Notes: a model not told the origin generated them from the letters alone. 64,000 bases of DNA from an uncultured Fibrobacteraceae bacterium (GCA_964476155.1 CAYYYS010000013.1:910-64909); one strand, 5' to 3'; counted from the first letter of the stretch, positions 1-64,000 are shown. Program-made: numbers and translations.

Positions 1-1
1 C

Positions 2-544
2 GCGGCGATCACCGGTGGCGATATTATGGTGCGCAACTGCCGGCCTGACCATCTCAACGAACCCATGGCCGTCCTGCGTAGCATGGGGTGTGAGTTGGAG
101 GTTGGTGAGGATTACGTGCGCCTGGCGGCGCTCGATAAACTCGGTCCCGTGGAGATCAACACGCGCCCCTTCCCGGGCTACCCCACCGACATGCAGGCCC
201 AGCTGATGGCCGTGGCCAGTGTGGCGGACGGGGTGAGCCACATTACCGAGAACATCTACCCCGACCGGTTCACCCATACCGCGGAACTGCGGCGGCTTGG
301 CGCGGATATCCGGCTCGACGGCGCCACGGCGACTATTTTCGGCGTGGAAACCCTGTCGGGTGCGCCGGTCATGGCGACCGACCTGCGGGCTTCGGCGGCG
401 CTGGTGCTGGCCGGCATCGCGGCGCACGGGAAGACCATCGTGGAGCGGGTCTATCACATCGACCGGGGGTACGAGCGGATTGAGCAGAAGCTCGTGGCGC
501 TGGGGGCGAAGATCAGGCGGGAGAATCCGGCGCCGGGGCCGTGA
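2..544 (+). CDS. murA: UDP-N-acetylglucosamine 1-carboxyvinyltransferase, C-terminal part (runs off window start)
   Basis: Motifs PFPGYPTDMQAQ, ITENIYPDRF, MATDLRASAALVLAG, YHIDRGYE; frame is open to position 2. Confidence 0.96.
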   Translation, partial: AAITGGDIMVRNCRPDHLNEPMAVLRSMGCELEVGEDYVRLAALDKLGPVEINTRPFPGYPTDMQAQLMAVASVADGVSHITENIYPDRFTHTAELRRLGADIRLDGATATIFGVETLSGAPVMATDLRASAALVLAGIAAHGKTIVERVYHIDRGYERIEQKLVALGAKIRRENPAPGP

Positions 545-565
545 GAGTCGCTCAACTCAGGGAGC

Positions 566-609
566 ACTTATCCACACCCACGGTACCACGTGGTACCCCA
601 TTTTTGATG
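566..609 (+). repeat. Intergenic repeat copy A: DnaA box + 16-bp palindrome + TTTTTGATG
   Basis: 44 bp, exact reverse complement of 26144-26187; TTATCCACA at 568-576, GGTACCACGTGGTACC at 582-597. Confidence 0.95.
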
Positions 610-727
610 CGGAGTACGGTCTCTGTCATCACGTGACCCCATAGCCTTGCTGGCGCCATGATGCCAGACGATTGTATAGTGGACCCCGGACTGCATTACC
701 GCACCTCCCGCACCGGAATGGGATTGA

Positions 728-2599
728 ATGACTTCGGACACGACCCGCCACTTCATCCTCGGCACCGCCGGCCACGTCGATCACGGCAAGTCCGCGCTGA
801 TCAAGGCGCTCACGGGCGTGGAGACCGACCGCCTCAAGGAAGAGCGCGACCGCGGCATCAGCATCGAGCTGGGCTTCGCGGAGCTGCCTCTGGGCGACGG
901 TGTCGTTCTGGGCGTCGTCGACGTGCCCGGCCACGAGCGCTTCGTCAAGCAGATGGTGGCCGGCGCGGGCGGCGTGGACCTGGCTTTTCTGGTCGTAGCG
1001 GCCGACGAGGGGGTCATGCCCCAGACCGTGGAGCATCTGGAGATCCTGTCGTCGCTGGGCGTGAGCGGCGGCGTGATCGTCATCACCAAGGTGGACCTGG
1101 TGGACCGCGAGTTGGCCGAAGTGGCGGCCGAGGAAGTGCGTGACCTGTGCGAAGGCACATTCCTCGCGGACAAGCCGACGGTCATTGTTTCCGCGATCAC
1201 GGGAGAGGGGCTGGATGATCTGAAAGCGGCCATCGCGACCGAGGTGGACGCGCTCCCATCACGTACGGGCGCCGGCCCCTTCCGCCTGCCCGTCGACCGC
1301 GTGTTCACCATGCCGGGCGCGGGCGTCATCGTCACGGGCACCTGCTGGAGCGGTTCGGTCAAGACCGGCGACCAGCTCCTGGTCGAGCCTGGCGGCGCCA
1401 AGGTTCGCGTGCGCGATGTGCAGGCCCACGGTCGCGCCGTCCCGGTGGGCGGCTCGGGCCAACGGCTCGCCATGGCCCTGCACGGCGTCAAGAAGGACGA
1501 AATGGCGCGCGGTTGCCAGGTGATCAGCGCCGGCGCGGCCAGCCCTACCCGCCGCCTCGATGTCCGGCTTACCCTGGTGTCCCACTTCACCGGCGAGCTC
1601 AAGAATCGCCAGCGTGTCCATGTTCATCACGCGGGCCGAGAGGTCCTGGCGCGCGTTGTGCTGCTGGACGAGGACCTGCTTTCCCACGAGACGGGCACGA
1701 CCACGACCCTGGCGCAGATCAATCTCGAGGAGGCCCTGGTGGCCGCCGTCGGCGACCGTCTGGTGCTGCGCTTCTACTCGCCCCTGGTCACCATGGCCGG
1801 TGGCGAGATACTGGCCGTGGATCCGTCACGCCGCAAGCGCTTCGACGAAACGGGCCTCTACGAGCTGGCCGTGCTGGAGGAGGGTGATCCCGCGGATATC
1901 TTCCGCCAGGAGCTGCGAGACGCGGGGCTCGAAGGCCTCAAGGCCGCCGAGCACGAGGACTTTGTCGAAGACGTCGCCGTCCTGAGGGTCGGCAAGCGTC
2001 TCTACGATCGTGATCTGACCGACGAGGTCGTGAGTACGGTCGATGCCCTGGCCCGCGAAGCCTACGACCGGAATCCCCTGCGTGGCGGTGTAAGCAAGGA
2101 AGAGGCGCGGCGACGGGCGAAGTTTACCGCCGGCAACGCCGAGTGGAACGCGCTGGTCGAGGCCCTGGCCGCCGATGTCGGCTGGGTGACCGCGGGCGAT
2201 CGAATCGGCCCCGCCGGGGCCGCTGCTCTACCGAAGGAGTTGCAGGTAAAAGTCGATGCCGCCGAAGCGTCCTTGAAGGATGCCGGCCTCCCGGGCACCG
2301 ACACGGCCGAACTCGGCGCGGATGCCGGTGAATACCTCCGGTACATGACGACCTCCGGTCGTGCCGTGGCGATCACGCCCGAGTATCATGTTCACGTCGA
2401 CACGCTGGAGACGCTACGGGATAGCCTGCGCAAATACTTCGAAGGCGAAGGCAACTTCAAGTTCGCCGATTTCCGCGGCCTGACCGGCCTGAGCCGCAAG
2501 CTGGGTATTCCCATGCTCGAGTATCTGGACCAGCGCAAGTGGACCCGTCGCGTGGGTGATCTGCGTGTGGTCGGTCCGAACCTGAGCGAGGACGCATGA
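728..2599 (+). CDS. selB: Selenocysteine-specific translation elongation factor
   Basis: GTAGHVDHGKS, EERDRGISIELGF, DVPGHERFVKQMVAGAGG; C-terminal winged-helix GLSRKLGIPMLEYLD. Confidence 0.96.
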   Translation: MTSDTTRHFILGTAGHVDHGKSALIKALTGVETDRLKEERDRGISIELGFAELPLGDGVVLGVVDVPGHERFVKQMVAGAGGVDLAFLVVAADEGVMPQTVEHLEILSSLGVSGGVIVITKVDLVDRELAEVAAEEVRDLCEGTFLADKPTVIVSAITGEGLDDLKAAIATEVDALPSRTGAGPFRLPVDRVFTMPGAGVIVTGTCWSGSVKTGDQLLVEPGGAKVRVRDVQAHGRAVPVGGSGQRLAMALHGVKKDEMARGCQVISAGAASPTRRLDVRLTLVSHFTGELKNRQRVHVHHAGREVLARVVLLDEDLLSHETGTTTTLAQINLEEALVAAVGDRLVLRFYSPLVTMAGGEILAVDPSRRKRFDETGLYELAVLEEGDPADIFRQELRDAGLEGLKAAEHEDFVEDVAVLRVGKRLYDRDLTDEVVSTVDALAREAYDRNPLRGGVSKEEARRRAKFTAGNAEWNALVEALAADVGWVTAGDRIGPAGAAALPKELQVKVDAAEASLKDAGLPGTDTAELGADAGEYLRYMTTSGRAVAITPEYHVHVDTLETLRDSLRKYFEGEGNFKFADFRGLTGLSRKLGIPMLEYLDQRKWTRRVGDLRVVGPNLSEDA

Positions 2600-3681
2600 G
2601 CGAAGATATCGACACCACCCGCATCGCCGCTCCGCGACGTCCAACCCGCCGTGTCAACGTGGGCGACGTGACCATCGGCAACGGCGCCCCCGTACGCGTG
2701 CAGTCGATGACCACGACCCGCACCGGCGACTTCGACGCCACCATCGGGCAGATCCGCGAGCTGGCCACCGCCGGCGCCGAGATCGTGCGCGTGACCGTCA
2801 ACGACGACGCGGCCGCCGACGCCCTGCCGCGCCTGGTGGCCGAGAGCAACGTGCCCCTGGTGGCGGACATCCACTTCCAGCACACGCTCGCGATCAAGTC
2901 ACTGGTGGCCGGCGTGGCCAAGCTGCGCATCAATCCGGGCAACATCGGGTCGCGCGACAAGGTGCGCGAGGTGGCTCGCGCCGCGCAGGACCACCATGTT
3001 CCTATTCGGATCGGCGTCAACAAGGGTAGCCTGCACAAGCGATATGACGCGCAGGCCGCGACCGATCCCGCCGGGGCCATGGTGCAGAGCGCTTTGGATG
3101 AACTCGAAGTGCTGTCGACCGTAGGTTTCGACGACGTGATCGTGTCGCTCAAGAGCAGCGAGCCCATGGAAGTGATCGAGGCCTGCCGTCGCTTCGCGGC
3201 GATTTCAGACGTGCCGCAACACCTGGGCGTGACCGAAGCCGGAACGTTGCAAGCCGGCATATCCCGCTCGGTGGCGGCCATGAGCGTGTTGCTGGCCGAA
3301 GGCATCGGCGACACCATCCGTATCTCGCTCGCGGCCGACCCCGTCGAGGAAATCCTCGCCGCCTTCCACATGCTCCAGGCGCTCGGTCTGCGCGAGGGGT
3401 TCGCGCGCGTCGTGGCGTGTCCCACCTGCGGCCGCGTCGAGGTGGACGTGGTCGAGCTGGCGCGCAAGGTGGAGGCCCTGGCCAAGGACCTGCCGCCCGA
3501 CCGGGTGATCGCCGTGATGGGCTGCATCGTCAACGGGCCGGGGGAGGCCAAGGCGGCCGATCTGGGCATTGCGGCGGGCAAGACCAGGGTGGCGATCTAT
3601 CGCCGGGGCGAGTTGCATCGGAAGATCGACAAGGCGGATCTGGATGTGGTGTTGATGGAGGAGATCGAGCTGTTGAGATAG
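2596..3681 (+). CDS. ispG: (E)-4-hydroxy-3-methylbut-2-enyl-diphosphate synthase
   Basis: VRVQSMTTT, LVADIHF, RINPGNIG, HLGVTEAG, GIGDTIRISL, Fe-S ligands CPTCGR and VMGCIVNGPGEA; ATGA overlap with selB. Confidence 0.97.
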   Translation: MSEDIDTTRIAAPRRPTRRVNVGDVTIGNGAPVRVQSMTTTRTGDFDATIGQIRELATAGAEIVRVTVNDDAAADALPRLVAESNVPLVADIHFQHTLAIKSLVAGVAKLRINPGNIGSRDKVREVARAAQDHHVPIRIGVNKGSLHKRYDAQAATDPAGAMVQSALDELEVLSTVGFDDVIVSLKSSEPMEVIEACRRFAAISDVPQHLGVTEAGTLQAGISRSVAAMSVLLAEGIGDTIRISLAADPVEEILAAFHMLQALGLREGFARVVACPTCGRVEVDVVELARKVEALAKDLPPDRVIAVMGCIVNGPGEAKAADLGIAAGKTRVAIYRRGELHRKIDKADLDVVLMEEIELLR

Positions 3682-3764
3682 ATGATCTGGCTATTTCTAC
3701 CGAATGTGTTTCCTTTTGCATGTACCATCCTGACTAAACTCATCCAATAGTACGGAGTCCCCAG

Positions 3765-5399
3765 ATGTCCAATCCCGCCCAGGGGTTCAGCGAGCTGAAC
3801 CTGTCCGCCCCTCTTGTCCAGGCCGTCACGGAACTGGGTTACGAGAATCCCCTGCCCATCCAGGCGGGCTGCATTCCGCCCCTGCTGGACGGTCAGGACG
3901 TTCTGGGTCTCGCTCAGACCGGAACCGGCAAGACCGGCGCCTTCGCGTTGCCGCTCCTGTCGCGCATCGATCTGTCGCTGAAGAAGCCGCAGGTTATCGT
4001 GCTGACTCCGACCCGCGAGCTGGCCATCCAGGTGGCCGAGGCGTTCCAGGCCTACGCGCGTCACCTGAAGCGTTTTCACGTGCTGCCGATCTACGGTGGT
4101 CAGCACTATTCCTTCCAGTTCAGACAGCTCCATCGCGGTCCCCAGGTGATCGTCGGTACGCCGGGACGAATCCAGGACCACCTGGACCGGGGCACGCTCG
4201 ATCTGAGTGCCATCAAATGCGTGGTGCTGGACGAAGCCGACGAGATGTTGCGCATGGGATTCGTGGACGAGGTCGAGGCCATCGTGTCCCGGGCGCCGGC
4301 GGAGCGACAGACGGCGCTGTTCTCGGCGACGATGCCCACGCAGATCAAGCGCATCACCAAGCGGTACATGAACAAGCCCGTCGAGGTGCGCATCGAGGCC
4401 AAGACCTCGACCGCCGACAATATCGAGCAGGTGTACATGGTCGTGCCCAACTCGGCCAAGTTCCCGGCCCTGTGCCGGATCCTGGAGACCGAGTCCTACG
4501 ACGGGATCCTGATCTTCATGCGCACCCGTCTGGCCACGTCGGGCCTGGCCGAAAAGCTGGCGGCGCGGGGGTTCGACGCCTCGGCGCTCAACGGCGAGAT
4601 GAGCCAGGCGGCCCGTGAGCGGACCGTGCAGCGCCTCAAGAAAGGGAAGCTCGATATCGTGGTTGCCACCGATGTAGCCGCGCGCGGGCTGGATGTGGAT
4701 CGCATCTCCCTGGTGATCAACTACGACATTCCCGGCGACTCCGAGGCCTATATCCACCGTATCGGGCGCACGGGTCGCGTCGGGCGCTACGGCAAGGCGA
4801 TCCTCTTCGCCACGCCGCGCGAACGGCATTTCATGAAGTCCATCGAGCGGGCGACCCGTCAGCCGCTCAACCGCATGGAGATGCCCAGCCACGATACGGT
4901 CACACGCCGGCGCGTCGAAAAATTTCGCGACAACCTGGCTGAGATCATTGCCCAGGAGCCCCAGGAATTTTTCCAGGACCTGAGCTTCGAACTGATGGAC
5001 GACCTGAGCGTCGACACCCTGCAACTGGCCGCCGGGTTGCTGTGCCTGGCGCAGAAGGACCGGCCCCTGCGGGCGGAAGAGAACCGCGCCCTGTCGAATC
5101 CCCACTGGGAGGACAAGAAGCCGCACCGGAAGGAGCGGGGGGGCGGCAAGCGCAAGTCGGCGAACAATCTGGTGCCTTATCGGATCGAAGTGGGATCGAC
5201 GGACGGCGTGGAGATCCGCAACATCGTGGGCGCGATCGCCAACGAGACGGGTCTGCCGAGCCGGTACATCGGGCAGATCCGGATTCACCCCAAGTATTCC
5301 ACGGTCGAATTGCCGGATGAGATGCCGCCGGACATCAGGGAACACCTGAAGAGAACGTATGTCGCGCACAAGGCGATGAAGATTTCGCGGATGCGGTGA
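3765..5399 (+). CDS. deaD: DEAD-box RNA helicase DeaD/CsdA family
   Basis: AQTGTGKT, PTRELA, DEADEM, FSAT, ARGLD, HRIGRTGR; C-terminal DbpA RNA-binding domain (IVGAIANETG). Confidence 0.93.
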   Translation: MSNPAQGFSELNLSAPLVQAVTELGYENPLPIQAGCIPPLLDGQDVLGLAQTGTGKTGAFALPLLSRIDLSLKKPQVIVLTPTRELAIQVAEAFQAYARHLKRFHVLPIYGGQHYSFQFRQLHRGPQVIVGTPGRIQDHLDRGTLDLSAIKCVVLDEADEMLRMGFVDEVEAIVSRAPAERQTALFSATMPTQIKRITKRYMNKPVEVRIEAKTSTADNIEQVYMVVPNSAKFPALCRILETESYDGILIFMRTRLATSGLAEKLAARGFDASALNGEMSQAARERTVQRLKKGKLDIVVATDVAARGLDVDRISLVINYDIPGDSEAYIHRIGRTGRVGRYGKAILFATPRERHFMKSIERATRQPLNRMEMPSHDTVTRRRVEKFRDNLAEIIAQEPQEFFQDLSFELMDDLSVDTLQLAAGLLCLAQKDRPLRAEENRALSNPHWEDKKPHRKERGGGKRKSANNLVPYRIEVGSTDGVEIRNIVGAIANETGLPSRYIGQIRIHPKYSTVELPDEMPPDIREHLKRTYVAHKAMKISRMR

Positions 5400-5503
5400 G
5401 GGCATGACCCGGACGTGCTGGTCATTATAAATAACATCGGTTTTTGACGGAATTGTACGTATTTCGCGAGTGTAATGCTTGTATGTGGTTTAATTAGAGC
5501 GTG

Positions 5504-6949
5504 TTAACCTTTATCTGCTGGAATCCGAGGCTCCACCATCAAACTCTTCTCCCGAATACAACTCGCCGTCCCAGCCGGTGTCTTCCGCGGCTTCCGCACA
5601 TATTTGCGCAATGTATAGATGACCGGCGCCAGCCCCGAAGTCCGCGCCTTGCTGTGATAAGCCGCGATGGCCGCCGTCTTGGCCAGCACGCTGCGCGGCA
5701 CCTGATCAGGCTGTCCGGCGGTGCGCAGGATGACGTGGCTGCCCGCCACGCCCTGGGCGTGGAACCACCAGTCGTCCGGTGACGAGGCCTTGTGGGTGAG
5801 CGTGTCGTTTTCCTTGTTGTGGCGGCCGACCCACACGTCCCAGCGGTTGTCGAGGCGGTAACGGCGGAAGGGGAGGGTCACGTCCGGGACGCGACGCTTC
5901 ATGCCCGGGCGCGGCGCTTCGCCCAACAGGTCGGCGTTGGTCTCGCGCCACTCAGGTACGATCTCCAGCAGATCAACATCGTTGGCGAGCAGCTCGGTCA
6001 GCTCCGCTTCGAGGCCCGTCAGCTTGTCGACCCGTTCACTCGCACTCTCCAGACGCTCCGCGATGGTCTCTCGCCCCCGATCCGCCTTCCGCGCCTGCTT
6101 GAAGTACGCCTCCATGTTCTCGACCGGCGTGTGCGACGAGTCCAGAGCGATGGTGCGCTCGACACCCTCGGCGTCGGCCAATACGACCTCGTCCGGCCCC
6201 TGGCTCAACGCATGCAGATGGATGGCCAGCGTTTCGCCGTCCTTGCGGGCCGCGTCCCCGCGACCCGCCTTGTCCAGGTCGCGCGCGAGGTTGTCGCGAT
6301 GACGGGTCGCCGTTTCGAGGGCGCGGCGCAGGGCGGTCCGGGCCCGGGTTTCCGTGTTCGCGCGCAGGCCCGCATAGAGGTGCGCCGTCGCCACTTCCCG
6401 AAACTCCGGCGCCACTTCGGGTGTGATGGCTTCGACCGGTGGCGGCGATGTCGCCAAAGTCGCCGGATGAGGCGAAGGATGCGCCGACCACAACCGTCGC
6501 CCCCGCGCATCGGCCAGCACCAGATTGCCGCGCGGCCCGAAGAGCTGATGGGCGATGACGTAGGTCTTGCCGTCGGGACCGGTGAAGGTCAGGTAGACGA
6601 TGCGGTCGTCGGCCGGTGCGGCGACGGCTTCGAGAACGGCGTGCTTGAGATAGGGCGTGGGGGTGAGCTGTTTCTGGGGCACACGGCCGAGGGCCTTGTC
6701 CCAGGATCCGGGCGTGACCGTGTCCGTGTCCCAGAGGCAGACCGCCACGGGCATGGCGATCAGATAAAGATGCGCGGGAGGACCGGAGTCCTCCCGCGCG
6801 CGATCGATGTTTTCGACCAGGGTCAAGCGCAACCAGCCGGGGCCGCCGGCCAGTCTGACCAGATGGTGTCCCGCCAGCCTGGCGTGCCACTCTGCGGCCA
6901 GTTGGGCCACCGTTTCAGGTGAACGCCAGGGCTGCGTCGTCTCTTCCAC
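5504..6949 (-). CDS. rqcH: NFACT/RqcH (FbpA-like) ribosome quality-control protein
   Basis: NFACT-R motifs VGRHNKENDTLT, WWFHAQGVAGSHVIL, AAYHSKAR; coiled coil with YFKQARK; GTG start; N-terminus divergent. Confidence 0.82.
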   Translation of the reverse strand: MEETTQPWRSPETVAQLAAEWHARLAGHHLVRLAGGPGWLRLTLVENIDRAREDSGPPAHLYLIAMPVAVCLWDTDTVTPGSWDKALGRVPQKQLTPTPYLKHAVLEAVAAPADDRIVYLTFTGPDGKTYVIAHQLFGPRGNLVLADARGRRLWSAHPSPHPATLATSPPPVEAITPEVAPEFREVATAHLYAGLRANTETRARTALRRALETATRHRDNLARDLDKAGRGDAARKDGETLAIHLHALSQGPDEVVLADAEGVERTIALDSSHTPVENMEAYFKQARKADRGRETIAERLESASERVDKLTGLEAELTELLANDVDLLEIVPEWRETNADLLGEAPRPGMKRRVPDVTLPFRRYRLDNRWDVWVGRHNKENDTLTHKASSPDDWWFHAQGVAGSHVILRTAGQPDQVPRSVLAKTAAIAAYHSKARTSGLAPVIYTLRKYVRKPRKTPAGTASCIREKSLMVEPRIPADKG

Positions 6950-6955
6950 GCCGGT

Positions 6956-7423
6956 CTAGAAGAAAGACAGTCCGGCGGTAAGCTTGATGTCGGGCGCATA
7001 GTCCGACAGACCGAGCTTGAGCTCGAACATCAGAGCCTTCTGCGCATCGAGCGTCTTCTCTAGTCCGGCCAACAGACTGATGCCGATCCTGGTCTCGGAA
7101 TCACCCCCATCGGGGCTGATCATCATCAACCCGATTTCGCCGCCCAGATAGGGAGTGTAGCCGCTGATATCCGTCATCTTGAAAGGATAGACGACATCTC
7201 CGTTGAAGGCGTAAATCTTGCCAAATTCGTAGAAACCGATCTCGATATTGGGTGCGAGTCCGACTTCGGGCGTTAGTTCTATGCCCTTGAGATGACCACC
7301 CAAGTGGAAGTTGGTGTCATCGTCCTGGATAAGTCCACCTCGGACGCCGAACGAGTTCCCGGCAACGGCGGAACCTGCGGTGAGCATACTTATCACGACC
7401 AAGGCTATCGTTACGCGCTTCAT
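6956..7423 (-). CDS. Small outer-membrane beta-barrel protein
   Basis: Signal peptide MKRVTIALVVISMLTAGSAVA, alternating beta strands, PYLGG motif, terminal Phe; GGAGG upstream of ATG 7423. Confidence 0.7.
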   Translation of the reverse strand: MKRVTIALVVISMLTAGSAVAGNSFGVRGGLIQDDDTNFHLGGHLKGIELTPEVGLAPNIEIGFYEFGKIYAFNGDVVYPFKMTDISGYTPYLGGEIGLMMISPDGGDSETRIGISLLAGLEKTLDAQKALMFELKLGLSDYAPDIKLTAGLSFF

Positions 7424-7590
7424 CTGATGCCTCCCAACTGAGTCTTCAGGATTCAATCCACTTTGTTCTGTGGGTAGGATACTCATGCGTTACGGTTTCT
7501 TCGTCAACTGCATCTTTGGTTGTGGAGGTCGGTGCGATTGTCTACTGTTCTGCTCGACAGGATAATCCTCGACAACGGAAAGGCGTCGAA

Positions 7591-8472
7591 ATGCTCAGCA
7601 TGACCGGTTTCGGAATCGGCGAGGCGACCGCAGGATCGACCAAGATCACCGTGGAGCTCCGTTCGGTCAACCACCGCTTCCTGGATGTGGCGGTCAAGCT
7701 GCCGCCCGCCCTGGCGTCTTTCGAGATCGATATCCGCAATACGCTGAAGGCCCGCGTGGCGCGTGGGCGCGTCACCGTCGCCGCCCAGATCGAGCGCGGT
7801 GCGGAGGATACGTTGCCGACGGCCTCGCCCGAGCGTCTGGCCAGCGGTGTGGCCAACCTCCGCGATATGGCCGAGGCCTGCGAGCAGGCCGGGCTGCCGC
7901 GCCCGGAGATCGGACTGGAGCACGTACTGGCCTTGCCCGGACTCTTCCAGACCGACCCCAAGGATGAAGATCGCGAAGCCCTGCGCGAAGCCGTCGACAA
8001 GGCCCTGACCGCCGCCGTCGACGGTCTGTTGGACATGAAGACGGTCGAGGGCCAGGAGACCGCCGGCGAGATGAAGTCCCGCCTCGATTCCGTGCGCGAG
8101 AATCTCAAGATCTTGAACAAGGAGTTGCCTGGCGCCCAGGAAGAGGTTCTCGCCAAGCTGCACGAGCGTCTGGCGAAGCTGCTCGAGGATGCGGTGGAGC
8201 CCCAGCGTCTCGCCCAGGAGGCGGCGATCATCGTCGACCGGGGCAATATCTTCGAGGAAGTCGAACGTCTGGCTACCCATCTCGACCAGTACGAGACAGC
8301 CCTGGATGGTGGCGGCCAGGTGGCCAAGCGGCTTAACTTCCTGCTGCAGGAAATGCACCGCGAGGTCAACACCATGGGATCGAAGACCCAGAACATGACG
8401 ATCACCACGGCGGTGATCGACATGAAGGAAGCCGTCGAGTCCATGCGCGAACAGGTCATGAATCTGGAGTAA
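7591..8472 (+). CDS. yicC: YicC/YloC family endoribonuclease
   Basis: SMTGFG, ELRSVNHRFLD, KRLNFLLQEMHREVNTMGSK, EQVMNLE; conserved position before gmk. Confidence 0.93.
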   Translation: MLSMTGFGIGEATAGSTKITVELRSVNHRFLDVAVKLPPALASFEIDIRNTLKARVARGRVTVAAQIERGAEDTLPTASPERLASGVANLRDMAEACEQAGLPRPEIGLEHVLALPGLFQTDPKDEDREALREAVDKALTAAVDGLLDMKTVEGQETAGEMKSRLDSVRENLKILNKELPGAQEEVLAKLHERLAKLLEDAVEPQRLAQEAAIIVDRGNIFEEVERLATHLDQYETALDGGGQVAKRLNFLLQEMHREVNTMGSKTQNMTITTAVIDMKEAVESMREQVMNLE

Positions 8473-8474
8473 CG

Positions 8475-9059
8475 ATGCTGTTGCTGATCTCCGGCCCCAG
8501 CGGCGCCGGCAAATCCACTTTCGTCGAAGCCTTCCTCGCCAATGATTCGCGCGTGCGCTTCTCCGTCTCGACCACCACGCGTCCGCGGCGCGGCAAAGAG
8601 GAAGACGGGGTGCAGTACCACTTCGTCAAGGACGAGGCGTTCGACCAGTTGCTCGCCGAGGACGCCTTCGTCGAATGGGCCGACGTCCACGAACGTCGCT
8701 ACGGCACACGCAAGGCACATGTGCAGGAGATATTGGACGCGGGGCTCGTCCCGCTGCTGGATCTGGACGTGCAGGGCGGCAAGCAGGTCATCGACCTGTA
8801 TGGCGACGACATCGTCTCGGTCTTCGTCTTCGCGCCCTCGTGGGAGGAATTGGAGCGACGGCTACGCAATCGGGGGACCGACAGTGAAGAGGTCATCCAG
8901 ACCCGCCTGGCCAATGCCCGCTGGGAAGTAGGTTACGCCAAACACTACGACTACTGGGTGATCAACGACGATCTCGACGAGGCGCGCCGCGACATGATGG
9001 CCATCATCACCGCCGAACGCCGCCGTCGGACCCGTCTCGGGGACCCGCCGCTGGCTTGA
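8475..9059 (+). CDS. gmk: Guanylate kinase
   Basis: GPSGAGKS, SVSTTTRPRR, YGT, LDLDVQGG. Confidence 0.97.
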   Translation: MLLLISGPSGAGKSTFVEAFLANDSRVRFSVSTTTRPRRGKEEDGVQYHFVKDEAFDQLLAEDAFVEWADVHERRYGTRKAHVQEILDAGLVPLLDLDVQGGKQVIDLYGDDIVSVFVFAPSWEELERRLRNRGTDSEEVIQTRLANARWEVGYAKHYDYWVINDDLDEARRDMMAIITAERRRRTRLGDPPLA

Positions 9060-9106
9060 ATTATCGTCTGGCAACTTGTTGGTATGTATGGAATTGTACA
9101 TCGGAC

Positions 9107-9135
9107 TTGTCGAAACGGGTGGATTGTCGTACTAT
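9107..9135 (+). promoter_or_regulatory. Sigma70-type promoter for rpoZ-coaBC
   Basis: TTGTCG (9107-9112), 17-bp spacer, TACTAT (9130-9135). Confidence 0.55.
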
Positions 9136-9212
9136 ATGGGGTCCGGTACTCCGCCGGTGACGCCAAGGTGCGCCCGGCGGTTCGACGCGTCCAGGTTCCA
9201 TGAGGTGATCAG

Positions 9213-9446
9213 ATGACCTATGTCCGCCGCAAGGATGTAACCGACAAGATCCACAACAAGTTCGAGGCCATCAAGATCATGGCTCTGGAGAGTCGTCGGC
9301 TCAACGACCGCGCCCGCAGCGTGGGTATCGTGTTGCCGGGCAAGCTGACCAGCATCGCGATTCAGCGCCTGATCGACGGCAAGATCGAACACTTCGACCA
9401 GCGCGAGCGCGCCGCCGAGCTCCTGGAGGAACAGGAGGAGGAGTAG
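9213..9446 (+). CDS. rpoZ: RNA polymerase omega subunit
   Basis: 77 aa between gmk and coaBC (conserved synteny); NKFEAIKIMALESRRLN resembles omega N-terminal helix. Confidence 0.75.
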   Translation: MTYVRRKDVTDKIHNKFEAIKIMALESRRLNDRARSVGIVLPGKLTSIAIQRLIDGKIEHFDQRERAAELLEEQEEE

Positions 9447-9449
9447 ATC

Positions 9450-10691
9450 ATGGCGCGGGCCAACGTCCTGCTGCTGATCACCGGCGGTATCGCCGCCTAC
9501 AAGTCCTGCCATTTGACCCGCCTGTTGACACGGGCGGGTTTTTCCGTGCGCGTGGCCATGACCCGCTCGGCGCAACGCTTCGTGGGACATGTCACTTTTC
9601 GCTCACTCAGTGGCCACGGTGTGGCCACCGACCTGTGGGGCGAGGGCGACACCGATCCTCTGGACCACGTGAACCTGGCCCGCTGGGCCGATGTGGCGGT
9701 CGTCGCGCCGGCGACGGCGAACCTGCTGGGCAAGACCGCCAACGGGATCGGTGATGATATCGTCACTACGCTCCTGCTGGCCTTCGAGCGTGACCTGGTC
9801 CTGGCGCCGGCGATGAACGACGGCATGTGGCGCAACCCCGCCGTCCAGGCCAATCTCCAGACTCTGCGCGACCGCGGCGCCCACGTGGTGGAGCCCGGCA
9901 GCGGTTGGCTCGCCTGCGGTATCGAGGCTGACGGGCGCATGGCCGAGCCCGAGGAAATCCTCGACCGCGTGATCGCGGTGGCCGGTGTGGCTCCGGCCGG
10001 CGAGGTTGCCGATCAGCCCCTATCCGGTAAGCGCGTCTTGGTGACCGCCGGTCCGACCCGTGAACCCCTCGATGCCATCCGTTACCTGAGCAACCGCTCG
10101 ACCGGCGCGATGGGTGTGGCCCTGGCCCGCCAGGCCGCCGCTCTCGGCGCCGACGTCACCTTGATTCACGGTCCGCTGTCGGTGCCCGGGCCCGTCGCGC
10201 TGGGCCGTCTGGTGCCCGTGGAAACCTCGGCCGAGATGGCCGCGGCCGTCGCCGAACATCTGCCCGAATCCGACGCGCTGTTCATGAGCGCCGCAGTCGC
10301 CGACTTCACGCCCGAGACGGTGAGCGAGGGCAAGCTCAAGAAGGAATCCCTCGGCACGTCGTGGAATGTGCCCATGACCCGCACGACCGATATCCTGGCC
10401 GAAGTGGTCGACCGCGAAATCCATCCCGACGTGACGGTGATCGGCTTCGCCCTGGAGACCGAGGATCTCCATGCTCGCGCCGCCAAGAAGCTGAGCGCCA
10501 AGGGCATGGATTTCATCGTGGCCAATGATCCGGTCGTTAACGGCACCTTCGGCGCTGGCGAACATCAGGTCACGCTCATCGGACCTGACGGCGTGGTCTG
10601 GCAGAGCGATCCCGCCGGCAAAGACGATCTGGCGCGCGAGCTCCTGTCCCGGCTCATTCCCCATATCAAGGGTGATGGGGGAGACGCATGA
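9450..10691 (+). CDS. coaBC: Bifunctional phosphopantothenoylcysteine decarboxylase/synthase
   Basis: TGGIAAYK, VVAPATAN, PAMN, TAGPTREPLD, SNRSTG, AAVADF, GFALET. Confidence 0.96.
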   Translation: MARANVLLLITGGIAAYKSCHLTRLLTRAGFSVRVAMTRSAQRFVGHVTFRSLSGHGVATDLWGEGDTDPLDHVNLARWADVAVVAPATANLLGKTANGIGDDIVTTLLLAFERDLVLAPAMNDGMWRNPAVQANLQTLRDRGAHVVEPGSGWLACGIEADGRMAEPEEILDRVIAVAGVAPAGEVADQPLSGKRVLVTAGPTREPLDAIRYLSNRSTGAMGVALARQAAALGADVTLIHGPLSVPGPVALGRLVPVETSAEMAAAVAEHLPESDALFMSAAVADFTPETVSEGKLKKESLGTSWNVPMTRTTDILAEVVDREIHPDVTVIGFALETEDLHARAAKKLSAKGMDFIVANDPVVNGTFGAGEHQVTLIGPDGVVWQSDPAGKDDLARELLSRLIPHIKGDGGDA

Positions 10692-11641
10692 GCGACGACA
10701 GCCTGGAGCGCATCGTCGGCGATCTGCGGACCTACGTGAAACAGCAACAAGAAACCGGCATGGAGTGGTATCTGGACGAGGGGCCGGTTGCCGACGCGAG
10801 TTCGGCGGTCGTTGCACCCGAAGCCCCGGTGTCCGAACCCGCCACGCCTGTTGCGACCGATGCGCCCATCGCCCCTAAAGCGGCAGAACCCGCCGCCCCC
10901 GCACCCACAGCCGATAAACCCCAGGACACGGAGTTCCAGATGGCCTGCGATACCTTCATCCGCGAGACGCTTGCCCAGATCCGGAAATATCAACAGCAGC
11001 CGGCGGAGCTCAACCAGCAGGATATTTTCACCGAGCCGGAAAAGGCGGTCGAACCGCTGACCCCCGAGGGCAAGGCGACCGAGCTCGCAACCCTCGCCGA
11101 ACAGATCGCCAACTGCGAAGCCTGCAAGCTCCACGCGACCCGCACCCAGACCGTCTTCGGCGTGGGCAGTTCCGACGCGAAACTGGTCTTCATCGGCGAA
11201 GCTCCCGGCCGCAACGAGGACGAGCAGGGAGAGCCCTTCGTGGGCCGCGCCGGCAAGCTGCTCAACGACATATTGAAGGCCATCGGATTCGCGCGGGACG
11301 ACATCTACATCTGCAACATCCTCAAGTGCCGTCCGCCGAAGAATCGCGATCCCGAGCGCGACGAGGTCGACGCTTGTGAACCCTTCCTGAAGCAGCAACT
11401 GGCGATTCTTGAGCCCAAGGTGATCTGCTGCCTCGGCCGCCACGCGGCGATGACCCTACTGGATACCCGTGACAGTCTGGGCAACCTGCGCAAGAAGGTG
11501 CACTTCTACGAGGGCATTCCCGTGATGGCCACCTACCACCCCGCCGCCCTGCTGCGCAACCCCCACTGGAAGCGCGATACCTGGGAAGACGTGCGCAAGC
11601 TGCGCGCGCTCCACGACGCACTCCTCGCCGACAAGCCATGA
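10688..11641 (+). CDS. Uracil-DNA glycosylase family 4 with Ala/Pro-rich N-terminal extension
   Basis: [41 protein letters not shown]. Confidence 0.93.
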
Positions 11642-12300
11642 GCGACAAGCCCCTGCTGAGCTGCCGCGGTCTCGCCGTTTCGCCCGGCGAGGACGTGTTG
11701 CTTTCGGGGCTGGATCTGGATCTGCACGCGGGTGAACTGGTGGCTCTGCGCGGGCCTTCGGGCTGCGGCAAGACGTCGTTGTTGCGTGTGGTGTGCGGGC
11801 TGGACGATCCGGCGGCCGGTTCCATAACCCTCGACGGTCACGACGGTGATGAGATGGGATGGCCGTGTTTTCGTCGTGCGGTGTCGCTGGTGGCTCAGGA
11901 GCCTTTGTTACCGGCCGGCACGATCGGCGCTGCGCTGGCGCGGCCCTTCGCGTTTCGGTCCTGCAGCGCGTTAGCGTTCGATTCCGCCCGGGCTCATGCC
12001 ATGCTTTCCGAGTTCTTCAACGTCCCGCCTGCCTTCGACAAGAACGCCGGCGTCCTCTCGGTGGGAGAGCGGCAGCGCATAGCCCTGGCGCGGGCCCTGT
12101 TGCTCGATGTACGGGTTCTATTGCTGGACGAACCGACCAGCGCGCTGGACCCCGACGCGGCCCGGCGGGTCGAGATCGCCGTGCGCACTCGTGCCGAAAA
12201 AGGCCTGACGGCCCTTGTGGTTTCCCACGACCCGACCCAGGCCGAACGCTGGTGCGACCGCGTGGTCGACCTGGCCTCCTACGCGGGAGGCGCGGCTTGA
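11638..12300 (+). CDS. fetA: ABC transporter ATP-binding protein (FetA/YbbL-like)
   Basis: GPSGCGKT, LSVGERQR, LLLDEPTSALD, VSHD; paired with UPF0014 permease. Confidence 0.8.
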   Translation: MSDKPLLSCRGLAVSPGEDVLLSGLDLDLHAGELVALRGPSGCGKTSLLRVVCGLDDPAAGSITLDGHDGDEMGWPCFRRAVSLVAQEPLLPAGTIGAALARPFAFRSCSALAFDSARAHAMLSEFFNVPPAFDKNAGVLSVGERQRIALARALLLDVRVLLLDEPTSALDPDAARRVEIAVRTRAEKGLTALVVSHDPTQAERWCDRVVDLASYAGGAA

Positions 12301-13094
12301 CCGAGACCGCGCCCATCCTCTCCTGGCTCGACATGGTCGCCGCGGCGGGACTTTTGCTGTTGGCCGGCACGGTCAGCCTGATCCTGCGCCTCGGCCTTGA
12401 GAAGCGCCTGCTGGTTGCAGCCCTGCGCACCGTGGTGCAGCTGCTGGCGGTCGGCTACGTGCTGCGCTTCGTCTTCACAGGCGAGAAGGCGCTGATCGTG
12501 GCGGCCATGGCCGCGGTGATGGTGACGGCCGCCGGACATGCCGCCGTTCAGCGTTCGAGTCGCACTTTCGCAGGCGTGCATCTGATCGCGTTCCTGGCTC
12601 TGGTGCTCAGCGCCGGGGCGACGATCTGGCTGGTCACCGGTGTTGTGATCGGCGCGGAGCCCTGGTGGCGGCCGCGTCTGATGATCCCGTTGCTGGGCAT
12701 GATTCTGGGCAATGGGTTGACCGGTATTTCACTCTGCCTCGACACGCTGCTCGAACGTCTCGACGAGCGCCGCGCCGCCGTCGAAGCCGACCTAGCCTGT
12801 GGCGCCACCCGTTGGGAGGCTGCGCGCGAGCCGCTGCGCGAGGCGGTGCGCAAGGGTATGATTCCCATCCTGAATTCGATGACCGTGGCCGGACTGGTTT
12901 CGTTGCCCGGCATGATGACCGGGCAGATCCTTGCCGGCGCCGAACCGTTGCAGGCGGTACGGTATCAGATCGTGGTGATGTTCATGATTGCGGCAGCGAC
13001 ATCGTTGGGTGGGATACTGGTGGCGGTTATGGTTTATCGGCGGATGTTTAATGAGCGGCATCAGCTGCGGCGGAATCTGATTTGTAGGGACTAA
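12297..13094 (+). CDS. fetB: UPF0014/FetB (YbbM) ABC permease
   Basis: RTVVQLLAVGYVL, IPLLGMILGN, GLVSLPGMMTGQILAG, AVRYQIVVMF; TTG start overlaps upstream TGA. Confidence 0.88.
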   Translation: MTETAPILSWLDMVAAAGLLLLAGTVSLILRLGLEKRLLVAALRTVVQLLAVGYVLRFVFTGEKALIVAAMAAVMVTAAGHAAVQRSSRTFAGVHLIAFLALVLSAGATIWLVTGVVIGAEPWWRPRLMIPLLGMILGNGLTGISLCLDTLLERLDERRAAVEADLACGATRWEAAREPLREAVRKGMIPILNSMTVAGLVSLPGMMTGQILAGAEPLQAVRYQIVVMFMIAAATSLGGILVAVMVYRRMFNERHQLRRNLICRD

Positions 13095-13981
13095 CGCCGC
13101 TTCCGCACCGTAACCACCGGAAACTCGAACCGCTCGTCACACCCGGTGATGGGCGGCTCGAACACCGCCCCGTCCAGCCCCGCGTCACCCAACGCTGCGA
13201 CCAGATTCTCATCCTTCCACGCCTGATGACACTGCGCAAACCGCTCCGCCTCCCCGGTCCGCGCATCGATGATCCAGTACACGGTGATCTCCGCCTGGGA
13301 CGTTTCGTCCCAGTTGTGACGCTGCAGCCAGAAGTGGGGGCCGTCGCAGAGGGGGGACGCGGCGTGCAAATGCCAGTCGGTCGCGTTCTCGCGGACGAAA
13401 CCGTCGTAGGGCTGCACCTCCAACACAAACAACCCGCCGGGTTCGAGCACGCGCGCCAGGCGCTTCAGGAATTGCGCCGCCACATCCCGGCGGAACGAGT
13501 TGAACTCCCCGAACCAGAAGGTGATCGCGTCGACCTGGCCGAACTGAGCGAGGGTCTCGTCGTTCAGCTGTGTCAGGTCGGCGTGGTGAAACGTGCAGTC
13601 GAGACCATCGCGTTCGGCGACTTCCCGCGCGTGGCGTAACGGGGCCGGGGCAAAGTCGAAGCCGATAGCGGTATGCCCGCGTCGCGCCAATTCGTGACAG
13701 TACAGACCCGGTCCACAGCCCACGTCCAGTATCCGCAGTCCCTCGGTCTTCCCCAGGGCCGCCTGCAGCCGATCACATAGCCACGCCACATGGAGCCCGA
13801 CGACCTCCAGGGTCCGACTGGCCATGTGCGATCCCTGGTCCAGATGGATACCCAGCATGCGCTCACTGAAGTCGGCGTCGTGCCAGGGGATCTTGTTGCC
13901 GTCGCGCCAGGGGATGGGCGTGTCGGAATCCTCGTTGATGCGGGCCCAGGCCTGGGCGAGTTTTCCACAATCGGGGGACAT
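13091..13981 (-). CDS. Class I SAM-dependent methyltransferase
   Basis: ILDVGCGPG motif I, GFDFAP; GGAG upstream of ATG 13981. Confidence 0.85.
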   Translation of the reverse strand: MSPDCGKLAQAWARINEDSDTPIPWRDGNKIPWHDADFSERMLGIHLDQGSHMASRTLEVVGLHVAWLCDRLQAALGKTEGLRILDVGCGPGLYCHELARRGHTAIGFDFAPAPLRHAREVAERDGLDCTFHHADLTQLNDETLAQFGQVDAITFWFGEFNSFRRDVAAQFLKRLARVLEPGGLFVLEVQPYDGFVRENATDWHLHAASPLCDGPHFWLQRHNWDETSQAEITVYWIIDARTGEAERFAQCHQAWKDENLVAALGDAGLDGAVFEPPITGCDERFEFPVVTVRKRR

Positions 13982-14062
13982 GGGATCTCCACAGAGGGTT
14001 GATGGACGCATTTGCCTGTCACGACGGACGTTGCGTTGGATCATGCCTCAAGAGGGGGCGGT

Positions 14063-14127
14063 TTATCCATAACAATCCACAGGTTATGCACGGGTTTTAC
14101 AGGGGGTCGTCCACAGATTGATCCACA
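14063..14127 (+). promoter_or_regulatory. Cluster of five co-oriented degenerate DnaA boxes upstream of dnaB
   Basis: TTATCCATA 14063, CAATCCACA 14073, TTATGCACG 14084, TCGTCCACA 14107, TGATCCACA 14119. Confidence 0.6.
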
Positions 14128-14224
14128 GGAAAATCGGGAGACATGTCAAAGACGGTTTGCCTTTGGTCGCCTAGGGTGTGTTAGATTCGACGACTCGGCA
14201 AACCCGTCACGCCAGAAGCAAGGA

Positions 14225-15598
14225 ATGGACGCCTTGGAACCAGAACTCAGCCGCGCCCCCCATCCCGGGCAAAGCGTCCCCGGAAACCGTCTGCCGCCCC
14301 AGAACCAGGACGCCGAGCGTGCGATCCTGGGCGCCGTCATGCTCGACAAGGACGCGCTAGGCATGGCCATGGAGACCATCCAGGTCGAAGACTTCTATCG
14401 CCTGGAGCATCGGCTCGTTTTCCAGGTCATGTGCGAGCTGTACGAGACCGACCAGGCCATCGACGGCATCACCGTCGCCGAAGAACTCGAACGGCGCGCC
14501 CAGCTGCACAAGGCCGGCGGCAACGACTACCTGGCCGACATCCTGGCCGGCACCGCGACGGCCGCCAACGTCACCTACCACGCGCGCATCGTGCGCGACA
14601 AGTCGATCCTGCGCCGGCTGATCTCCGCCAGCAGCGAGATCGCGGGCGACGCCTTCGAGGGCGCCGACGACACCGACACCATCCTCGATACCGCCCAGAC
14701 CAAGATCTACCACATCGCCGAGAACCGGCAGACCCAGTCGTTCTTTTCGGTGAAGGACGTGGTGCCCGAAACCTTCCGCCGCATCGACGAGGCTTCGCGC
14801 CAGAAGGGCGACGTCACCGGCATCGCCACCGGCTTCCAGGAACTGGACCAGCGCACCGCCGGGCTACAGAACTCGGACCTGATCATCCTCGCCGCACGGC
14901 CCTCCATGGGCAAGACAGCCCTCGCTCTGAACATCGCCTACCATGCGGCGGTCAACGAGGGGACGCCGGTCGCCTTCTTCAGCCTGGAAATGGCCAAGGA
15001 GCAGCTGTGCATGCGTCTGATTTGCGCAAGCGGCGGTTTCAACAACCACGACCTGCGCCGCGGTAAGCTCAAGGCGGAGGACTGGCCCAAGCTCACCGAG
15101 GCCTGCAGCCGCCTGTCCGACGCGCCCATCTTCATCGACGATTCGAGTGGTATCTCGGTTCTCGAGATGAAGGCCAAGGCGCGGCGTCTGAAGCAGCAGC
15201 ACGATGTCGGCCTGATCATCATCGACTACATGCAGCTGATGACCAGCACCGCGCGGGCCGAGAACCGCCAGCAGGAAATCTCGGTGATCAGTCGCAACCT
15301 CAAGGGCATGGCCAAGGATCTCGACGTGCCGGTGATGGCCCTGAGCCAGCTTTCGCGCGCGGTGGAGAGCCGTGGCGATCACAAACCGCTGTTAAGTGAT
15401 CTGCGCGAATCGGGTTCGATCGAGCAGGACGCCGATGTAGTGCTTTTCCTGTTCCGCGAGGAATATTATAAGCCCGACGACGATACGGTCCGCAACCGGG
15501 CCACCATCAATATCGGCAAGCAGCGTAACGGGCCTATCGGGCAGTTTGATCTGCACTTCCACAAGGCTTATACGCGGTTCGGGAATTTGCAGCGCTAG
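14225..15598 (+). CDS. dnaB: Replicative DNA helicase
   Basis: PPQNQDAERAILG, AARPSMGKT, FSLEM, IIDYMQL, LSQLSR, SDLRESGSIEQDAD, KQRNGP. Confidence 0.98.
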   Translation: MDALEPELSRAPHPGQSVPGNRLPPQNQDAERAILGAVMLDKDALGMAMETIQVEDFYRLEHRLVFQVMCELYETDQAIDGITVAEELERRAQLHKAGGNDYLADILAGTATAANVTYHARIVRDKSILRRLISASSEIAGDAFEGADDTDTILDTAQTKIYHIAENRQTQSFFSVKDVVPETFRRIDEASRQKGDVTGIATGFQELDQRTAGLQNSDLIILAARPSMGKTALALNIAYHAAVNEGTPVAFFSLEMAKEQLCMRLICASGGFNNHDLRRGKLKAEDWPKLTEACSRLSDAPIFIDDSSGISVLEMKAKARRLKQQHDVGLIIIDYMQLMTSTARAENRQQEISVISRNLKGMAKDLDVPVMALSQLSRAVESRGDHKPLLSDLRESGSIEQDADVVLFLFREEYYKPDDDTVRNRATINIGKQRNGPIGQFDLHFHKAYTRFGNLQR

Positions 15599-15759
15599 TG
15601 CTCTGTCAACCTTTGATCTTGGGCTTGACGAGCCCACAAGCAGCCATCTGCTGCGTTGTACCCGCTTGAATTAGCTACGGCTAGTCCTGCGCTCGTACGC
15701 CTTGCATCTGACTACTTGTGAATTCGTCAAGCCCAAGATCAAAGGTTGACAAAGCACTA
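15596..15759. mobile_element. 164-bp TA-flanked hairpin element (MITE-like), copy 1
   Basis: TA + GTGCTCTGTCAA ... TTGACAAAGCAC + TA; long arm complementarity; 27-nt core identical to 36557-36583. Confidence 0.75.
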
Positions 15760-18288
15760 GATCGAAAACCAATAAGTAAACTTAGCCAACACCCGGTTCG
15801 CGGGTTCCTGCGAAAAGAGCAGCCCCGGGTCGAACTCGTTGGTGAACCCCGGATCGCCATCGCGGAAGTCGTATGAATCGCGGCCGTGGGTCCAGACCAG
15901 GAAGAGCGTCGAGCCCGACCTGTACTCCCAGCGATAGACCAGATTCAGGTTCACCGACGCGTAACTGAAGTCGGCGTCGCTCGGATCGAAGCCGCCCTCT
16001 GTGTACGACGTGAAGTCCCGACTGCCGGGACGCGTCAGTTCCCGCGCGTTGGCGTAGCTGCCCACCGTCAGGAACGGTTGCACGTAGAGTTCGAGCGATT
16101 GGTTGCGGCTGAACAGCAGGCTGCTGCGCAGGGTGCCCTGCCAGGTGCTTTGTTTCAACTCCGCGAAGACATACGCCACGTCGCCGATACCGCCGCCGAT
16201 ATGTTCGAAGTTGCCCAGCCATTGGGCATCGGAGAAGCCTTCCTCATATCCCACATAGACCTGGTGATGGACGCGATCACCCTGCTGCCAGGTCATCCCC
16301 GCTTCGTAGGACCGGTCCCACCAGCCGGAGGCGCCGCCGTCGTTATCGATCTGCAGGTGATAGCGGATGTCTTTGCGATAGTCGGTGCTCACGCCGATCC
16401 AGGTGGCGCGGTTTCGGGACGTCTCCAGGAGTGGTCCGCGGACGCCGTTATGTGAGCGCGTTTCGTAGGAGTTCAATCCCTCGCCATGGACCATGCAACC
16501 GGCGAATATGGTCCAGAACCCGCGGGTCTGCATCATACCGCTCAGGACACTACCCAGGGAGCGGGGGATTCCACTGCTATAGGACCACAAGACCCGGTCC
16601 GGATCGTTCGGGTCGGTTTGTGTGCGACCTGCGTAGAGCCAGCTGCGTCGCATGTAGAGTTGGGCGTGGCCCGATCGCCAGAAGGACGTTTCGTTTTCAG
16701 CATTGTGGGTGTAGGACACCTCGGCCTCGGCTTCGAGCTCGTCCGGCGCGAAGAGCAGGCCGATGTCGTTGGGATCGAGCTGGTCGTGTTCCCATGATCC
16801 TCCGGCCGAGGCGCGCCAGTCGCCGCCGGTCTTGGCGAACTCCAGGGAGCCGCCGGTGCCGCGCTTGTTGGTGGTGCGCGGTTCGGGGTCCAGGAAACCG
16901 GGATGGGGATCGACCAGCGTGTGCACGAAGGACCCGCGGACCTCGTAGTTGCGGTCGGCCAGGTCCCACTCGAAGTCGAGACCGCTGGTGAAGCCGTCGC
17001 GGCGGAAGCGGGTGGGCGTCATGACGAAACTGTCGGGATCGCGCAGCACGGCGGTCTGCATGAAGTTGAAGCGGGCGGTTCCGTCGGGGTTCTCCAGCCC
17101 GCCGCGAAAGATGGCGTAGAAGGCCTGGTCGTTGCCCGCCTCGAAGACGTTGTGGGCGCGGCCCGGCGTGGTGATGTCCGTAAACGCGATCAGGCCGGCG
17201 AGCGACAGGCCGCCGCCGGTCTTGCCGGTGAGCTTGCTCGCCAGGCGGATGCGCGCGTTCTCGTCGCCGGTGCCGATCCGGCGCGAATAGAACAGGTTGA
17301 AGTCCGGATGCTCGAAGTACCGCGCGCCCTCCACGAAGAAGGGGCGCTTTTCCTCGTAGTAGGTCTCGTAGGGGGTGAGGTTCAGTTGGGCGGGGTCGGC
17401 CTCCACCTGGCCGAAGTCGGGCTGGATGGTGGCGTTGAGGGTGATGTTGGCGGTCAGGCCGTACTTGATGTCCGCGCCCAGACTCTGGAAGTGCTGCACG
17501 TCGTCGTCGGGACCGGCGATGGCGGGATCGGTCAGGCTTTGCACCACGTAGGGCGTCACTTCGAGCTGGCGGGGGCTGCCCAGTCCCGACAGGCCGTTCA
17601 GGGTGCCGAAACGGCTGACGAAGCCGCTCAACTCGCGCTCGTAGCACACCCAGCCGGTGTCTTCGCCGCGGCCGTGTAGCCAGCGGTAGACCTGCAGGCC
17701 CCAGGTCTGTTCGTCGCCGGCGCGGAAGCGGATCGACGAGAAGGGGATGCGAAATTCGGCATACCAGCCGTGTGAGTCGGTGCTGGTCTCCACTTGCCAG
17801 ACGGCGTCCCAGTTCCAGTCGCGGCGACCGTCGTCGAACATGTAGGCGTCGGCGACCACGCCATGGAGGTTGGTGCGGAAGTTGTAACCGGTCGTGCGGT
17901 CATGGTAGGGGTCGATGTAGATGCTGATTATGTCGGAATTGTGGATGTCGTCCCGGCGCGACAGGGCACTCGAGACCAGGGACATGTCCGCTTCGGGACA
18001 GTCGACGCCGAAGTAGATGGCATCATCGTCGTACACGACCCTGAAGGTGGTCTGGACGCTGGGTTCGCCGCCGCGCTCGGGGTCGAACTGGCGAAAATCG
18101 CCGCCTTCCTGCGCGCCTTCCCAGGCGGAATCGTGAAGGTGACCGTCGACCCGGATCGACCCGTTGGGGACCCGCTCCGCGTAGATGTTGCGGTGGGGTG
18201 TGTAGATCGGCGCCGGCCCGTCGTCGGCGGTACCGAAGGTCGGGATGAGCAGGGCGACGAGGAGAAATGTCGCGGCGGCAGTGCGCAT
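15757..18288 (-). CDS. CBM9-like/DUF5916 outer-membrane protein
   Basis: Signal peptide; IRVDGHLHDSAW, AEFRIPFSSIRF, PDFGQVEAD, EEKRPFFVEG, LFYSRRIG; aromatic C-terminus FTYWFSI. Confidence 0.8.
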   Translation of the reverse strand: MRTAAATFLLVALLIPTFGTADDGPAPIYTPHRNIYAERVPNGSIRVDGHLHDSAWEGAQEGGDFRQFDPERGGEPSVQTTFRVVYDDDAIYFGVDCPEADMSLVSSALSRRDDIHNSDIISIYIDPYHDRTTGYNFRTNLHGVVADAYMFDDGRRDWNWDAVWQVETSTDSHGWYAEFRIPFSSIRFRAGDEQTWGLQVYRWLHGRGEDTGWVCYERELSGFVSRFGTLNGLSGLGSPRQLEVTPYVVQSLTDPAIAGPDDDVQHFQSLGADIKYGLTANITLNATIQPDFGQVEADPAQLNLTPYETYYEEKRPFFVEGARYFEHPDFNLFYSRRIGTGDENARIRLASKLTGKTGGGLSLAGLIAFTDITTPGRAHNVFEAGNDQAFYAIFRGGLENPDGTARFNFMQTAVLRDPDSFVMTPTRFRRDGFTSGLDFEWDLADRNYEVRGSFVHTLVDPHPGFLDPEPRTTNKRGTGGSLEFAKTGGDWRASAGGSWEHDQLDPNDIGLLFAPDELEAEAEVSYTHNAENETSFWRSGHAQLYMRRSWLYAGRTQTDPNDPDRVLWSYSSGIPRSLGSVLSGMMQTRGFWTIFAGCMVHGEGLNSYETRSHNGVRGPLLETSRNRATWIGVSTDYRKDIRYHLQIDNDGGASGWWDRSYEAGMTWQQGDRVHHQVYVGYEEGFSDAQWLGNFEHIGGGIGDVAYVFAELKQSTWQGTLRSSLLFSRNQSLELYVQPFLTVGSYANARELTRPGSRDFTSYTEGGFDPSDADFSYASVNLNLVYRWEYRSGSTLFLVWTHGRDSYDFRDGDPGFTNEFDPGLLFSQEPANRVLAKFTYWFSI

Positions 18289-18427
18289 GGGTTATGCTCC
18301 AGGTAGGCACAAGTGTCCGGGGGGCCGATATATAAACAGTCTGGATTATGGGTCCAGACCCTGATCGTGACAAGGCCGATCCCGTGATCGGTTGCGAAGC
18401 CTCTCAACACGGTTCAGCGAGGAAGAG

Positions 18428-18748
18428 ATGAGCTTGTCAGGTGTATCCAGGATAACGGGCGTGCCCATGATGCCCTTGCCCGATTACTACCTCTTTCCGG
18501 GGGCGCTCGTGCCTCTGCACATCTTCGAGCCGCGCTTTCGGCGGATGATCGCCGACCTGCTCGACACCGCCGGTCGTTTGGTCCTGGGCACCCTTCATGG
18601 GCAGGGCGCGCCGTCGGACTACGGTCCCCCGGTCTTTCCCATCGCCGGCCTCGGCGAAATCACCAGCCATCGCAAACTGGACGACGGGCGTTACCTGATC
18701 TGGCTGGACGACCTGCCCACCGAATCCGAAGCCGAGGCCGAAGCGTGA
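18428..18748 (+). CDS. LON peptidase substrate-binding-domain protein, apparently truncated
   Basis: MPLPDYYLFPGALVPLHIFEPRFRRMI; only 106 aa. Confidence 0.6.
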   Translation: MSLSGVSRITGVPMMPLPDYYLFPGALVPLHIFEPRFRRMIADLLDTAGRLVLGTLHGQGAPSDYGPPVFPIAGLGEITSHRKLDDGRYLIWLDDLPTESEAEAEA

Positions 18749-19845
18749 TCCCGTCTTCCGCCGCGTCGCCGCGAATCCTCATCACCAACGACAGCCGCAT
18801 GTGGGGTGGGACCGAACACTACGCCGTGCGCATCGCCGCCGGCCTGCATCGGCGCGGCTGCGACGTGCGGTTCCTGTGGGGCCACGACGTGGTCGGCGCG
18901 CGTGTGCGGGTCGCGGGAGTGCCCGGCGCGCGCCTGCGCCTGCGCGCCGACGGCGACCTGCCCGGCCTGTGGCGTCTCGCCCGCGAACTGCGCGCCCATC
19001 GCGCCGACGCCCTGCTGGCCACACGCTGGCGCGAGTTTCTCCTCGGCGGGATCGCCACGCGTCTGGCCGGAACGCCGCGCATGGCCATGAGCCTGGGCCT
19101 GCGCGTCGTGCCCAAGACCGACCTCAAGCGCCGCCTGATTTTCGGTCTGGCCCACCGCGTGATCGTCAACGCCGACGAGATCCGCGACGGCCTGCTCAGC
19201 CGCTCCTGGATCGACCCCGGCAAGGTTTCGGTCGTGTACAACGGCGTCGATCTGTATCGCTATCGCGACCTGACCGGCGGTGCCGCTTTCCGCGCCGAAC
19301 TGGGTGTGCCCGACGGGGCGCCCCTGCTGCTGAACATCGGCGCGTTAACGCCCCAGAAGGACCACGCCACCCTCGTCCGCGCGGCGGCGCGACTGGTCGA
19401 GCAGGTACCCTCGGCCCATGTGGTCATCGTCGGTGAAGGGTTTTTGCGCCAGGATATCGAAGCCCTGATCGCCGAGACCGGCACCGGCGAACGCATCCAC
19501 CTGGCGGGTTTCCGCGACGACGTGCGACCGGCCCTGGCCGCCGCCGACGCGTTCGTCCTCTCGTCCTACAACGAGGGTATGCCCTGGGTGATGATCGAGG
19601 CCCTGGCCGCCGGCTTGCCGTTGGTGGCCACGGATATCTCCGGCACGCGTGCATGTGTCGACGACGGCGTCAACGGCCTGATCGTCCCCGAACGTGATCC
19701 CGAGGCCTTGGCCGCGGCTTGTGTCCGCCTACTGGCGGACGACGTAAGGCACGCCGCCATGGGCGAGGCTTCACGCCGTCTGGCCGCCGAACGCTTCGAC
19801 GAAAACCGCATGATCGACCAGACCCTGGACCTTCTCCGTGGATGA
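18745..19845 (+). CDS. Glycosyltransferase family 4 (GT-B)
   Basis: GGTEHY, VYNGVD, KDHATL, EGMPWVMIEALAAGLPLVATDISG. Confidence 0.92.
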   Translation: MIPSSAASPRILITNDSRMWGGTEHYAVRIAAGLHRRGCDVRFLWGHDVVGARVRVAGVPGARLRLRADGDLPGLWRLARELRAHRADALLATRWREFLLGGIATRLAGTPRMAMSLGLRVVPKTDLKRRLIFGLAHRVIVNADEIRDGLLSRSWIDPGKVSVVYNGVDLYRYRDLTGGAAFRAELGVPDGAPLLLNIGALTPQKDHATLVRAAARLVEQVPSAHVVIVGEGFLRQDIEALIAETGTGERIHLAGFRDDVRPALAAADAFVLSSYNEGMPWVMIEALAAGLPLVATDISGTRACVDDGVNGLIVPERDPEALAAACVRLLADDVRHAAMGEASRRLAAERFDENRMIDQTLDLLRG

Positions 19846-20758
19846 TCCCCAAATGAACGACCTGCACCTGATCGATCTGGACCAGTCCCAAACCGGCTAC
19901 CGCCATTTCATCACCAGCTGGTTGTATCGTGGCGATGGGTCGACCTATATCGTCGACACGGGCCCCGCCAACACCGCCGGCGACCTGATCGACACCCTGC
20001 GCGGCCTGGACGTGACACGTCTGGATTATATCCTACTCACCCACATCCACCTGGACCACGCCGGTGCCGCGGGACATGTGGCCGAAGCCTTCCCGGACGC
20101 GAAGGTAGTGTGCTGGCCCAAGGCCGCTACCCATCTGATCGATCCGGCGCGGCTCTGGGCGGGGTCGCTGCAGGTTCTGGGCGAGACCGCTGTCATGTTC
20201 GGCGAGCCTTTGCCGATCGACGAGTACCGCCTGGTCCATCCCGACACCCTGGCCGCTCACGGCATCACCTGGCTGCACACGCCGGGCCACGCGCCGCATC
20301 ATGTGAGTTATGTCCACGGTGACATCCTGTATGTGGGGGAGGCTGCGGGCATGACTTGTCCCACGTCTACCGGCGCCTTATACCTGCGCCCCGCCACGCC
20401 GCCGCGGTTTTTTCTGGATGTGGCTCTCGACTCCCTGGATCGTCTCATGGCTCTCGATCCCCGGCCCGAGCGTTTTGTTTTGGCGCATTACGGGGCCGTG
20501 GCGGATCCGTCGACGTTCCTGGATCTGGCTCGCGATCAACTCGTCTTGTGGGTGGACGTCCTGTCCGGGTTGCGTGCGGAGATGGGTGTCGAGGACTGGT
20601 CCGCGGAATTCCAGAGCGAGGCCCTGACGGCCCTGTCCGTGGCGGATCCTTTGTTCGCGGCTTTTGCCGATCTGGACGCAGATTTGCAGACCCGTGAACA
20701 TGAGTATTTCAGGAACACGTTGGAAGGGATTCTGGGGCATTTGGCGCGAGAGGCCTAA
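19838..20758 (+). CDS. MBL-fold metallo-hydrolase
   Basis: THIHLDHAG, TPGHAPHH, LAHYG. Confidence 0.9.
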   Translation: MDDPQMNDLHLIDLDQSQTGYRHFITSWLYRGDGSTYIVDTGPANTAGDLIDTLRGLDVTRLDYILLTHIHLDHAGAAGHVAEAFPDAKVVCWPKAATHLIDPARLWAGSLQVLGETAVMFGEPLPIDEYRLVHPDTLAAHGITWLHTPGHAPHHVSYVHGDILYVGEAAGMTCPTSTGALYLRPATPPRFFLDVALDSLDRLMALDPRPERFVLAHYGAVADPSTFLDLARDQLVLWVDVLSGLRAEMGVEDWSAEFQSEALTALSVADPLFAAFADLDADLQTREHEYFRNTLEGILGHLAREA

Positions 20759-20764
20759 TCCTGG

Positions 20765-21007
20765 TTAGGCATAGGTATCGAGCAGCAGACCGGTCATACG
20801 ATTGGTCGAGCGCGCAACCGTGGCGTTGGCCTCGAAGCCGCGTACGGAGTCCTTGATCTCCACGACTTCCTTGACCAGATCGACTGGCGCGGTTTTGGGG
20901 CTTTCGTCGGTGTGACGCCAGCGAGACACCCGGTCGGCCACACCCGCCAGGCGGTCCTGGTGTGCGATCATGCCCGCGAGGGCGTTTTGTATAGCTGAGA
21001 TACTCAT
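20765..21007 (-). CDS. Small orphan flagellar basal-body rod-like protein (N and C motifs only)
   Basis: SAIQNALAGM N-terminus; VDLVKEVVE...FEANATVARSTNRMTGLLLD C-terminus; GGAGG RBS. Confidence 0.65.
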   Translation of the reverse strand: MSISAIQNALAGMIAHQDRLAGVADRVSRWRHTDESPKTAPVDLVKEVVEIKDSVRGFEANATVARSTNRMTGLLLDTYA

Positions 21008-21093
21008 CGATTAAATTACCTCCTGATATATCATCGGCAGATCTCACAATAACTTAAGTGTTCTTGATCTTATGTCGCGTCTTGGCCAGTCGC

Positions 21094-23247
21094 TCACCGC
21101 ACCAAAGACAGCTTGCGTGACACGGTGCGTCCCGCCGAAGTGATCCTCACCAGGTAGGCACCGCTCGACGCCGACCGTCCGGCATCGTCGCGCCCGTCCC
21201 ACACGAGCGTGTGCGTTCCCGGCTCATAGGCCAAACCGGCGGCCAGGCTCCGTACACGGCGCCCGGCGGTCGACCAGACGGTCACGTCAACCGGTGCGGC
21301 GGCGTCCAGTGTGAAGCGGATCTCCGCGCGGGGGTTGCCCGGGTTGGGGTACACCGCGAGGTTGAAGGCGGCGGCCGGCGCCTCGCCGACGGCCACGTTC
21401 GTGTCCAGGTTCAGCCAGATGGGATTGGTGTAGGCCCGGTGGCCGGCGTCGCCGTCGGTGGTGACGCATTCGGCCCGCAAGGCGCACCAGCCCAGGGGCA
21501 GCACGCCGGCCAGATCCAGCGACGCGTTGCCGGCCAGGCCCTGGCCCTGGCCCGATGGCGCCAGGCTCAGCAGCGAGATCTTGTTTCCCGGTTCCAGCAG
21601 CCACACGGTGACCGATGCGATTTCCCCGAACTCCGGCAGCGAAGCCCAGCGCAGGCGCAGTGTGCCGGGGTGGTCGGGGTGCGCGAGGACGTCGCCACCG
21701 ATGGCCGTGTCGTTCGCGTCGTACCAGTCGCCGTCGTTGTCGCCGTCCAGCCCGATTTCCAGGAATGGGCCGTCGGTAACGACCGAGCGGCCGGCCGTGA
21801 AGGCGGCCAGCAGGTCGACGGTGGGCGGCACCTCGCCGGACCGCGCGCCGGGGACGTAAACCACCGTTTGCACCTTGCCCATGGCGTTGTCATCGGCGTA
21901 GTCGTCCACGCTCATGTGACTGGAGAAGTTGAAATCGCCGTGGGCATCGCTGCCGCCGGAGAGGAAGAGCTTGCGTGGCGAACCGGAGGCCAGGTCGGTC
22001 TGCAGCAGGTCATCCCACAGGGCGATGCCGGTCAGCAGGCCGTTGGGGTATGGATCGTCGGACGGGTTGCCGGCGTCGAAGTCGCTCCAGGGGTCGTACT
22101 GGTCGGTGGAGTAGACCGTGCGGCGTGTGTTGAAGACCTCCACACCGCGGAAGGACGGTCGGGTGAGAGCCGCGACCAGGTCTTCGTCGCCCCAGACCGC
22201 GCCGTTGATGCCCCAGTCGTAGCCCAGGACTTCGGCACTCAGATCGTCGATGGGATGGGCCGCGTAGGCGAAGCCGCCGCCGAGGGCGTCGAGGCCGCCG
22301 GTCACCGATGGTGACACGGGACGCTCGCCCGGCGCGCCCGAGTCGGGGGAATGGACGTAGGGGCCGTCGTAGAAGAGGCAGTGCAGGGTCTTTTCCCAGG
22401 AATCCCCGTCCACCGACGCCAGATTGATTTCCACGCCACGGTGGAGCCGGAAGTCACTGTCGGAAAGCAGGGCGGCATCCACGCCCAGAGCTCCCCAGGC
22501 GCCGCCCTCGGCGACCACGTCGCGGTAGGTCGTATGAATGCCGGTCTCGTCCTGCAGGGTCCATTCCCATTGCCCGGTGGCGTAGGAGTAGTCGCCGTCG
22601 CCGGTCTCGTCCAGGTCGCAGCTGTGGTCGGTGGCGGTCAGCCAGTGCAGCCCCATGGCCACGGCGGTCTCGCGGACCGCGGGCAAGGGGGCGCCCCACT
22701 CGTAGATGTTGTTGGTGAACATGGTGTGGTAGTGGGTGTCGCCGCCGAACCAGTCGTCGGGCCAGGGGAAGGGGCCGCTGCCCACGTGCACGCGCAGGGT
22801 GCGCGATTCCGTGTAGTTGAACCAGTCGTCGCGATAGTAGACCTGTACCTCGATCTGGATGGCGTCGCCGGCCCCGTAGCCCAGGTTGGCGGGGGTCAGG
22901 AGCGTGCCGTTCGGCAGGGAGGGGTGGCCTTCGGTCACCTTGGTGATCCAGGTCCAGTAGTTGTCTTCGCTGGCGTCGTTGCCGATGGTCTCGTCGCCGT
23001 AATCGTGATTCCAGATCAGTGTTGAGCCGGCGGTGACGTCCCAGGCGCGGATCCAGTGCAGGTCACGGATATCGTCTACGTCGCAGTCCTTGAGGATGAC
23101 CGTCAACGGGATGGGGGTCTGGGCGTCGATCACTCGCCAGGGGGCATCCATGATGAAGTCCTTGGCGAGCGTGTTTTCGTATTTGTCCGATGCGGGGACG
23201 GCGGTTGACAAGAGCAGCAGGGCGATACATATCAGGGGCTTGTTCAC
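21094..23247 (-). CDS. Secreted PHP-family (CehA/McbA-like) metallohydrolase with FlgD/T9SS-like C-terminal domain
   Basis: Signal peptide; GDTHYHT, ATDH, GGSDAH; tail YPNPGNP...VWDGRDDAG...SGAY...RKLSLVR. Confidence 0.78.
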   Translation of the reverse strand: MNKPLICIALLLLSTAVPASDKYENTLAKDFIMDAPWRVIDAQTPIPLTVILKDCDVDDIRDLHWIRAWDVTAGSTLIWNHDYGDETIGNDASEDNYWTWITKVTEGHPSLPNGTLLTPANLGYGAGDAIQIEVQVYYRDDWFNYTESRTLRVHVGSGPFPWPDDWFGGDTHYHTMFTNNIYEWGAPLPAVRETAVAMGLHWLTATDHSCDLDETGDGDYSYATGQWEWTLQDETGIHTTYRDVVAEGGAWGALGVDAALLSDSDFRLHRGVEINLASVDGDSWEKTLHCLFYDGPYVHSPDSGAPGERPVSPSVTGGLDALGGGFAYAAHPIDDLSAEVLGYDWGINGAVWGDEDLVAALTRPSFRGVEVFNTRRTVYSTDQYDPWSDFDAGNPSDDPYPNGLLTGIALWDDLLQTDLASGSPRKLFLSGGSDAHGDFNFSSHMSVDDYADDNAMGKVQTVVYVPGARSGEVPPTVDLLAAFTAGRSVVTDGPFLEIGLDGDNDGDWYDANDTAIGGDVLAHPDHPGTLRLRWASLPEFGEIASVTVWLLEPGNKISLLSLAPSGQGQGLAGNASLDLAGVLPLGWCALRAECVTTDGDAGHRAYTNPIWLNLDTNVAVGEAPAAAFNLAVYPNPGNPRAEIRFTLDAAAPVDVTVWSTAGRRVRSLAAGLAYEPGTHTLVWDGRDDAGRSASSGAYLVRITSAGRTVSRKLSLVR

Positions 23248-23531
23248 GGTGTTCCTCCCAATTGAATAGCTGGGTGGAGTATATCACATGTGGTGTGTAT
23301 CCGGTTGTGCAATATCAGGGTCGTGGAGCCGTATCGAGATAATCCCCACAGGGATGCAGGATGCGACTCGGGGCGGAAGGACAGGGCCATGATCAGGAAA
23401 TGTGATCGGGAACCAGCGATGCTGTTCTCGTGTAAGTCCGTCTGTTACTGCGACGCGGACGATCCCATATCCAGGAACTGATCACGCCAACTGTGGACAC
23501 CCCCCGACATGCCCCTTATATTCGGCCGATC

Positions 23532-24320
23532 ATGACGGCCCTACTCACAAGCCTCGGCGCCTTTTCGTTCAACGCCCTGCAGAACGCGGGACGCAGCAGC
23601 ATGCTGCTGCTCGAGATCGTCATGCAGCTGCCGCAGATGTGGCGCATGCGCCGCGAAATTTCCAACCAGATGCATATCGTGGCCGTGGGATCGATGCCCC
23701 TGATCATCACCACCTCGATTTTCGTGGGCGCGGTGACCGCGGTGCAGGCCGTGTACCAGATGCAGGCCTACGTGCCCATGAAATTTCTGGGCACGGTCAT
23801 CTCGAAATCCGTCTTCATCGAACTGGGGCCGGTGCTGGTGGCGCTGGTGGTCGGCGGCCGTCTGTGCGCCAACTACGCCGCCGAGCTGGGCACCATGAAG
23901 GTGACCGAGCAGATCGACGCCCTGGAGATGCTGGCGATCGATCCCATGCGTCACCTGGCCATGCCGCGCTTCGTGGCGACGTTCCTGATGATGCCCGTGA
24001 TCACCGTTTTCGCCGACGCCATCGCCATCTTCAGCGGCTACATCGTGTCGATCGGCACCATGGACGTGACCGCCACCACCTTCAAGGAGGGGCTGCTCGC
24101 GTTCTTCGAGATGAAGGACCTGCTGAGCGGCCTGATCAAGGCCTTCTTCTTCGGCGCGATCATCGCCATGTCGGGGTTATTTTTCGGCCTCAACACGCGC
24201 GGCGGCGCCGAGGGCGTGGGCAACGCGACCATGATGGCGGTCGTCAGCAGCTGTGTGAGCGTGCTGGTGGCGGACTACTTCCTGGCCACCATCCTCTTCC
24301 AGATCATCTTCGGGAGCTGA
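23532..24320 (+). CDS. mlaE: MlaE family ABC permease
   Basis: ELGPVL, AAELGTMKVTEQIDALE, GGAEGVGNAT. Confidence 0.93.
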   Translation: MTALLTSLGAFSFNALQNAGRSSMLLLEIVMQLPQMWRMRREISNQMHIVAVGSMPLIITTSIFVGAVTAVQAVYQMQAYVPMKFLGTVISKSVFIELGPVLVALVVGGRLCANYAAELGTMKVTEQIDALEMLAIDPMRHLAMPRFVATFLMMPVITVFADAIAIFSGYIVSIGTMDVTATTFKEGLLAFFEMKDLLSGLIKAFFFGAIIAMSGLFFGLNTRGGAEGVGNATMMAVVSSCVSVLVADYFLATILFQIIFGS

Positions 24321-24321
24321 C

Positions 24322-25131
24322 ATGGGCCGTCTGCACGATATACCCCTGCCCGACTTCAGCGTGGACGACCCCGCGTCGAGCAACGGTATCGTGCTGCAGA
24401 ATCTGACCAAGACGTTCCAGGGTCGCAAGGTGCTCGACGGTCTCGATTTCACCATCAACCGCGGCGAGACCGTGGTGATCATCGGACGTAGCGGTGAGGG
24501 CAAGTCGGTCCTGCTGAAGCATATCGTACGGCTGCTGATGCCCGAGACCGGCCACGTCTGGGTCGACGGGGACGAGATCACCGGCATGGGCAAGACCAAG
24601 CTCTTCGAAGTGCGCAAGCGCTTCGGCATGCTCTTCCAGGGAGCGGCGCTCTTCGATTCGTTGACCATCTGCGGGAACGTGGGACTGGGGCTCAAGGAGA
24701 ACGGCGGCCATACCGCCGAGGAGATTCTCGACCGCGCCCACATATGCCTGGCCCAGGTGGGCCTGACCGAGGTGGGGGACAAGCTGCCGTCGCAACTGTC
24801 GGGCGGGATGAAGAAGCGCGCCGGTCTGGCGCGGGCCATCGCCATGCAGCCCGACTACATTCTCTACGACGAGCCGACCACCGGGCTCGATCCGATCACG
24901 TCGGACGCCATCAACGACCTCATCCTGCAACTGCAGGCCGAACTCAACGTGACCTCGATCGTGGTGACCCACGACATGGCCAGCGCCTTCAAGGTGGCCG
25001 ACCGCATCGCCATGATCTCGAGCGGGAAAATCATCTACGCCGCGGGAGTCGACGAAACCCGTGACACGGACCACCCGATGGTCCGCCAGTTCATCGACGG
25101 CAGCGCGCAGGGTCCGCTGGACGTGTTCTAG
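24322..25131 (+). CDS. mlaF: MlaF family ABC ATP-binding protein
   Basis: GRSGEGKS, GMLFQGAALFDSL, LSGGMKKR, YDEPTTGLDP. Confidence 0.93.
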   Translation: MGRLHDIPLPDFSVDDPASSNGIVLQNLTKTFQGRKVLDGLDFTINRGETVVIIGRSGEGKSVLLKHIVRLLMPETGHVWVDGDEITGMGKTKLFEVRKRFGMLFQGAALFDSLTICGNVGLGLKENGGHTAEEILDRAHICLAQVGLTEVGDKLPSQLSGGMKKRAGLARAIAMQPDYILYDEPTTGLDPITSDAINDLILQLQAELNVTSIVVTHDMASAFKVADRIAMISSGKIIYAAGVDETRDTDHPMVRQFIDGSAQGPLDVF

Positions 25132-25160
25132 CGGTCGTCGCGCGGCGCAAGGGAGTGCCC

Positions 25161-26051
25161 ATGGGCAGCAAGAAGGAAATCCAGGTCGGCATCACCGTTA
25201 TCCTGTCCCTGATCATCCTGGTCTGGGGAACGCTCTGGTTCAAGCAGGTGCGCTTCTCGGGCGGCGTGGACCGATACGTGGCCGAGTTCACCACCGTTGG
25301 CGGCCTGCAGGGCGGCGATCGCGTGCAGGTGCGCGGCATTCGCCTGGGCGCGGTGGAGCACTTCGCCATCGAGGGCGACGTGGTGCGCGTGCGTTTCTAC
25401 GTGGACGAGAGCGCCGGCCTGCGACAGGACGCCAAGGTGACCCTGACGAGCCAGGGCATCGTCGGCGAGATGCTGCTGGAGATTCTGCCGGGCGAAGGCG
25501 AGCCGGCCCCCGACGGTTTCGTCTACCAGGGCAAGGTCATGCAGGACATGAACGCCATGATGGACGAGGGCGCCGCGACCCTGGTCGACGCGCGCGAACT
25601 GACCCGGGAAGTGACCGCCTTCATGGCCGAACTGCGCGGCGACGGCCGACTGGGCAACATGGTCGACGAGACACGCGGCGTCATGAGCACGCTCCAGACC
25701 ACCACTGAGGAAATCGCCCCGGACCTGAAGAGCCTGGTCGCGGACCTGAGCGAAACCACCAACGCCGTGCGCGCGGCCGTGGTCGGCCCGGACAGTCTAC
25801 TCGCCGGCACGCTCCAGGGCGCCGAGACTGCCATGGCGCGGGTCGATACCCTGACGCAGCAACTGGCGCGGGCCACGATCCTGTTGACCGATGTCCTCGA
25901 GCGGCTAGAGGCGGGAGAGGGCAGCGCGGGACGGCTGTTGCAAGATGACTCGTTGTATGCGCAGGCCGAGTCGATCATCGTCGCGGTGCAGGATCTGGTG
26001 GCGGATATGAAGGCGCGGCCTAAGCGGTATTTTCATGTGAGTTTGTTCTGA
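25161..26051 (+). CDS. mlaD: MlaD/MCE family protein
   Basis: N-terminal TM helix, GLQGGDRVQVRGIRLGAV MCE motif, helical tail ending PKRYFHVSLF. Confidence 0.9.
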   Translation: MGSKKEIQVGITVILSLIILVWGTLWFKQVRFSGGVDRYVAEFTTVGGLQGGDRVQVRGIRLGAVEHFAIEGDVVRVRFYVDESAGLRQDAKVTLTSQGIVGEMLLEILPGEGEPAPDGFVYQGKVMQDMNAMMDEGAATLVDARELTREVTAFMAELRGDGRLGNMVDETRGVMSTLQTTTEEIAPDLKSLVADLSETTNAVRAAVVGPDSLLAGTLQGAETAMARVDTLTQQLARATILLTDVLERLEAGEGSAGRLLQDDSLYAQAESIIVAVQDLVADMKARPKRYFHVSLF

Positions 26052-26066
26052 GCGATCGATTGGCCA

Positions 26067-26187
26067 CCCACATCACCCTGGGGTGATGTGGGCGCAAAGT
26101 CATATCAAAAACAGGGCCTCTGGGGGCCGCAGGCAGCACTTCACATCAAAAATGGGGTACCACGTGGTACCGTGGGTGTGGATAAGT
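26067..26187 (-). repeat. Intergenic repeat copy B (DnaA box + palindrome + extra module + 12-bp hairpin)
   Basis: 26144-26187 is the exact reverse complement of 566-609; hairpin CCCACATCACCC-TG-GGGTGATGTGGG at 26067-26092 is shared with copy C. Confidence 0.93.
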
Positions 26188-26274
26188 ACCATCTCTTCGG
26201 CCCGGTTGTTATCTGAAGGCACATCAGGTAGCATTGGAATAAAGTCTCATCAGCCGGATCGACGGGAGAGAACC

Positions 26275-28488
26275 ATGAGACGACTAGTATTGCTCCTGCT
26301 CACCAATCTCATATTCGTAACCCTCTCCGCAGCCGGCGACTTCACCACCGGTGAGACCAGCATCACCCGCCTCTCCGACGACGAACGCGCGGTCATTCTC
26401 GGCGGCTTTCGTTTCCCCACAGGACCGGTTTCCGTGCGCGATTATCCCCGAGTCGGCTCCCTACCGCCCGCCCTCGACTGGCGTGACACACCAATCGGTT
26501 CCTACGTCAGCGACGTGCGTTGGCAGGGAGTTTGCGGCTCGTGTTGGGCCTTCACCGCCATGGCAGCTTTCGAATCGGCGCTGATGGTCGCCACCGACAC
26601 GCCGGACGTCGATCCCGACCTGTCCGAACAGTACATCCTGTCCTGCAACTGGGACGCGGGTACCTGCCAAGGCGGTTGGCTGGAAGGCGCGCTCGAATTC
26701 CTGCGACTGGCCGGCGCGCCGACCGAAGCCTGCTTCGTCTATATGGGGAACGATCAGATCCCCTGTCGCACGAGTTGCCACACGACCCTGGACCTGCTCG
26801 AGAAGGTCGATGACTGGTGGTTCGTCACCGCCGGATTTGCAGACCAGGTTGCCATCAAGACCGCCCTGCAGGACGGTCCGCTGTCGACGGCCTTGATGAT
26901 CCACGACAATTTCATGGGCTACACAGGGGGCATCTACGATGCCTACGGCAGTCCAGAAACCGGCGACGGCCACACCCTGCTGCTGGTGGGATACGACGAC
27001 ACCCAACAATGCTGGATCGCCAAGAACAGCTGGGGCACGGATTGGGGCGAGGACGGATTCTGTCGCATCGCCTACGACGACGGCTGCGGTTTCGCGGCCT
27101 ACACGCTGGCTTGTACCTACGATCCGCTATGGGAACCGAGCGTCGCCTGGTCACCGGCCGAGATCAACGCCGGCGAGCCTGTCGCCATCACTTACGATGC
27201 CACCGGTCGGCCCCTGCAGGGCCTCGGCGGCCTCCTGATCCACTCGGGCCACGACGACTGGGAGGGCATCACCGACACGCCCCTGACCCAGACGGATACG
27301 GACAACTGGTCGGTCACGATCACGCCGCCGATCGGGGCGCAGTCGCTGGAGTTCGTCTTCACCGACGGGCTCGACACCTGGGACAACAACGGCGGTGTCG
27401 ACTGGATCGTGCCCTTGGCCGGTTCCACGCCCGACTTTGTCATGGATGGATTGTTGGACGCGGTCGCGACACCCCTGGCGACAAACGGCACGCTGACCTT
27501 ATGGAGCGCATTCGCCGGGTCCGAGCTCTACGTGGCCATCCAGGATGAGAGAGTTCCGCGCACCGAAGATCTTTTCATCCTGGTGGCGACCGATCCCTAC
27601 GAATATCGCCCGGCTACCTGGGCCAAGGCCGGCAGCACGATGAACTGGGACTGGTTCCTGGCCGCCGAAGTCGACAACGGCTGGTCCGGCTGGTTCGATT
27701 TCGGGGAGACCGTGCAGGAGGGCGCCGCGTACCGGCGATCCAACGGGGATGTTCTCGAAGGGACGCTCGACCTCGATATTCTGATGCCGGGGCGCGCGCC
27801 CCGGGAGCTATGGTTCGCCGCGGCCGCCTACGAAACCCACAGCGGTGGTACCCTGATGCGCCAGGCGCCCGCCGGCAACAGCGACAACACGATCACGGAA
27901 TCGGAGATGATTCGCGAGGTCATCGTGGCGAACGAGCGGGTCTTGTTGGATGTGCGTCGCACGAGTGTCGGTGTGGAGATCGCCTGGGTCTTGGCCGAGC
28001 CCATGGTCGGCGAATTGAGTCTGACCGCCGCGGCTGGTGAGACCGGCTGGCTGGTTCCCTATATCACGGACGACGGTCTGCATTACTACGGCGAAGACCG
28101 TTCGGCCGCGGCACGCGGCGGTGTCGTGATCACCTATCGCCTTCAGGGCCGACGTTACGACGGCACCTCATATCTGCTGGCGGAGGGGGACACGCCAGGA
28201 CGGGGCACGGGGGCGCTGCGTCTCGATCCCGTCTTCCCCAATCCGGCCAACCCGGGCCTGGACGTTTGTTTTACTCTGGCCGTTCCCGGTCGGGTCACCT
28301 TACGCATTCTCGATGCGCGCGGACGTCTGGTGAACACGCTATTGGACGAACCACGCTCGGTCGGCGCCCATGCCGTGAGCTGGGATGGTCGGACGCATGA
28401 CGGGGTGCCCGCGGCCTCGGGCGTTTATTTCGCGCAGGTCTTGAGCGGTGATTTTACGCAGACACGCAAGCTGACGCTGGCCCGGTGA
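26275..28488 (+). CDS. Secreted papain-family (C1A) cysteine peptidase with starch-binding-like modules and FlgD/T9SS-like tail
   Basis: QGVCGSCWAF, GHTLLLVGY, WIAKNSWG; WDNNGGVDW CBM-like motif; FPNPANP...WDGR...SGVYF...RKLTLAR. Confidence 0.85.
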   Translation: MRRLVLLLLTNLIFVTLSAAGDFTTGETSITRLSDDERAVILGGFRFPTGPVSVRDYPRVGSLPPALDWRDTPIGSYVSDVRWQGVCGSCWAFTAMAAFESALMVATDTPDVDPDLSEQYILSCNWDAGTCQGGWLEGALEFLRLAGAPTEACFVYMGNDQIPCRTSCHTTLDLLEKVDDWWFVTAGFADQVAIKTALQDGPLSTALMIHDNFMGYTGGIYDAYGSPETGDGHTLLLVGYDDTQQCWIAKNSWGTDWGEDGFCRIAYDDGCGFAAYTLACTYDPLWEPSVAWSPAEINAGEPVAITYDATGRPLQGLGGLLIHSGHDDWEGITDTPLTQTDTDNWSVTITPPIGAQSLEFVFTDGLDTWDNNGGVDWIVPLAGSTPDFVMDGLLDAVATPLATNGTLTLWSAFAGSELYVAIQDERVPRTEDLFILVATDPYEYRPATWAKAGSTMNWDWFLAAEVDNGWSGWFDFGETVQEGAAYRRSNGDVLEGTLDLDILMPGRAPRELWFAAAAYETHSGGTLMRQAPAGNSDNTITESEMIREVIVANERVLLDVRRTSVGVEIAWVLAEPMVGELSLTAAAGETGWLVPYITDDGLHYYGEDRSAAARGGVVITYRLQGRRYDGTSYLLAEGDTPGRGTGALRLDPVFPNPANPGLDVCFTLAVPGRVTLRILDARGRLVNTLLDEPRSVGAHAVSWDGRTHDGVPAASGVYFAQVLSGDFTQTRKLTLAR

Positions 28489-28491
28489 TCG

Positions 28492-29529
28492 TTACCAGGC
28501 GATTCGGGCCCCGGTCAAAAAGGTGGCCATCTGGGGTTCAGTCTCTGTAAGCCGCTGTATATTTGTGTGATATCGATATTCACCGATCCAGGCGATGTTG
28601 TGGGCCAAATCCAGACGTAGGCCGGCTCCCGTATTGTAACCCAGGAAACTGTCGTTCCAGTTGTAGTAGGCGAGTCCCGCCGAGATGAACGGCACGACCG
28701 GGCCGGTCAACAGATCCAGGTGTGCGACGCCGCCGGCGTGCCATACCGGGATCGAAGTGTCGGGTTCGGGCCAAGGCGCGTCGGGCCGATGCGCGGGACC
28801 GGTCATATAGCGGCCCATCTCGACACCGTACGAGAACAGCCTGTCCGTGTCGGCCAGCAGGCTCAGGCGCCAGGCGAAGTCGGTGTGGTCGTTGACGACG
28901 CCCATGTTGCGGGCCGCGCCGGCCAGGAGCGATACATGACCGATGTTGCTGTCCGGATTGGTAACATCGGGCTGATCCGTCGGTCGTTCCAGGTTCGCGC
29001 CCGGCACGGCGTAGACCAGTTCCCAGTCGGGCAAGGCAGAGCCCACGCTGGCGCCGACCAGTCCACCGCCCACGCCGCCGGCGATAATGCCCCCGATGGT
29101 CATGAGCAGGTAGGGCGCGTTGTCATCGCCCATGCTGTCCAGGACATAGGCCATCAGGCCCGAAAAGGCGCCGCCACTCACGGCGCCGAGCACCGCGCCC
29201 GCGAGCAGGCCCGCGCCGGTGGCGCGCTCACGTGTCCACATGGCCAGAATATCTTCACTGTGGAAGCCCGCCCGCTTGTCGTTGCGCAGCAGAAAAAGAC
29301 GATCACCATCCCAGCCGGCGAAGGCGCCGGTGACCGAGGCGTTGTCGGCCAGGGACAGTTGCACGGTCAGGCCCGGGGACAGGCGAGCGCAGGCCGTGTC
29401 GAGATCGATGGTGATGATCTCACGGCTGCCGGTCTCGGAACCGACGCCCCCGATCTCGTCCGGTGTCTGGGCGAAGGTCGTGTCGGCGGTCAGAATGAGC
29501 AGGGACAAGGTCGTTATCACAAGTCGCAT
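28492..29529 (-). CDS. Hypothetical exported protein with glycine-zipper segment and C-terminal beta-barrel-like region
   Basis: Signal peptide MRLVITTLSLLILTADTTFA; GxxxG repeats; PFISAGLAYY; terminal GARIAW. Confidence 0.6.
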   Translation of the reverse strand: MRLVITTLSLLILTADTTFAQTPDEIGGVGSETGSREIITIDLDTACARLSPGLTVQLSLADNASVTGAFAGWDGDRLFLLRNDKRAGFHSEDILAMWTRERATGAGLLAGAVLGAVSGGAFSGLMAYVLDSMGDDNAPYLLMTIGGIIAGGVGGGLVGASVGSALPDWELVYAVPGANLERPTDQPDVTNPDSNIGHVSLLAGAARNMGVVNDHTDFAWRLSLLADTDRLFSYGVEMGRYMTGPAHRPDAPWPEPDTSIPVWHAGGVAHLDLLTGPVVPFISAGLAYYNWNDSFLGYNTGAGLRLDLAHNIAWIGEYRYHTNIQRLTETEPQMATFLTGARIAW

Positions 29530-29594
29530 GTCGCTCGCTTTCCCGGGGTGGCGGGCCTTCAAAACCTGGGACGGCGTTCGGTTTCCAATGCGGA

Positions 29595-30524
29595 TCAGGC
29601 CGCAGAACCACCAAAGAGCTGCCGCAGTCGAGCGCGCCAGCCGTACCGCCGGGCGATCAGGTCGCGCAGGGCGGGGATGGCGGCCATACCGGCTTCGAAA
29701 CCCCGGTCGTAGCAGTCGTCGGCGCGGCGGAAGTCGGCCCAGTGGTAGGCCGAGACATCGGGGCTGATGACCAGGTCTGCTTCCTGCAGCACGTAGTCGT
29801 TCAGGCGGAGTTTCGCGAGGGTGTCGGCACGCATCATGATTTCCATGCCCGTATTCCACTCGGTTTTTTCGGGCTCGAACGCGGGCAGGTCCACGGCGAT
29901 CACGAAGTCGGCGCCCATCTCGCGGCAGGTGCGGATGGGGATGCGGAAGAGCACGCCGCCGTCCACGATGAACTTGCCTTCGCGCACGACCGGCGGGAAG
30001 ACGCCGGGGATGGCCGAGCTGGCATAGACGGCGTCGATGAGGTCCCCTTCACGATAGATGACTTTCTGGCCGCTGATCAGATCCACGGCCACTGCTGCGA
30101 AGGGGATTTTCAACGACGTGAAGTCGCGGGTGCGGAACATCTGTTCGAGGGGGTGGCGGAGCCTGGATTCGTCGGCCAGGGCGGGGCGCGTGAATGTCTT
30201 GATGGTCAGGAATTTCCGCATCACCGTGTCGTAGAGGCCCTGCATGAGGCTCAGTTGTTCTTCCTCGCCGCTGCCCTTGGCGATGAAGTGGGTCCAGGTC
30301 TCGAGAAACTCCGGGTCCTTGGCGAAGGCCGTGAGTCGATGCCATGTCTCCTCGGCTTCGCCGACCTCGGCGTAGAGACCACCCACCAGGGCACCCATGC
30401 TGCTGCCCGTGATGATCGACGGACACAGGCCGGAGTCTTCCAGGGCGGCCAGTACGCCCGCATGGGCGAGGCCGCGAGAGCCGCCGCTGCCCAGGGCGAT
30501 ACCGATAACGGGTTGATTGCTCAT
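29595..30524 (-). CDS. Patatin-like phospholipase
   Basis: GSGGSRG, GSSMG nucleophile, SSAIPG, VDGG. Confidence 0.92.
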   Translation of the reverse strand: MSNQPVIGIALGSGGSRGLAHAGVLAALEDSGLCPSIITGSSMGALVGGLYAEVGEAEETWHRLTAFAKDPEFLETWTHFIAKGSGEEEQLSLMQGLYDTVMRKFLTIKTFTRPALADESRLRHPLEQMFRTRDFTSLKIPFAAVAVDLISGQKVIYREGDLIDAVYASSAIPGVFPPVVREGKFIVDGGVLFRIPIRTCREMGADFVIAVDLPAFEPEKTEWNTGMEIMMRADTLAKLRLNDYVLQEADLVISPDVSAYHWADFRRADDCYDRGFEAGMAAIPALRDLIARRYGWRARLRQLFGGSAA

Positions 30525-30532
30525 CGTGTCTC

Positions 30533-31528
30533 CTACCAGTCGGAATCCAGATAACTCGCGGCCCAGCGGTCGGGATCGGCGGACAGGCCCGCCGCCTCGA
30601 GTCCGTTGACGAACATGGCGCCGTCGGCGCGGCGCTCGATCAGGCCCGCGGGCAGCTTGTCCTTTTGCAGAAAGCCGTCCAGCAGCCAGAAGTCGACGGC
30701 GTTGGTCAGGCCCTGGCGATGCAGGTGCCGCAGGAAAGTCGCCACGACAGCTTGGCTGGACTCATCGGTGCGGAACTCCACCACTTCCCAGGAATCGGTC
30801 AGGACCTTGCAGACCGCGTAGCCAACGGTGTGGTCGTCGCGACGGAACAGGAAGGCGCGCATGTCGTCGCGCGGGTTGTCGACGACGCGCCAGTTCATGA
30901 AGGCGGCGCTGCGCCCGCCGTGGATCCGATCGGCGGGTTGGAAGCGGTTCAGATCCTCGGTGAAGCGGTCGACGGGGATGATTTCCAGGTCCCTGGTCGC
31001 TCCGGAGAAGTATCGCGCCCGCACCAGACCCCACACCGGCGCCAGCAGACGCGACAGCAGCTCGCCACCGGTCATGCGGCGCAGGGCTTGGGCCGACAGC
31101 ACCGCCTTGAAGACGCGGAAGTTCGCGAACTGCAGCCAACCGGCGTTCAGCAGGGCTTTTTTGGAGCCGGCCAGCGCGGCGAAGCCGGTGCCGAAGCGCG
31201 GGCCGGACACGCCGTCGGGGGCGGTGTCGATGACGAAGGCCATGACGTCGTTGAACAGTCCCTTGCCGCGGATCGCCCGGCCCATCAATCCATCGACCGC
31301 CTGCACGGCGGTCAGGTCGCGTTCGCCGTCGCGGAACGGTTGGGCGAGTTGGCCGACGGTGCCGGCCAGTTCGCCGTCGTGGACCAGCTTATAGAGATGC
31401 GGGGCGCCGAAGGGATTGCGCAGGTGCTTCCAGTCGAACCAGGTCCGTTCCTTCAACGCAAAGTCGTACTCGCGGAACAGGTCCACCAGCTCGTCGAATT
31501 CGGTGGTTTCGGCGCGGACGATTTTCAA
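30533..31528 (-). CDS. GNAT-family N-acetyltransferase
   Basis: FDWKHLRNP, AVDGLMGRAIRGKGLF acyl-CoA loop, WAASYLDSD; TTG start. Confidence 0.75.
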   Translation of the reverse strand: MKIVRAETTEFDELVDLFREYDFALKERTWFDWKHLRNPFGAPHLYKLVHDGELAGTVGQLAQPFRDGERDLTAVQAVDGLMGRAIRGKGLFNDVMAFVIDTAPDGVSGPRFGTGFAALAGSKKALLNAGWLQFANFRVFKAVLSAQALRRMTGGELLSRLLAPVWGLVRARYFSGATRDLEIIPVDRFTEDLNRFQPADRIHGGRSAAFMNWRVVDNPRDDMRAFLFRRDDHTVGYAVCKVLTDSWEVVEFRTDESSQAVVATFLRHLHRQGLTNAVDFWLLDGFLQKDKLPAGLIERRADGAMFVNGLEAAGLSADPDRWAASYLDSDW

Positions 31529-31529
31529 G

Positions 31530-32519
31530 TCAACCCCTTATCAATATCCGGTTCAGCAAGTAACGCACCGTGGCCGTCGAATCGTATCCGCCCACGCCCA
31601 GGCGCGGCAGGGCCAAGGGTGCCGTGTCGGTGTGTGTCAGGCCCGAGAGCGTGGTGAAGGCACGTGTATAGCCGGCCGTCGCAACGTGCTCCAGGACGCG
31701 CTGGTCGTGGTCGCCGTTGGGATAGGCCAGATCGACCACCGGCGCGCCGGTCGTCTCCTCCAGTATTCGGCGGGGTTCGCGCAAGTTGTAGTCCAGTTGT
31801 TCGTCGTCGAGATAGGTGAGGATGCCGTGATCGTGGCCGTGGCCGCCGAAGGTGCACCAATCGCTGCCGGCCATCTCGCGGACCTCCTCGACGTTCAGGG
31901 GGCGGAAACGGGGGAGGTGTTCATCCAGGACGGCGGCGTGTGTCTCGCAGAGGTGGCCCAGGACCGCCGCGACATTCGGGTGATCGGCGTTGCCCGCCAT
32001 CTTGATCGTCACCAGCAGACGCTGGATGTCGTTCCAGCGTTGGTCGTCGTCGACGGGGTGGAAGCGATGGATGCTCAGACCGAAGTCGCGCAGGTCGAGC
32101 TCCGTCAAAGCGGTGGCCTGTATGGCGGTGACCACCACGTCGGTCCAGAAGATCCGTTGCTCGGCCATGTGGCGGGTGGACACGAAGAACAGCGCCGGGG
32201 CGCGGTGCTTGGCGAGCAGGGGGAGCGCCAGGCGGTGGTTGTTCACGTACCCGTCGTCGAAGGTAAGCAGGATGTTGAGCCGGTCGGGCGCGAGCCGCGA
32301 CGGATCTGCGAGAGCTTCGGGACCAACAAAGTGGCCGAGGTCGCCGAGCATGGTCAGTTGCGCGTCGAAGTTCGAGACGCTGACGCGCATCCAGTTGCCG
32401 AAGTCGGCGTTGTCGCGCAGGTCATGGTACATGAGCGTGAGAATGGTCGCAGGGCCGCGGCGGGACAGCAGCCGTGTCACCAGGGTGTTGCCGAGGCAGG
32501 ATTTGACGAACTTGCGCAT
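31530..32519 (-). CDS. Polysaccharide deacetylase (CE4/NodB)
   Basis: LMYH, LTFDDGY, HGHDH, LAYPNG. Confidence 0.9.
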   Translation of the reverse strand: MRKFVKSCLGNTLVTRLLSRRGPATILTLMYHDLRDNADFGNWMRVSVSNFDAQLTMLGDLGHFVGPEALADPSRLAPDRLNILLTFDDGYVNNHRLALPLLAKHRAPALFFVSTRHMAEQRIFWTDVVVTAIQATALTELDLRDFGLSIHRFHPVDDDQRWNDIQRLLVTIKMAGNADHPNVAAVLGHLCETHAAVLDEHLPRFRPLNVEEVREMAGSDWCTFGGHGHDHGILTYLDDEQLDYNLREPRRILEETTGAPVVDLAYPNGDHDQRVLEHVATAGYTRAFTTLSGLTHTDTAPLALPRLGVGGYDSTATVRYLLNRILIRG

Positions 32520-32625
32520 GCGGACGGGAGCTCCGGGTTCGGGTTCGGGGGATGGTAGCGCAGAGGTGGGGGATGGGCAATGTCGCTGTCGGGACGACTG
32601 TAAATGTCTTATAGCGCCTAGTTCA

Positions 32626-32634
32626 TGCTATAAT
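32626..32634 (+). promoter_or_regulatory. Extended -10 promoter element for the S8 peptidase gene
   Basis: TG-C-TATAAT in the divergent intergenic region. Confidence 0.5.
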
Positions 32635-32695
32635 AGAGTGTCGCCTCCCGTCGCGATTAAAAAACCACTCTTCCGTTTTTCCGGAGGCCTCCGTA

Positions 32696-35600
32696 ATGCA
32701 TCGTCATATCCGCTTATGTGCCGCCATGCTGTTCGTTCTCATGATCGGTCCGGCCCTGCCGGTCGCTGCCGCCGACCAGCCGACGGTCACTTCCTATCTC
32801 GAACGCGCCCTCGACGACGCAACCTATCCCCATCGCGACGATGCCGGCCGTCTGGCCGTATGGGTCTACTTCCGCGACAAGGGCCTTGACGGTGCGGCTC
32901 TGGGCGCCGCCCTGGACCAGGCCGAGACCGACCTGTCAGACCGCGCCGCCCGCCGGCGCGCCAAGATGAAAACGGTCAAGGGCGAGCGGCTGGTCGACAG
33001 CACCGACCTGCACGTACACCGTTCCTACATAGACGCCGTCGCGGCGACCGGCGCCCATCCGCGCCGCGAAAGCCGCTGGCTCAACGCGGCCAGCTTCGAC
33101 GCCACCTCCGCGCAGATTGCGGCCATCGCCACCCTGCCGCAGGTCATCAAGGTCGACCTGGTGAACATGTTCCGTCGCGACGAGATGGCCGTGTTACCCG
33201 AGGACGTGGCCGCCCGCGAGGCCCGCAACGCCGAACTGCGCGCCGCCAAGGCCACCGCCTGGACCGTCGACTACGGCGGCAACCTGGCCGCCATGGAGCA
33301 GGTCAACGTGCCGGCCCTGCACGACGAGGGCGTGACCGGCGAGGGCGTGCTGATCGGCATGCTCGACACGGGCTTCCGCACCTCGCATAACGCGCTGACG
33401 CCCATCCCGATCATCGCCGAGTGGGACTTCATCAACAACGACGGCGAGGTGGACAACGAGGCCGGCGATCCCAGCAACTCCAACGATCACGGCACCAAGA
33501 CCATGTCCACGGCCATGGGCTACGAGCCCGGTCAACACGTGGCGCCGGCCTTCGGTGCCTCGGTCGTGCTGGCCAAGACCGAGGACGTGTCCCAGGAGAT
33601 CCCCATCGAGGAGGACAACTGGGTTGCGGGCATCGAGTGGCTCGACACCTTCGGCATCGACGTGGCCAGCAGCTCGTTGGGCTACCTCGACTGGTTCACC
33701 TGGGCCGACATGGACGGCAACACCGCCGCCTGCACCATCGCCGCGGACCTGGCCGTGGGCAAAGGCATCGTGGTCTGCAACTCAGCCGGCAACGAACGCG
33801 GCTCGAGCTGGAACCACATCATCGCGCCCGCCGACGGCGACAGCGTGATCGCCGTGGGCGCGGTTACTTCCAGCGGCAGCTATTCCTACTTCTCTTCGCC
33901 CGGTCCGAGTTATGACGGGCGCATCAAGCCCGACGTCTGCGCCCTGGGTTCGAGCAACCACGTGGTGAGCTCCACCAGCGATACGGCCTACACGTCGGCT
34001 TCGGGCACGTCTTTCTCCTGTCCGCTGACCGCGGGCGTGGCCGCGCTGGTTCTTTCGCGCGTGCCGTCGCTGACCCCCATGCAGGTGCGCGACGCCCTGC
34101 GCGAGACCGCCTCGCAGGCGACGACGCCGAACAACGACTACGGCTGGGGCATTATCGACGCCCACGCCGCGGCCCATTATTTCGGCGCCAACATCGTCCA
34201 CGACTCCCTGTCCGACACCGAGGACACGACCGGCCCCTACACCGTGACCTGCACCATCACCGATCGGGTCGCCCTCGACACCGATCATCTTTTCCTCAAC
34301 TGGCGTATCGATGGTGGCGGGTGGTTCAGCGAGTTGCTGAGTTCCCTGGGCGGCGACGACTACGCGGCGTCGATTACCGGCCAACCCGCCGGCACCGACG
34401 TGGAGTACTACTTGTCGGCTCTCGACGCTTTGGCCATCACCTCGACCCTGCCCCTGGACGCTCCCGTGTCGGCCTTCGCCTTTCACGTGGGGCCCGACGT
34501 CTCCGCTCCCGTGGTCACGCACCAGCCCCTGGGCGATCTGCCTCTGTTGACCTGGCCGGGAACGCTGAACGTCACCGCCGTCGACAACATCGGTATCGCC
34601 TCTGTTGTCGTGTCCTTTGACCACAACGGTGTGCCCCAGCCCGATTTCCCCCTGGTCGACCAGGGCGACGACCTCTACCTGGCCGACATCCCGGTGCTGG
34701 TGGAGCAGGTGCAGGCCGGCGACACGTTCACCTATTCGATCCTGGTGACCGACATGGGCACGGTGCCCAACACCGTCACGGTCGGTCCCTTCTCCCTCAT
34801 CGTCATCGACGCCCTGGGCGTGGTCCTGGTGATCAACGACAGCGCCGGCAAGGGAGATCCCGAGCCCAAACTAGGCATCGACAAGAGGCCGCTGCCGGCG
34901 CCGACGAAGACCCAGAAGGCTCCGGCCAACGACATCGAACGCTGGCTGAACGAAACGGGCTACGTGGTCACGCTGGTGGACGCCGCGTCCCTCCAGGCCA
35001 CGGACTTCGACAACAAGCAGTTCGCCATACTCTCTTCCGGCGACAACCTCTCGCCCGTGGCCGGCGCCGGCCTGCGCACCCTGGTGCGCGATTGGGTCCT
35101 GGCCGGCGGCAAGTTGTTCATAGAAGGCGGCGAAACGGGCTACGATGCCGAGTCGTCGCCGGGCTATCCCGGTTTCGCGGCCGACGTGCTGCATGTGTCC
35201 GACTGGCGCAGCGACAGCGCGGGCGACCTGCAGGTCGTTGCGGGCATGGGCGGACATTCGTTGCTCAACACGCCCCACGTCGTCCCCGCAACCCTCGATA
35301 TTACTTATGGCAATTACGGCGATCAGGACGCCATGGATCCGTCCCTCGACGCCTACATGGTGATGGAGACGGCGAACTACACGGGCGCGGGTGGCATCAT
35401 CGTCTTCGACGACAATCCGGCGCCCCAGTCGGCCCAGGTCGTCAACTTCTGCTTCAACCTGGCGGCCGTGGCCGACACCACCGTGGCGCGGCATCTGGTC
35501 GAGAACGCGGCGGCTTTCCTGATGGCGTCCGAGGGCGTGCCGACCGCGTCGATATCCGGTATGGTCGCCATGCTGTCCGGCGACGTCGTCTTTCCTGTCG

Positions 35601-36490
35601 AAGGCGCACTCGTCAGCGCCGGCGCCGGCCTGGAGACGCTTACCAACCAGGACGGCTACTACATCCTGGATAATCTCTACTCCGGCACCTACCAGCTGGT
35701 CGCCAGCAAGGCGACCTACACGACCGTCACCGAGACGATCGAGGTCGGGGAGGGGGAAGCCGCCTACCTGGATTTCTGGCTCGATCCCACCACGACCGTC
35801 GAGTACACCGAGAGTACGCCGATCGCCATCCCGGACAGCGACGCGAACGGCATCACTTCGATCATCACTGTCGCGGAAACCAATGCTGTCTCGGCCGTGT
35901 CCGTGCCCATCGACATCACCCACACCTGGATCGGCGATCTGATCGCCGAGTTGACCTCGCCCCTGGGCACCACCGTGCGCCTGCACAATCGCACAGGCAG
36001 TTCGTCGGACGACATCCTCGGCATCTACGGCGACACTCTCGTTCCCGACGGACCGGGCGTCCTGCTCGACTTCACGGGCGAGAACCCGGCCGGCGACTGG
36101 ACCCTGTTCATCTCGGACAACGTCGGCTCGGATACCGGCACGCTCAACAGTTGGGGTCTCATCCTCGTTCTGCCCGACCCGAACACGGCTGTCGACGACG
36201 CCACGCCCCTGGTCACGCGCCTGCTGGGCAACACGCCCAACCCGTTCAATCCGCGCACGGTGATCGCCTTCGACCTGTCGCGGGCGACGGCACCACGCCT
36301 GTCCGTCTTCGACCTGCGCGGCCGCGAAGTGCGCCGCCTGCTCGACGGGCAGACCCTGACGGCCGGCCGACACCAGGTCGTATGGGACGGTCGCGACGGC
36401 ACGGGCCGCGCCCTGGCGAGCGGACTCTACCTGTATCGCTTCAGGGCCGATGGGGTGACCGAGGAAAGGAAGATGTTGCTGACGCGGTAG
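32696..36490 (+). CDS. Secreted S8 (subtilisin-like) serine peptidase with P-domain and FlgD/T9SS-like tail
   Basis: Triad LDTG, DHGT, GTSFSCP; P-domain DITHTWIGDL...GDWTLFISD; tail PNPFNP...VWDGRD...SGLY...RKMLLTR. Confidence 0.92.
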   Translation: MHRHIRLCAAMLFVLMIGPALPVAAADQPTVTSYLERALDDATYPHRDDAGRLAVWVYFRDKGLDGAALGAALDQAETDLSDRAARRRAKMKTVKGERLVDSTDLHVHRSYIDAVAATGAHPRRESRWLNAASFDATSAQIAAIATLPQVIKVDLVNMFRRDEMAVLPEDVAAREARNAELRAAKATAWTVDYGGNLAAMEQVNVPALHDEGVTGEGVLIGMLDTGFRTSHNALTPIPIIAEWDFINNDGEVDNEAGDPSNSNDHGTKTMSTAMGYEPGQHVAPAFGASVVLAKTEDVSQEIPIEEDNWVAGIEWLDTFGIDVASSSLGYLDWFTWADMDGNTAACTIAADLAVGKGIVVCNSAGNERGSSWNHIIAPADGDSVIAVGAVTSSGSYSYFSSPGPSYDGRIKPDVCALGSSNHVVSSTSDTAYTSASGTSFSCPLTAGVAALVLSRVPSLTPMQVRDALRETASQATTPNNDYGWGIIDAHAAAHYFGANIVHDSLSDTEDTTGPYTVTCTITDRVALDTDHLFLNWRIDGGGWFSELLSSLGGDDYAASITGQPAGTDVEYYLSALDALAITSTLPLDAPVSAFAFHVGPDVSAPVVTHQPLGDLPLLTWPGTLNVTAVDNIGIASVVVSFDHNGVPQPDFPLVDQGDDLYLADIPVLVEQVQAGDTFTYSILVTDMGTVPNTVTVGPFSLIVIDALGVVLVINDSAGKGDPEPKLGIDKRPLPAPTKTQKAPANDIERWLNETGYVVTLVDAASLQATDFDNKQFAILSSGDNLSPVAGAGLRTLVRDWVLAGGKLFIEGGETGYDAESSPGYPGFAADVLHVSDWRSDSAGDLQVVAGMGGHSLLNTPHVVPATLDITYGNYGDQDAMDPSLDAYMVMETANYTGAGGIIVFDDNPAPQSAQVVNFCFNLAAVADTTVARHLVENAAAFLMASEGVPTASISGMVAMLSGDVVFPVEGALVSAGAGLETLTNQDGYYILDNLYSGTYQLVASKATYTTVTETIEVGEGEAAYLDFWLDPTTTVEYTESTPIAIPDSDANGITSIITVAETNAVSAVSVPIDITHTWIGDLIAELTSPLGTTVRLHNRTGSSSDDILGIYGDTLVPDGPGVLLDFTGENPAGDWTLFISDNVGSDTGTLNSWGLILVLPDPNTAVDDATPLVTRLLGNTPNPFNPRTVIAFDLSRATAPRLSVFDLRGREVRRLLDGQTLTAGRHQVVWDGRDGTGRALASGLYLYRFRADGVTEERKMLLTR

Positions 36491-36651
36491 TGCTCTGTCA
36501 AACAGGAAATTGGGGGTTGGCGGGCTCACGAGCGGCCATCTGCGGCGTTGCACTCCCTTGAATTAGCTACGGCTAGTCCTGCGGTCGCGCGTCTTGCATC
36601 TGAGCACTCGTGAGCCCGCCAACCCCCAATTTCCTGTTTGACAGAACACTA
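36488..36651. mobile_element. 164-bp TA-flanked hairpin element (MITE-like), copy 2
   Basis: TA + GTGCTCTGTCAA ... TTGACAGAACAC + TA; about 43-bp stem with one mismatch; same length and core as 15596-15759. Confidence 0.75.
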
Positions 36652-36683
36652 GCGCCTCGCGACTGGTCCGAGTTGATATCCAG

Positions 36684-36711
36684 AAGCGCCGGGTCCCTGG
36701 ACCCGGCGCTT
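36684..36711. terminator. GC-rich hairpin between convergent S8 and mazF genes
   Basis: AAGCGCCGGGTCC-CT-GGACCCGGCGCTT; only short T runs. Confidence 0.4.
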
Positions 36712-36716
36712 GGTGG

Positions 36717-36792
36717 TTATCCACATCCACGGCCCCACGTGGGACCCCGTTTTTGATGTGGGGTGCTTGCCCACATCACCCAGGGGTGATGT
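36717..36792 (+). repeat. Intergenic repeat copy C (diverged)
   Basis: TTATCCACA 36717-36725, GGCCCCACGTGGGACC 36731-36746, TTTTTGATGTG, CCCACATCACC hairpin 36770-36792. Confidence 0.88.
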
Positions 36793-36814
36793 AGCCTGCT
36801 GATCATATGGTTGG

Positions 36815-37165
36815 TCAGATCGTCAGGGAGAGGGATTGGCGAAGACCCTGGTCGATTCGAGACATGGTTGTAGATGACAAGCGCTTGACTTTTTCTGTCA
36901 GACGACGCTTGTCGACCGTCATCAGTTGGGTGACGTTGGCGACGGATGGGCGCGGCAGTCCGCTTTCCCTGCGGTTGATGCGTATGTTGCCGGGTGCGTT
37001 TTCCCTGGACAGGTTGGTGGTCAGCACGACCAGGAAAACGGTACCCAAGCGGCTGAGATTGTAGGCGTCCGCCGAAACCACGACGGCTGGTCGACGGAAC
37101 CCGGGTTCCGAGCCGCTTGGTGTGGGTAGGTCCGCCCACCAGATTTCCCCCCGTTTTATTGCCAA
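36815..37165 (-). CDS. mazF: MazF/PemK-family toxin
   Basis: KRGEIWWADL, GSEPGFRRPAVVVS, SGLPRPSVANVTQLMTVDK; TTG start. Confidence 0.93.
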   Translation of the reverse strand: MAIKRGEIWWADLPTPSGSEPGFRRPAVVVSADAYNLSRLGTVFLVVLTTNLSRENAPGNIRINRRESGLPRPSVANVTQLMTVDKRRLTEKVKRLSSTTMSRIDQGLRQSLSLTI

Positions 37166-37401
37166 TCGTCCGGCTCCAATGCTTCAGCCTGGAGCGCAAT
37201 CCAGAATGGATCGAGCCTACTCGATTCCGGATCGTCCCCGTAGACACGGTTCAAAGCATCTGTAATCGCCTGTTGCCCCTCTCTTTCGAGGTAGGCCGCC
37301 ATGGCGCGCTGATAGAGCCTGCTGCGGCTGATGCCCAGGAGCTGCGCCAGCTGTTCGGCATCCTCGAAGAGGGTATCCGGTATGGAAATCGCAGTTTTCA
37401 T
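37156..37401 (-). CDS. Ribbon-helix-helix antitoxin (ChpI/MazE-like)
   Basis: MKTAISIPDTLF...GISRSRLY; upstream of and overlapping mazF. Confidence 0.88.
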   Translation of the reverse strand: MKTAISIPDTLFEDAEQLAQLLGISRSRLYQRAMAAYLEREGQQAITDALNRVYGDDPESSRLDPFWIALQAEALEPDDWQ

Positions 37402-37407
37402 GCCTAG

Positions 37408-37436
37408 AGTATAACTCAAGTTATACCTCCCGTCAA
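37408..37436 (-). promoter_or_regulatory. Toxin-antitoxin promoter with overlapping operator palindrome
   Basis: TTGACG, 17-bp spacer, TATACT on the minus strand; inverted repeat GTATAAC-N4-GTTATAC at 37409-37426. Confidence 0.75.
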
Positions 37437-37506
37437 TCCGTGTGGAGCCACACAAGCAAACCCCGTGCGTGAATCTTGCTCAGTCGTCTTTTGCTCGGTC
37501 CCCCCT

Positions 37507-37535
37507 TTGACCTCCCGCCCCGTTCCCGCTATTCT
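37507..37535 (+). promoter_or_regulatory. Sigma70-type promoter for radA
   Basis: TTGACC (37507-37512), 17-bp spacer, TATTCT (37530-37535). Confidence 0.6.
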
Positions 37536-37562
37536 CCCCGGACCCGAATGGAAAGGCGATTC

Positions 37563-38990
37563 ATGGCCAAGCAGACCACGCGTTACGTTTGCGGCAATTG
37601 CGGACACGATGAAGTTCGCTGGATGGGGCAATGCCCCCAGTGTCACGAATGGAACGCCATGACAGAAATCAAGCTGGGCAAGGTCGAAGGCAAGGGCCGC
37701 GGCACCGGTTTCGCCCGCGGACGGCCCAAGCGGACCGACACCGAGGCCGTGCAGCCGGTTTCCCTGGCCGATATCACCTCGGCGAGCCGCGACCGTCTGT
37801 CGGTCGAGCCGGAGGAGATCGCCCGCGTGCTGGGTGGCGGACTGGTGGTCGGTTCGGTGGTGCTGTTGGGTGGCGAGCCCGGCGTGGGCAAGTCGACGCT
37901 GCTGACCGGTCTGGCCCTGAGTTGGGTGAGCCAGGGTGTTCGTGTGCTCTATGTGGCGGGAGAGGAGTCGCCGCCGCAGATCCGCATACGCGCCGAGCGG
38001 CTCGGTTTCGACGCCAAGCGGACCGACGGCTTCCACATCCTGAACGAAGTCGACCTGGAAAAACTGTTGGCGGCCCTGTACGCCGATCGGGAGGCCCACC
38101 CCGGGCCGGTCGTGCTGATCGCCGATTCCATCCAGACCCTGCACAGCTCCGAGATCGACGCCTTCCCCGGCAGTGTCAGCCAGATCCGCTATTGCGGCGG
38201 CGTGCTGGCCAACTTCGCGCGATCATCGGGATGTCCAGTCTTCCTGGTGGGACACGTCACCAAGAGCGGCGACCTGGCGGGACCCAAGCTCCTCGAACAC
38301 ATGGTCGATACGGTTCTCTACTTCGAAGGTGACGGCGGCGGACCCGTGCGCATGGTCCGCGCGGTAAAAAACCGCTTCGGCGCCACCGGCGAGCTGGCCA
38401 TTCTGGAGATGCGCGGCGAGGGGTTGGTGCCGGTGGACGAGGCCGGCGCGCTGTTCCTGAGCGGACGGCGCGGCGAGGAACCCGGGGCCGCGGTGTGCGC
38501 GGTTCGCAACGGGTCACGCACTTTCCTGGTGGAAGTGCAGGCCCTGGTGTCTCCCACGCGTTACGGCACCCCCCAACGGGTGGTCCAGGGCGTGGACAGC
38601 AAGCGGGTGGCCCTGCTGGCGGCCATTCTCGAAAAGCGCGCGGGACTGGACCTGGCCGGCTGCGACATCTTCGTCAAGGTGGCCGGCGGAGCGCGCCTCG
38701 ATGATCCCGGCGCCGACCTGGCCATCGTCACGGCCCTGGCGTCGTCGCTGCGCGAGATCCCGGTGCCCATGGACACGCTGGTCATGGGCGAGGTCGGCCT
38801 GACCGGAGACGTTCGCGGCGTGAGCGATCGCTCGGGACGATTGCGCGAGGCGTCCCGTCACGGCTTCAAGCGCGCCGTGATCGCGCGGGTCAAGCCCGAC
38901 CGCAAGACCGAACAGGGTGTGGCCGTGACCGCCGTGACCACCGTCGACGAGGCGGTGGCCCTGGCCCTAGCCCGGATTATTCATGACTGA
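37563..38990 (+). CDS. radA: DNA repair protein RadA/Sms
   Basis: CGNCG...CPQCHEW zinc finger, GGEPGVGKST, DSIQT, KNRFG; last 6 codons come from the downstream hairpin element. Confidence 0.97.
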   Translation: MAKQTTRYVCGNCGHDEVRWMGQCPQCHEWNAMTEIKLGKVEGKGRGTGFARGRPKRTDTEAVQPVSLADITSASRDRLSVEPEEIARVLGGGLVVGSVVLLGGEPGVGKSTLLTGLALSWVSQGVRVLYVAGEESPPQIRIRAERLGFDAKRTDGFHILNEVDLEKLLAALYADREAHPGPVVLIADSIQTLHSSEIDAFPGSVSQIRYCGGVLANFARSSGCPVFLVGHVTKSGDLAGPKLLEHMVDTVLYFEGDGGGPVRMVRAVKNRFGATGELAILEMRGEGLVPVDEAGALFLSGRRGEEPGAAVCAVRNGSRTFLVEVQALVSPTRYGTPQRVVQGVDSKRVALLAAILEKRAGLDLAGCDIFVKVAGGARLDDPGADLAIVTALASSLREIPVPMDTLVMGEVGLTGDVRGVSDRSGRLREASRHGFKRAVIARVKPDRKTEQGVAVTAVTTVDEAVALALARIIHD

Positions 38991-39148
38991 GCTACTGCGG
39001 TCGCGTATGTTCAAGCCTGACAGCACGTCCTCGGCTTTGCTACCTCAACGTGCCTACGGGCACGCCTCGGTCCCAAAACCTTGCGGACGCCCTGTCAGGC
39101 TTGAACATACACAACCTCGCTACGCTCAGTCATGAATAATCCGGGCTA
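38968..39148. mobile_element. 181-bp TA-flanked hairpin element inserted in the 3' end of radA
   Basis: Perfect 25-bp outer IR (38968-38992 / 39124-39148), perfect 19-bp inner IR (39005-39023 / 39092-39110), apical CGTGCC-TACG-GGCACG. Confidence 0.75.
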
Positions 39149-39180
39149 AGTCGCTCCCGCAAGGCGGGGGGAGGAACACC

Positions 39181-39900
39181 GTGAACACCGTCCCGACACC
39201 CCTGCATCTGATCCTCCTGGCCGGCGGCGGCGGCACGCGGGCTCGTGAGGGCGCGCATGTGCCGCCCAAGCAGTTCACCGTGGCGGCCGGTCGTCTGCTG
39301 ATGGCCTGGAGCGCCAAAGCCCTGGCGGCCCATCCCGCCGCCACCAGCCTGGTCGTGACTTGTGCGCCCGAGTGGCGGGACGCGGCTACCGAGGCCCTGC
39401 CCGCTTCGCCCCGGCTCCTGTTCGCCGATCCGGGCGAGACCCGCACCGCGTCGACCTGGAGCGCGCTCCAGGTGTTGCGCGAGGCGGTCGCACCGGGCGA
39501 AACGGACCTGGTAGCCGTCCACGACGCGGCGCGTCCCTTCGCGACGACCGACCTGCTGGGCCGTGTCTACGAAGCCGCCCTCGTCAGCGGCGGCGCCGTG
39601 CCCGGCCTCCCCGTGGCCGACACCATCGTGGCCTGTCGCCCCGACGAAACCGGTCCGGTCCGCTACCTGGAGCGAGACACGCTCCACGCCGTCCAGACCC
39701 CCCAGGTTTTCCGCTGGTCCCTGCTGTACGACGTGCACGCCTGGGCCGCCCAGGAGGGACTGTCGTTCACCGACGACGGCGGTCTGATGGCTGATCGCGA
39801 CGATCCTCCGGTGGTTGTGGCGGGGGAGGAAACCAACTGGAAGGTAACCACCGCCGCCCATCTCGCGCGGGCGTGCGAGATCCTGGAGGTCGCTGGATGA
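39181..39900 (+). CDS. ispD: 2-C-methyl-D-erythritol 4-phosphate cytidylyltransferase (IspD/TarI family)
   Basis: LAGGGGTR, PKQF, VHDAARPF, VQTPQVF, TDD, NWKVTT; GTG start after GGAGG. Confidence 0.85.
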   Translation: MNTVPTPLHLILLAGGGGTRAREGAHVPPKQFTVAAGRLLMAWSAKALAAHPAATSLVVTCAPEWRDAATEALPASPRLLFADPGETRTASTWSALQVLREAVAPGETDLVAVHDAARPFATTDLLGRVYEAALVSGGAVPGLPVADTIVACRPDETGPVRYLERDTLHAVQTPQVFRWSLLYDVHAWAAQEGLSFTDDGGLMADRDDPPVVVAGEETNWKVTTAAHLARACEILEVAG

Positions 39901-40868
39901 ACGATGTTTGCGCCATCTGCGGCAACGCGTCCGATAATCGCCGCCACCAGGCCCGCGAGATGATGTTCGGGCTGCGTGACATCTTTACCTACCTGGAGTG
40001 CGGCGATTGCGGATGCCTGCAACTGGTCGACCCGCCGGCCGATCTCGCCCCCTACTATCCGTCGGACTATTACTCCTATGCCGCCGGACACGCCGACCGA
40101 CTGGCCTGGCTGAAAGCCTGGCTCAAGAAACGCATGGCCGGCGCCCGCTTGCATGGAGGCGATCCCCTGGGGGCGTGGCTGCTGCGTCGATACCCCGTCC
40201 CGCCGTACCTGGCCTGGCTGGCCTTCATGAAGCTGGACTTCGCAGCCGCCGTCCTGGACGTGGGCTGCGGCGCGGGCGAGCTGCTGTGTGAGATGAAGCG
40301 TGACGGATTCCGTTACCTCCAGGGTGTGGACCCGTTCATCTCGGCCGAACTCGATCTGGGCGGGGGTGTGAAGATCCATCGTCACGGCCTCGAGGCGCAG
40401 GACGGTTCCTTCGACCTGGTCATGCTCCACCACTCCCTGGAACACATGCCCGATCAGCGGGATGTCATGGCCCACTTGCGGCGACTCGTGCGGCCGGGTG
40501 GTTGGCTGCTGATCCGCGTGCCGGTAGTCGACAGCGTGGCCTGGCGGGAGTACGGCGTGGACTGGGTACAGCTCGACGCGCCGCGCCATCTCTACCTGCA
40601 CACCCGGCGCAGTCTGGATCGACTGGCCGAGGGCGCGGGTTTCGCGAACCGTCGCCTCCTGCACGACGCCACCGGGTTCCAGTTCTGGGGCAGCGAACAG
40701 TATCGTCGCGACATGCCGTTGCGGGATCCCCGATCGATTGCGTCCAACCCCGGGCAGCCCCTCTTCGACCGCGCGGAACTGGCCGGGTTCGATCGTCGCG
40801 CCGAGGAGCTCAACGCGCGGGGTGAAGGTGATCAGGCCGTGTTCTTCTACCAGGCTCCGAATGAGTGA
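39897..40868 (+). CDS. Class I SAM methyltransferase with N-terminal Cys cluster
   Basis: CAICG, CGDCG, LDVGCGAG, HSLEH, LDAPRHL. Confidence 0.87.
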   Translation: MNDVCAICGNASDNRRHQAREMMFGLRDIFTYLECGDCGCLQLVDPPADLAPYYPSDYYSYAAGHADRLAWLKAWLKKRMAGARLHGGDPLGAWLLRRYPVPPYLAWLAFMKLDFAAAVLDVGCGAGELLCEMKRDGFRYLQGVDPFISAELDLGGGVKIHRHGLEAQDGSFDLVMLHHSLEHMPDQRDVMAHLRRLVRPGGWLLIRVPVVDSVAWREYGVDWVQLDAPRHLYLHTRRSLDRLAEGAGFANRRLLHDATGFQFWGSEQYRRDMPLRDPRSIASNPGQPLFDRAELAGFDRRAEELNARGEGDQAVFFYQAPNE

Positions 40869-40972
40869 CATCGTGTTCTTGCCGTGGTCTGATAGTTTAC
40901 CTTTATTGTCCGGGTTCAAGGATTGCGTGATCCGGATCGCGTCGGCCCCCGAACCGACCTGAAAGAAGCACC

Positions 40973-41554
40973 ATGTCCCATCATCACGATCGCACACGTA
41001 CGCTCTTGTCGACCGTCGTCTTGACCCTGTTTCTGACCGCCGGTGCCGTGGCCGCCCAGGGCGAATACAGCGTTCTGGGCCTGTCGGCCGCTCCCGACGC
41101 CTATGTCGACGAGATCGATGTTGCCTACGGCCAGGACTTCCAACTCTACGTGATCATCGCCGGCCCCGGCGCGGTCGAGCCACTGACCCGGGACTTCGTC
41201 TCGGTCAATTGGGCCGTCCTGCAGGCCTGTTGCGGCGGGTCGCCCGCCACCCTGATCGAGTCCGATCTGCACACGGACCAGCTCGTTCATGAGGGCGATC
41301 CGATCTATGGCGTCCATACCAGCGCGCCGACCTGTGTCGATGCGGAGATCATCACCGTCGCCACGCTCACCTTCACCTGGCTCTACGAACCCGTCACCGG
41401 ACCATTCCTGCTGGGCGCGGCGTCCATGTCGGCCGCGGAGTTCTGTGGGGGAGAGACGGAGTTCCTGTCCGGCTGTTCGGTGCGGGTCGCGCCCCTGGGG
41501 TATACCCCGGCGGCGGACCACACCTGGGGCGAGGTCAAGTCCCTCTTCAGGTAG
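40973..41554 (+). CDS. Hypothetical secreted protein with C-terminal TWGEVKSLFR motif
   Basis: Signal peptide (LLSTVVLTLFLTAGAVAA); four Cys-containing segments; terminal motif shared with 53839 and 55153 proteins. Confidence 0.75.
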   Translation: MSHHHDRTRTLLSTVVLTLFLTAGAVAAQGEYSVLGLSAAPDAYVDEIDVAYGQDFQLYVIIAGPGAVEPLTRDFVSVNWAVLQACCGGSPATLIESDLHTDQLVHEGDPIYGVHTSAPTCVDAEIITVATLTFTWLYEPVTGPFLLGAASMSAAEFCGGETEFLSGCSVRVAPLGYTPAADHTWGEVKSLFR

Positions 41555-41779
41555 CTGCGACGCGACGCTGAGCCTCGTTTTTCATAGAGACCTTCCGACC
41601 GCCGAGACTCCGGTTATCAACCGAGTCCCGGCGGCCCCATTTTGCAGTCCATTTTCACTGCCAAAATAGGCTTGTGCCGCTTGATCGGGATCGATCCAGG
41701 ACACATATTCGTACCGGTATAGCCTGTTCTGAAATTCCGTCCCTGACTGGCCGTTAGACGGCTTCGACAGGAGGCTCTC

Positions 41780-41986
41780 TTGAGCAAGAAAAAAGAGAAC
41801 GAAACCCCTCCGGTGATCGAGATCAATGCCGAGTGGTGTAAGGGATGTGGCATCTGTATCGAGTACTGTCCCACGGACGTACTGGCCCTCGAAAGCGGTA
41901 TCGCGGTGGTGGTCAAACTCGACGAATGCACCCGCTGTCAACTCTGTGACTACCGCTGCCCCGATTATGCAATCACCGTAACGTGA
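41780..41986 (+). CDS. korD: 2x[4Fe-4S] ferredoxin, delta subunit of 2-oxoacid:ferredoxin oxidoreductase
   Basis: CKGCGICIEYCP and CTRCQLCDYRCP; AGGAGG before TTG. Confidence 0.88.
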   Translation: MSKKKENETPPVIEINAEWCKGCGICIEYCPTDVLALESGIAVVVKLDECTRCQLCDYRCPDYAITVT

Positions 41987-42007
41987 TCGCGGAAAGGAAC
42001 CTGGCCG

Positions 42008-43159
42008 ATGCCTGTTACCAAGAGAAATGACAGAGTCCGGGTCATGACCGGCAACGAAGCCTGCGCCGAAGCGGCGCTCGCGTCTGGACTCAAGTTCTTT
42101 GGGGGTTATCCCATCACACCGTCCTCGGAGATCGCCGAAGAGCTGTCGACCAAGCTCCCGGCCGCCGGCGGCAAGTTCATCCAGATGGAGGATGAGATCG
42201 CCGCGATGGGTACGGTGATCGGTGCATCCCTGGCCGGCGCGAAATCCATGACCGCCACCAGTGGCCCCGGTTTTTCGCTGAAGCAGGAAAACATCGGTTA
42301 TGCCTGCCTCACCGAGGTCCCGTGCGTCATCGTCAACGTGATGCGCGGCGGGCCGAGCACCGGGTTGCCGACGATGCCCCAGCAGTCGGACGTGATGCAG
42401 GCGCGCTGGGGAACCCACGGTGATCATCCGATCATCGTCCTGGTGCCGCAGAGCGTGGCCGAGACCGTCGACTTGACGATCCGCGCCTTTCACCTCACCG
42501 AGAAGTACCGGATCCCGGTCATCCTGCTCATGGACGAGACCGTGGGACACATCAGCGAAAAGATCACGCTGCCGGACCCGGCCGAGGTCGATATCTACGA
42601 ACGGAAGCAACCGACCGTGTCGCCGGACAAGTACCTCCCGTACGAACACACCGAGAGCGACATCCCCGAGATGGCGTCCTTCGGTACCGGGTACCGTTTC
42701 CACGTGACCGGCCTCTGTCACGACCAGACGGGTTTTCCGACCAACGACCCGGTCGAGATCGAGAAGCAGATGCTGCGGATCAACCGCAAGCTGGAGCGGT
42801 ATCGGGACGATATCATCGAGGTGGAAACCGACGGCGATGCGGATGCCGAAATCGGTATCTTCGCCTACGGCTCCACCGCTCGGTCCGCCAAGCGCGCCAT
42901 GTTGATGGCCCAGGAGAAGGGCATCAAGGTCAGCTACCTGCGGCCCCGCACCATGTGGCCGTTCCCCGATCGCGAGGTGCTCGCCATGGGCGAGCAGGTC
43001 GGCAAGATCATCGTGCCGGAAATGAATCTCGGCCAGGTCGCCCACGAGGTCGAATGGGCGGTCGGTGGACAGGCCGAAGTGATCAAGGTGAACAAGATCA
43101 ACGGTGAACCGATCAGTCCGCTCGAAATCCTGGCGGCCATCGAAAAGGCGGTGAAGTGA
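42008..43159 (+). CDS. korA: 2-oxoacid:ferredoxin oxidoreductase alpha subunit
   Basis: GYPITPSSEI, QMEDEIAA, TATSGPG, RGGPSTGLPT; substrate (2-oxoglutarate) inferred. Confidence 0.9.
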   Translation: MPVTKRNDRVRVMTGNEACAEAALASGLKFFGGYPITPSSEIAEELSTKLPAAGGKFIQMEDEIAAMGTVIGASLAGAKSMTATSGPGFSLKQENIGYACLTEVPCVIVNVMRGGPSTGLPTMPQQSDVMQARWGTHGDHPIIVLVPQSVAETVDLTIRAFHLTEKYRIPVILLMDETVGHISEKITLPDPAEVDIYERKQPTVSPDKYLPYEHTESDIPEMASFGTGYRFHVTGLCHDQTGFPTNDPVEIEKQMLRINRKLERYRDDIIEVETDGDADAEIGIFAYGSTARSAKRAMLMAQEKGIKVSYLRPRTMWPFPDREVLAMGEQVGKIIVPEMNLGQVAHEVEWAVGGQAEVIKVNKINGEPISPLEILAAIEKAVK

Positions 43160-43980
43160 TGGAAACCTTCGACTACACCACCTATCTGAGGGACAAGAAG
43201 TTTCCCCTGATCTGGTGTGCGGGTTGTGGACACGGCATCGTCATGAAGTCGATCCTGCGCGCCGTCGATCGTGTGGGCTGGGACCAGGACAAGATGGTCA
43301 TGGTTTCGGGCATCGGCTGCTCCAGTCGCATGCCGGGCTACGTGGACTTCAACACGTTGCACACGACCCATGGCCGGGCGTTGCCTTTCGCCACCGGCGT
43401 GAAGATGGCCAACCCCGACCTGCACGTCATCGTGATCACCGGTGACGGCGACGCCACCGCCATCGGCGGCAACCACTACATCCACGCGGCGCGGCGAAAC
43501 ATCGACCTCACGGTCGTTCTGCTGAACAATACGATCTACGGCATGACCGGTGGTCAGGTCAGCCCCACGACCCCGCGGGGCAAGAAGGCCAGCACCGCGT
43601 CGTTCGGCAACGTCGAGCCGACGTTCAACATCAGCGGCCTGGCCCAGGCGGCCGGCGCGTCCTTCGTGGCCCGCGGCACCGCCTACGGCGCCGTGCAGCT
43701 CTCGAAGTACATCGAAAAGGCCCTGCTCAAGAAGGGGCTCTCGGTGGTCGAGGCCATGTCGCCCTGTCCCACCGTTTACGGCCGGCGCAACAAGTACAAG
43801 AATCCCGTCGAGATGTATGACGAACTGAAGGAGGATTCGGTGCCGGTCAAGAAGGCGGCCAAGATGTCGGAAGAGGAGCTTGACGGCAAGATCGTCACCG
43901 GTATCCTTACCGATGTCGATAAGCCCGAGTACACTGCGGAATACGCCAAGCTCATCGAAAAGCTGGGAGGGTCGTCATGA
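43159..43980 (+). CDS. korB: 2-oxoacid:ferredoxin oxidoreductase beta subunit
   Basis: WCAGCG, SGIGCS, HGRA, TPP motif GDGD...NNTIYGMTGGQ. Confidence 0.92.
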   Translation: METFDYTTYLRDKKFPLIWCAGCGHGIVMKSILRAVDRVGWDQDKMVMVSGIGCSSRMPGYVDFNTLHTTHGRALPFATGVKMANPDLHVIVITGDGDATAIGGNHYIHAARRNIDLTVVLLNNTIYGMTGGQVSPTTPRGKKASTASFGNVEPTFNISGLAQAAGASFVARGTAYGAVQLSKYIEKALLKKGLSVVEAMSPCPTVYGRRNKYKNPVEMYDELKEDSVPVKKAAKMSEEELDGKIVTGILTDVDKPEYTAEYAKLIEKLGGSS

Positions 43981-44525
43981 GTTTCCGCTATGAGGTCCGT
44001 TTGAGCGGCGAAGGTGGCCAGGGATTGGTGCTCGCCGGCAAGGTGCTCGCCGAGGCGGCGGCCATCTACGACGACATGAACGCCACCCAGAGCCAGTCCT
44101 ACGGGCCCGAGGCCCGTGGCGGCGCCAGCCGTTCCGAGGTCATCATCTCCGACGGTGACATCGACTATCCCAAGGCCGTGAACATCGACCTGTTGCTGGC
44201 CATGACCCAGGAGTCGGCCAACAAGTACCACGGCGATCTCAAGGACGGCGCCATCATGCTGGTCGACAGCCACGCCTGTCCCGACATCCCCGAGGGCAAT
44301 TTCAAGGTCTACAGCGCGCCGATCATCGAGATCGCCCGCGAGAAGGTGGGCAAGGTGCTGGTGGCGAACATCGTGGCGCTCGGTTTCATCACCGAGTTGG
44401 CCAAGGTGGTCACGCAGGAGGCGGTCGAGGCGGCTGTCCTGGCGCGTGTTCCCAAGGGTACCGAGGAGCTCAACATGACAGCCTTCAAGGCCGGGGTCGA
44501 GGCGGCCAAAGACCTGGTGAGCTAG
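43977..44525 (+). CDS. korC: 2-oxoacid:ferredoxin oxidoreductase gamma subunit
   Basis: GEGGQG, SYGPEARGG, NIVALG. Confidence 0.92.
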   Translation: MSFRYEVRLSGEGGQGLVLAGKVLAEAAAIYDDMNATQSQSYGPEARGGASRSEVIISDGDIDYPKAVNIDLLLAMTQESANKYHGDLKDGAIMLVDSHACPDIPEGNFKVYSAPIIEIAREKVGKVLVANIVALGFITELAKVVTQEAVEAAVLARVPKGTEELNMTAFKAGVEAAKDLVS

Positions 44526-44531
44526 CTCTTT

Positions 44532-47498
44532 CTAAAGTTCGAGTTCGACGAGCAGGTCGCGGACGATGTCCGCGACCTGTGCCGTTCTGGTGATGATGTC
44601 GTCGAGGAGGACCTGCCGTCCCGCTTCGTCGTCCGGGCCGTCGCTGTAGCCCTGCACCCAGGCCAGATGTCCCAGTTCTTCGGGCAGGATATCGTCCTCG
44701 GCGGCCACGGTCAGGTGGTAGATGTCGCGGATGTGCTTGAGGTGGCGGAAGGCGGAGAACATTACTTCCAGATCTTCGGCGCGATGTTCAAACCGAGCGA
44801 CCAGGTGTTGTTGCAGATCCCAGGAGACCGGCAGCCAGAATCCCGCGCGGGCCATCAGGATCATCAGCATCAGTTCGATGTCCCGCAGGCCGCCCTTGGT
44901 CTCCTTGATGTTGAGCGTCGAGATGATGCCCTGATCCACCGCCTGATGGCGCGAGCGGATCTCCTTGGCCATCCGGGACGTGAAGTACGCCTCGCGGTCG
45001 AGGATATAGGGTCGGATGATCTGTCGGTAGAGTTCGGCTTCGTTCTTCTTGCTGCCGACGATCTTGCGTGCGCCCAGGAGCTGTGACATGTCGATGAAGG
45101 CCACGTCGTCCGGGTTTTCGAAGAGTCGTTTCAGCTCCGAGAAGGTCGTGACGTAGTGGCCGAACCGCTCCGCGAACCGGTACTGGGGCATGGTTCCGCG
45201 CTTGATGATCTCGCTGTTCATCCGCGTCATGATCCGGCCGCAATATTCGCGGATCTGCGGATCGTCCGAGTTGAGCAGGATGACCAGGTCATAGTCGTCG
45301 TCGAAGGCCAGTTTGCGGCCGTGGCCGCCGGCGGCGTAGATGGCCAGCAGGTCGCGGGTGCGGATACTCTCGGACGAGTGCGTGCCCACCTCCTGCTTGC
45401 AGACGTCGAATAGCGATTCCAGGTAGTTGTCCACGAATTCGGTGAATTCGGCGTTGACCTGCTCGATCGGCAATCCCTCCCGGCATTCCAAACCAATGCG
45501 CAGAAACTCCAGGTCGTAATAGCTGCCCAGTTCCTTTCGCTTGCGGTCGAAGGTGGGGAAGGTCTCGAAGCGGGCAAAGAAACCCTTGGCGATCACCTCG
45601 AGCATTTCGGTTTTACGCAGATGACGGATGCATTTGGGGTAGCGGTCGACCGTACGCTGCAGGAACCGCCGGAAGTAATGGCTGGATGTGCAGTGAAGAC
45701 GACAGAAATGCAACAGGTCCTTGCGCAGTGATTCCACTTCCGCGTCCCACACGTCGTTCTCGAAGATCAGCGCGAAGCGGTCGCGGTCCGTCTCGCTCAG
45801 TCCGGTCAGGAAGTCGTTCAGCAGTTTGGGATAGTGATCGAACAGGGCGGTTACGCGCGGGATCACGTCGGTCGATTCTCTCAGGCGGTCCAGCAGTGCG
45901 GCGCTGAGTTCGCGGTGCAGGATGCGGGCGTTCTCGTGGCTGCGTTGTCCGTGCAGCAGGATCAGCAGCTGCATGACCACCTTGATCGTCGAATCGCTCC
46001 ACTTGGCGTAGCGTCGTACGAGCTTGCCGCGGTCCCTGTCGTTGAGCGACATGAAATCGTCCACGAATTCGATGACCAGCTCGCGGTTCTTGCGCATGGG
46101 ACTCATGACGTCGTCCCAGAACCGGGTGCCGCGGAAGAAGTGCAGGGTCTGGACGAACTCCACGGCGATGTTGTTCGTCTTTTCTTCGCCTTCGGTGTGC
46201 GCGTCGCGTCCACCGAGGTATTTCGCGAAAACGCTGATGCGCTCCAGATGGTCGCGCAGATCGTCCATCAGGATCCGGCCGGCCTTGCGTACGGTCTGTA
46301 CGTGCTCGTGGTAGTGGATGAGCAGGTGCTCGTAGCCGCAGACGACCCCCACGTTCCGGTAACCCATCAGCGCAGCCACCGCTTCGAGCTGGGCGCGTGA
46401 TCCTTTTTCCTGGAGGAGGATCTTTTCTTCCTGAACCTCCAAAAGCTGGTAGAGGAAGCGGAAGACCTCGATGAAGGAGAGGGCGTCCTCGAGGTCCCCG
46501 TAGGTCTGCATGTGTTCGGGATCCCGGGCCATGAGCTCTTCGAGGATGCGCCAGGCGTTGACCTCCTTGATACCCAGGACGGTCTTGCGGGCGGACAGCA
46601 GGCCCTTGATGATGCGCAACGCGTCCCGCTTGGGGTGAACGCTGTCGTCCGGCATCTTGCGCAGCAGCAGGTCGTTGATCTCGCCCATCATGCCGCGCAG
46701 GTATCCCTCGTGGTAACGGTTGTCCTGGCCGGGGTCGTAGTAGTAGCGGTCGGTCACGCGGGAGGTGAAGTCGGCGAAGAGCGATCTGTTGCCGATGATG
46801 GGCCGCGCGCCGAGCAACTCGGTGATGATGATGAAGTCACGGATCGCGCCGTCGAGCAGTGTCCCGTACTCGTCTATCGAGGCGGAGTAGCTCTTTTCGC
46901 CCACGTGTTCGGAGAGGTGCAGGTGCAGGGGGATGGCCCGGCGCATCATCTCCCGCTGCAACGACGAGATGGCGTGGTTCAGGGCTTCACGGTGATCGAC
47001 GTTGCTGTCGATGATGCCGAGGTCGAGATCGTCCTGGTCGGCTCGCGTGCCCACGCCGCAGATCACGAAGTCGAGCTGATTCTCCTGCGCTAGGAAGAGT
47101 TCGAGCAACTTGCCCATGTAGGCGCTGGTCAGCCGCCGCAGGTCGCGTCCCGTCAGCAGCATGAAGTCGCGGTAGACCTCGTAGCGGTCGGCCTCCGACG
47201 CCAGACCCAAACGCAGGACATCCACCGCCCGCGTATTGAGGTTCAGCAGCTGGAAGGCGAAGTAGCAGCCGAGAAAGTCGAGGCGCTCCTTCTCGTCGTG
47301 ACCCATCTCGCAGATCATGTCCATCTCCTGCGCCAGGTCGGGGGCCGAGGCCCAGAAATGGATCTCGTCGATGGCGCCGGATTCCTCCAGGCGTTCGCTG
47401 AGCAGGTCCTTGTGCTTGGCGATGAAGTGGGTGTACTTGCGGTGATGGTTGCCCAGCTTGCCGATGCTTGTCTGGAGGCGGTTGAAGTCGTTCAGCAT
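44532..47498 (-). CDS. 988-aa protein with two pol-beta-superfamily nucleotidyltransferase domains (GlnE/GlnD-like architecture, divergent)
   Basis: NT1 CGVGTRADQDDLDLGII; NT2 AAGGHGRKLAFDDDYDLVIL; LLGARPIIG and LLGARKIVG; NIKETKGGLRDIE. Confidence 0.72.
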   Translation of the reverse strand: MLNDFNRLQTSIGKLGNHHRKYTHFIAKHKDLLSERLEESGAIDEIHFWASAPDLAQEMDMICEMGHDEKERLDFLGCYFAFQLLNLNTRAVDVLRLGLASEADRYEVYRDFMLLTGRDLRRLTSAYMGKLLELFLAQENQLDFVICGVGTRADQDDLDLGIIDSNVDHREALNHAISSLQREMMRRAIPLHLHLSEHVGEKSYSASIDEYGTLLDGAIRDFIIITELLGARPIIGNRSLFADFTSRVTDRYYYDPGQDNRYHEGYLRGMMGEINDLLLRKMPDDSVHPKRDALRIIKGLLSARKTVLGIKEVNAWRILEELMARDPEHMQTYGDLEDALSFIEVFRFLYQLLEVQEEKILLQEKGSRAQLEAVAALMGYRNVGVVCGYEHLLIHYHEHVQTVRKAGRILMDDLRDHLERISVFAKYLGGRDAHTEGEEKTNNIAVEFVQTLHFFRGTRFWDDVMSPMRKNRELVIEFVDDFMSLNDRDRGKLVRRYAKWSDSTIKVVMQLLILLHGQRSHENARILHRELSAALLDRLRESTDVIPRVTALFDHYPKLLNDFLTGLSETDRDRFALIFENDVWDAEVESLRKDLLHFCRLHCTSSHYFRRFLQRTVDRYPKCIRHLRKTEMLEVIAKGFFARFETFPTFDRKRKELGSYYDLEFLRIGLECREGLPIEQVNAEFTEFVDNYLESLFDVCKQEVGTHSSESIRTRDLLAIYAAGGHGRKLAFDDDYDLVILLNSDDPQIREYCGRIMTRMNSEIIKRGTMPQYRFAERFGHYVTTFSELKRLFENPDDVAFIDMSQLLGARKIVGSKKNEAELYRQIIRPYILDREAYFTSRMAKEIRSRHQAVDQGIISTLNIKETKGGLRDIELMLMILMARAGFWLPVSWDLQQHLVARFEHRAEDLEVMFSAFRHLKHIRDIYHLTVAAEDDILPEELGHLAWVQGYSDGPDDEAGRQVLLDDIITRTAQVADIVRDLLVELEL

Positions 47499-47515
47499 GA
47501 CAGGTCCATGTCGCT

Positions 47516-48181
47516 TCAGTCCTCCAGCCCCGACCGGTAGCGTCCGGTGGCGGGGTCCTTGTAGACTTTCACCTGCTTGTACAGCTTGATGCCGCGCCGA
47601 CCGGTGGCGATGTCCAGGAAGAGGCTGTCGAGGCAGCCGGCCAGGTCGTCCATCTGTTCCTTGAGGCTCTCCAGACGCGAATGGAGGGCGGCTTCGTCCA
47701 TGGTGCCGCCCGCGGTGGAGAGTTCCTCGCGGATGTGGTAGAGCTTGAGGGCCAGGACGGTGATGCGGTCCACGATGCTCGCCGGCGATTCCGAATGCAA
47801 TGGTGCGGTCGGACTGGGCAGACCGGCGGTGGACAGGATCTGCATGACCTGGGCGTCGAAGATCTCGATGGTCTTCACGCGGCGCGCATTGGAGGCGTCG
47901 ATGGAGCGCTTGACCTCGGCGAGAACTTCGTCGCCGGCCTCGTGGGCGCGACTGCGGTCCTCTTCGTGCCACTGGTAGGTGTTGATCAGCTGGAGCAACT
48001 CGGCCACGCCGGCCCAGCCGACGTGCTCGGGCGACAGCACGCGCAGGCCGTCGTCCCAGCTCGGGATCAGGTGCTCTTTCTCGTGCCAGCTCTCTATGAC
48101 CTGCCAGATGATGGGCAGCAGAACATCCGCGGCGGGCAGTCCCACGGGAAGAATCTTGGCTTCGGGACCATGTGAGGTCAT
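47516..48181 (-). CDS. DUF4254-family helical protein
   Basis: QWHEED, KRSIDASNARR, SESPASIVDRITVLALKLYH, YKQVKVY; AAGGA RBS. Confidence 0.75.
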   Translation of the reverse strand: MTSHGPEAKILPVGLPAADVLLPIIWQVIESWHEKEHLIPSWDDGLRVLSPEHVGWAGVAELLQLINTYQWHEEDRSRAHEAGDEVLAEVKRSIDASNARRVKTIEIFDAQVMQILSTAGLPSPTAPLHSESPASIVDRITVLALKLYHIREELSTAGGTMDEAALHSRLESLKEQMDDLAGCLDSLFLDIATGRRGIKLYKQVKVYKDPATGRYRSGLED

Positions 48182-48274
48182 TATCTGTCCTTATCTTGAG
48201 ATGATGAAACTCGCACAAGACTAGACTAATGAACCGGCCTCGGCAAGCACGACCGGCCACCAGGGAGACCACGG

Positions 48275-49324
48275 ATGATGGACTGTTGCGGACGCGTCGG
48301 GAAGATCGGCGGGAGCCTGGTGGCGGCCATGGTCGTGGTGGCCCTGCTCGGCACGACGCTCGCCGCGGCGGGCACCGCCGCTCCGGTCCCCCTGCATCCC
48401 CTGATCGGCGACACGCTCGACCGTGATGAAGCCGCGCGCTGGGGCCTTTTCCGCGACCTGCCCGACCTGGACCACGCCACTTTCCATATCGAACCGACGG
48501 GTGGTTTTCTGGTCCGTCTGTATCTGGCCGGACCGGACGGCCCCTCCCGGCGCGAGCGCCATGTGCCGCGTTCGGTCTGGGACGCGTGGCGCGAGCGTCT
48601 CGACGCCGGCGAATCGGCCGCCGGCATCGGTGTCCCCCCGACACCCGGCGCGCGGGCGGTCTGGCCCGAGACGCCCCTGCCCGTCGGCCTCACGGCGCCG
48701 CAGCCACTGCCGGCGTCACCCGACACGATCATCCCTCTGTCCGCGGCCGACTGGATCACGCTCGTGGACGTGGGCTACAAGCACAGCACCACCAGTTTCG
48801 GCGACTACTTCACCGATATGCTGCACCTCGGCGTCGCGGTCGGCCGCCCCCTGGGCGACTGGTTCGTGCCGACGTTCGGCTTCACGGCCGCCATCGGCGA
48901 TATGAACGACGATTTCGAAGCCGTAACCGGCAACGGCAAGACGGCCCACTACGCCATCGAGCTGGGCGCCCAGCTCCGGGCCTCCCTGGGCGAACGGGCC
49001 AACGTCTACCTGGGACTGGCCGGCGGCTATTACATCCGCTCCCTGCGCTGGGGCGGCATGATCTATTACAGCGATCTGGGCATCTATGAGTCCGGCACCT
49101 TCGTCCGGGAGCAGTCCGATTGGGGCGGCGCGGCCCGCTTCGGCCTGCAGAAACGCCTGGGCTCGCCCGGCACCCGCCCGCGGCTTCTGGATTTCAGTGT
49201 GCGCTACGAACAGTACCGGGCCGAGGCGTCCCTGCTGGTCGACCCCGAATCGGGGGACACCTTCATGGCCGCGGACACCGACGCCTGGGTGAGCATTTCC
49301 CTGGGTCTCATCGTGGGTATCTAA
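48275..49324 (+). CDS. Hypothetical outer-membrane protein (N-terminal domain, Pro-rich linker, beta-barrel)
   Basis: Signal peptide; alternating strands; VYLGLAGGYY; terminal ISLGLIVGI. Confidence 0.6.
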   Translation: MMDCCGRVGKIGGSLVAAMVVVALLGTTLAAAGTAAPVPLHPLIGDTLDRDEAARWGLFRDLPDLDHATFHIEPTGGFLVRLYLAGPDGPSRRERHVPRSVWDAWRERLDAGESAAGIGVPPTPGARAVWPETPLPVGLTAPQPLPASPDTIIPLSAADWITLVDVGYKHSTTSFGDYFTDMLHLGVAVGRPLGDWFVPTFGFTAAIGDMNDDFEAVTGNGKTAHYAIELGAQLRASLGERANVYLGLAGGYYIRSLRWGGMIYYSDLGIYESGTFVREQSDWGGAARFGLQKRLGSPGTRPRLLDFSVRYEQYRAEASLLVDPESGDTFMAADTDAWVSISLGLIVGI

Positions 49325-49338
49325 CGAAGGATGGACGC

Positions 49339-49983
49339 ATGATCCTGAACGACCTCTCGCGCGGCGACGCCGTAGTGCATCAGCTGCACCTGGGCGGCGA
49401 TCGCAATTTCAGCTACCTCTTCGGTGATCGCGTCAGCGGCGAGGCTGCGGTGGTCGACCCGGGTTTCGAGCCCGACGCATTGGCCGAGGCCGCAAAAACG
49501 GCGGGCCTGACCGTACACCATGTCCTGATCACCCACGGGCATGCCGACCATGTGGGCGGGCTCGATCGGCTGCTCGAGTTGACGGGCGCGAATGTCGCTG
49601 CCGGGGCGATTCGTCTGGGAGAGCGTTCCCTGACCCCGTTGCCCACCCCGGGCCACGCGCCCGACCACACCTGCTGGCTGTTCGAGGGTTTCCTGGCCAC
49701 CGGGGATCTGCTGTTCTGCGGCAAGGTAGGCGGCACCGGCCCGTTTTTCCCCGGCTCGAGCGCGGAAAAGGAGTGGGCGTCACTGCACAAGGTGCTCGAA
49801 CAGCCCGACAAGACCATCGTGCTGCCCGGACACGACTACTACGGCGGCGAGGGGGAGATGCCCCACTCGACCGTCGGATTCGAGCGTCTACACAATCCCT
49901 TCCTGCTCTGCACCGATTTCGACGCCTTTGCCCATCTCAAGGAGAACTGGGCGGCCTACAAGGAAAAGCATGGTATTCGCTGA
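49339..49983 (+). CDS. MBL-fold hydrolase, glyoxalase II-like
   Basis: NFSYL, THGHADH, TPGH, TGDLLF, PGHDY, ERLHNPFL. Confidence 0.88.
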   Translation: MILNDLSRGDAVVHQLHLGGDRNFSYLFGDRVSGEAAVVDPGFEPDALAEAAKTAGLTVHHVLITHGHADHVGGLDRLLELTGANVAAGAIRLGERSLTPLPTPGHAPDHTCWLFEGFLATGDLLFCGKVGGTGPFFPGSSAEKEWASLHKVLEQPDKTIVLPGHDYYGGEGEMPHSTVGFERLHNPFLLCTDFDAFAHLKENWAAYKEKHGIR

Positions 49984-50089
49984 GAATTCCGGCTGGATCG
50001 TGGCCCTAAAAGAGATTATGCTGAGCCGCTCGCGGGATTGCCTGCGGAACACGAAAGTATCGACCCTCTAGAAATCGGGAGTTTAATCC

Positions 50090-51616
50090 ATGCTAGCCAG
50101 CATCACGGATTTGATGCAGTCCTTCGCCGACACCTATAGCCGTGTCACGCCCGACTGGTTGGAGCAGTTCACTCCGGTGGTTCTACTGCTGATCGTGGTG
50201 GCTTTCGTCTTCTATCGCCTGCCAACGGTTGACGTGGGTCACGACAAGGGCTTCAAGCGGCGCCGGATCATGAATTGGCTGCCTCTGGGTCTCACTTACG
50301 CCTTCTTGTATATGGGGCGTTACAACCTGACAGTGAGCAAGTCCGCCTTTGAGAACCTGGCCGGCGGCGGCGGCAGCTCCATGATGGGCAACGATGCCTT
50401 CGGCGTGATCTTCGGCGTGGGCACGATCGTCTACGGTTTTTCCTTCCTGATCAACGGGCCACTGACCGATAGGCTGGGCGGTCGGTTCGCCATTCTCGTC
50501 GGCGCCGCCGGCGCGATTGTCGCCAACCTCCTGATGGGACTGGCTTCGCTTTCGCTTTTGCATGACGGCCCCCTGTCTGGCTTCCTGGTCTCCAACTTCG
50601 TCATTGTCTTCTCAATTCTCTACGCCGCGAACATGTATTTCCAGAGTTTCGGCGCAGTAGCCATCGTCAAGGTAAACTCCTCGTGGTTCCACGTGCGCGA
50701 GCGTGGTGTCTTCGGGGCCATCTTCGGTATCCTGATCTCGCTGGGCATCTACTTCGCCTTCGACCTGGGCGGCATGATCCTCGATAGCATGGGGCTGGCT
50801 TGGGTTTTCCTGATGCCGGCATTGCTGCTGACGCTATTCTGGATCATCGACTACTTCATTGTTTATAACAAACCCAGCGAGGCGGGGCAGGAGGATTTCA
50901 ACACCGCCGATGCCACATCGGGAGATGAGGGACCGCAACTCGGCGCGATCAAGGTCTTCAAGATGATGCTGACCAACCCCATCATCATCACCATCGCCCT
51001 GATCGAGTTCTGCAGCGGCTTCCTGCGTCAGGCGATCATGCAGTGGTTCAAGATCTTCGCCAAGCAGACCGATGCGATGCTCGGCCTCAAGAGCAGCTTC
51101 GTCTACGAGAACTGGGGCCTGATGCTCTGCATCGCCGGCATCCTCGGCGGCGTGTTCGCGGGGACGATCAGCGACCATCTCTTCCAGTCGCGTCGGGGAC
51201 CCGTCGCGGCCTTCCTCTACGGCACTATGCTGATCGGTTCGGTGATGTTGATCTTCTTGTATCAGACCCCATTTGTAGGCTGGCTGGTGCTGATCATGTC
51301 CATGGCCGTGATCGGCGTCCACGGCATGTTGTCGGGGACCGCCAGCATGGACTTCGGCGGCTCCAAGAACACGGGCATCGCCGTGGGCATCATCGACGGC
51401 TTCGTTTATCTCGGCACGGCCGTCATGTCGTTCACCTATGCCATCGTCCTGCCCAAGGAGAAACTCGACGCCGCGGGCGAGATCATCGGCCCGGCCATCG
51501 ATCCCGCCAACTGGAAGGCGTGGCCCATCGCCATGGTCCCCTTGGCGATTCTGGGGCTGGTTCTGGCCACGCGTGTCTGGAACGCCAAGCCGAAAAGCAA
51601 GTCCTCGGCCCACTGA
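50090..51616 (+). CDS. MFS transporter, GlpT/UhpC (organophosphate antiporter)-like
   Basis: Many TM segments; YMGRYN, ERGVFGAI, SDHLFQSRRGP, GIIDGFVYLG. Confidence 0.8.
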   Translation: MLASITDLMQSFADTYSRVTPDWLEQFTPVVLLLIVVAFVFYRLPTVDVGHDKGFKRRRIMNWLPLGLTYAFLYMGRYNLTVSKSAFENLAGGGGSSMMGNDAFGVIFGVGTIVYGFSFLINGPLTDRLGGRFAILVGAAGAIVANLLMGLASLSLLHDGPLSGFLVSNFVIVFSILYAANMYFQSFGAVAIVKVNSSWFHVRERGVFGAIFGILISLGIYFAFDLGGMILDSMGLAWVFLMPALLLTLFWIIDYFIVYNKPSEAGQEDFNTADATSGDEGPQLGAIKVFKMMLTNPIIITIALIEFCSGFLRQAIMQWFKIFAKQTDAMLGLKSSFVYENWGLMLCIAGILGGVFAGTISDHLFQSRRGPVAAFLYGTMLIGSVMLIFLYQTPFVGWLVLIMSMAVIGVHGMLSGTASMDFGGSKNTGIAVGIIDGFVYLGTAVMSFTYAIVLPKEKLDAAGEIIGPAIDPANWKAWPIAMVPLAILGLVLATRVWNAKPKSKSSAH

Positions 51617-51627
51617 GGTAATCGCCC

Positions 51628-53493
51628 ATGAAAGTCTCGTGTCTTCTCCTGCTGGCGCTGACCATTGCGGTCGGCGCCGGCGCCGCTGATACCCGGACCT
51701 TCGTCATCGCGGACGGCGACACCGTCTGGCTGACCGATCCCATCGTCATTCTCGGCTCGCGCGTGCCCGCAGCCCTGCCCGGCCTCATCCGCCCGGTGGC
51801 CATGATCGGCCCCGACGCCGATGTGCCCGTCCGCTCGACGGCGGAACTCCTGGCTCTGCTGCCTGCCGTCGAAGTGAACCAGCGTCAGCAATACGGCACC
51901 CAGGCCGACCTGAGCATCCGCGGTTCCACCTTCGAACAGGTGCAGGTCCTGCTCGACGGTTGGGATGTGGGCGACGCCCAGACCGGTCATCATAATCTCG
52001 ACCTGCCGCTGGGCCTGGCCGACGTGGTGCGGCTGGAGGTCCTGCGCGGCCACGGGTCGGCCCTCTACGGCGCCAACGCTTTCGGCGGCGTGGTGAACGT
52101 GATTCCGCGTACGCCGTCGGACCGGCGTGGCGGCGCGATGGCGGTGGGCGGCGGCGATTTCGCCACCCGTTTCGCCCGTCTCCGGTTTGAGAGCGGTGCC
52201 GGCGCGGTCATGGGGCTCGACGGCAAGGCCTGGGTCTCGGGCGAGTGGTTCCGCACCGACGGCGATCGGGACGGGACCGATGTGGAGAACGGCTCTATAT
52301 CCCTACGCGCCACGGGTCGCACTGGCTGGGGCGAAATCGAGACCTTGTCGGGCTACGCTCGCCGCGAATTCGGCGCTTTGGATTTCTACGCGCCCTACCC
52401 GTCCTTCGAGAAGACGGAAACCGCCTTCACGGGCTTCAAGGTGAGGGCCGATCTCTCCGATGCGGTGGTCCTGGAGCAGCGCCTGGGCGGCCGCCGCCAT
52501 CGAGATCGCTTCACGCTCTTCCGCGATGATCCCGACATCTACTTCAACGACCACGTCACGCGTCGCACGACCGCCGAAACCCGTTTGCTGATCGAGGCCG
52601 GTCATGGTCTGGCGGTCGCTGTGGGTGTGGACGGCATGTACGAGGATATCCGCAGCGATGGTATTCGCAGCGGCGTGGCCGGACCGGCCCTGGGTGACCA
52701 CGAGCGTCGCCGGGCGTCCGGGTCGCTGGAATTCACGGGACGTCACGCGCCTCTGCGCTGGAGTCTGGGGGCGCGCCTGGACAGCTGGTCGGTCGCCCGG
52801 CCCCGCCTGTCGCGCTCGGCCGCCGCGAGTCTCGACCTGGGGGATGGCGTGTCGTTAAGGGCTTCGACCGGCACTGTATTCCGCGTGCCGACCTTCACGG
52901 AGCTCTATTACGAGGATCCGGCCAACGTGGGCGATCCGACCCTGTCGCCGGAGTCCGGCTGGTCGCGGGACGCCGGCGCCGAGATTCGACGCGGCCCCTG
53001 GACGGTGGTCTGGGAAATCTTCGCGCGTTACGAGACCGATCTGATCGACTGGGCGCGTCCGCGCGACGCCACCGACGATCCTTGGCGGGTCATGAATATC
53101 ACCACGGGGGAGGTGCGCGGCACGACCCTGTCCTACCGTCTCGACACGCCCCGCGGAGATGCCTTCTACCTGCACCACACCTATCTGGAAAAGACCCGCA
53201 GCCTGCCCGACCATCACGTCGCCAAATATGATTTTCTGGCGCCACGCCATCTGGTCGCCACTGGTGTCACCGTGAACTGTTGCCGTTTCCTGCGTTTGAC
53301 ACCCCAGGTGCGGCTGCGAGATCGTGCGGACGGCGGCGGACACGGAGTCGCTGATCTACGTGTTTCTCTTGCGCACAATATCTGGCGGCTGGATGTGGAT
53401 GCCACGAATCTGCTGGACCTGGATTATTTTGAGATTCCGGGTGTTTTCATGCCCGGGCGATTGGTTACCGCAACGATGAAATATCTCTTTTAA
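51628..53493 (+). CDS. TonB-dependent receptor
   Basis: Plug SIRGSTFEQVQVLLDG, LEVLRGHGSALYGANAFGGVVNVI; FRVPTFTELYY; NLLDLDY; terminal Phe. Confidence 0.9.
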   Translation: MKVSCLLLLALTIAVGAGAADTRTFVIADGDTVWLTDPIVILGSRVPAALPGLIRPVAMIGPDADVPVRSTAELLALLPAVEVNQRQQYGTQADLSIRGSTFEQVQVLLDGWDVGDAQTGHHNLDLPLGLADVVRLEVLRGHGSALYGANAFGGVVNVIPRTPSDRRGGAMAVGGGDFATRFARLRFESGAGAVMGLDGKAWVSGEWFRTDGDRDGTDVENGSISLRATGRTGWGEIETLSGYARREFGALDFYAPYPSFEKTETAFTGFKVRADLSDAVVLEQRLGGRRHRDRFTLFRDDPDIYFNDHVTRRTTAETRLLIEAGHGLAVAVGVDGMYEDIRSDGIRSGVAGPALGDHERRRASGSLEFTGRHAPLRWSLGARLDSWSVARPRLSRSAAASLDLGDGVSLRASTGTVFRVPTFTELYYEDPANVGDPTLSPESGWSRDAGAEIRRGPWTVVWEIFARYETDLIDWARPRDATDDPWRVMNITTGEVRGTTLSYRLDTPRGDAFYLHHTYLEKTRSLPDHHVAKYDFLAPRHLVATGVTVNCCRFLRLTPQVRLRDRADGGGHGVADLRVSLAHNIWRLDVDATNLLDLDYFEIPGVFMPGRLVTATMKYLF

Positions 53494-53838
53494 CGGTGGA
53501 TATAGTTGCGTTTACGAAATAAGATCTCGACACTCGGACGCAATTTCGAAGGCACAGCCTAATATATGATGAAAGTGCATTATTAAGTCAACAATATCCA
53601 CAATCACACCGATGGGACGTAATCAGATAGAAAAATTCCACAACTAAGTGAAAAAACTGTTGAATATTGGTCACGTATTGTGATACGATTGGTATCAAGT
53701 AAGGGATTCTGTGAGACCCATTGCGTTTTTGCACAATCAAGCAATAAGCTGCTTCGTCTCCAGATCCGTAATCGTAGTGTTTCCAGAATATCATTGTGGG
53801 AGCGCTATCCAACCGACTCTCGTGAGGGGGATCTTTTC

Positions 53839-54789
53839 ATGAGAAACTTGATGAAGCTCCTGGCCGTCGCCGCAATCATCACCCTGTTCGCCGGCTTCGC
53901 GGTCGCCAAGACCCTGCAGCCCGTGTCCAAGGACATCATCGTCAAGGACAGCTACATCGGCATGGATCGCGGTCTGCTGGACTGCACCGGCCAGGTCGAG
54001 CTGACCGACGGCGTCACGTCCTACGGTGACAACACCGGCATGCCCAACAACGTGACGACCTATGGTTGTAGCTCCTGGAACGAGTCCGGCGGCGAAGTTG
54101 TGCATCACATCTTCTTTGCCGACGAAGTCGAGTGGTCGATGGTCATCAACATGGGTGGCTGCGATCTCGACATCGCCATCCTCGACCAGTGCGACGAGGA
54201 TCTGGGTTGCATCGGCGTCGCCGACAGCAGCGTCGACGGCACGGGCCCCGGCTGGATCGGTGACGTCTACTTCGTCGTCGACGGTTACAATGAAGCCGCC
54301 TGCGCCTTCGATATCACCGTTACCTCGACGCCCTACATTCCGCCCGAGCCCATCGGCTTCTGCGACCTGGTCCAGGATGTCGATGGCGTTGGCGTGTTCA
54401 CCGGTGACACCTGCGACGGCGAGAACCTGATCACCAGCATGGACTGCTCGACCTACACCGAGAACGGCTTCGAGCACTTCTACAGCGTGTTCATGCCTGC
54501 CGGTTCGTCCTTCACGGTCGACCTGATTCATGCCATCGACAGTGCCCTGTGGGTCCTGGATGGTTGTGAAGAGCCCTACGCTTGCCTGGCCTACGCGGAT
54601 AACGAATGGCCTGCGGGCACCGAGACCATCACCTATGCGAACCCCGGCGGCGACACGACCGTGTTCCTGGTCGTGGATAGCTGGAGTTCCGACTCCTGTG
54701 GGGCCTACGAGTTCATGTTCACCCCGACGGGTGGCGCTATCGCCAACGAGCAGCTGACCTTCGGCGAGGTCAAGGCTCTGTTCCAGTAG
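53839..54789 (+). CDS. Secreted acidic protein with two Cys-containing beta-sandwich repeats and C-terminal TFGEVKALFQ motif
   Basis: Signal peptide MRNLMKLLAVAAIITLFAGFAVA; internal repeats ending VYFVVDGY and VFLVVDSW. Confidence 0.75.
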   Translation: MRNLMKLLAVAAIITLFAGFAVAKTLQPVSKDIIVKDSYIGMDRGLLDCTGQVELTDGVTSYGDNTGMPNNVTTYGCSSWNESGGEVVHHIFFADEVEWSMVINMGGCDLDIAILDQCDEDLGCIGVADSSVDGTGPGWIGDVYFVVDGYNEAACAFDITVTSTPYIPPEPIGFCDLVQDVDGVGVFTGDTCDGENLITSMDCSTYTENGFEHFYSVFMPAGSSFTVDLIHAIDSALWVLDGCEEPYACLAYADNEWPAGTETITYANPGGDTTVFLVVDSWSSDSCGAYEFMFTPTGGAIANEQLTFGEVKALFQ

Positions 54790-54829
54790 GTTGTTGTGAT
54801 ACGGATCGCATTGTCGATCCTCACGAGAT

Positions 54830-54861
54830 GGCCCCGGGGTTCTCCCTGGGGCCTTCTTCTT
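54830..54861 (+). terminator. Intrinsic terminator
   Basis: GGCCCCGGGG-TTCT-CCCTGGGGCC followed by TTCTTCTT. Confidence 0.65.
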
Positions 54862-55057
54862 GCATGCTACGCAGTGTTCATCTGTTTCTGGACAGGCTCT
54901 TTGCGGGCGTGCTATTGATTCCCCTGATGTTTTATTTCGGAAAGGGATCAGCAATCTGTTGTCGACAAAGGGAATGAAGTGGTCGTACCTTGGGTTAGTG
55001 ACCGATCGGCGCTAATCATGGCTACTCGGCTCTTTTTGGCAATGGCGTGTTTATTTG

Positions 55058-55066
55058 TGGTATAAT
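55058..55066 (+). promoter_or_regulatory. Extended -10 promoter element
   Basis: TG-G-TATAAT in the AT-rich region upstream of 55153. Confidence 0.5.
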
Positions 55067-55152
55067 AGTATCGAGTTTGGAACTAGGATTCACGTGATCG
55101 GGCGCCAAGGGCGACCCGACTCCAGGTTTCTCTCAGGAGGAAGGGAACTGAT

Positions 55153-56247
55153 ATGAGAGCAGGATCATGGATGGTCGTCGTGTTGATGATCGGACTGCTG
55201 GCGTCTTTCGCGGTCGCCAAGGATCTCCAGCGCACCGACGACGAGACCTTCGGGAAGATGAACCGCCTGCACGGACCGGCGTTCACGTCCCGCGCCACTT
55301 TCGAAGGCTTCGAGGCGGCCGTGCCACCGGCCGGTTGGTCGGCAACCGTCAACAATACGGACACCTGGGAACAGCTGGCGCTCGAGGGTGGAAGTCTCGA
55401 AGGCGACTTCGCCGCTTACATCCACTGGAACACGACGGTGGCCCAGGACGAGGCCATCGCCTTTTCGCACACGGTCGATGTGGCCGGCGACGAGTATGTT
55501 CTCAGCTTCTGGATGGCGGGGTCCCGTGGCATGGAGTGGGATCTGAACGCGACCGAAACCGTCGCGGTCGACGGCACGAGTGTTTTCGACTGGGACACTG
55601 CGCCCAACCCGGGCGAAAATTTCGTCTGGGAGAAACACTTCATCGACCTGACGGCCTACGACGGCCAGACCATCGAGATCTCGTTCCGCTACGTCGGCAT
55701 GAATGGAGATGCCCATTATATCGACGCCGTGATGATCGACGACGGCACCGGTTACGATCCGCCGCCGCTGGACGTGCTGCCGAACGATCTCTGCGAGAAC
55801 GCCATCAACCTGGTCGAGCAGGGGCTGAGCGAGTTCGACGTCGACCTGTGTCGGGCTTATAACGACTACTCGGCCGGTGACCCGTACAACGCGTGCACGG
55901 GCTGGCCCTCCTACGGTCGCGATCTCGTCTACACCATCTACCTGCGGGCCGGCGACCTGTTCACCGCCACCATGCAGGGAACGCACGATGCGTCCATGTG
56001 GATGGCGACCGACTGCGCCGATCTGGCCGGCACCTGTGTTGTGGGCTCGGACAACACCATCAACGAGGGCCTGGAGCAGATCCCGCCCACGGACGATCCC
56101 GACTGGGTCGTGCCCGCCGACGGCTGGTACTACCTGATCATCGACGGTTATGACGTCAATGCCTGCAGCGTCGTCACCATCACCTTCTTCTCGCCCACGG
56201 CCAACGAGGACCTGAGCTGGGGTGGTTTGAAAACACTGTACCGCTGA
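55153..56247 (+). CDS. Secreted protein: cleaved-adhesin/choice-of-anchor-J-like domain + Cys repeat domain + C-terminal SWGGLKTLYR motif
   Basis: Signal peptide; FEGFEAAVPPAGW...YDGQTIEISFRY...IDAV; repeat ending YYLIIDGY. Confidence 0.72.
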   Translation: MRAGSWMVVVLMIGLLASFAVAKDLQRTDDETFGKMNRLHGPAFTSRATFEGFEAAVPPAGWSATVNNTDTWEQLALEGGSLEGDFAAYIHWNTTVAQDEAIAFSHTVDVAGDEYVLSFWMAGSRGMEWDLNATETVAVDGTSVFDWDTAPNPGENFVWEKHFIDLTAYDGQTIEISFRYVGMNGDAHYIDAVMIDDGTGYDPPPLDVLPNDLCENAINLVEQGLSEFDVDLCRAYNDYSAGDPYNACTGWPSYGRDLVYTIYLRAGDLFTATMQGTHDASMWMATDCADLAGTCVVGSDNTINEGLEQIPPTDDPDWVVPADGWYYLIIDGYDVNACSVVTITFFSPTANEDLSWGGLKTLYR

Positions 56248-56273
56248 TCGTCGTCGCGACGATCACTGCATAT

Positions 56274-56305
56274 GAAAAGCCCCGAGGCGCGGCCTCGGGG
56301 CTTTC
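56274..56305. terminator. Bidirectional intrinsic terminator
   Basis: AAAGCCCCGAGG-CGCGG-CCTCGGGGCTTT between convergent genes. Confidence 0.75.
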
Positions 56306-56323
56306 GCTTGGTGTCCGTCGATT

Positions 56324-57730
56324 TCAGGATCCGCTGAAGATCCGCACGGTCTTCCAGCGGCCCGACTGGAACCGTCCCCACAACGCCGCCGCCTGCAGCA
56401 GATAGCAGACCGAGCCACCAAGCCAGGCCGTGGTCACGTCGCCGCCCCGGTGGACGATCAGGTACCACGCCATGGGCAGGAACAGACCCCACATGATGAA
56501 CAGGGTGACCAGCATGACCGACCGCGTGTCGCCCGCTCCGGTCAGGATGCCGCTGCCGACCATCCGCATGCCGTCGGCGAACTGGAAACCCGCGGCGATC
56601 AGGACCAGCGAACCGGCAAAGGCCAGCACGGCCGGATCGTCGGTGAAGATCCGGAACAGGTTGCCGCGGGCGGCCGAGTAGATCGCCACGAGGGTCAGAC
56701 AGTAGTAGAGGCCCAGCTTGTAGACCTGGCGACCATAGGATGCCGCCCGGTCGGGACGCCTCGCGCCCACCTCGTTGCCGGTCAGCACCGAGCCGGCGGT
56801 GGTCAGGCCCCACATGGGCATGAACGAGAACGAGAGCAGCTGGATGGTGATCTGGCTCGCCGCCAGGGACACCGCGCCGGCCCGTCCGATCAGGGCCGTG
56901 AATACGGCGATGGAACTCATGTCGATGAATCCTTCGAGAGCCGAGGGCTGGCCCACGCGGATGAGTTCCATGATGGCGCGGGGATCGATACGACGGGGCA
57001 CGTGGATGCGGTAGCGACGCCGGTTCTCACGTGGCATTACGGCGACCACGATCAGGATCAGGGCGTTGATGGTGGTGCCGATGGACGTGGCGATGGCCGC
57101 GCCCTTGACGCCCATCGAAGGCACGGCCAGCAGTGTCGTGCCGCCGATGTCGAAGCCGCTCCAGCCGAAGATCAGCCACAGGTCGAGCACCGCGTTGAGC
57201 GCGTTGGCGAAGAGGCCGGCCCACATGGGCGTGCGCACGTCGCGCCGGCCCTGGAAATAGCCCGTCAACGCAAAGAGCACCTGGGTGAAGACCGCGCTCA
57301 GGGTGCGCCATTTGATATAGGTGTAGGTAGCCGCGGTCACGTCGGGCGGGTTCTTGATCAGCGGCAGGAACTCGAAGCTATAGTAGCCGAGGATCGTGAG
57401 CAGCGTGCCGGTGGTCAGCGACAGGTAGACCGTTTGCCAGGTGTAGTGCCCGACGGCCTCGTCGTCCCCCTTGCCATGGGCCTGGGCCACGAAGGTGTTG
57501 CTGATGCGACTGAGGTTGTTGACCAGGCTGTAAGAGGCCCAGGTCAACATGCCGCCCAGGCCGGCCGCGCCGAGTGCCAGGCTGGAGAAGTGGCCGAGGA
57601 AGATGGTGTCGACGGTCCACATGAGCGTCATCGACAATGTCGTCATCACGATCGGAGTCGCGAGCGCTATGATCTCGCGTCCGTGGTGGATGCGTAGTTT
57701 GTTCATTGGGGTATGCTTCTTCTCATTCAT
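56324..57730 (-). CDS. MATE-family efflux transporter
   Basis: About 12 TM; VDTIFLG, GKGD, NAVLDLWLIFG, GVKGAAIAT, GAGDT. Confidence 0.9.
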   Translation of the reverse strand: MNEKKHTPMNKLRIHHGREIIALATPIVMTTLSMTLMWTVDTIFLGHFSSLALGAAGLGGMLTWASYSLVNNLSRISNTFVAQAHGKGDDEAVGHYTWQTVYLSLTTGTLLTILGYYSFEFLPLIKNPPDVTAATYTYIKWRTLSAVFTQVLFALTGYFQGRRDVRTPMWAGLFANALNAVLDLWLIFGWSGFDIGGTTLLAVPSMGVKGAAIATSIGTTINALILIVVAVMPRENRRRYRIHVPRRIDPRAIMELIRVGQPSALEGFIDMSSIAVFTALIGRAGAVSLAASQITIQLLSFSFMPMWGLTTAGSVLTGNEVGARRPDRAASYGRQVYKLGLYYCLTLVAIYSAARGNLFRIFTDDPAVLAFAGSLVLIAAGFQFADGMRMVGSGILTGAGDTRSVMLVTLFIMWGLFLPMAWYLIVHRGGDVTTAWLGGSVCYLLQAAALWGRFQSGRWKTVRIFSGS

Positions 57731-57754
57731 GATCGTGGCAACATAGTTGGTCCG

Positions 57755-58016
57755 CTCATCTTATGACAAGCTCTGCTTGATTGAATACGGCGAGGGATCG
57801 GCTTAGATGGGGGCCGGCCATGGAGGTGTACGGGTTTCTCACCGGGGCGCTCGTCGACGACATCCTGTCGTCGGCTTGCTCGGCCTTCGGAGCTCTCCGC
57901 CATCCATGGCTCCGTGCTCCTGCGGACGCCCGGTGAGAAACCCGTACACCTCCATGACCTCCATCTAAGCCGATCCCTCGCCGTATTCGATCAAGGAGCG
58001 GTTGCCATTGGATGAG
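57755..58016. mobile_element. About 260-bp long-hairpin element with flanking direct repeat
   Basis: Two perfect 28-bp IRs (57783-57810 / 57961-57988; 57819-57846 / 57929-57956); TGGTCCGCT at 57748-57756 and 58017-58025. Confidence 0.7.
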
Positions 58017-58071
58017 TGGTCCGCTACGTTGCGAATTCGTGGAAGTTGCACACCCTGAGGACTAGCTGGAT

Positions 58072-59397
58072 ATGACGCTGATTATCGAACCCGCTGGTGG
58101 GCCTTTGTTCGGGACCGTGACGGTGCCGGGGGACAAGTCTGTTTCGCATCGGGCGGCCCTGTTTGCGCCGCTGGGGTCTGGGGCTTGCCGGATTTCCGGG
58201 TGGCTGGAGGCGGAGGATACGGGGCGGTCCTTGACGGCTGTTGAGAGTCTTGGGGCCGAGGTGGAACGTGATGGAGGAGATCTTGTGATCTCGCCGGGAT
58301 CGTTTCCCGGAATCGGAGCCGCGGCAGCCGACAGTCCCGTCATCGACATCGATTGCGGCAACAGCGGGACGACGACGCGGTTGCTGATGGGGTTGCTGGC
58401 CGGTCGACGTGTTCGGGTGCGGTTGGACGGGGATGCGAGTCTGCGGTCGCGGCCCATGGCCCGGGTTGCGGATCCTTTGCGGCTGATGGGCGCGCGCATT
58501 ACCTACGAAGGCGAGGACGGACGGCTGCCGGTGCTGATCGAGGGGTCGTCCCTGACCGGGATCGACTATCGGTTGCCGGTCGCATCGGCGCAGCTCAAGT
58601 CGGCGCTGTTGTTGGCGGGGCCGTGCGCGACGGGTGCGACGATCGTCAAGGGCGGCGGCGTGTCGCGCGACCACACCGAGAAACTGCTGATCGCCATGGG
58701 CGCCGATCTCACCGAGGACGACGATTCCTGCACACTACGCGCCGGCCGATCCCTCGAACTTTCGGACATCACCGTGCCGGGCGATCCGTCGAGCGCCGCT
58801 TTTCTGCTGGCCGCCGCGGCGCTCGTTCCGGGCAGCGAAGTGGTCGTGGCGGGGATGATGATCAATCCGACGCGGGCGCATTATCTGGGCTCGATGAACG
58901 CCATGTCGGTGCCCTTGGCTATTCATCGGGACGAGGCGGCGTCCGTGGAACCAGTCGGTACAGTGACCGCGTCCCATGGAGTCCTGCGGGCCTGTGAGAT
59001 CGGCGGCGGCGGGATTCCCGCGCTGATCGACGAGTTGCCGCTGCTGGCCGTGCTGGCGGCGCGCGCCGAGGGTGTCACCCGGATCAGGGACGCGCGGGAA
59101 CTGCGCTTCAAGGAGTCGGATCGCATCGCTACCACGGCGGCCGGACTGCGCGCGCTGGGGGTTGAGGTGGTCGAGTACGACGACGGTCTGGATATCGTCG
59201 GTTGTCCGGACGGCTTCCCGACCGATGGCGTCGCGGAGATCGTCACCTACGGCGACCATCGCATCGCCATGGCCTTCGCCGTGGCCGGGCTGGCCTCGCG
59301 CGGGGGCGTGACGCTGGACGACGACGCTTGTGTGGCTGTATCATTCCCGGACTTCTTTTCCGTCCTCGCGGATCTGCAGCAAGGAGACGTTTCATGA
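58072..59397 (+). CDS. aroA: 3-phosphoshikimate 1-carboxyvinyltransferase
   Basis: PGDKSVSHRA, CGNSGTTTRL, SAQLKSA, PGDPSSAAF, ELRFKESDRI, DHRIAM. Confidence 0.97.
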   Translation: MTLIIEPAGGPLFGTVTVPGDKSVSHRAALFAPLGSGACRISGWLEAEDTGRSLTAVESLGAEVERDGGDLVISPGSFPGIGAAAADSPVIDIDCGNSGTTTRLLMGLLAGRRVRVRLDGDASLRSRPMARVADPLRLMGARITYEGEDGRLPVLIEGSSLTGIDYRLPVASAQLKSALLLAGPCATGATIVKGGGVSRDHTEKLLIAMGADLTEDDDSCTLRAGRSLELSDITVPGDPSSAAFLLAAAALVPGSEVVVAGMMINPTRAHYLGSMNAMSVPLAIHRDEAASVEPVGTVTASHGVLRACEIGGGGIPALIDELPLLAVLAARAEGVTRIRDARELRFKESDRIATTAAGLRALGVEVVEYDDGLDIVGCPDGFPTDGVAEIVTYGDHRIAMAFAVAGLASRGGVTLDDDACVAVSFPDFFSVLADLQQGDVS

Positions 59398-60512
59398 GAT
59401 GCCTGCTCGCGGGCGAGAGCCACGGCCCGGCCCTGGTCTCGGTGATCGAGGGATTCCCCGCCGGCCTGCGTCTGCGCGAGGCCGACCTGGACTATGAGTT
59501 GTCGCGCCGACTCGAAGGCTACGGCCGGGGTCCGCGGGCCCAGTCCATCGAGACCGACGCCTGCCGGATTCTGAGCGGACTCTGGAAAGGGCGCACGCTC
59601 GGATCACCCCTGGCGGTGATGATCGAGAACCGCGACTTCGCCAAGCGGGGCGGCAAACCCCATCCCGACTGGCCCGCACCGCGCCCCGGTCACGCCGATC
59701 TGCCCGGCCGCCTGCGCTACGGCTACGACGGTTTCGCGCCGGTGGCCGAACGCGCCAGCGCCCGTTCGACCGCCGGCGTGGTGGCGATCGGCGCCTGCGC
59801 CAAAACGCTGCTGCACGAGCTGGGGATCGAGGTCTGGAGCCACACGATCGCTCTCGCGGGTATCGTGGCCGAGGGCCCCGAGCCGACCGTGAGGCGTTTG
59901 CGCCGCGTGCGCCGGGGAACGCCCCTGCGTTGTCTGGATCGTGCCGCCGAGAAAGCCATGATCGCGCGTATCGACGAGGCCAAAGCCGAGGGCGTGACCC
60001 TCGGGGGCGTGACCGAAGTCATCGCCTTCGGCGTGCCGGCCGGTCTAGGCTCGTACGCCCAACCGGATCGTCGCCTGGACGCCCTGCTGACCGGCGCCCT
60101 GGTGTCGATTCCCAGCGTGAAGGCCGCCGAGATCGGCGACGGCGTGAGCATCGCCGGGCGCGATGGACAGTCGGCCCACGACGAACTCTTTCCCGACGGC
60201 CGGGGCGGTGTCCGGCGCGAGACCAACCGCGCCGGCGGCCTCGAGGGCGGCGTCACCAACGGTGAAGTGATTTGCGCGCGGGCCTACGTGAAACCCATCT
60301 CGACCCAACGCAAGGGTCTGCGCAGCGTGGACGTGAAGACCGGCAAGCCCAGGCGGGGCTCGTGGGTCCGCTCGGATATCTGCGTGGTGCCGGCGGCCGG
60401 CGTCATCGCCGAAGCCGTCGTGGCCTGGGAACTGGCCGACGAACTGATCCGCACCCTGGGGGAGTGTCCCCTGGACGAACTCAAGACACGCTTCGACAGG
60501 ATATCAACATGA
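59394..60512 (+). CDS. aroC: Chorismate synthase
   Basis: GESHG, RPGHADL, ERASARST, NRAGGLEGGVTNG, KPIST, RSDIC. Confidence 0.96.
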   Translation: MRCLLAGESHGPALVSVIEGFPAGLRLREADLDYELSRRLEGYGRGPRAQSIETDACRILSGLWKGRTLGSPLAVMIENRDFAKRGGKPHPDWPAPRPGHADLPGRLRYGYDGFAPVAERASARSTAGVVAIGACAKTLLHELGIEVWSHTIALAGIVAEGPEPTVRRLRRVRRGTPLRCLDRAAEKAMIARIDEAKAEGVTLGGVTEVIAFGVPAGLGSYAQPDRRLDALLTGALVSIPSVKAAEIGDGVSIAGRDGQSAHDELFPDGRGGVRRETNRAGGLEGGVTNGEVICARAYVKPISTQRKGLRSVDVKTGKPRRGSWVRSDICVVPAAGVIAEAVVAWELADELIRTLGECPLDELKTRFDRIST

Positions 60513-61765
60513 GCGACGTCAAACTGCCCCAAGCCGATTTCCTGCCCATCATGAAGGAGCGCGGCTTCTTTAAGCAATGCACCGACGAAGAGACGCTGGT
60601 CGCACTGCTCCAGGCGGAAACCGTGACCGGCTACATCGGCTTCGATCCCACCGCCGACTCGCTGCACATCGGCAGCATGGTGCCGATCATGGGACTGGTG
60701 CACCTGCAGCGTCACGGGCATCGCCCCATCGCCATCGCCGGCGGCGGCACCGCCCTGGTGGGCGATCCCAGCGGCAAGACCGAACTGCGCAAGATGTTGA
60801 CCCTCGACCAGATCAACGAGAACCTCGAGGGTATCAAGGCACAGCTGTCCCACTTCATCGACTTCGGCGACGGCCCCACCGACGGCCTGCTGATCAACAA
60901 CGCCGACTGGCTGCAGGACTGGTCGTACATCGATTTCCTGCGCGACATCGGCCGCCACTTCAGCGTCAACGTGATGCTCTCGCGCGATTCGGTGAAGAGC
61001 CGCCTGGAGACGGGCATGTCCTTCATCGAACTCAACTACATGATCCTGCAGGCCTACGACTTCATGGTGCTCAACAAGGACTACGGCTGTCGTCTGCAGA
61101 TGGGCGGCGACGACCAGTGGGGCAACATCGTTTCGGGCATCGACCTCACCCGCCGCGTCAACCGGCAGGAAGTCTACGGGCTGACTTTTCCGCTCATCGC
61201 GACGGCGACCGGCGCCAAGATGGGCAAGACCGCCGCGGGTGCCGTTTGGCTCGATGCCAAGCGCACCAGTCCCTACGATTTTTTCCAGTACTGGGTGAAC
61301 GTGGACGACCGGGATGTGGAGCGCTTCCTCGGCCTCTACACCCTGTTGCCCATGGACGAAGTGCGGCGGCTCGCGGCCCTGCAGGGCGCCGACATCCGCG
61401 AGGCCAAGCGCACGCTGGCTTTCGAGGTGACGAAGTTGGTGCACGGCGAGGCACAGGCGGCGGCGGCCGAGAAAGCGGCGGCGGCCCTGTTCGGCGGCGG
61501 CGCCGAGGCCGGTTCGATCCCGTCGAGCCAACGGCCCGCGGCCGATCTGGACGGCGACGGCCTGCCCCTGATCGACGCCCTGGCCGACAGCGGCCTGGCC
61601 AAGAGCAAGGGCGAGGCGCGGCGGTTGATTCGCCAGGGAGGCATCAGGATCAACGGCGAGAAGATCGCCGACGAGATGCGCGCCCTCGTGTCGAACGACG
61701 TGCAGGATGGCAAGATCGCCCTGCAGGCGGGCAAGAAACGACATCATCACATCCACGTGGAGTGA
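60509..61765 (+). CDS. tyrS: Tyrosine--tRNA ligase
   Basis: GFDPTADSLHIG, QAYDF, QMGGDDQWGNI, KMGKT; C-terminal S4 domain. Confidence 0.97.
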   Translation: MSDVKLPQADFLPIMKERGFFKQCTDEETLVALLQAETVTGYIGFDPTADSLHIGSMVPIMGLVHLQRHGHRPIAIAGGGTALVGDPSGKTELRKMLTLDQINENLEGIKAQLSHFIDFGDGPTDGLLINNADWLQDWSYIDFLRDIGRHFSVNVMLSRDSVKSRLETGMSFIELNYMILQAYDFMVLNKDYGCRLQMGGDDQWGNIVSGIDLTRRVNRQEVYGLTFPLIATATGAKMGKTAAGAVWLDAKRTSPYDFFQYWVNVDDRDVERFLGLYTLLPMDEVRRLAALQGADIREAKRTLAFEVTKLVHGEAQAAAAEKAAAALFGGGAEAGSIPSSQRPAADLDGDGLPLIDALADSGLAKSKGEARRLIRQGGIRINGEKIADEMRALVSNDVQDGKIALQAGKKRHHHIHVE

Positions 61766-62042
61766 CGGCGACCGCGCCGACGTCGATATCATCGCCGGCG
61801 TGACCGCACTGCTCGACGCCCATTCCGAACTCGACCGTGAAAATGTCGGCTGCTATGGCGGATCCTATGCGGGCTTTACTACCATGAGCCTGCTGACCGG
61901 GACGGATAACTTTGCCGATGAGGGTCACGGAATCTCCGGCAGCTGGGAGAATCGCGTCGCTCACCGCACCATGATGCTCGAGTATTTCGAACGTTGGCTT
62001 CGGGATCGCCCCGCCGCGTGGGAGGCGCGTTGGCAAGAATGA
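61766..62042 (+). pseudogene. Remnant of an S9 (prolyl oligopeptidase/acylaminoacyl peptidase) gene
   Basis: GGSYAGF nucleophile elbow followed within about 15 aa by the EGHG catalytic-His motif; no N-terminus or credible start. Confidence 0.72.
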
Positions 62043-62464
62043 CGGAACTGATCAAGAAACTGAATCCGGCCGTGCCCCGCGGTGTGTTGCCGGTCCTGGC
62101 GGGTACCGTATGGGGTCTCGTGGGACTCATGCTTTGTGTCCGTGCCGCAGGTTGGTTGTCGATCGCACCCTTGCCGTCCGGCGCCTTGGCCGTGGCCGTC
62201 GGTCTGGTTCTGGCCGCCGTCATGATCCGCATGAGCTTTGTACCCCTGGTGCGCAAGAATCTCGTGCGCCTGGCCCAGCGCCCCGCGCGGACCTGTTTGT
62301 TTTCCATGTTCGCCTGGCGCAGCTGGGCTATCGCCCTGGTCATGTCGGTGGGCGGCGTGGTCATACGCCACAGCAGCGCCCCGAAACTGCCGCTGGCCGC
62401 CATGTATGTCGGCATGGGATTATCCCTGCTCGCCGGCTCGGTCCTGTATTTCCGGTCTCGTTAA
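62039..62464 (+). CDS. Hypothetical 4-TM membrane protein
   Basis: Hydrophobic segments LAGTVWGLVGLML, WAIALVMSVGG, YVGMGLSL; ATGA overlap. Confidence 0.7.
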   Translation: MTELIKKLNPAVPRGVLPVLAGTVWGLVGLMLCVRAAGWLSIAPLPSGALAVAVGLVLAAVMIRMSFVPLVRKNLVRLAQRPARTCLFSMFAWRSWAIALVMSVGGVVIRHSSAPKLPLAAMYVGMGLSLLAGSVLYFRSR

Positions 62465-62612
62465 ACACCATTATTTTACCCGGATATTGTCATTGCAAAA
62501 TCGAGGCGGTGTGACACAATCGGCTGACCGTTTCGTTATAGAACAAACAACTATTGCGCTGCTGCACGGAAGCGAACTATCTTCAATTGAACGCCACGGA
62601 TTGGGGGATCCC

Positions 62613-63098
62613 ATGAGTTCCGTCCAAACGCTCATCGCCGCTTTTGCCGACGAGGATCGCAGACTGCGCGATCTTGCGCTTATGTATCCGCCCGTTTTTC
62701 GCGACGTTCCGCCGACGAGCGGCAAGCTCAGCCTCAAGCAGACCCTCGGCCACCTGGCTTTCTGGGATCGTTTTACGGTCAAGTTTTTCGAGTCCCGTAT
62801 ACATGATGCCGATGTGGATGCGCCGAGTCTCGGCGAGATCGAGAACCGCAACCGCGAAGAGCTGGCCCGTATCTACGACATGCCCTATGAGCAGGTGCTA
62901 GACCTCTATAATCGCGCCACGTCCGACATACAGAATTTCCTGCGCGAACATTGGACGGACCTGGACGAAACCGAGCACGGCAATTTCAACATTCCCCTGA
63001 AGCATCGCCGGCATCACCGGCGTCTGCTGCAGAAGGCCCTGGCGGTCTTCGCACCCGAATTGATGGTCGGGGATGAGGCCCAGGCGAAGGCCGGCTGA
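62613..63098 (+). CDS. DinB/DUF1706-like four-helix-bundle protein
   Basis: LSLKQTLGHLAFWD and HRRHH motifs. Confidence 0.6.
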   Translation: MSSVQTLIAAFADEDRRLRDLALMYPPVFRDVPPTSGKLSLKQTLGHLAFWDRFTVKFFESRIHDADVDAPSLGEIENRNREELARIYDMPYEQVLDLYNRATSDIQNFLREHWTDLDETEHGNFNIPLKHRRHHRRLLQKALAVFAPELMVGDEAQAKAG

Positions 63099-63121
63099 TC
63101 CGGACCCGGCTGGAACGTATC

Positions 63122-63148
63122 GAGGGCGCCCCTGATTGGGGCGCCCTC
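63122..63148. terminator. Hairpin terminator between convergent genes
   Basis: GAGGGCGCCCC-TGATT-GGGGCGCCCTC. Confidence 0.6.
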
Positions 63149-63173
63149 ATCTTGTTGGCGTGATGCTGTCGGA

Positions 63174-63998
63174 TCAGTCGAAGTCGGCCTCGAGACCGGC
63201 CATAAATAGGTCGAGGGTCGTGAAGTAGCTGTCCGAATCATGGGTCGATAAGCTCATCTTGCGGACCGGACCCACACCGGGACAGTACCAGATCGTATCC
63301 TCACCTTCCTCGTAGATGTCTACACCGTCAGTCAGCTCGTACTCCATGGTCATTTTGACGCAGTCCAGCCAGACTATCGGGGGAGTGTCGTCTTCCTTGG
63401 CGTGAAAACCGGGGTGTTCGATGTTGAAGACTCCGGGATGGACCGTGATGGTGTACTCGACCTGTGTCGGTCCCTCCACGGGTACCGGCGAGAAGGTCGA
63501 CGTCCCGCTCCAGGAACTCTCTACCATCGGCATCCTGAGCAGATCGACGGGCGGGGTGAAGGTGATGTCCATGGTCTCGGCCTTGCCGACAGGATCGTCT
63601 TCCTCGTGGAAGCCCAGAAATTGGACAGCCGAGCCGGTCAGCTTCAGGCGGTCGTAGTCCACGAAGGGAAATTCTTCCGACTTGTGGGCCATGTCCGCAC
63701 CCTCGAACCCCCAGCGCCAGAACTCGCCGTCTGTTTTCGTCTCGTACATGGTCGCCGCGAAGAGCTCCCCGGAAGCTTTCGTCGGTTCATCGGTCCAGGT
63801 GCCGAAGTAGAGCATGGTGTACGTGTCGACAACCGGGAAGAAATCGGCCGTTCCCGCAACGGTGACTTCCCATTCGATGGTCGTGCTGTTGACGTTGCCG
63901 TACATATCCGCATAGGAGTCGAAGGTCGCGGCCAGGATGGCTCCCGGGATCAGGGGCGCATTCAGATCGACCGTGAACACCGTGTGGTTATCGGACCA
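63174..63998 (-). CDS. Hypothetical acidic beta-rich protein, partial (runs off window end)
   Basis: Frame open to the window edge; C-terminal IWYCPGVGPVRK motif. Confidence 0.6.
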   Translation of the reverse strand, partial: WSDNHTVFTVDLNAPLIPGAILAATFDSYADMYGNVNSTTIEWEVTVAGTADFFPVVDTYTMLYFGTWTDEPTKASGELFAATMYETKTDGEFWRWGFEGADMAHKSEEFPFVDYDRLKLTGSAVQFLGFHEEDDPVGKAETMDITFTPPVDLLRMPMVESSWSGTSTFSPVPVEGPTQVEYTITVHPGVFNIEHPGFHAKEDDTPPIVWLDCVKMTMEYELTDGVDIYEEGEDTIWYCPGVGPVRKMSLSTHDSDSYFTTLDLFMAGLEADFD

Positions 63999-64000
63999 GA

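What the first reader, a model, noticed from the sequence alone, without database searches (positions are those of the whole stretch)
44532..48181. DUF4254 + tandem nucleotidyltransferase operon: possible new reversible nucleotidylation system
Seen: DUF4254 gene 17 bp upstream of a 988-aa protein with two NT domains, each followed by an LLGAR motif and a helical region. Known: GlnE has two NT domains (GKLGGxELxxxSDxD); GlnD has one (GGYGRxELxPxSDxD) plus HD and ACT domains. Here the motifs are GVGTRADQDDLD and GGHGRKLAFDDDYD, both shorter and lacking the conserved E and S, though the DxD metal ligands remain. No glnA or PII gene is in the window, and the unit converges on korDABC. Inference: a writer/eraser enzyme with a different substrate, with DUF4254 as target, adaptor or nucleotide-handling partner. 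Any 2-oxoglutarate link is speculative.
Basis: partly seen in the sequence, partly recalled or inferred. Interest (0 to 1): 0.72.

Follow-up and report, generated by a model that had tools for sequence, protein, structure and literature searches.

The report
GlnE-like double nucleotidyltransferase tied to KOR
The 988-residue protein is a real, uncharacterised enzyme with two GlnE/GlnD-type nucleotidyltransferase modules, but its conserved genomic partner across many uncultured phyla is the 2-oxoacid:ferredoxin oxidoreductase operon korDABC, not the DUF4254 gene beside it here.

Summary
Observation confirmed. On the minus strand a 221-aa DUF4254 gene (47516-48181) lies 17 nt upstream of a 988-aa gene (44532-47498). 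That protein has two homologous nucleotidyltransferase (NT)+helical modules, both with invariant DxD carboxylates.

Interpretation partly supported. The protein is not GlnE or GlnD. It scores far below both curated cut-offs, has no HD or ACT domain, and 0 of 45 family members match the GlnE NT model. It belongs to a compact family of about 1000-aa proteins in FCB-type candidate phyla, all named hypothetical. Its only significant fold matches are GlnE and DrrA.

DUF4254 is adjacent in 2 of 77 usable species-level loci, both close relatives. DUF4254 orthologues elsewhere keep the same flanks without the NT gene, so a korDABC/NT block was inserted next to it.

- korAB..C lies directly upstream on the same strand in 48 of 77 loci (median gap 65 nt).
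- A lone korC-like gamma gene does so in 5.
- kor is convergent in 5 (the window's clade).
- sdhA/fumarase is adjacent in 7.

Best reading, inferred and untested: a GlnE-style writer/eraser acting at the KOR/2-oxoglutarate node.

The parts
44532..47498 (-). NT988: 988-aa protein with two tandem GlnE/GlnD-type NT + HEPN-like helical modules. Member of a compact uncharacterised family.
   Evidence: Translation. 226 homologues, nearly all 980-1010 aa with 100% coverage, all named hypothetical. 161 50%-identity representatives at E<=1e-30. AF2 model pLDDT 89.2. Foldseek significant hits are only GlnE 1v4a and 3k7d and DrrA 6yx5.
46254..47303 (-). N-terminal module (residues 66-415): divergent NT + helical domain. 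D156/D157/D159, E197, K290 and R295 are conserved.
   Evidence: hhalign against the C-module E 4.7e-25. No detectable match to E. coli GlnE or GlnD. Column frequencies.
47022..47033 (-). DDLD (residues 156-159): the metal-binding DxD of NT module 1, invariant in 45 of 45 family members.
45561..46253 (-). Central all-helical region (residues 416-646), with no recognisable family. A possible regulatory or target-binding region, by position analogous to the GlnE linker/R region.
   Evidence: AF2 secondary structure. hhalign of this region against GlnE and GlnD finds nothing.
44538..45560 (-). C-terminal module (residues 647-987): canonical GlnD/GlnE-like NT + PF08335 helical domain. Motifs GGHGR, DDYD, NIKETKGGLRDIE.
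   Evidence: Pfam PF08335 E 4e-13, DUF294 weak. NCBIfam GlnD N-terminus 55.8 bits. hhalign to GlnE AR module (E 6e-9), GlnE AT module (E 9e-7) and GlnD (E 6e-9), with DxD aligned to GlnE D173/D175 and D701/D703.
45288..45299 (-). DDYD (residues 734-737): the metal-binding DxD of NT module 2, invariant in 45 of 45.
47516..48181 (-). DUF4254 gene (221 aa). Neighbour by lineage-specific rearrangement, not part of the conserved system. Probably co-transcribed with NT988 in this lineage only.
   Evidence: Pfam 122 bits. Adjacent in only L006 and L043. Same flanks without NT988 or kor in L085-L087. AF2 all-alpha bundle pLDDT 92.8, with no PDB fold match.
41780..41986 (+). korD (delta, 2x[4Fe-4S] ferredoxin subunit).
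   Evidence: ORF. NCBIfam best hit OGOR_delta, below cut-off.
42008..43159 (+). korA (alpha subunit of the four-subunit 2-oxoacid:ferredoxin oxidoreductase).
   Evidence: Pfam POR_N + PFOR_II. NCBIfam PRK08659 560 bits against cut-off 411.
43156..43980 (+). korB (beta, TPP-binding subunit).
   Evidence: Pfam TPP_enzyme_C. NCBIfam best hit 2-oxoglutarate ferredoxin oxidoreductase beta, 332 bits against cut-off 364.
43977..44525 (+). korC (gamma subunit): the gene most tightly linked to NT988 homologues. It lies directly upstream on the same strand in 53 of 77 loci, and alone with NT988 in 5 of those. Here it is convergent, with stop codons 6 nt apart.
   Evidence: Pfam POR. Neighbourhood statistics. 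Lone gamma in L084 confirmed by Pfam.
40973..41554 (+). Left edge of the insertion site: conserved 193-aa ORF of unknown function. In L087 it lies directly against DUF4254.
   Evidence: tblastn synteny. No Pfam or NCBIfam hit.
48275..49324 (+). Right-hand resident neighbour of DUF4254: unknown 349-aa gene heading a conserved unknown-MBL-MFS-TonB receptor array, transcribed divergently from DUF4254.

Best explanation
The 988-aa protein (called NT988 here) belongs to a discrete, uncharacterised family within the GlnE/GlnD/DUF294 branch of polymerase-beta-fold nucleotidyltransferases.

Shown. It consists of two homologous NT + HEPN-like helical modules joined by a helical middle region. Both modules keep the three acidic metal ligands and a Lys/Arg pair. 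The family's conserved genomic partner is the four-subunit 2-oxoacid:ferredoxin oxidoreductase operon korDABC, above all its gamma subunit. DUF4254 sits beside NT988 only in the window's shallow clade, where a 'korDABC -> <- NT988' block was inserted between resident genes.

Inferred. By analogy with GlnE (opposed adenylyl-transfer and adenylyl-removal modules) and with the other characterised relatives GlnD and DrrA, all of which nucleotidylate a protein tyrosine, NT988 most likely attaches and removes a nucleotidyl group on a protein. The canonical C-module would be the transferase and the divergent N-module the remover. The target would be at the 2-oxoglutarate/TCA-ferredoxin node. KOR itself, through its gamma subunit, is the most parsimonious candidate. 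This would tune flux at the 2-oxoglutarate branch point, much as AceK controls isocitrate dehydrogenase. The target, the nucleotide and the signal are all untested.
For: Architecture
- Internal duplication: residues 66-415 against 647-987, E 4.7e-25.
- AF2 model pLDDT 89.2. The only significant PDB fold matches are GlnE N-domain (E 2e-8), GlnE C-domain (6e-7) and DrrA (8e-5).
- The C-module DxD aligns with GlnE D173/D175 and D701/D703 and with the GlnD motif.
- Conservation over 45 members: D156/D157/D159 and D734/D735/D737 in 45 of 45; E197 in 43; D/E777 in 44; K290, R295, K865 and R872 in 45.

Distinct family
- GlnD TIGR01693 scores 55.8 bits against a cut-off of 519; GlnE PRK14109 scores 21.6 against 625.
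- Of 45 members, 45 match PF08335, 7 match DUF294 and 0 match the GlnE NT model; none has HD, ACT or CBS.
- 161 representatives at E<=1e-30, essentially all about 1000 aa or fragments.

KOR link, over 77 usable GTDB-species loci
- 48 have korAB..C -> NT988 on the same strand.
- 5 have a lone korC-like gene -> NT988.
- 5 are convergent (the window's clade).
- 7 have divergent sdhA plus fumarase.
- The korC-to-NT988 gap has a median of 65 nt and is under 150 nt in 38 of 54.
- The phyla labelled include Gemmatimonadota, KSB1, Zixibacteria, Marinimicrobia, WOR-3, Stahlbacteria, Calditrichota, Cloacimonadota and Krumholzibacteriota.

DUF4254 not a partner
- An HMM search finds it near NT988 only in L006 and L043.
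- L085-L087 show the uninterrupted ancestral synteny.
Against: - No biochemical data exist for any family member.
- Conserved gene order can persist without direct interaction. Twelve of 77 loci show no kor or sdh directly next to the gene (though L044, L054 and L082 have kor within 10 kb), and in the window's own clade the gene is not co-transcribed with kor.
- The only candidate acceptor residue I looked at is weak. KorC Tyr42 is Tyr in 96% of linked gammas and Phe in 7 of 8 unlinked paralogues, but the lone gamma of L084 has Phe there, and the difference may simply reflect paralogue divergence.
- The N-module lacks the conserved Arg of the (L)LGAR motif in most members, so it may be regulatory rather than catalytic.
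- E. coli glnE and glnD are also not linked to glnA or glnB, so absence of such linkage does not exclude a nitrogen-regulatory target.
Confidence: 0.5

Rival explanations
1. NT988 is the functional equivalent of GlnE or GlnD in these phyla. It would reversibly adenylylate glutamine synthetase or uridylylate a PII protein. Its position beside kor would reflect only the shared metabolite 2-oxoglutarate (carbon/nitrogen balance).
For: The two-module architecture and about 1000-aa size mirror GlnE. The C-module's best sequence matches are GlnD N-terminal models. From general knowledge, PII senses 2-oxoglutarate. E. coli glnE and glnD are themselves unlinked to glnA and glnB.
Against: - It fails the GlnE and GlnD equivalog cut-offs by about 10- to 30-fold in bits.
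- No HD or ACT domains, and 0 of 45 members match the GlnE NT model.
- The N-module is closer to its own C-module than to any GlnE module, which argues for an independent duplication.
- tblastn with E. coli GlnA and GlnB finds nothing in the window or in 1.37 Mb around 87 homologous loci, while kor is adjacent in 58 of 77. A GSIII-type enzyme might escape this tblastn.
Confidence: 0.2
2. One reading: DUF4254 and NT988 form a dedicated two-gene nucleotidylation system, with DUF4254 as target, adaptor or nucleotide-handling partner.
For: The genes share a strand with a 17-nt gap and no predicted terminator between them.
Against: - DUF4254 is adjacent in 2 of 77 species-level loci and in none outside the window's close relatives. 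It is absent in L005, L007 and L008 of the same clade.
- DUF4254 orthologues keep the same flanks (S8-radA-ispD-methyltransferase on one side, unknown-MBL-MFS-TonB on the other) with no NT988.
- A published survey links DUF4254 to RfaF heptosyltransferase genes in Flavobacteria (PMC9425974).
- The DUF4254 model is a helical bundle with no informative fold match.
Confidence: 0.04
3. NT988 acts on a non-protein substrate (a small molecule, cofactor or nucleotide), or has a structural or chaperone-like role for KOR rather than covalent regulation. Alternatively, the kor adjacency is inherited synteny with no direct functional meaning.
For: No target has been identified. In some lineages a third small NT-fold gene (c16, DUF6036-like) sits between korC and NT988. 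ndk and folE2, both nucleotide-metabolism genes, often lie downstream. The N-module motifs are degenerate.
Against: Every characterised structural relative (GlnE, GlnD, DrrA) modifies a protein tyrosine (general knowledge; fold matches). Adjacency is conserved across phyla at 37-47% protein identity with short gaps, and a lone gamma subunit is retained next to NT988 in 5 loci.
Confidence: 0.2
4. The pair is a toxin-antitoxin or anti-phage defence module of the MNT-HEPN kind.
For: The helical domain PF08335 belongs to the HEPN/KNTase_C clan (PMC3710099).
Against: - No PADLOC or PHROGs match.
- That paper lists the GlnD/E-type HEPN as lacking the catalytic Rx4-6H motif.
- The gene is conserved in housekeeping contexts (kor, sdh, ndk, fab genes) across phyla.
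- Base composition is not unusual.
Confidence: 0.02

Closest known systems
GlnE (glutamine synthetase adenylyltransferase / adenylyl-removing enzyme)
   Same: About 950-1000 aa. Two tandem pol-beta NT + helical (PF08335-type) modules produced by internal duplication, with the DxD carboxylates aligned. It is the best fold match (1v4a E 2e-8, 3k7d E 6e-7). It is the model for writer and eraser activities in one polypeptide.
   Different: - 21.6 bits against an equivalog cut-off of 625, and no member matches the GlnE NT Pfam model.
- The motifs are shorter (GVGTRADQDDLD, GGHGRKLAFDDDYD) and lack the conserved Glu and Ser.
- The N-module resembles its own C-module rather than the GlnE AR module, which suggests a separate duplication.
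- The genomic link is to korDABC/TCA genes, not to nitrogen genes.
GlnD (PII uridylyltransferase / uridylyl-removing enzyme)
   Same: The C-module (NT + PF08335) is the closest sequence match to the GlnD N-terminal UTase region, including GGxGR, DxD and (N/D)IKxxxGGLRDI.
   Different: No HD domain and no ACT domains. A second NT module takes the place of the HD-type removing domain. 55.8 bits against a cut-off of 519.
DrrA/SidM AMPylation domain (Legionella)
   Same: GlnE-like NT fold; third-best structural match (6yx5_B, E 8e-5, TMt 0.62). It is a protein-tyrosine AMPylase, which shows that this fold is used on targets other than GS and PII.
   Different: DrrA is a secreted effector with a single NT domain plus GEF and lipid-binding domains. 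It has no tandem module and no metabolic operon context.
DUF294 proteins (cNMP-binding + CBS + DUF294 NT + DUF294_C)
   Same: The NT core of the C-module weakly matches PF03445 (E 0.003 in the window protein; 7 of 45 members at E<=0.01).
   Different: No cNMP or CBS sensor domains, and two NT modules instead of one. DUF294 proteins are themselves uncharacterised.
AceK and PEP-synthase/PPDK regulatory proteins (functional analogy only, from general knowledge)
   Same: Bifunctional enzymes that both add and remove a covalent group on a central-metabolism enzyme, and that are encoded next to the pathway they control (aceBAK; ppsR-ppsA).
   Different: They use phosphorylation rather than nucleotidylation and have unrelated folds. 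The analogy concerns logic and gene placement, not homology.

Membership tests
GlnE (GS adenylyltransferase) | Two tandem NT + helical modules in one polypeptide of about 950 aa. | tested here: met
   Internal repeat E 4.7e-25. AF2 model. Foldseek hits to both GlnE halves.
GlnE (GS adenylyltransferase) | Scores above the curated GlnE models (NCBIfam PRK14109 cut-off 625; Pfam GlnE NT domain PF03710). | tested here: not met
   21.6 bits. PF03710 is not matched by the window protein at E<=0.1 or by any of 45 family members at E<=0.01.
GlnE (GS adenylyltransferase) | The N-module is orthologous to the AR domain and the C-module to the AT domain. | tested here: not met
   The N-half has no detectable match to E. 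coli GlnE. The C-half matches the AR and AT modules about equally (E 6e-9 and 9e-7). N and C match each other far better. Caveat: the templates were single sequences.
GlnE (GS adenylyltransferase) | Modifies glutamine synthetase Tyr397 and is regulated by PII and glutamine. | not testable with these tools
   Indirect only: no glnA or glnB within the window or within 1.37 Mb around the homologues.
GlnD (PII uridylyltransferase) | N-terminal NT + PF08335 domain. | tested here: met
   The C-module matches PF08335 at E 4e-13 and the GlnD N-terminal models at E about 1e-15. The motifs align.
GlnD (PII uridylyltransferase) | HD phosphohydrolase domain plus two ACT domains; score above TIGR01693 (cut-off 519.4). 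| tested here: not met
   No HD or ACT hit in 45 of 45 members. 55.8 bits.
DUF294 nucleotidyltransferase proteins | PF03445 above its gathering score, with cNMP/CBS sensor domains and DUF294_C. | tested here: not met
   17.9 bits against a cut-off of 21. No cNMP, CBS or DUF294_C hit. Seven of 45 members match PF03445 at E<=0.01.
DUF4254 (PF14063) | Match above the Pfam gathering score. | tested here: met
   122.4 bits against 27, covering profile positions 6-143 of 144.
Conserved DUF4254-NT988 gene pair (the proposed new system) | Adjacency conserved across the NT988 family. | tested here: not met
   Only L006 and L043 among 82 loci (77 usable), by tblastn and by HMM. DUF4254 orthologues keep their flanks without NT988.
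Four-subunit 2-oxoacid:ferredoxin oxidoreductase (KOR type) | Delta, alpha, beta and gamma subunit genes in order, with the alpha subunit above its curated cut-off. | tested here: met
   korD 41780-41986, then korA, korB, korC. KorA scores 560 against PRK08659 (cut-off 411). Pfam finds POR_N, TPP_enzyme_C and POR.
Four-subunit 2-oxoacid:ferredoxin oxidoreductase (KOR type) | Specificity for 2-oxoglutarate. | tested here: inconclusive
   The best KorB and KorD hits are 2-oxoglutarate models, but below cut-off (332 against 364; 47.9 against 125). KorA and KorC best-match generic 2-oxoacid models.
MNT-HEPN toxin-antitoxin or defence modules | Match to defence-system models; HEPN Rx4-6H catalytic motif. 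| tested here: not met
   No PADLOC or PHROGs hit. The GlnD/E-type HEPN is listed as lacking the motif (PMC3710099).

The most novel reading that the evidence does not exclude
NT988 is a bifunctional nucleotidyl-transferase/removing enzyme whose substrate is 2-oxoglutarate:ferredoxin oxidoreductase itself, probably the gamma subunit. If so, a large part of the FCB-type candidate phyla would control a ferredoxin-dependent TCA-cycle step by reversible AMPylation or UMPylation. I found no report of this kind of regulation for any 2-oxoacid:ferredoxin oxidoreductase or TCA-cycle enzyme in the searched literature.
Probability: 0.25. Interest if true: 0.82.

Novelty: new variant of a known kind. Interest (0 to 1): 0.6.

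Why it matters
Reversible nucleotidylation of metabolic enzymes is known in essentially one classical case, GlnE acting on glutamine synthetase with GlnD acting on PII. Here a second GlnE-style two-module enzyme family appears. It seems to have arisen by its own duplication, and it is held next to the kor operon across about ten mostly uncultured phyla.

If it controls KOR or another protein at the 2-oxoglutarate node, it would reveal a new layer of post-translational control of carbon, redox and ferredoxin flux in organisms that are abundant in sediments, oceans and anaerobic digesters. It would also extend the known substrates of GlnE-fold AMPylases.

The hypothesis is directly testable by heterologous co-expression. 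All family members are currently annotated as hypothetical, and I found no paper linking such an enzyme to KOR.

Tried and rejected
- Sequence searches of PDB with the single proteins found nothing useful. Only the family profile reached GlnE, at E 2e-4.
- A Foldseek search with the confident DUF4254 model gave only generic helical bundles (best E 0.17), so no function can be read from its fold.
- I looked for a candidate acceptor tyrosine in KorC. Y42, in SYGPEARGG, is Tyr in linked gammas and Phe in 7 of 8 unlinked paralogues. The lone gamma of L084 also has Phe, and paralogue divergence explains the pattern equally well, so I kept this as a weak lead only.
- The promoter and terminator scan of 44300-48500 gave no promoter-like site and no minus-strand terminator. 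That is uninformative for these phyla.
- PADLOC and PHROGs gave no hits, so I rejected the defence/TA reading.
- There are no tRNA or Rfam elements in the window.
- Literature searches for DUF4254, PF08335, kor + GlnE, and AMPylation + ferredoxin oxidoreductase returned two relevant papers. One links DUF4254 to RfaF; the other classifies PF08335 as HEPN-clan. Nothing covered this family.

Full report
**1. What is in the sequence**

The finding's coordinates match two minus-strand genes.
- 47516-48181 encodes a 221-aa protein that matches Pfam DUF4254 (122 bits, cut-off 27).
- After a 17-nt spacer, 44532-47498 encodes a 988-aa protein.

The mechanical ORF list shows a 1370-aa ORF in this frame. 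That is a high-GC upstream extension. More than 100 homologues of 980-1010 aa align from residue 1, which supports the ATG at 47498. The quoted motifs and both LLGAR motifs are present. The gene ends 6 nt from the stop codon of korC, on the opposite strand. korD (41780-41986), korA, korB and korC are confirmed by Pfam and NCBIfam, and KorA exceeds the curated cut-off of the 2-oxoacid:acceptor oxidoreductase alpha model. The window contains no GlnA or PII homologue.

**2. Anatomy of the 988-aa protein ("NT988")**

Pfam recognises only the C-terminal part: PF08335 GlnD_UR_UTase at 842-976, and a sub-threshold DUF294 NT match at 673-768. The family profile shows an internal duplication. Residues 66-415 align with 647-987 at 99.6% probability, E 4.7e-25, over 320 columns, and the motifs are in register:

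| N-module | C-module |
|---|---|
| GVGTR..DQDDLD | GGHGR..FDDDYD |
| SEHVG | AERFG |
| LLGARPIIG | LLGARKIVG |
| PK..D.LR | NIKETKGGLRD |

An AlphaFold2 model built on 45 homologues is confident (pLDDT 89.2, pTM 0.78). Its only significant matches in the PDB are the two halves of E. coli GlnE (1v4a E 2e-8; 3k7d E 6e-7) and the GlnE-like AMPylation domain of Legionella DrrA (E 8e-5). Everything else is generic helical repeats.

Conservation across the 45 aligned members:
- Both DxD triplets, D156/D157/D159 and D734/D735/D737, are invariant.
- A third acidic residue is nearly invariant in each module (E197 in 43 of 45; D/E777 in 44 of 45).
- A Lys/Arg pair is invariant in each module (K290/R295; K865/R872).
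- The Arg of the N-module LLGAR is not conserved (7 of 45), whereas the C-module Arg is invariant.

So the C-module is canonical. The N-module is divergent but keeps its metal ligands.

**3. Is it GlnE or GlnD?**

No.
- The best curated-model scores are 55.8 bits for GlnD TIGR01693 (cut-off 519) and 21.6 bits for GlnE PRK14109 (cut-off 625).
- There are no HD, ACT, CBS or cNMP domains. All 45 family members match PF08335, 7 match DUF294, and none matches the GlnE NT model.
- In profile-sequence comparisons the C-module is equidistant from the GlnE AR module (E 6e-9), the GlnE AT module (E 9e-7) and the GlnD N-terminus (E 6e-9). Its DxD aligns to GlnE D173/D175 and D701/D703.
- The N-module matches none of these, only its own C-module.

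This pattern favours a duplication independent of the one in GlnE. The E. coli templates were single sequences, so a proper module tree is still needed.

A search of 1.84 billion 50%-identity representatives found 161 at E<=1e-30. Essentially all are about 960-1016 aa or fragments of such proteins. The family is compact, has a fixed architecture, and is annotated as hypothetical throughout. Source labels are Latescibacteria, KSB1, Zixibacteria, Marinimicrobia, Gemmatimonadota, WOR-3, Stahlbacteria, Calditrichota, Cloacimonadota, Krumholzibacteriota and unclassified MAGs.

**4. Is DUF4254 a conserved partner?**

No. I fetched 80 species-level loci carrying a homologue, with up to 10 kb on each side, plus four through exact-protein look-ups.
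- tblastn and an HMM built from 41 DUF4254 proteins find DUF4254 near NT988 only in L006 and L043. Both are close relatives (about 70% NT988 identity).
- It is absent in L005, L007 and L008 of the same clade, and everywhere else.
- Approached from the other side, DUF4254 orthologues at 50-69% identity (L085, L086, L087) lie in the same synteny as the window's flanks. Subtilase, radA, ispD, methyltransferase and (in L087) a 183-aa ORF run toward DUF4254. An unknown gene, MBL, MFS and a TonB receptor diverge from it. There are no kor genes and no NT988.

In the window, L006 and L043, the block "korDABC -> <- NT988" sits precisely between the 193-aa ORF (40973-41554) and DUF4254. The adjacency is therefore the product of an insertion or rearrangement in a shallow lineage. 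NT988 may well be read through from the DUF4254 promoter there (17-nt gap, no terminator found), but that is promoter capture, not a conserved operon.

A published survey links DUF4254 to RfaF heptosyltransferase genes in Flavobacteria (PMC9425974). Its AlphaFold2 model is a confident all-alpha bundle (pLDDT 92.8) with no informative PDB neighbour. Its function remains unknown.

**5. What is conserved next to NT988?**

All-against-all clustering of ORFs from 82 loci gave four recurrent real families beside NT988 itself: KorC in 61 loci, KorB in 59, KorA in 55 and KorD in 45. They are almost always upstream on the same strand.

| Arrangement | Loci (of 77 with usable flanks) |
|---|---|
| korAB..C -> NT988, same strand | 48 |
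| lone korC-like gamma gene -> NT988, no same-strand korAB nearby | 5 |
| NT988 -> <- korCBAD, convergent (the window's clade) | 5 |
| sdhA/frdA divergent, with fumarase nearby | 7 |
| other | 12 |

- The lone-gamma group is L060, L068, L073, L083 and L084. In L084 Pfam confirms that the neighbour is only a POR-gamma protein.
- Several of the 12 "other" loci still have kor within 10 kb.
- The korC-stop to NT988-start gap has a median of 65 nt and is under 150 nt in 38 of 54 cases.
- Nine of the larger gaps (about 750 nt) contain an extra small gene, c16. Eight of its 11 members match Pfam DUF6036, "nucleotidyltransferase of unknown function".
- Looser recurrent neighbours are folE2, ndk, an acetate-kinase/ROK-like ATPase, and Hdr/Flx-like iron-sulfur proteins.
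- tblastn with E. coli GlnA and GlnB finds nothing in 1.37 Mb of these neighbourhoods.

The comparative signal therefore points to the 2-oxoacid:ferredoxin oxidoreductase, especially its gamma subunit, and more broadly to the TCA/ferredoxin node. It does not point to nitrogen-assimilation genes or to DUF4254.

**6. Most likely mechanism**

Shown:
- two GlnE-fold NT modules, each with an intact set of catalytic carboxylates;
- a family distinct from GlnE and GlnD;
- deep, short-gap linkage to korDABC.

Inferred: all characterised proteins with this fold (GlnE, GlnD, DrrA) transfer AMP or UMP to a protein tyrosine, and GlnE uses its two modules for transfer and phosphorolytic removal. I therefore expect NT988 to be a bifunctional protein nucleotidyl-transferase/removing enzyme, with the canonical C-module as writer and the divergent N-module as eraser. 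Its target would be at the KOR/2-oxoglutarate node. KOR itself is the simplest candidate, given the lone gamma-NT988 pairs.

In logic and gene placement this resembles AceK in aceBAK or the PEP-synthase regulatory protein next to ppsA (general knowledge). The nucleotide, the acceptor residue and the controlling signal are unknown.

My estimates are about 0.65 that the function concerns KOR/TCA and about 0.25-0.3 that KOR is the covalent target. The chief rival is a GlnE/GlnD analogue acting on GS or PII, at about 0.2. It cannot be excluded, because glnE and glnD are unlinked to their targets in E. coli as well.

**7. Comparison with the known, and novelty**

The fold and the two-module writer/eraser design are those of GlnE. 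Family membership fails for GlnE, GlnD and DUF294 on tested defining features (section 3). No PADLOC or PHROGs hit supports a defence or toxin-antitoxin reading. The PF08335 helical domain is classed as a HEPN-clan domain without the catalytic motif (PMC3710099). I found no paper describing this family, a kor-linked GlnE-like gene, or nucleotidylation of any 2-oxoacid:ferredoxin oxidoreductase. That search covers only the held library.

I class this as a new variant of a known kind: an uncharacterised GlnE-style enzyme family with a new, conserved metabolic context.

**8. Verdict**

The proposed DUF4254 partnership is refuted by synteny. Interest is moderate to high (0.6): a testable, apparently unreported candidate regulator of a central ferredoxin-dependent enzyme, widespread in uncultured phyla, but with no biochemical evidence yet.

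Noticed in passing
L026:9215-9970, L045:9276-10007, L052:9273-10007, L056:7724-8458, L058:7605-8339, L062/L063:9270-10004, L021:9239-9991, L044:7878-8648, L047:1517-2260, L072:271-1005: A 244-256-aa gene (c16) sits between korC and the NT988 homologue in 11 loci (WOR-3, Stahlbacteria, Cloacimonadota, one Zixibacteria, one KSB1). It carries an IIGAxSLL...WDVDLLF motif, and 8 of 11 members match Pfam DUF6036, 'nucleotidyltransferase of unknown function' (best E 3.8e-6). It would be a third NT-fold protein in the same operon. It is not present in the window.
   Followed up: partly
L060:5094-5639, L068:9395-9931, L073:9305-9889, L083:9323-9883, L084:9360-9971: In five loci a lone korC-like gamma-subunit gene lies directly upstream of the NT988 homologue, with no same-strand korAB. 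In four of them a second, more distant OFOR cluster with its own gamma lies nearby. This suggests the gamma subunit is the specific partner of NT988.
   Followed up: partly
L004, L049, L055, L066, L071, L077, L081 (upstream of the NT988 homologue): In seven loci without kor, the NT988 homologue is transcribed divergently from sdhA/frdA (succinate dehydrogenase or fumarate reductase), with fumarase nearby. This is another TCA-cycle context.
   Followed up: partly
window 48275-53493; also L085, L087, L006, L043: DUF4254 is consistently transcribed divergently from a conserved array: an unknown 340-366-aa protein (no Pfam or NCBIfam hit), a metallo-beta-lactamase-fold protein, an MFS transporter and a TonB-dependent receptor. 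This could be the real functional context of this DUF4254 lineage. There is no RfaF-type heptosyltransferase here, unlike the link reported for Flavobacteria.
   Followed up: partly
window 47516-48181: DUF4254 folds with high confidence (pLDDT 92.8) into a bundle of long helices. It has about 37 invariant, mostly polar residues (for example W71, E74, D75, K91, D95, N98, R100, R101, E131, D138, R139, H149) but no significant PDB structural neighbour. That conservation pattern suggests an enzyme or ligand-binding site of an undescribed type.
   Followed up: partly
L017, L020, L024, L027-L030, L034-L036, L041, L046 (downstream of the NT988 homologue): In KSB1-like loci the NT988 homologue is followed on the same strand by folE2 (GTP cyclohydrolase IB), ndk and an acetate-kinase/ROK-like ATPase. 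In the Gemmatimonadota genome (L001/L015) it is followed by ndk and the yceD-rpmF-plsX-fab gene array.
   Followed up: no
L015:18-6950, L018:16962-22945, L052:18748-22501, L054:2475-9544, L073:1264-5738, L082:1883-6367, L083:1609-8919: Hdr/Flx-like iron-sulfur genes (a CCG-domain HdrD-like protein, and a FlpD/MvhD + 4Fe-4S protein) recur beside the kor/NT988 region in several phyla. This hints at a ferredoxin-linked electron-transfer module in the wider neighbourhood.
   Followed up: no
window 44532-48644 (- strand): The longest-ORF rule yields a 1370-aa ORF that runs upstream through the DUF4254 gene in another frame. This is an artefact of high GC content; the true start is the ATG at 47498. 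Many long antisense shadow ORFs also overlap kor and NT988 in all loci.
   Followed up: yes
window 40973-41554: This 193-aa ORF has a signal-peptide-like N-terminus and no family match. It is conserved in L006, L043 and L087 and marks the left edge of the kor/NT988 insertion.
   Followed up: no
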